A stretch of DNA of 16,973 nucleotides, taken from the NCBI GenBank assembly GCA_903897935.1, contig CAIUDO010000223.1, positions 1 through 16,973 of the forward strand. Direction: 5' to 3'. How positions within the stretch are numbered: position 1 is the first letter of the stretch; each line of letters begins with the position of its first letter. Under the pieces are notes generated by a model that saw only the letters and a program-made list of their open reading frames with translations, was not told the DNA's origin and searched no databases. This DNA comes from an uncultured Pseudomonadota bacterium. GTDB taxonomy: Bacteria > Myxococcota_A > UBA796 > GCA-2862545. Of the stretch, positions 1-16,973 are shown in pieces. Position numbers and translations under genes: made by a program.

Positions 1-6528: not shown

Positions 6529-7723
6529 GCTCGTCGTCCTCGCCTTCTCGGGCGGCCTCGACACGTCGTTCCTCGTCCCGTGGCTGCGTGAGCGCCGCGG
6601 CGCCGACGTCGTCACCGTCACCGTCGACACCGGCGGCCTCGACGACGCCGAGCGGGCCACGATCGCGGCGCGTGCGCGCGCCCTCGGCGCGGTCGAGCAC
6701 GTCGTCGTCGACGGCCGCGCCGCCTTCTTCGACGAGACCCTCCGCTTCCTCGTGATGGGCAACGTGCTGCGCGGCCACCTCTACCCGCTGTGCGTCGGCG
6801 CGGAGCGCGGCTTACAAGCGCGGGTGGTCGCCGCGGAGGCGCGGCGCCTCGGGGCCCGTGCGGTGGCCCACGGCAGCACCGCGGCCGGAAACGACCAGGT
6901 CCGGTTCGAGGTCGCGCTGCGCACGCTGGCGCCCGAGCTCGAGATCCTCGCCCCCGTGCGCGACGAGGGGTTCTCCCGCGCCGATGAGGTGTTGTTCCTC
7001 GCCGCCCGAGGGGTGGACTGGCCGTCCGAGCGCGCCGCCTACTCGGTCAACGCTGGCCTGTGGGGGGTCACGATCGGCGGCCGCGAGACGGCGGACACGG
7101 TCGATCCGCTCCCCGAGCACGCCTGGGTGTGGTCGCGCGGCGCCTTCGATCCCCCGGCCCCCCCAGAGCGGCACACGGTCACCTTCAAAGCCGGGGTCCC
7201 GTGCGCGCTCGACGAAGTCGCGATGGACCCGGTGACGCTCGTCACCGCGCTGAACACGCTCGGGGCGAGGTTCGGTGTCGGCAGGGGCATTCACCTCGGC
7301 GACACCATCTTCGGCCTGAAGGGGCGCGTCGCGTTCGAGGCGCCCGCCGCGTCGATCCTGGTGACGGCCCACCGCGAGCTCGAGAAGCTGGTGCTCACGC
7401 AGCGCCAGCAGCGCGTCAAAGACCAGGTCGCCGTCACGTATGGCGATCTGGTGCACGAGGGGCAGGCGCTCGACCCCGTCTGCCGTGACATCGAGGCGCT
7501 GTTCCTGCGCTCCCAGGAGCGGGTCACCGGGCAGGTCTCGGTGTTGTTGCGGCCAGGCGCCCTGTTCGTCGAGGGGGTGTCGTCCCCGTGGTCGCTGCGC
7601 GCGGCCTCGCGCGGGGTGTACGGCGAGGCGGCCGGTGAGTGGACTGGGGCCGACGCCCGTGGCTTCTCGCGACTACAAGCGTTGCCCGGCATGCTCCACG
7701 GCCGGGCGGGAGGCGCACTTTGA
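6521..7723 (+). CDS. argG: Argininosuccinate synthase
   Basis: 400 aa. It carries the PP-loop motif VVLAFSGGLDTS and the conserved AHGSTAAGNDQVRFE. ATG at 6521 is preceded by GGAG and overlaps the argR stop (ATGCCTGA). Confidence 0.92.
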   Translation: MPELVVLAFSGGLDTSFLVPWLRERRGADVVTVTVDTGGLDDAERATIAARARALGAVEHVVVDGRAAFFDETLRFLVMGNVLRGHLYPLCVGAERGLQARVVAAEARRLGARAVAHGSTAAGNDQVRFEVALRTLAPELEILAPVRDEGFSRADEVLFLAARGVDWPSERAAYSVNAGLWGVTIGGRETADTVDPLPEHAWVWSRGAFDPPAPPERHTVTFKAGVPCALDEVAMDPVTLVTALNTLGARFGVGRGIHLGDTIFGLKGRVAFEAPAASILVTAHRELEKLVLTQRQQRVKDQVAVTYGDLVHEGQALDPVCRDIEALFLRSQERVTGQVSVLLRPGALFVEGVSSPWSLRAASRGVYGEAAGEWTGADARGFSRLQALPGMLHGRAGGAL

Positions 7724-8808
7724 GGAAGACGCTCGTCGACAAGATCGGCTCGGTCACCCTGAACTGCCGCCTCTCGCGCGAGGTGTACCTCAGCTCGGAG
7801 ATCCCGGCGATCGAAGGCGGCGTGATCGTCGTACGTGTGCTGACCAGCAAGACCACGTACAATCAGCTCGAGCTCCCCTCCGGCCGCTTGTCCAAGATCA
7901 AGCCAGGGGATATCGTCGCTGGCGCGCTCGGACACCGCAAGGCGCTGTTCGGCTACTCTGGGCGCATGCCCGAGTCCGTCCAGGTAGGCGACCGCGTGAA
8001 CCTGCTGAACACTGGCGGGGTCATCGGGGTGTGCGACAGCGTCAACCCCGACTTCGGCGAGCCGTTCGTGTGTGAGGTGCTGGGCCAGGTGCTCCACTTC
8101 CCCTACCTCGGCGCCCGCGTCGGGGTGCCCGCCCACATCACCCAGGGGGCCATCCCCCTCCGCCCAGCGCTCGACGTCGCGGGAGTGCCCGTGGTCGCGG
8201 TCGTCGGCACCTGTATGAACGCCGGCAAGACCTACGCCGCGTGTGCGCTCGTGCAAGCGTTCGCCCACCGCGGGATGAAGGTCGCAGCGGCCAAGGCGAC
8301 CGGGGTGTCGCTCCGGCGCGACGTGCTCGCGATGGAAGACGCCGGGGCCTCGGCCACGCTCACCTTCACCGACCTGGGCGTGGTGACGACCACCGCCGCC
8401 GAGGCGCCGAACATCGTGCGCACCCAGCTCACCGAGCTCGCGAAGGACAAGCCCGACGTCATCGTGATCGAGCTCGGCGACGGCCTGCTCGGCCTGTACG
8501 GCGTCGACGCGATCCTCGACGATCTCCAGCTCCGCGCGGCGTTCACCGCGATCGTGCTCGCCGCGAACGACCCCGTCGCGGCGTGGGGGGGGGTGCGGCT
8601 GCTCGCCGAGCGCCACGATCTGCCTACGACCGTGGTCACCGGGCCGGCGACCGACAACGCGCCCGGCTCGCGGCTCATCGTGCGGGACACCGGGGTGCCC
8701 GCCCACAACGCACGCACCGACCCCGCCGGGCTCGCCGACGTCGTGCTCGCGCGGATCGGCCTGCGTGCGGACCCCCCGTCGGTCGATGACGAGGCCTGGA
8801 ATGACTGA
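7720..8808 (+). CDS. Uncharacterised conserved protein embedded in the arg operon, with a mid-protein Walker-A-like loop GTCMNAGKT (SIMIBI/BioD/CobQ-like). It may be related to the DUF1611 family. This is the candidate for the missing first step of the pathway
   Basis: 362 aa from TTG at 7720 (MRKTLVDKIG...). GGGAGG lies 6 nt upstream, and the start overlaps the argG stop as TTGA. High GC3 throughout. Its stop overlaps the argC start (ATGACTGA). The family assignment comes from memory of motif layout, not from a search. Confidence 0.75.
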   Translation: MRKTLVDKIGSVTLNCRLSREVYLSSEIPAIEGGVIVVRVLTSKTTYNQLELPSGRLSKIKPGDIVAGALGHRKALFGYSGRMPESVQVGDRVNLLNTGGVIGVCDSVNPDFGEPFVCEVLGQVLHFPYLGARVGVPAHITQGAIPLRPALDVAGVPVVAVVGTCMNAGKTYAACALVQAFAHRGMKVAAAKATGVSLRRDVLAMEDAGASATLTFTDLGVVTTTAAEAPNIVRTQLTELAKDKPDVIVIELGDGLLGLYGVDAILDDLQLRAAFTAIVLAANDPVAAWGGVRLLAERHDLPTTVVTGPATDNAPGSRLIVRDTGVPAHNARTDPAGLADVVLARIGLRADPPSVDDEAWND

Positions 8809-9865
8809 CGCCGTCCCGGTCGTGGTGCTCGGGGGCACCGGGTACGTCTCGGGTGAGCTGCTGCGCCTGCTCGCCGGGCACCCCTCCCTGCGCGTGGCGG
8901 CGGTGGTGTCGACCTCGCACGCGGGCGCGCCGGTCACGGCCTCCTTCCCCCACCTCGCGGGGTGTGGCCTCGACGGGCTCGTGTTCTCCGAGCCCTCCGC
9001 GCTGGCCCACCTCGTCCGGTCAGGTGGGCGCCTCGCGGTGTTCGCGGCCACCCCGCACGGCGCGACCGCCCCCTTGGTCGACGGGCTGCTTGGCGAGGCG
9101 GAGGCCGCCGGCACCGAGGCGCACGTCGTCGATCTGTCGGCGGACTTCCGATTCTCGGATCCGACACGGTTCGCCGCGGTCTACGGCTCGCCGCACGCCG
9201 CCCCCCACCGGCTCGCCGCGTTCTCACGCGGCGTCCCCGAGCACGTCACCGGACCGGTCGGGCCGCACGCGGCGCAGCCGGGGTGCTTCGTCACTGCGGC
9301 GGTGCTCGCCGCGTACCCGGCGTTCGCCCTCGGTATCGTCGAGCCGGACGTCTTCGTCTCCGGGGTCACCGGCAGCTCCGGCAGCGGGCGCACACCCGCC
9401 GCGAACACCCACCACCCCGAGCGGCGCAGCACGCTGTACGCCTACGCGCCCCTCAACCACCGCCACGAAGCCGAGATGCGCTCCTTGCTCGGCGTCGCCG
9501 CCGGAGGCGAGCCCGACGTCGCGTTCGTGCCACACTCGGGGCCGTTCGTGCGCGGCATCCACGCCACGTTGCGGCTCTCCCTGACCGCCCCCCGTCAGAC
9601 GGACGAGATCCTGGCCGCGTACCAGGTGTTCTACAGCGGAGCCCGGTTCGTCGACGTCGCCGCGGCGCCGCCGAAGCTCACCGACGTGGTGGGGACCAAC
9701 CGCGCGCGGATCGGGGTGACCGCGCGCGGGCGCGTGCTCGTCGTCACCTGCGTGATCGACAACCTCGTCAAAGGGTCCGCCGGGGGCGGGATCCAATGGA
9801 TGAACCGTCTGCTCGGGCTGCCAGAGGCGGCAGGGCTGACCCAACCTGGGCTCGGGTACCTCTGA
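8801..9865 (+). CDS. argC: N-acetyl-gamma-glutamyl-phosphate reductase
   Basis: It has the N-terminal NAD(P)-binding motif VVVLGGTGYVSGELLRLLAGHP and the active-site Cys motif PGCFVTAAVLA. ATG at 8801 is preceded by GAGG. An alternative in-frame ATG at 8786 has no RBS. Confidence 0.88.
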   Translation: MTDAVPVVVLGGTGYVSGELLRLLAGHPSLRVAAVVSTSHAGAPVTASFPHLAGCGLDGLVFSEPSALAHLVRSGGRLAVFAATPHGATAPLVDGLLGEAEAAGTEAHVVDLSADFRFSDPTRFAAVYGSPHAAPHRLAAFSRGVPEHVTGPVGPHAAQPGCFVTAAVLAAYPAFALGIVEPDVFVSGVTGSSGSGRTPAANTHHPERRSTLYAYAPLNHRHEAEMRSLLGVAAGGEPDVAFVPHSGPFVRGIHATLRLSLTAPRQTDEILAAYQVFYSGARFVDVAAAPPKLTDVVGTNRARIGVTARGRVLVVTCVIDNLVKGSAGGGIQWMNRLLGLPEAAGLTQPGLGYL

Positions 9866-10995
9866 TGACTGCGCTGCTCGACGTCTACCACCAGCTCCCG
9901 ATCGAGCCCGTGCGGGGCGAGGGCGTCTACCTCTACGACGCCGACGGCAAGCGGTACCTCGACGCCTACGGCGGCCACGCGGTGGCGCTGCTCGGGTACG
10001 ATCACCCCCGCCTCGTCGCGGCCCTGCACACCCAGGCGCGCGCGCTGTTCTTCCAGAGCAACGTGGTCCCGCTGACGATCCGGGAGCGCGCCGCCGAGCG
10101 GCTGCTCGCGTTCGGGCCCCCCGGGCTCGAGCGGGTGTTCTTCAGCAACTCGGGCGCCGAAGCCAACGAGAACGCGCTGCGGGTCGCGTTCGCGGCCACC
10201 GGGCGCCGCGAGGTCGTCGCGGTCGAAGGCGCCTTCCACGGGCGCACGGCCGCCGCTGCCGCCGTGACGGCCGGGAGCGACGGCTGGTACGGGTTCCCGC
10301 GCGCCCCGTTCGACGTCCGCTGGGTCCCGTTCGACGACGTCGACGCGCTCACCGCGGCCGTCGGCCCACAGACCGCCGCCCTGATCGTCGAGCCCGTGCA
10401 AGGCGTCGCCGGGGCCCGGGATCTGTCGACCGCGTGGATGCTCGCCGCGCGTCGCGTGACCGAGCAGGCCGGCGCTGCGCTGATCCTCGACGAGGTGCAG
10501 TGCGGGATGGGGCGCACCGGGTACCCGTTCGCGGCGCAGGCGCACGGGGTCACCCCCGACATCCTGACCACCGCCAAGGGCCTCGGCGGCGGCTTCCCGT
10601 GCGCCGCGACGATGTTCTCGGGCGCGCTCGCCAGCACCCTGCGTAAGGGGGACCTCGGCACCACCTTCGGGGGGGGCCCCCTCGCGGCGGCGATGATCGA
10701 GGTCGTCATCGACACCATCGAGCGCGACGGCTTGCTCGCGAACGTGCGGCGTTTGTCCAATCGTCTGCGCGAGGAGGCCATCGGGGGGTGCGTGACTGGG
10801 GCCCAGGGCATGGGGTTCTTGCTCGGGCTGCGTGTCGACCGGCCGGCCCGCGAGGTGCTCGCCGCCTTACGCGACGCCGGCGTGCTGGCCGGCAGCGCCG
10901 GCGACCCGTCCATCGTCCGCCTGCTGCCGCCGCTCGTGCTCGACGACGGCCATGTCGACGCCATCATCGCCGCCCTGCGTGGAGCCTCATCGTGA
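9865..10995 (+). CDS. argD: Acetylornithine aminotransferase (class III PLP aminotransferase)
   Basis: Motifs LDEVQCGMGRTG and the PLP lysine in TTAKGLGGGFP. ATG at 9865 overlaps the argC TGA (TGATG). Confidence 0.9.
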   Translation: MTALLDVYHQLPIEPVRGEGVYLYDADGKRYLDAYGGHAVALLGYDHPRLVAALHTQARALFFQSNVVPLTIRERAAERLLAFGPPGLERVFFSNSGAEANENALRVAFAATGRREVVAVEGAFHGRTAAAAAVTAGSDGWYGFPRAPFDVRWVPFDDVDALTAAVGPQTAALIVEPVQGVAGARDLSTAWMLAARRVTEQAGAALILDEVQCGMGRTGYPFAAQAHGVTPDILTTAKGLGGGFPCAATMFSGALASTLRKGDLGTTFGGGPLAAAMIEVVIDTIERDGLLANVRRLSNRLREEAIGGCVTGAQGMGFLLGLRVDRPAREVLAALRDAGVLAGSAGDPSIVRLLPPLVLDDGHVDAIIAALRGASS

Positions 10996-12002
10996 AGCGT
11001 TTCCTCGACCTCGACGACCTCACCGACGACCGCCTGCAGGCCGTGCTGCGCCGCGCCGCCGCGCTCGAGCGCGCCCCGATCACCGACGATCTGCGCGGCA
11101 AGACGATCGGCCTGCTGTTCATGAACCCCTCCCTGCGCACCCTGGCGTCGATGCAAGCCGGCGCACAGCAGCTCGGCGGCTCCACGTTCGTCATCACGCC
11201 CGGACAAGGCTCGTGGACGCTCGAGACGCGCGACAGCGTCGTGATGGACGGCGACGCGGTCGAGCACGTGCGGGAGGCCATCCCGGTGCTCGCGCAGTAC
11301 GCCGATGCGCTCGGGGTGCGCTGCTTCGCGAAGGGCAAGGACCTCGACGAGGACCTCGCGGACGGCCTGATCCGCCAGATGGCCGACCTGTGCCCGAAGC
11401 CGTTCATCAACCTCGAGTCTGCGCTGGCCCACCCCTGCCAGGCGCTGGCCGACTGGAAGACCCTGGAGGACCTCGACGTGCCGCGGCATGGGGGCCGCTT
11501 CGTGTTGTCGTGGGCCTACCACCCGAAGGCGCTGGCGCTCGCGGTGCCCACCGCCGCGCTCACCATGGCGGCCCGCCGCGGCATGGACGTCACCGTGCTG
11601 CACCCCGAGGGGTACGACCTGCCCGACCCGGTGCTGGGCAAGGCCCGCGCGCTCGCCGCGTCGTCCGGAGGCAGCGTCACCGTGTCGCATGATCGGCGTC
11701 AGGCCCTCGACGGGGCGCACGTCGTGTACTGCAAGAGCTGGGGGGCCCCCCAGCACTACGGGCGCCCCGACGACGAAGCCGTGCTGCGCCGTGAGCTGCG
11801 CGACTGGTGCGTCCAGGAGTCCTGGTTCGGCCCAGCCCGGCCGGACGCAAGGTTCATGCATTGCTTGCCGGTGCGTCGCAACGTGAAGGTCGCCGACGAG
11901 GTGCTGGACGGCCCCCGCAGCGTCGTCGTGCAGCAAGCGGGCAACCGGCTGCACGCGCAGAAGGCCCTGATGATCGAGCTGTTGACGGAAGGAGGCGCCT
12001 GA
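10992..12002 (+). CDS. argF': N-acetylornithine (N-acyl-ornithine) carbamoyltransferase, ArgF'-type. It belongs to the Xanthomonas/Bacteroides AOTCase/SOTCase family rather than classical OTCase
   Basis: GTG at 10992 overlaps the argD stop (GTGA). Several blocks match the Xanthomonas campestris AOTCase sequence as I remember it: LRGKTIGLLFMNPSLRTLASMQAGAQQLGG, VMDGDAVEHVREAIPVLAQYADALGVRCF, INLESALAHPCQALADW and FMHCLP. A Glu sits in the WTLET segment at the position thought to select acetyl over succinyl. That alignment is made by eye. Confidence 0.85.
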   Translation: MKRFLDLDDLTDDRLQAVLRRAAALERAPITDDLRGKTIGLLFMNPSLRTLASMQAGAQQLGGSTFVITPGQGSWTLETRDSVVMDGDAVEHVREAIPVLAQYADALGVRCFAKGKDLDEDLADGLIRQMADLCPKPFINLESALAHPCQALADWKTLEDLDVPRHGGRFVLSWAYHPKALALAVPTAALTMAARRGMDVTVLHPEGYDLPDPVLGKARALAASSGGSVTVSHDRRQALDGAHVVYCKSWGAPQHYGRPDDEAVLRRELRDWCVQESWFGPARPDARFMHCLPVRRNVKVADEVLDGPRSVVVQQAGNRLHAQKALMIELLTEGGA

Positions 12003-12934
12003 TGACCCCAATGGATCGCGAATCTTCGATGATGGCGCTCGTGCGCACCCTCCCCTACGTACGGCTGTACCAGGGCAAGACCTTCGTGGTGAAGCTCGGG
12101 GGGAGCCTCAACCACGACCCCGCCGCCCTCCGCGCGACGATCGAGCAAGTGGGCACCCTGCTCGGCTTCGGCATCCGGGTGATCCTCGTGCACGGCGGCG
12201 GCCCGCAGGCAACGGCGCTCGCCGAGAAGCTCGGCATCTCGACCCCGTTCGTAGATGGTCGCCGAGTCACCTCCAAGGACGCCCTGGGGGCGGTCGTCAT
12301 GGCCATCAACGGCACCGTCTCCACGCAGATCCTCGCCGAGTGTCGCCGCGCCGGGGTGCCTGCGATCGGCCTGTCCGGGGTCGACGCCGCGCTGATCAAG
12401 GCGCGGCACCGCCCCCCCGTCACCCGCACCACCCCAGAGGGGGAGATCAACGTCGATTACGGCGAGGTCGGCTACGTCGCGTCGGTCCAGGCCGACGTGC
12501 TCGAGCGGCTGATCGGCGCCGGATTCACCCCCGTCGTCAGCCCGGTCGCCGCCGACGACGCCGGCCGGGTGCTCAACATCAACGCGGACACCGTCGCCGC
12601 GACGATCGCGGCCGCGGTCGGGGCGACGAAGCTGTTGTTCCTCACCGACGCGCCAGGCATCTTGGGGGATCGCGCCGACCCCGGGTCGCTCATCAGCTAC
12701 GTCGACCTCGCCGGGCTAGAGCGGCTGGAGGCGTCGGGCGCGGTTGCGGGTGGCATGTTGCCGAAGGTAAACGCCGCGCGGGCCGCGCTCGCCGCCGGGG
12801 TGCCGCGCGTACACATCGTCGGCCACGGCGGAAAGGGCGCGTTGCTCGCTGAGGTGTTCACGAACGAAGGCGCCGGGACGCTCATCGTCCGGGACACGTC
12901 CGAGCTGCAGCCGTCCGAGCTCGTGGAGGGGTGA
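12002..12934 (+). CDS. argB: N-acetylglutamate kinase
   Basis: 310 aa. Motifs VVKLGGS, NINADT and GGMLPK. ATG at 12002 is preceded by GGAGG with a 6-nt spacer and overlaps the argF' TGA. Confidence 0.9.
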   Translation: MTPMDRESSMMALVRTLPYVRLYQGKTFVVKLGGSLNHDPAALRATIEQVGTLLGFGIRVILVHGGGPQATALAEKLGISTPFVDGRRVTSKDALGAVVMAINGTVSTQILAECRRAGVPAIGLSGVDAALIKARHRPPVTRTTPEGEINVDYGEVGYVASVQADVLERLIGAGFTPVVSPVAADDAGRVLNINADTVAATIAAAVGATKLLFLTDAPGILGDRADPGSLISYVDLAGLERLEASGAVAGGMLPKVNAARAALAAGVPRVHIVGHGGKGALLAEVFTNEGAGTLIVRDTSELQPSELVEG

Positions 12935-14050
12935 TGGACGACCACGCGCTGCTCGAGTTCCACCGCGCGCTCGTCGCGACGCCGTCGGTCAGCGGCGACG
13001 AGGCCGCCGCGGCCGCGCTCGTCGCCGACACCCTCGCCGCGCGCGGCTGGCCGTCGACCCGGGTGGGCAACAACCTGTACGCGGTCGCCGGGTCGTCGGG
13101 GCCGGTGCTCTGCCTCAGCACCCACCTCGACACCGTGCCCCCCCTCCCCCCGGTGGACGCGCGATCCGTACGACGTCTCCGTAGTGGATGGCAAGGTGTA
13201 CGGGCTCGGCAGCAACGACGCCAAAGCGTCCGCGGCCGCGATGACCGCGGCGTTCGTACGCGTCGCCACCGACGCCGACGCCCTCAACGTGCGGGTGATG
13301 TTGGCGTTCACCGCCGAAGAAGAGACGCGCTGCGAGGGTTCGGAGATCCTGGTCGCGGCGCTCGGCGCGGTCGGCCTGACGCCCTCTGCCGTGATCGTCG
13401 GGGAGCCCACCGGGCTCGACGTCTCGATCGCGCAGAAGGGCCTCCTCGTGCTGGAGCTGGTCGCGAAGGGAGACGCTTGCCACGCGGCCCACGGGCGCGC
13501 GCTCGGCGCCCGCAACGCCATCCACGCGCTCGCGCGTGACCTCGTGGCGTTGGAGCAGGTCGATCTCGGCGGCGACCACCCGTCCCTCGGGCCCGTGACG
13601 GCCGAGCCGACGGTGGTTCAGGCAGGCACCGCGCGCAACATGGTGCCCGGCGAGGCCCGCTGCGTCATCGACGTGCGGGTCAACCCCTCACCGCCCCCCG
13701 GCGCGATCGCGGCGCGCATCGCGGCGGCGATCGAGGGGGAGGTCCGTGTGCTGTCCGATCGCCTGATCCCGTGCGAGATCGACGCGGATCACCCGCTCGT
13801 GAAGGCCGCGTTAACGGCGCGCCCCAGCGCAAAGGTGCTGGGGACGCGCGGGGTGAGCGACCTCGTGTTTTGGTCCCGGGCGGCGCCGGGCATCAAGGTG
13901 GGGCCGGGCCGCACCGAGCGCTCGCACACCCCCGACGAGTACGTGCTGGAGTCCGAGATCCTCGACGGCGTCGCGTTCTACGAGGCCACGCTGCGCGCGC
14001 TCGCCGCCGCCGGCCCCCTTCACCGAGGCCGAACCTCCACCGAGCAGTGA
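12934..14050 (+). CDS. argE: Acetylornithine deacetylase / M20-family deacylase (ArgE-like). It is interrupted by a frameshift in a C7-T-C6 homopolymer tract at 13138-13151, so this is either a pseudogene or a homopolymer sequencing error
   Basis: The N-terminal part in frame 1 contains the M20 motif LCLSTHLDTVPP. After the poly-C tract the M20 sequence continues in frame 2 (RDPYDVSVVDGKVYGLGSNDAKAS...). Deleting one C from the first run gives VPPSPRWTRDPYDV, which restores the expected Trp and the DPY motif. ATG at 12934 overlaps the argB TGA (TGATG). TGA stop at 14048-14050. Confidence 0.78.
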
Positions 14051-14532
14051 TCGCCGCCCTCGGCCATCTGGATCGCGTAGCGCTCGCCGAGCCAGCGATC
14101 GACGCGCGCCGTCGGCATGTCCCGGGTCGACGACGGCTCGCCAAAGGTGCGCACCAGGTCGGCCCGCCGCCGCTCGCAGCCGTCGAACCCGAACGAGAGC
14201 TCGATGCGGGCGACGACGTCGCCGCCCACCGTGACGATCCCGTACAAACGCTCCCCGTCGACCCCGGATGGACCCAGCACGTAGGTGTTCGGCTCGGTCG
14301 GGGACGGCTCGATCGGCCACGACGCCGCCACGCCCACCACCGACGCCCCAACCAGGAACGGCGTCGCGGGGGGCGTCACGCGCGGGGAGACCCACCCCTC
14401 GGGCAGGCCCGGCGCCGCGTCCACCGCCCGGTTCGGGTTGGGGCCCGCCGCGCCGCGCCGCGGCTGCGGGGCAGCCGCCGGCGGAGCCGGCTCGGGAGCC
14501 CCCGCGCACGCCCACAGCGCCGTCACCCACAC
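14020..14532 (-). CDS. Hypothetical 170-aa protein with an N-terminal LWAC segment and an Ala/Pro-rich linker. It lies immediately downstream of the large repeat protein on the same strand, and its 3' end overlaps the end of argE convergently
   Basis: GC3 is high across the ORF. GTG start at 14532, TGA stop at 14020-14022. A signal peptide is doubtful because the n-region has no basic residue and the h-region is short. Confidence 0.45.
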   Translation of the reverse strand: MWVTALWACAGAPEPAPPAAAPQPRRGAAGPNPNRAVDAAPGLPEGWVSPRVTPPATPFLVGASVVGVAASWPIEPSPTEPNTYVLGPSGVDGERLYGIVTVGGDVVARIELSFGFDGCERRRADLVRTFGEPSSTRDMPTARVDRWLGERYAIQMAEGGDHCSVEVRPR

Positions 14533-16973
14533 CGGGACCGCCTCGTCACCACCCCCACCATCACGAGGGCGGCCACCCAGCCCAGGCCCCCCACCCCGCC
14601 GCCGTCACAGCCCGCGCAGCCCTTCGTCGAGGCTCCGGTCTCGGCGGCGACGCCGGTATCAACCTCCCCGCACCCCTCGTCGACCGACCCATCACAGTCG
14701 TTGTCGGCGCCGTCGCACATCTCCGCCGCGCCCGGGTACACGAACCCGTCGCCGTCGTCGCAGTCACCGAGCTCGGCGGAGATCCCGTCGTCGTCGAGGT
14801 CGGCGAGCCCCTCGTCCGCCTGGCCGTCGCAGTCGTCGTCGCGGCCGTTCAGCGCCTCCGGCGCGCCCGGGTACACCGCCGCATCGCCGTCGTCGCAGTC
14901 CCCGGCCGCCTCGGAGAACCCGTCCCCGTCGTCGTCCGTGGCCTCGGTGCCCTCGTCCACCGACCCGTCACAGTCGTTGTCGACCCCGTCCCCGGGGACC
15001 TCCGCGCCGTCGGGGTGGGTGCCCGCCGCGCTGTCGTCGCAGTCCCCGTCGTGCTCCGACCAGCCGTCCCCGTCGTCGTCGTACGCCGCCGTGCCCTCGT
15101 CGACGAGATCGTCACAGTCGTTGTCGACGCCGTCCTCGACCTCGGGCGCGCCCGGGTGCACGCCGGGGTCCCCTTCGTCACAGTCCCCCCCCGACGCGAC
15201 GTACCCGTCTCCGTCGGGATCCTCGACCGCGTCGTCGACCACGCCGTCGCAGTCGTCGTCGCGCCCGTTGCCGAGCACCTCGATAGCCCCGGGGTACACG
15301 AGCAGGTCGCTGTCGTCGCAGTCGCCGGCGACCTCCGACCACCCGTCGCCGTCGTCGTCGCTGCACTCGGTGCCCTCGTCGACGGACCCGTCACAGTCCT
15401 CGTCGACGCCGTCGCACAACTCGATCGCGCCCGGGCGGACCGCGGGGTCGCTGTCGTCACAGTCGCCGCCGGCCTCGGTGAACCCGTCGCCGTCGTCGTC
15501 CCCGGCGGAGGTGCCCTCGTCCACGACCCCGTCGCAGTCGTCGTCGACGCCAGGCGCCAGCTCCGGCGCGCCCGGGTACACAAGCGGGTCGCTGTCGTCG
15601 CAGTCGGGGCCCCCACCCCCGTCGAACCCGTCCCCGTCGACGTCGACGAGGTCGGCGCCGTCGCAGTCGTCATCGACCCCGTCGTACGGGACCTCGCCGG
15701 CGCCCGGGCCGACGTCCGGGTCCGCGTCGTCACAGTCCCCCACCTCCGCGACAACCCCATCGCGCGGCGCACACGCGACCTCGGGCGGCTCCACCCCCCA
15801 CCCGTCCCCGTCCCCGTCGGGGTACCACTCGGGCGCGTCCACCGCGTCTTCGTCGACGACCCCGTCGCAGTCGTCGTCGAGCGCGTTGCACCACTCGTCC
15901 AGGCCCGGCGCGATGGTGGCGACTGCGTCGTCGCAGTCGGTGTTGTCGGCGACGTACCCAAGTGGCTCCGCGCACGCGGCCACCGGGGCCAGCGAATCGC
16001 CGAACCCGTCGCCGTCCGCGTCGGCGAACCAGGTCGGCCCGGCGCCGTCGTCCACGACGCCGTCACAGTCGTCGTCCCGGCCGTCACAGACCTCCACGCC
16101 GGCCGGCGACACCGCCGCGTCGGCGTCGTCGCAGTCCGCGCGATCCCGCACATAGCCCGACGGCGCCGCGCAGTCCCCGACCGACGACGCCGGGTCGCCG
16201 AACCCGTCCCCGTCGGCGTCGGCGTACCAGGTCACATACACGATGCCTTCGTCCACGCCCCCGTTGCAGTTGTTGTCGGCGCCGTCGCACAGCTCGTCCG
16301 CGGCCGGGTACGTGTTGGCGTCGCGGTCGTCGCAGTCGTCCAGGTTGCCCGCGGTGCCCTCCGCAGGCGCGCACGCGCCGAGCGGCGCCGCGGCGTCCCC
16401 GAACCCGTCGCCGTCCGCGTCGGCCCACACGGTCCCGGCGCCGACGTCCACCGACGGATCCGCGTCGTCGACGAGGCCATCACAGTCATCATCGATCGTG
16501 TTGCACACCTCGACCGCGTCGGGGCGGACCGCTGACGACGAATCATCACAGTCGGTCGCGTCCGCGACCGCGCCACCGTCCGGTCCGCACGACCACGACG
16601 TCGCGCTCGGGTCGCCGAACCCGTCGCCGTCCGCGTCGGCGTGCCACGCGCTGCCGGACGCGGCGTCGCGGTCGGGGTCGGCGTCGTCGACGAGCCCGTC
16701 GCAGTCGTCGTCGTAGGCGTTGCACACCTCGGGGGCGTCGGGGCGGACCGCGGCGTCGGCGTCGTCGCAGTCGGAGGCGTCGGCGAGCGAACCGGCGGGC
16801 GGATCACACGCGGCCACCGACGACGACGCGTCGCCGAACCCGTCGAGGTCCAGGTCCGGGTGCCACTCCGCGAACGACGTAGGATCGACCGATGGATCTC
16901 CGTCGTCGGCGAGCCCGTCGCAGTCGTCGTCGAACCCGTTGCAGACCTCGGACGCCGCTGGGTGGACCGCCGG
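14523..16973 (-). CDS. Very large secreted repeat protein whose N-terminus lies beyond the window. It is built from about 50-aa Asp/Cys-rich putative metal/Ca-binding repeats of the MopE-like 'putative metal-binding motif' class (thrombospondin-type-3-like) and ends in a MYXO-CTERM-like anchor (GCAGCDGGG-hydrophobic-RRSR)
   Basis: The minus-strand frame is open from 14526 to the window edge (codons checked through 16973). At least 13 repeats of the form DCDDxDAxVxPGAxExCDGxDDDCDGxVDEG / WYxDADGDGFGD are present. The C-terminus reads KGCAGCDGGGVGGLGWVAALVMVGVVTRRSRCG. TGA stop at 14523-14525. Confidence 0.8.
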   Translation of the reverse strand, partial: PAVHPAASEVCNGFDDDCDGLADDGDPSVDPTSFAEWHPDLDLDGFGDASSSVAACDPPAGSLADASDCDDADAAVRPDAPEVCNAYDDDCDGLVDDADPDRDAASGSAWHADADGDGFGDPSATSWSCGPDGGAVADATDCDDSSSAVRPDAVEVCNTIDDDCDGLVDDADPSVDVGAGTVWADADGDGFGDAAAPLGACAPAEGTAGNLDDCDDRDANTYPAADELCDGADNNCNGGVDEGIVYVTWYADADGDGFGDPASSVGDCAAPSGYVRDRADCDDADAAVSPAGVEVCDGRDDDCDGVVDDGAGPTWFADADGDGFGDSLAPVAACAEPLGYVADNTDCDDAVATIAPGLDEWCNALDDDCDGVVDEDAVDAPEWYPDGDGDGWGVEPPEVACAPRDGVVAEVGDCDDADPDVGPGAGEVPYDGVDDDCDGADLVDVDGDGFDGGGGPDCDDSDPLVYPGAPELAPGVDDDCDGVVDEGTSAGDDDGDGFTEAGGDCDDSDPAVRPGAIELCDGVDEDCDGSVDEGTECSDDDGDGWSEVAGDCDDSDLLVYPGAIEVLGNGRDDDCDGVVDDAVEDPDGDGYVASGGDCDEGDPGVHPGAPEVEDGVDNDCDDLVDEGTAAYDDDGDGWSEHDGDCDDSAAGTHPDGAEVPGDGVDNDCDGSVDEGTEATDDDGDGFSEAAGDCDDGDAAVYPGAPEALNGRDDDCDGQADEGLADLDDDGISAELGDCDDGDGFVYPGAAEMCDGADNDCDGSVDEGCGEVDTGVAAETGASTKGCAGCDGGGVGGLGWVAALVMVGVVTRRSRCG
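14717..16973 (-). repeat. Tandem, diverged coding repeats of about 150 bp (gtcgtcgtcgcagtcgtc-type strings) that encode the DCDD/DDDCDG modules
   Basis: Motif strings recur periodically through the CDS at DNA and protein level. The plus-strand Ser/Pro-rich shadow ORFs are a by-product of these repeats. Confidence 0.7.

Follow-up and report, generated by a model that had tools for sequence, protein, structure and literature searches.

A P-loop protein encoded between argG and argC is a predicted N-acylglutamate-forming enzyme of bacterial arginine biosynthesis

A recognisable N-acetylglutamate synthase is missing in many bacteria that make arginine, an old gap in reconstructions of the pathway. 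The question of how glutamate is acylated in such organisms is raised by an arginine operon in the window, the whole stretch of 16,973 nucleotides of DNA that was analysed. The operon has the gene order argR-argG-X-argC-argD-argF'-argB-argE, with all genes on the forward strand, and matches to Pfam and NCBIfam agree with the names that a preliminary description had assigned to the neighbours of X. Upstream of X lie argR (6064-6528), coding for an arginine repressor of 154 aa (PF01316 and PF02863; TIGR01529, E 9e-29), and argG (6521-7723), coding for an argininosuccinate synthase of 400 aa (PF00764 and PF20979; TIGR00032, 295 bits, cut-off 268). Downstream follow argC (8801-9865; TIGR01850, 273 bits, cut-off 233.6), argD (9865-10995) for a class-III aminotransferase of 376 aa (PF00202, E 2e-89), argF' (10992-12002) for an N-acylornithine carbamoyltransferase of 336 aa (NF003384, 391 bits, cut-off 288), argB (12002-12934) for an N-acylglutamate kinase of 310 aa (TIGR00761, 212 bits; PF00696) and an argE-like gene (12931-14050) for an M20 deacylase, a predicted N-acylcitrulline hydrolase (PF01546 and PF07687, C-terminal part). 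ArgD, the N-acylornithine aminotransferase, matches the NCBIfam models of both acetylornithine and succinylornithine transaminases. An M20 gene resembling argE is present as described before, but in the window its frame is interrupted: a 92% identical contig (L087), which also carries argR, has an intact ORF of 371 aa here, and relative to it one extra C in the C-run at 13132-13138 results in a +1 frameshift.

Neither GNAT nor ArgJ was detected with Pfam and NCBIfam among the scanned ORFs of the 17-kb window (9 of 13 ORFs had a family match; the set excluded two short ORFs, 3632-4015 and 4158-4955), and the same models assign ArgB a kinase domain only, with no GNAT tail. The earlier remark that argA, argJ and any GNAT-family gene are missing from the window holds for these ORFs. 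A carrier-protein pathway of the LysW type was considered and rejected: since the arg genes overlap, no intergenic space is left between them for a small ORF, and the N-acylornithine type of ArgF' also disfavours such a pathway. The operon contains argB, argC, argD, argF' and argE but lacks argA, argJ and a GNAT gene, which makes gene X a strong candidate to supply the ArgA function.

Gene X extends from 7720 to 8808, and its translation gives 362 aa. Its TTG start codon at 7720 overlaps the stop codon of argG (TTGA), and its own stop codon (8806-8808) is overlapped by argC, whose ATG lies at 8801 (ATGACTGA). Translation and coordinates bear out the reading frame and the overlap coupling to both neighbours that had been proposed. 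The N-termini of homologues coincide with this start (MKxxLLDKIGS), which supports the TTG codon. The product consists of an N-terminal beta-rich domain (7720-8160, approximately residues 1-147), in which E51, R73 and P84 are near-invariant, and a C-terminal P-loop domain. The mid-protein GTCMNAGKT loop seen earlier is indeed present as a conserved Walker A motif, G163-T-C-M-N-A-G-K170-T171 (residues 163-171, nt 8206-8232). In searches of Pfam and NCBIfam nothing scored above threshold, and NCBIfam gave no match at all. Sub-threshold Pfam matches were confined to the P-loop and comprised MobB (22.9 bits), DUF1611 (PF07755; 21.4 bits, cut-off 25) and CbiA (17.5 bits, cut-off 25.4).

The alignment to Steroidobacter denitrificans ACG33_14140 (P0371; RefSeq tag inferred to be ACG33_RS14135) covers 349 of the 362 residues at 57% identity (E 3e-139), and by this measure X is its orthologue. 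The X family is large, with more than 6,700 matches (E ≤ 0.001) among representatives of clusters at 90% identity; at 50% identity it comprises about 1,700 clusters. The nearest relatives of the window are MAGs of Myxococcota/'Deltaproteobacteria'. Every related locus compared (80 of 80, spread over at least six phyla) has X immediately upstream of argC, an arrangement far from chance. These loci come from Myxococcota, Acidobacteriota, Planctomycetota, Eisenbacteria, Armatimonadota and Gammaproteobacteria, and nearly always have argR-argG upstream of X and argD-argF'-argB downstream. Co-occurrence of X with argF'-type clusters, which the preliminary description had suggested looking for across Myxococcota, is thereby observed in other phyla too. 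Homologues with only 31-37% identity to X are still found within arg clusters (L084, L088 and L091). Four loci retain only (argR)-X-argC-argB, which would cover exactly the first three steps of the pathway. A role of X as a replacement for ArgH was rejected, as argH occurs together with X in the same operons.

Pathway gap, synteny and orthology together indicate that X probably forms N-acyl-glutamate in place of ArgA or ArgJ. The step proposed is that of the canonical N-acetylglutamate synthases (ArgA with amino-acid-kinase and GNAT domains, ArgJ, short GNAT-type synthases and ArgH-A fusions), but X shares neither sequence nor fold with them and lacks GNAT, amino-acid-kinase and ArgJ domains. 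The idea is not new. ACG33_14140 was independently predicted to be the missing ArgA by Price et al. (GapMind-2026 preprint), who report that S. denitrificans grows in minimal medium without an ArgA homologue and that the family does not co-occur with ArgA across genomes. Judged by its sequence, X is a further member of this family, whose published function is a predicted one; in literature on DUF1611, P-loop N-acetylglutamate synthases and N-succinylglutamate we found no experimental work on it. The S. denitrificans locus (L097) has the same order argR-argG-X-argC-argD-argF'-argB, and its ArgF' has a residue other than Glu at the specificity position and its X protein a weak fold link to DUF1611, as in the window. 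However, it belongs to a different phylum and carries argH, without argE, where the operon of the window ends with the M20 argE.

Which acyl group is transferred can be approached through ArgF'. Alignment to the Xanthomonas N-acetylornithine transcarbamylase and its E92 mutants places Val90 of ArgF' (nt 11259-11261) at the position of Xanthomonas Glu92, and the best PDB match of ArgF' is the Xanthomonas E92V mutant. Ala, Pro, Ser or Val at this position confers a preference for the succinyl group, and the exchanges E92A/P/S/V switch the Xanthomonas enzyme to succinylornithine. Among 62 related loci the residue is Ala in 53, Val in 4, Ser in 4 and Gln in 1, and Glu in none. Because Val90 rather than Glu occupies the specificity position, N-succinylornithine is the predicted substrate of ArgF', and the acyl group is probably succinyl and not acetyl, a reading based on a single specificity residue that has been studied in two enzymes. 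The preliminary description had proposed a non-canonical N-acetylglutamate synthase; N-acylation of glutamate is retained from this proposal, while the acetyl group is at odds with Val90. That X makes N-acetyl-L-glutamate for an acetylated pathway of the Xanthomonas type is improbable in our view. NF003384 names ArgF' an N-acetylornithine carbamoyltransferase, the NCBIfam models for ArgB and ArgE bear acetyl-type names as well, and DgcN, discussed below, is an acetyltransferase, but family-level HMM names cannot tell acetyl from succinyl, and Glu, the residue that confers acetyl specificity, is replaced by Val in ArgF'.

The succinyl pathway of Bacteroidetes offers a close parallel. There, too, ArgF' has a small specificity residue and an M20-type deacylase is used, and the pathway is linear, requiring stoichiometric synthesis of N-acylglutamate. 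Its described parts are the N-succinylornithine transcarbamylase of B. fragilis, the GNAT-type putative N-succinylglutamate synthase BT3761 and the desuccinylase BT3549. The first enzyme is thus a GNAT in Bacteroidetes, whereas in the X operon no GNAT was found and a P-loop protein stands in its place. Should X make N-succinylglutamate, the complementation of E. coli argA suggested earlier might be unsuccessful for this trivial reason alone.

The layout of X had been likened to that of DUF1611 proteins, whose reference entries are PF17396 and PF07755 together with the structures 7XRJ, 2OBN and 2G0T. The DUF1611 protein DgcN is an acetyl-CoA:D-glutamate N-acetyltransferase, and we know of no other characterised enzyme of related fold that acylates glutamate; the group it modifies, according to its PDB title, is the glutamate amino group. 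The AF2 model of X (pLDDT 90.7) matches 2obn in Foldseek with E 1.1e-6, and the P-loop domain fold is common to both, so the likeness stands for the C-terminal half. It fails for the N-terminal half, which is Rossmann-like in DgcN but beta-rich in X, where no fold match in the PDB was found. In the Pfam check that had been suggested, PF07755 remained below its cut-off and covered residues 157-191 only, and the N-terminal Rossmann-like PF17396 (DUF1611_N) was absent. A bona fide DgcN, located through its neighbour gene dgcA, scores 260.9 bits against PF07755. Across the family, weak PF07755 matches occur in 13 of 59 representatives. In hhalign, the family profile and this DgcN share 35 P-loop columns at a probability of 1.3%, with a range of 1.3-22% for DgcN/DUF1611 profiles. 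The motifs GTDxxxGK[M/R]xT, F[R/L]ATGQTG and EGQG[S/A] of DgcN correspond to GTCMNAGKT, AAKATGVS and ELGDG in X; both proteins have [K/R]-A-T-G following beta2 and a strand with E-G-x-G. The Walker A Thr and the equivalent of BioD Lys37 are both retained in X but missing from the four DUF1611 sequences compared, which have Arg or Leu in place of this Lys. DgcN, furthermore, partners the racemase DgcA in the catabolism of D-Glu, while X resides in operons for arginine biosynthesis. Taken together, these comparisons point to a limited resemblance of X to DUF1611.

These observations bear on a mechanism in which X is a DgcN-like acyl-CoA:L-glutamate N-acyltransferase, with succinyl-CoA or acetyl-CoA as donor and a P-loop that holds the CoA phosphates without consuming NTP. 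The GapMind-2026 preprint implies such a mechanism. The Foldseek match to 2obn, the scattered PF07755 matches, the two shared motifs and the action of DgcN on the glutamate amino group are consistent with it. To our knowledge, acyl-CoA is the donor of every ArgA-type enzyme described, and N-acylglutamate synthases in general, like DgcN, work with acyl-CoA or by transacylation. We nevertheless regard this mechanism as somewhat unlikely, given the sub-threshold PF07755 score, the lack of PF17396, the unrelated N-terminal domain, the short hhalign match and the two residues that X retains and the compared DUF1611 proteins have lost. Moreover, dethiobiotin synthetase, CTP synthase and SRP GTPases match the fold of X as well as 2obn does, or better.

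Sequence comparisons point to dethiobiotin synthetase (BioD). Searching the PDB by sequence, either with X or with a profile of 30 sequences, yielded this protein alone (E 0.13-0.23), and the best PDB sequence match of the family profile was the dethiobiotin synthetase of M. tuberculosis (E 2.5e-4), whereas no DUF1611 chain appeared in this search at E up to 10. The family profile aligned with E. coli BioD over 102 columns in hhalign (probability 70%). The Pfam family AAA_26 did not match X, and matched 5 of 59 members weakly. X shares with the dethiobiotin-synthetase-like P-loop clade the GTxxxxGK[ST] loop, a Lys after beta2 and equivalents of the acidic Mg ligands. Specifically, K170/T171, K192, D201 and E251 of X align with K15/T16, K37, D54 and E115 of BioD. 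K192, the Lys after strand beta2, and D201 are part of K192-A-T-G-V-S-L-R-R-D201 (8293-8322; aligned with dethiobiotin synthetase by phmmer and hhalign), and E251 lies in the Walker-B-like strand V-I-V-I-E251-L-G-D-G (8458-8484), which corresponds to V-L-V-E115-G-A-G-G of BioD. D201, where the next helix begins, is probably equivalent to Asp54, as given by one of two differing alignments. In 59 divergent representatives of the family (29-60% identity), G169, K170, K192 and E251 are conserved in 59/59, T171 in 58/59 and D201 in 57/59. In contrast to BioD, a single domain of 220 aa encoded in bio operons and acting on diaminopelargonate and CO2, X has an additional N-terminal domain of 150 aa and about 40 additional C-terminal residues, falls below every Pfam threshold and is encoded in arg operons.

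The dethiobiotin-synthetase-like P-loop clade also includes the CobB/CobQ amidases, the synthetase domain of CTP synthase and formate-THF ligase. BioD, CobB/CobQ, CTP synthase, formate-THF ligase and adenylosuccinate synthetase form C-N bonds via phosphorylated intermediates; in dethiobiotin synthetase a carbamate is phosphorylated. From the retention in X of GKT and of the equivalents of BioD Lys37, Asp54 and Glu115, of which DUF1611 has lost the first two, an ATP-dependent ligase appears to be no less likely than an acyl-CoA transferase. The mechanism we favour is that of a Mg-NTP-dependent ligase. In the C-terminal, dethiobiotin-synthetase-like domain, K170/T171, K192, D201 and E251 would serve to phosphorylate a carboxylate of free succinate, while L-glutamate would be held partly by the N-terminal beta domain through the near-invariant R73 and E51. 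The alpha-amino group of glutamate would then attack the acyl phosphate, yielding N-succinyl-L-glutamate, ADP and Pi. The product of X would pass to ArgB (kinase), ArgC (reductase), ArgD (transaminase) and ArgF', which would carbamoylate N-acylornithine; the M20 'ArgE' would deacylate N-acylcitrulline, followed by ArgG and by an ArgH encoded elsewhere. Gene structure, orthology, synteny, the specificity residue of ArgF', the C-domain fold and the conservation of the NTPase residues are observed, while we infer the reaction, its acyl donor and the use of ATP. The prediction of an N-acyl-glutamate-forming enzyme combined with an ATP-ligase mechanism is put forward tentatively, at somewhat less than even chances. 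Still more tentative is the proposal that X founds a class of CoA-independent, ATP-dependent N-succinyl-L-glutamate synthetases, in which a dethiobiotin-synthetase-like P-loop ligase is joined to a new beta-domain and acts via succinyl phosphate. The conserved Lys, Asp and Glu residues could instead bind CoA phosphates or serve as a general base.

A P-loop protein of this type might also not acylate at all. X could be an accessory NTPase, for instance one that delivers metal to the M20 enzyme as a metallochaperone, one with a regulatory or scaffolding role, or one that phosphorylates carbamate and so supplies ArgF' with carbamoyl phosphate. The SIMIBI fold class includes the metallochaperones HypB and UreG as well as Mrp/ApbC, the carbamate chemistry of dethiobiotin synthetase would fit such a supply, and superfamily paralogues of X adjoin OTCase/ATCase-like genes in plasmid gene clusters (L094 and L096). 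However, C16, C105 and C175 of X are variable across the family, and gammaproteobacterial operons retain X without an M20 gene. A metallochaperone was rejected as the main idea for these two reasons. The P-loop of X also lacks the signature Lys of MinD/ParA-type switches, the reduced clusters join X to argB and argC rather than to argF', and the ArgA gap would stay unfilled in S. denitrificans despite its reported growth on minimal medium. An accessory role is accordingly given little credence, and carbamate-kinase-like supply of carbamoyl phosphate is kept only as a minor rival.

As a predicted N-acylglutamate-forming enzyme, X would close the ArgA gap in six or more phyla with high abundance in soil, sediment and freshwater, and genome-based predictions of auxotrophy for phyla carrying it would be wrong when the family is ignored. 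Synthesis of arginine via succinylated intermediates, as predicted here, would extend past Bacteroidetes. If X depends on ATP rather than on acyl-CoA, it would carry out the committed step by a new kind of chemistry, and the analogy to DgcN in the literature would be misleading. For an ATP-dependent N-succinyl-L-glutamate synthetase in particular, arginine biosynthesis would start without acyl-CoA, and plasmid-borne paralogues of X would be amide-forming ligases of natural-product pathways. Proteins annotated as 'DUF1611 domain-containing' on RefSeq plasmids are full-length paralogues of X that likewise score below the Pfam threshold, and they were rejected as DUF1611 references for this reason.

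The gene X (7720-8808, +), encoding a 362-aa product, lies between argG and argC in an operon whose members are all found on the + strand. These are argR (6064-6528), argG (6521-7723), X, argC (8801-9865), argD (9865-10995), argF' (10992-12002; NF003384, 391 bits), argB (12002-12934; kinase domain only) and an argE-like M20 gene (12931-14050). All seven junctions from argR to argE overlap, argR and argG by 8 nt and the others, in order, at TTGA, ATGACTGA, TGATG, GTGA, TGATG and GTGA, and the unit appears to be translationally coupled throughout. The TTG start of X overlaps the argG stop codon (TTGA) and its stop codon overlaps the argC ATG at 8801 (ATGACTGA). This start is credible, since homologues begin with the same residue (MKxxLLDKIGS). 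Related loci of other phyla mostly show short intergenic gaps instead of overlaps. Pfam gave X sub-threshold matches only, confined to the P-loop (MobB 22.9, DUF1611 21.4 and CbiA 17.5 bits; the DUF1611 cut-off is 25). No GNAT or ArgJ was present among the scanned ORFs of the window. In these respects the preliminary description, of an unassigned gene coupled on both sides within an arg operon in a window with neither GNAT nor ArgJ, was borne out.

Homologues of X are numerous (>6,700 at E ≤ 0.001 among 90%-identity cluster representatives). The best 120 of the >6,700 are 68-98% identical to X and ∼358 aa long, and all 59 with a source name are called 'hypothetical'. Among 1.84 billion 50%-identity representatives a profile found 1,694 clusters, of which 270 reached E 1e-30 or better. 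Scanning species-representative genomes gave at least 600 matches, and 80 loci were kept among the matches listed. They belong to Eisenbacteria, Planctomycetota, Acidobacteriota (Thermoanaerobaculia, Holophagales), Myxococcota, Armatimonadota and Gammaproteobacteria (Steroidobacteraceae, Woeseiaceae). Synteny is strong: argC directly follows X in 80/80 loci among the matches listed. The genes typically run argR-argG-X-argC-argD-argF'-argB and then argE, whose place is taken by argH in the gammaproteobacterial loci. Four Steroidobacteraceae loci (L064, L077, L078, L080; ∼10001-13100) carry a reduced cluster, (argR)-X-argC-argB, lacking argG, argD and argF'; here X would be a putative step 1 beside pathway steps 2 and 3. 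The arg setting persists at 31-37% identity (L084, L088, L091), with the order argG-argH-X-argC-argD-argF-argB in L084. In eight gammaproteobacterial loci (L033, L044, L049, L054, L055, L069, L073, L097) a gene for a 4HBT (hotdog) thioesterase lies near the arg operon, ∼1-5 kb downstream of argB, and two GNAT-like ORFs lie 1-2 kb downstream of argB in six Steroidobacteraceae loci.

The idea that X supplies the missing ArgA activity is already contained in a preprint (Price et al., GapMind-2026), which predicts this role for ACG33_14140 of S. denitrificans. According to that work the S. denitrificans genome has no ArgA homologue, growth in minimal medium has been reported, and the candidate family is almost always within arg operons and never co-occurs with ArgA homologues. 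No experiment on the family is reported in the preprint, and none was found in further literature searches. X and ACG33_14140 share 57% identity along their whole length (E 3e-139); the gene for ACG33_14140 occupies the X position in the order argR-argG-X-argC-argD-argF'-argB-argH. Full-length identity and matching operon place mark X as its orthologue, so that, judged by sequence, X adds a Myxococcota-type member to a family whose function the preprint has predicted. Taken together, the gap in the pathway, a synteny without exception in the loci kept, the clusters reduced to X-argC-argB, the presence of argH alongside X and the reported absence of ArgA where the family occurs make formation of N-acyl-L-glutamate the probable role of X and the best-supported reading. 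The N-acylglutamate step proposed in the preliminary description is probably right, but its acetyl group is probably wrong.

The latter is suggested by ArgF'. Where wild type Xanthomonas N-acetylornithine transcarbamylase has GDTEEH and its mutants in the PDB have GDT[V/A/S]EH, the ArgF' of the window has GDAVEH (specificity codon GTC, 11259-11261), and its top PDB match is the E92V mutant 3L06. In 62 related loci this residue is A (53), V (4), S (4) or Q (1) and never E. According to cited work, A, P, S or V at this position makes N-succinylornithine the preferred substrate, as in Bacteroides, and the preprint notes these same residues at position 92 in linked ArgF' proteins. With valine in the window and glutamate in none of the related loci, the operon most likely runs on succinylated intermediates, and the acyl group added by X is likely succinyl. 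Such a product would not feed the acetyl-specific enzymes of E. coli, so that complementation of an E. coli argA mutant could fail even if the hypothesis were right.

The AF2 model of X (pLDDT 90.7, pTM 0.88) comprises two domains. For the N-terminal domain no known fold was found, while the C-terminal domain (∼residues 150-350) is modelled as a SIMIBI-class P-loop fold. Foldseek ranked dethiobiotin synthetase (3of5, E 2.8e-7) first and SRP GTPases next, and also retrieved DUF1611 (2obn, E 1.1e-6). The link to DgcN, the D-glutamate acetyltransferase of DUF1611, is thus real as a fold, but not discriminating, and the preliminary description overstated the DUF1611 resemblance. In a PDB search with a 59-member family profile the best sequence was M. 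tuberculosis dethiobiotin synthetase (E 2.5e-4); FtsY and MobB came next, and up to E 10 there was no chain of DUF1611. As reference DgcN we used the Pantoea ananatis protein encoded beside dgcA (PF07755 260.9 bits, PF17396 84.6 bits, 7XRJ E 7e-111). By hhalign, the X-family profile matched E. coli BioD with a probability of 70% (102 columns, E 3.9e-5), compared to 22% for a four-sequence DUF1611 alignment (35 columns, E 9.5e-4), 16% for 2g0t (112 columns, E 0.0016), 4.4% for 2obn (63 columns, E 0.0093), 1.3% for Pantoea DgcN (35 columns, E 0.039) and 0.8% for 7xrj (43 columns, E 0.075).

This ranking reflects motif differences. X and its paralogues share GTxxxxGKT, a lysine 22 residues on (K-[AL]-[TS]-G) and hhhhE-L-G-D-G; BioD has GTDTEVGKT, K37 and VEGAGG, whereas DUF1611 has GK[M/R]xT, F-[R/L]-ATGQTG and EGQG[S/A]. 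Among 59 family representatives (29-60% identity) G169, K170, K192, E251, D284 and P84 are invariant, and T171 (T 58, S 1), D201 (D 57, E 2) and R73 (R 58, K 1) nearly so. In BioD the counterparts of K170/T171, K192, D201 and E251 are the Walker A Lys/Thr, Lys37, Asp54 and Glu115, although D201 pairs with Asp54 in the phmmer alignment and the gap lies elsewhere by hhalign. These BioD residues bind Mg-ATP as well as the phosphorylated carbamate. The cysteines of X are not conserved among the 59 representatives, which argues against a metallochaperone; this role, a regulator or a carbamoyl-phosphate supplier are improbable even taken together, as X persists without argE and all three would leave the ArgA gap open.

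BioD, CobB/CobQ, CTP synthase, formate-THF ligase and adenylosuccinate synthetase form C-N bonds via phosphorylated intermediates. This chemistry, the closer sequence match to dethiobiotin synthetase and the NTPase residue set, intact in X and partly lost in DUF1611, lead us to a tentative reading of X as an N-acylglutamate-forming, Mg-NTP-dependent ligase. X would phosphorylate succinate, which the glutamate amine would then attack. The published reading as a DgcN-like acyl-CoA transferase appears somewhat less likely to us. It draws on a shared substrate class and on the fold, for which the preprint gives a weak Foldseek match to 7XRJ; the fold similarity is no stronger than that to ATP-dependent ligases. 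The ligase is slightly favoured over it. Beyond the published prediction, then, X combines an N-terminal domain of no known fold with a catalytic domain that looks like a working dethiobiotin-synthetase-type NTPase, making a CoA-independent ligase mechanism a serious possibility.

Distant paralogues outside arg operons align over both domains at 24-29% identity (hhalign E 1e-29 to 5e-46). Some of them adjoin RimK-like ATP-grasp genes. Full-length paralogues (24% identity) on plasmids of Priestia megaterium (L094, 346-8510; E 5e-46) and Bacillus paranthracis (L096, 1-6741; E 1e-29) cluster with an OTCase/ATCase-like gene, two L-amino-acid-ligase ATP-grasp genes, a split TPP decarboxylase, an M20 peptidase, an LLM oxidoreductase, PEP mutase and TauD, which looks like phosphonate or peptide biosynthesis using the same enzyme type. 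Paracoccus and Sulfitobacter paralogues adjoin ABC ATPases. X-like genes of 33-36% identity adjoin RimK-type ATP-grasp ligases in L086 (267-1202) and L090 (264-4664), the latter also with a class-V aminotransferase and an M20 peptidase, and may represent another glutamate-related use of the family. Several members are labelled 'DUF1611 domain-containing protein' in RefSeq/UniRef (L092 3530-4582, L095 4515-5612, L096 4545-5573 and ACG33_14140), with PF07755 at only 16-23 bits (cut-off 25) and PF17396 absent; by these profile scores the label masks a separate two-domain family. On a Microvirga ossetica plasmid (L093, 3521-5284), residues 17-331 of a 587-aa ORF annotated 'transposase' represent a full X-like protein (hhalign E 9e-37), which is fused to a fragment of a Mutator-family transposase (PF00872); the fusion is probably a pseudogene or an artefact of insertion.

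The argE frame of the window is split by a +1 frameshift, missed in the preliminary description, through an extra C in the C-run at 13132-13138. At 13120-13145 the window reads GTGCCCCCCCTCCCC, whereas L087, a 92% identical contig, reads GTGCCCGCCTCCCC and has an intact 371-aa argE ORF; either the homopolymer was misread or misassembled, or argE is a real pseudogene here. The flanks of the operon encode proteins of the TPR, Band-7 and MopE-repeat kinds and contain two ORFs that belong to no family. The region 3550-5950 (+) shows a strong third-codon-position GC signal in two + frames (∼3632-4750 and ∼4158-5950), indicating coding sequence, while the ORFs tested there (4061-4747 and 5121-5990) match no Pfam family. 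This region is not shared with L087, whose homology to the window starts at ∼5951 of the window. The MopE-repeat protein (14523-16817, −; 764 aa) contains 13 'putative metal-binding MopE' repeats (PF11617, E 2e-121); its L087 version has 1,407 aa and a C-type lectin domain.

Follow-up and report, generated by a model that had tools for sequence, protein, structure and literature searches.

We have analysed a 16,973-bp stretch of DNA with 73% G+C (the window, a complete NCBI/ENA contig), in which the gene for an M20-family deacylase, the last gene of an arginine biosynthesis operon, is split by a single surplus C in a homopolymer tract. The best explanation, to which we give a probability of roughly one half, is that the extra C arose as an error in the consensus and is absent from the DNA of the cell. 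A base-calling or assembly miscount, in a stretch where 13 of 14 nucleotides are C and the surrounding DNA is very G+C-rich, would have lengthened by one C the CCC CCC of an N-acyl-citrulline (ArgE-type) deacylase gene that is itself normal and kept by selection; the full 371-aa enzyme would then be produced, and the organism would be prototrophic for arginine. A genuine and very recent slippage mutation is the principal rival, which we hold at somewhat under even odds, and all remaining readings taken together deserve little weight.

The tract consists of C7 (13138-13144), a T (13145) and C6 (13146-13151), in the context GTG-CCCCCCC-T-CCCCCC-GG at 13135-13153. It divides the gene as follows:

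12934..13137, + strand: codons 1-68 of the M20 deacylase in frame 1, with the metal ligands H64/D66 only
13138..13144, + strand: C7 run with one surplus C; the conspecific C6 is CCC CCC, Pro69-Pro70
13145..13151, + strand: T and C6 (TCC CCC C), i.e., Ser71-Pro72 and the start of Arg73; length as in relatives, with TCCCCCC the same in L001 and L020-L028
13145..14050, + strand: codons 71-371 of the M20 deacylase and the stop in frame 2, with D95, E129/E130, E157, H331 and the dimerisation domain
13537..13539, + strand: premature stop in frame 1; the product has 201 aa, including a 131-aa Arg-rich nonsense tail

Both the bases and the reading frames place the frameshift exactly inside C7-T-C6, as the preliminary description of this DNA had it. 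The ATG at 12934 overlaps the argB stop codon (TGATG) and has GGAGG upstream. From there, frame 1 runs through STHLDTVPPLPPVDARS, reading STHLDTVPP and then nonsense to the stop at 13537-13539, and frame 2 carries PPSPRWTRDPYDVSVVDGKVYGLGSNDAK up to the stop at 14048-14050. Third-position G+C, which is about 0.9-1.0 in the real genes of this DNA, is high on both sides of the break and lies in phase 0 until ~13080 and in phase 1 from ~13200, i.e., it changes at the same place as the frame. Deletion of one C yields a 371-aa ORF in which the HLDTVP..WTR motif is regained. Its tract reads VPPSPRWTRDPYDV, with the Trp that the preliminary description expected from such a deletion, and this is exactly the sequence of the intact conspecific protein P0127, from which the repaired window protein differs in six residues. 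A surplus C in the second run, which would give VPPLPRW, was also considered and rejected; we place the surplus base in the first run because L001 and every conspecific have the second run unchanged, as C6, and relatives have Ser71, not Leu, at this position.

The tract itself is statistically unremarkable at 73% G+C: by chance one would expect 0.17 such composite patterns per window, and at least one occurred in 30/200 shuffles, and homopolymer runs of 6 or more number 30 in the window. The frame break is the point that matters. As judged from the residues they carry, neither M20 fragment could be active by itself, because the first product has only H64/D66 and the second, the window's own fragment in the public record (P0132, 284 aa, starting with YGLGSND), is without both.

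The repaired protein matches PF01546 with 91.6 bits (cut-off 24.6) over residues 60-354 and PF07687 with 51.4 bits (cut-off 21) over residues 165-268, so that the M20_dimer domain is inserted in the Peptidase_M20 catalytic domain. Its alignment with 14 homologues has no gaps across the site, and H64, D66, T67, V68, P69, W74, T75 and R76 are invariant. The same holds in this 15-sequence alignment for the di-metal ligands and the catalytic Glu (H64, D66, D95, E129, E130, E157 and H331), and the frameshift as written separates H64/D66 from the other ligands. Domains and ligand residues agree with the proposal of an ArgE/DapE-type M20 deacylase. No equivalog model for acetylornithine deacetylase, DapE or LysK passed: the best was NF005710 with 142.7 bits against a cut-off of 412, and both TIGR01910 (135.8 vs 217.6) and TIGR01892 (127.5 vs 297.7) stayed below theirs. 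On these scores the M20 assignment is justified at the family level only.

Further evidence on the reaction comes from the operon, whose genes overlap tightly and are translationally coupled in the order argR-argG-X-argC-argD-argF'-argB-M20:

6064..6528, + strand: argR, first gene of the cluster
6521..7723, + strand: argG, argininosuccinate synthase, 400 aa
7720..8808, + strand: X, uncharacterised conserved P-loop protein, 362 aa
8801..9865, + strand: argC
9865..10995, + strand: argD
10992..12002, + strand: argF', N-acyl-ornithine carbamoyltransferase, 336 aa (NF003384)
12002..12934, + strand: argB, 310 aa
12934..14050, + strand: M20 deacylase, which closes the operon

This gene order was also found in L017, a Deltaproteobacteria-labelled MAG in which argH comes next, and in the conspecific contigs L020-L025. 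The argF' product scores 389.5 bits against NF003384, the N-acetylornithine carbamoyltransferase model (cut-off 288), and is closest to the Xanthomonas campestris AOTCase structures (266-271 bits), the top PDB match being the E92V mutant 3L06; a classical OTC is absent from the cluster. Because the same operon encodes this N-acyl-ornithine carbamoyltransferase, the M20 enzyme most likely deacylates N-acetyl- or N-succinyl-citrulline, and its step most likely belongs to the penultimate block of the pathway, ahead of ArgG/ArgH. The earlier label of argE, the last step of the operon, is therefore right as to the family and probably wrong as to the reaction.

The nature of the acyl group is ambiguous because the argF' signature is mixed. 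Three discriminating AOTCase positions are known, Glu92, Asn185 and Lys302 in the X. campestris enzyme (PMC4581275), and A/S/P/V at the first of them goes with succinyl preference (PMC7311316). The window argF' has Val (succinyl-type), Ala (neither type) and Lys (acetyl-type), respectively, and the pathway could use acetylated or succinylated intermediates. Among solved structures, the best match to the M20 protein is a Bacteroides-type ArgE-like M20 deacylase, PDB 3CT9 (182 bits, residues 10-352). We take 3CT9 to be BT3549. The latter is the candidate N-succinylcitrulline desuccinylase of GapMind (PMC7311316). Compared with the Bacteroides-type system, the window argF' shares the succinyl-type Val, but Ala at Asn185 and Lys at Lys302 are not succinyl-type. 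The N-acetylcitrulline deacetylase ArgE' of X. campestris (PDB 2F7V) belongs to the same fold family and to the same logic, in which acyl-ornithine is carbamoylated and the M20 enzyme then deacylates acyl-citrulline; the match of the window protein to it is weak (64 bits; NF006439, 87 bits vs cut-off 345). With E. coli ArgE (PDB 7RSF, 84 bits) it has in common the M20 catalytic and dimerisation domains, the HxD...D...EE...E...H ligand pattern and the motif H-x-DTVP....(R)WT(R)DP(F/Y). E. coli has a classical OTC and the substrate of its ArgE is N-acetylornithine, whereas the window operon is without a classical OTC.

The relatives are informative about the length of the tract. Nine conspecific contigs from independent JGI/Logan samples (L020-L028; 97.3-98.0% nucleotide identity) all carry an intact gene with GTGCCCCCCTCCCCCCGG (GTG CCC CCC TCC CCC CGG), where the window has one C more. 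The comparison of poly-C length among relatives, which the preliminary description had proposed, thus gives C6-T-C6 in 9/9 conspecific contigs and C7 in the window alone. The protein P0127 (intact, 371 aa) is recorded on 19 contigs, of which L020-L028 are the nine that could be read. It comes from the 90% cluster of P0001, itself an intact 371-aa protein at 95% identity, and the only copy in this 90%-identity cluster that is truncated at the tract is P0132 of the window, on one contig. Over the 2.4-6.9 kb aligned between the window and the conspecific contigs, the extra C is the sole net indel; L020 and L027 show a few more gaps, which cancel out and reflect shuffles of the alignment within a repeat-rich gene. 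The distant relatives L001 (CCCGCC TCCCCCC) and L008 (CCAGCT TCCCCG) have intact genes that encode VPASPRW, with no long run in the first half. By this alignment, a substitution of Ala70 to Pro (GCC to CCC) made the C6 run in the species of the window, and the window then became one C longer.

Across different samples the M20 genes of L020-L028 are identical or one base apart. Such uniformity suggests that the uncultured species has a nearly clonal population with a wide distribution, from which the strain of the window has diverged by ~2.3%. Two assemblies of the same strain end before the tract: the 3,908-bp contig of ERZ1426837 in argB and the 1,963-bp contig of ERZ1426820 84 nt into M20. 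Look-ups of the exact products of both M20 fragments and of argR gave no match, and a scan of genome contigs for a same-strain copy across the tract returned only distant relatives, at ≤59% identity. A search of a large protein database with the 201-aa frameshifted product gave nothing at E ≤0.001; it missed the known 95% relative too, as the Arg-rich tail probably swamped the word filter.

The accuracy of the contig was assessed at its other homopolymers. From 10101 to 14849 there are 11 other runs of at least 6, a G8 and a C7 among them, and L021 agrees with the window in the length of each (11/11). The contig has no general homopolymer weakness, and the main argument for an artefact is gone; C7 is still unproven. 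Two further frame anomalies, at 4560-4566 and 5121, had been thought to cast doubt on the assembly. Both are gene remnants, and neither indicates a base-level error. At 4061-4955 (+ strand), gene A (~184 aa, P0122), minus its last ~17 codons, is joined out of frame to the last two-thirds of gene B (~200 aa, P0123-P0125), which is separate from A in homologues and whose first third is missing in the window. The junction near 4556-4560, with the same 229-aa product, recurs in three other ENA assemblies: ERZ27313389 (L018; 1 mismatch and 0 gaps over 1,126 bp across the junction), ERZ18645072 (L029; 0 gaps over 1,470 bp) and ERZ1426837. Because it is identical in these three assemblies, we read the 4560 junction as real, the scar of a rearrangement or deletion. 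L019, a relative at 87%, has after gene A a gene with an N-terminus that, judged by eye, resembles DUF4157.

The DNA from 4956 to ~5940 (+ strand) matches only internal residues, ~500-1000, of proteins of 1000-3000 aa (414 matches, the best at 247 bits). The ORF at 5121-6755 is Ala/Leu/Asp-rich, helical and without a stop of its own, its frame continuing across argR into argG. It is an internal piece of a very large gene, probably toxin-like, and its natural end appears to be missing, as a truncation would explain. This explanation comes from the homologue matches of one contig, corroboration by independent assemblies being that of the 4560 junction. Further one-base frameshifts at 4560 and 5121, as first suspected, were rejected, since the homologues show gene remnants.

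Downstream of the break, there is no second stop or indel over 300 codons. In this part of the gene dN/dS is 0.10-0.13 against L001 and L008, and on the branch of the window it is ~0.17 (32 synonymous and 14 non-synonymous changes). Compared with the conspecific L020 (gene identity 98.7%), M20 differs at 14 sites, 8 synonymous and 6 non-synonymous, which gives a dN/dS of 0.28; the values for argD, argF' and argB are 0.07-0.11, and with such small counts the excess over these neighbours is not significant (Fisher p = 0.09). When polarised, the changes divide into 3 synonymous/3 non-synonymous in the lineage of the window and 2/2 in the sister lineage. The seven other genes of the operon are intact. 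These substitution patterns are compatible with purifying selection on M20. The lesion is private to the window contig and, by these measures, very recent: we consider it evolutionarily instantaneous because there is no further lesion, dN/dS is low and replacements are not in excess in either lineage.

The preliminary description had framed the matter as assembly error against real lesion, and this is the right dichotomy. In favour of a consensus error, the C7 is a singleton against the intact conspecific contigs and L001/L008, and is the sole net indel. The absence of a second lesion, the retention of all invariant and metal-ligand residues and the low downstream dN/dS agree with it. Moreover, the other seven genes of the operon are intact and constrained, and a lone knock-out would render a costly operon useless. 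Against it stands the otherwise accurate contig, with its 11 matching homopolymers, and the agreement of two independent same-strain assemblies with the window (0 gaps and ≤1 mismatch over 1.1-1.5 kb). The independent assemblies of this strain all end before reaching the tract. The names of the sibling assemblies (k141_, scaffold_) look like short-read MEGAHIT/SPAdes output, where consensus indels in C6 runs would be uncommon; the platform of the window may differ. Real slippage mutations also arise at homopolymers, and by a rough estimate the prior rates of error and of real mutation, per run or per gene, are of the same order.

If instead the C7 is genuine, a slipped-strand event would very recently have added one C to the C6 run in the strain of the window, and M20 would now be a fresh pseudogene, a reading nearly as credible as the error. 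The cell would then need external arginine or citrulline, or would live on trace enzyme made by a +1 slip of tRNA-Pro on CCC-C, which gives VPPSPRW. The substitution that created the run is visible (CCCGCC in L001 vs CCCCCC in the species of the window), and elsewhere the base-level accuracy of the contig is high. This lineage does fix disruptive lesions, because real gene remnants lie at 4061-5940 on the same contig and the 4560 junction recurs in other assemblies. The dN/dS of M20 against conspecifics (0.28) is also above that of its neighbours (0.07-0.11), but this rests on 6 vs 8 changes (p = 0.09), evenly split between window and sister lineages. The mutation would, furthermore, be known from a single contig with the remaining operon intact and constrained, and selection should act against losing one step of a pathway that is complete and costly, unless the cell has free access to arginine.

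A C7 allele, if real, may leak, since +1 slippage on CCC-C is documented: with CC[C/U]-[C/U] placed at the second codon, frameshifting in E. coli reaches up to ~1% (PMC4519876). The window shares this feature with the +1-prone proline codons studied in connection with tRNA-Pro, m1G37 and EF-P (PMC4519876), as its break lies in CCC CCC C and a +1 slip restores the frame with no amino-acid change. The known CCC-C cases are low-level errors (~1% or less) or suppressor-tRNA effects, not normal gene expression, and for the window the slip is hypothetical. That C7 is real and that either the slip of tRNA-Pro on CCC-CCC-C, in a Pro-Pro stalling context, gives enough enzyme or the run toggles appreciably between C6 and C7 is a long shot. 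Were it true, a homopolymer of proline codons would throttle or switch a core pathway of amino-acid synthesis in an uncultured high-G+C bacterium from the wild.

Reversible phase variation, in which slipped-strand mispairing in the poly-C tract, acting as a contingency locus, would toggle arginine prototrophy, had been raised in the preliminary description and now seems very improbable. The break does lie within a homopolymer, where a one-base change either way flips the frame. Yet no length polymorphism is seen: nine independent conspecific contigs are all C6-T-C6, the identical intact protein is found on 19 contigs, and the 90% cluster contains no truncated copy besides that of the window. 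Such runs are commonplace (30 of 6 or more in 17 kb), and distant relatives are without the run. Typical phase-variable G/C tracts are usually 8 or more in length, and C6/C7 is shorter; nor is a housekeeping biosynthetic gene the usual target class of phase variation.

Programmed recoding, in which ribosomes would shift +1 efficiently at the C run, or transcription would slip there, so that the full-length enzyme is normally made, is less probable again. CCC-C is intrinsically +1 slippery, Pro-Pro can stall ribosomes (PMC4519876), and the shift yields conserved sequence. The arrangement is not conserved, however, as every homologue examined is single-frame, and frame 0 meets neither a stop nor a rare codon there: CTC follows, and the stop comes 130 codons on. 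No Shine-Dalgarno-like element (GGAGG) was found just upstream of the C run, and the RNA downstream of it does not exceed shuffled sequence in structure (z = 0.16). Efficient transcriptional slippage also needs a C run longer than 7 nt. Finally, an old, decaying pseudogene, with another enzyme serving the pathway and the M20 copy a relic, would fit the real gene remnants a few kb upstream on the same contig but is effectively refuted by the single lesion, the undiminished third-position GC signal on either side of it, the dN/dS of 0.10-0.17 in the deeper comparison, the preserved invariant and catalytic residues and the intact conspecifics at 98.7% identity.

A private one-base change in the length of a homopolymer, in a gene that is functional in its lineage, is ordinary and of a kind already known. 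Draft genomes and MAGs likewise contain housekeeping genes that are split by one base in a G/C run while relatives are intact; unlike the usual cases, the surrounding contig here has no other homopolymer discrepancy, and an error cannot be assumed. Annotators would do best to enter the gene as an intact N-acyl-citrulline/ornithine deacylase of 371 aa and to flag the possible frameshift. If the extra C is an error, the organism should not count as an arginine auxotroph in metabolic reconstructions. If the C7 is real, the window would show a natural population at the very start of losing a pathway, with one lesion and all else intact, which would be mildly useful for studies of how auxotrophy evolves and not a surprise. 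More useful are two by-products of the analysis, an operon of the acyl-ornithine carbamoyltransferase type with a mixed signature and the well-conserved P-loop gene X.

The product of gene X exceeded the cut-off of no family; its weak matches, at residues ~156-250, are to the P-loop proteins MobB/CobQ/BioD/DUF1611_C, and its Walker A motif is GTCMNAGKT. In L017 the gene has the same position (4743-5837) and 77% aa identity, M20 being less conserved with 67%. A single-sequence AlphaFold model had a mean pLDDT of 34. The cluster encodes neither argA nor argJ, and because of this gene X may be put forward, speculatively, as a candidate N-acyl-glutamate synthase, which would supply the absent first step.

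Just upstream of argR, an AT-rich island at 5975-6030 contains the palindrome ATGCGCAT twice (5989-5996 and 6009-6016) with a spacing of 20 bp. The two copies are plausible as putative ArgR operator half-sites, which would mean that the operon is autoregulated. On the other side, a gene on the - strand (14523-16817) converges on the arg operon and encodes a 764-aa protein with 13 MopE-type putative metal-binding motifs (PF11617, 396 bits). Between them, a small ORF at 14020-14532 (- strand) overlaps the 3' end of M20 by ~30 nt.
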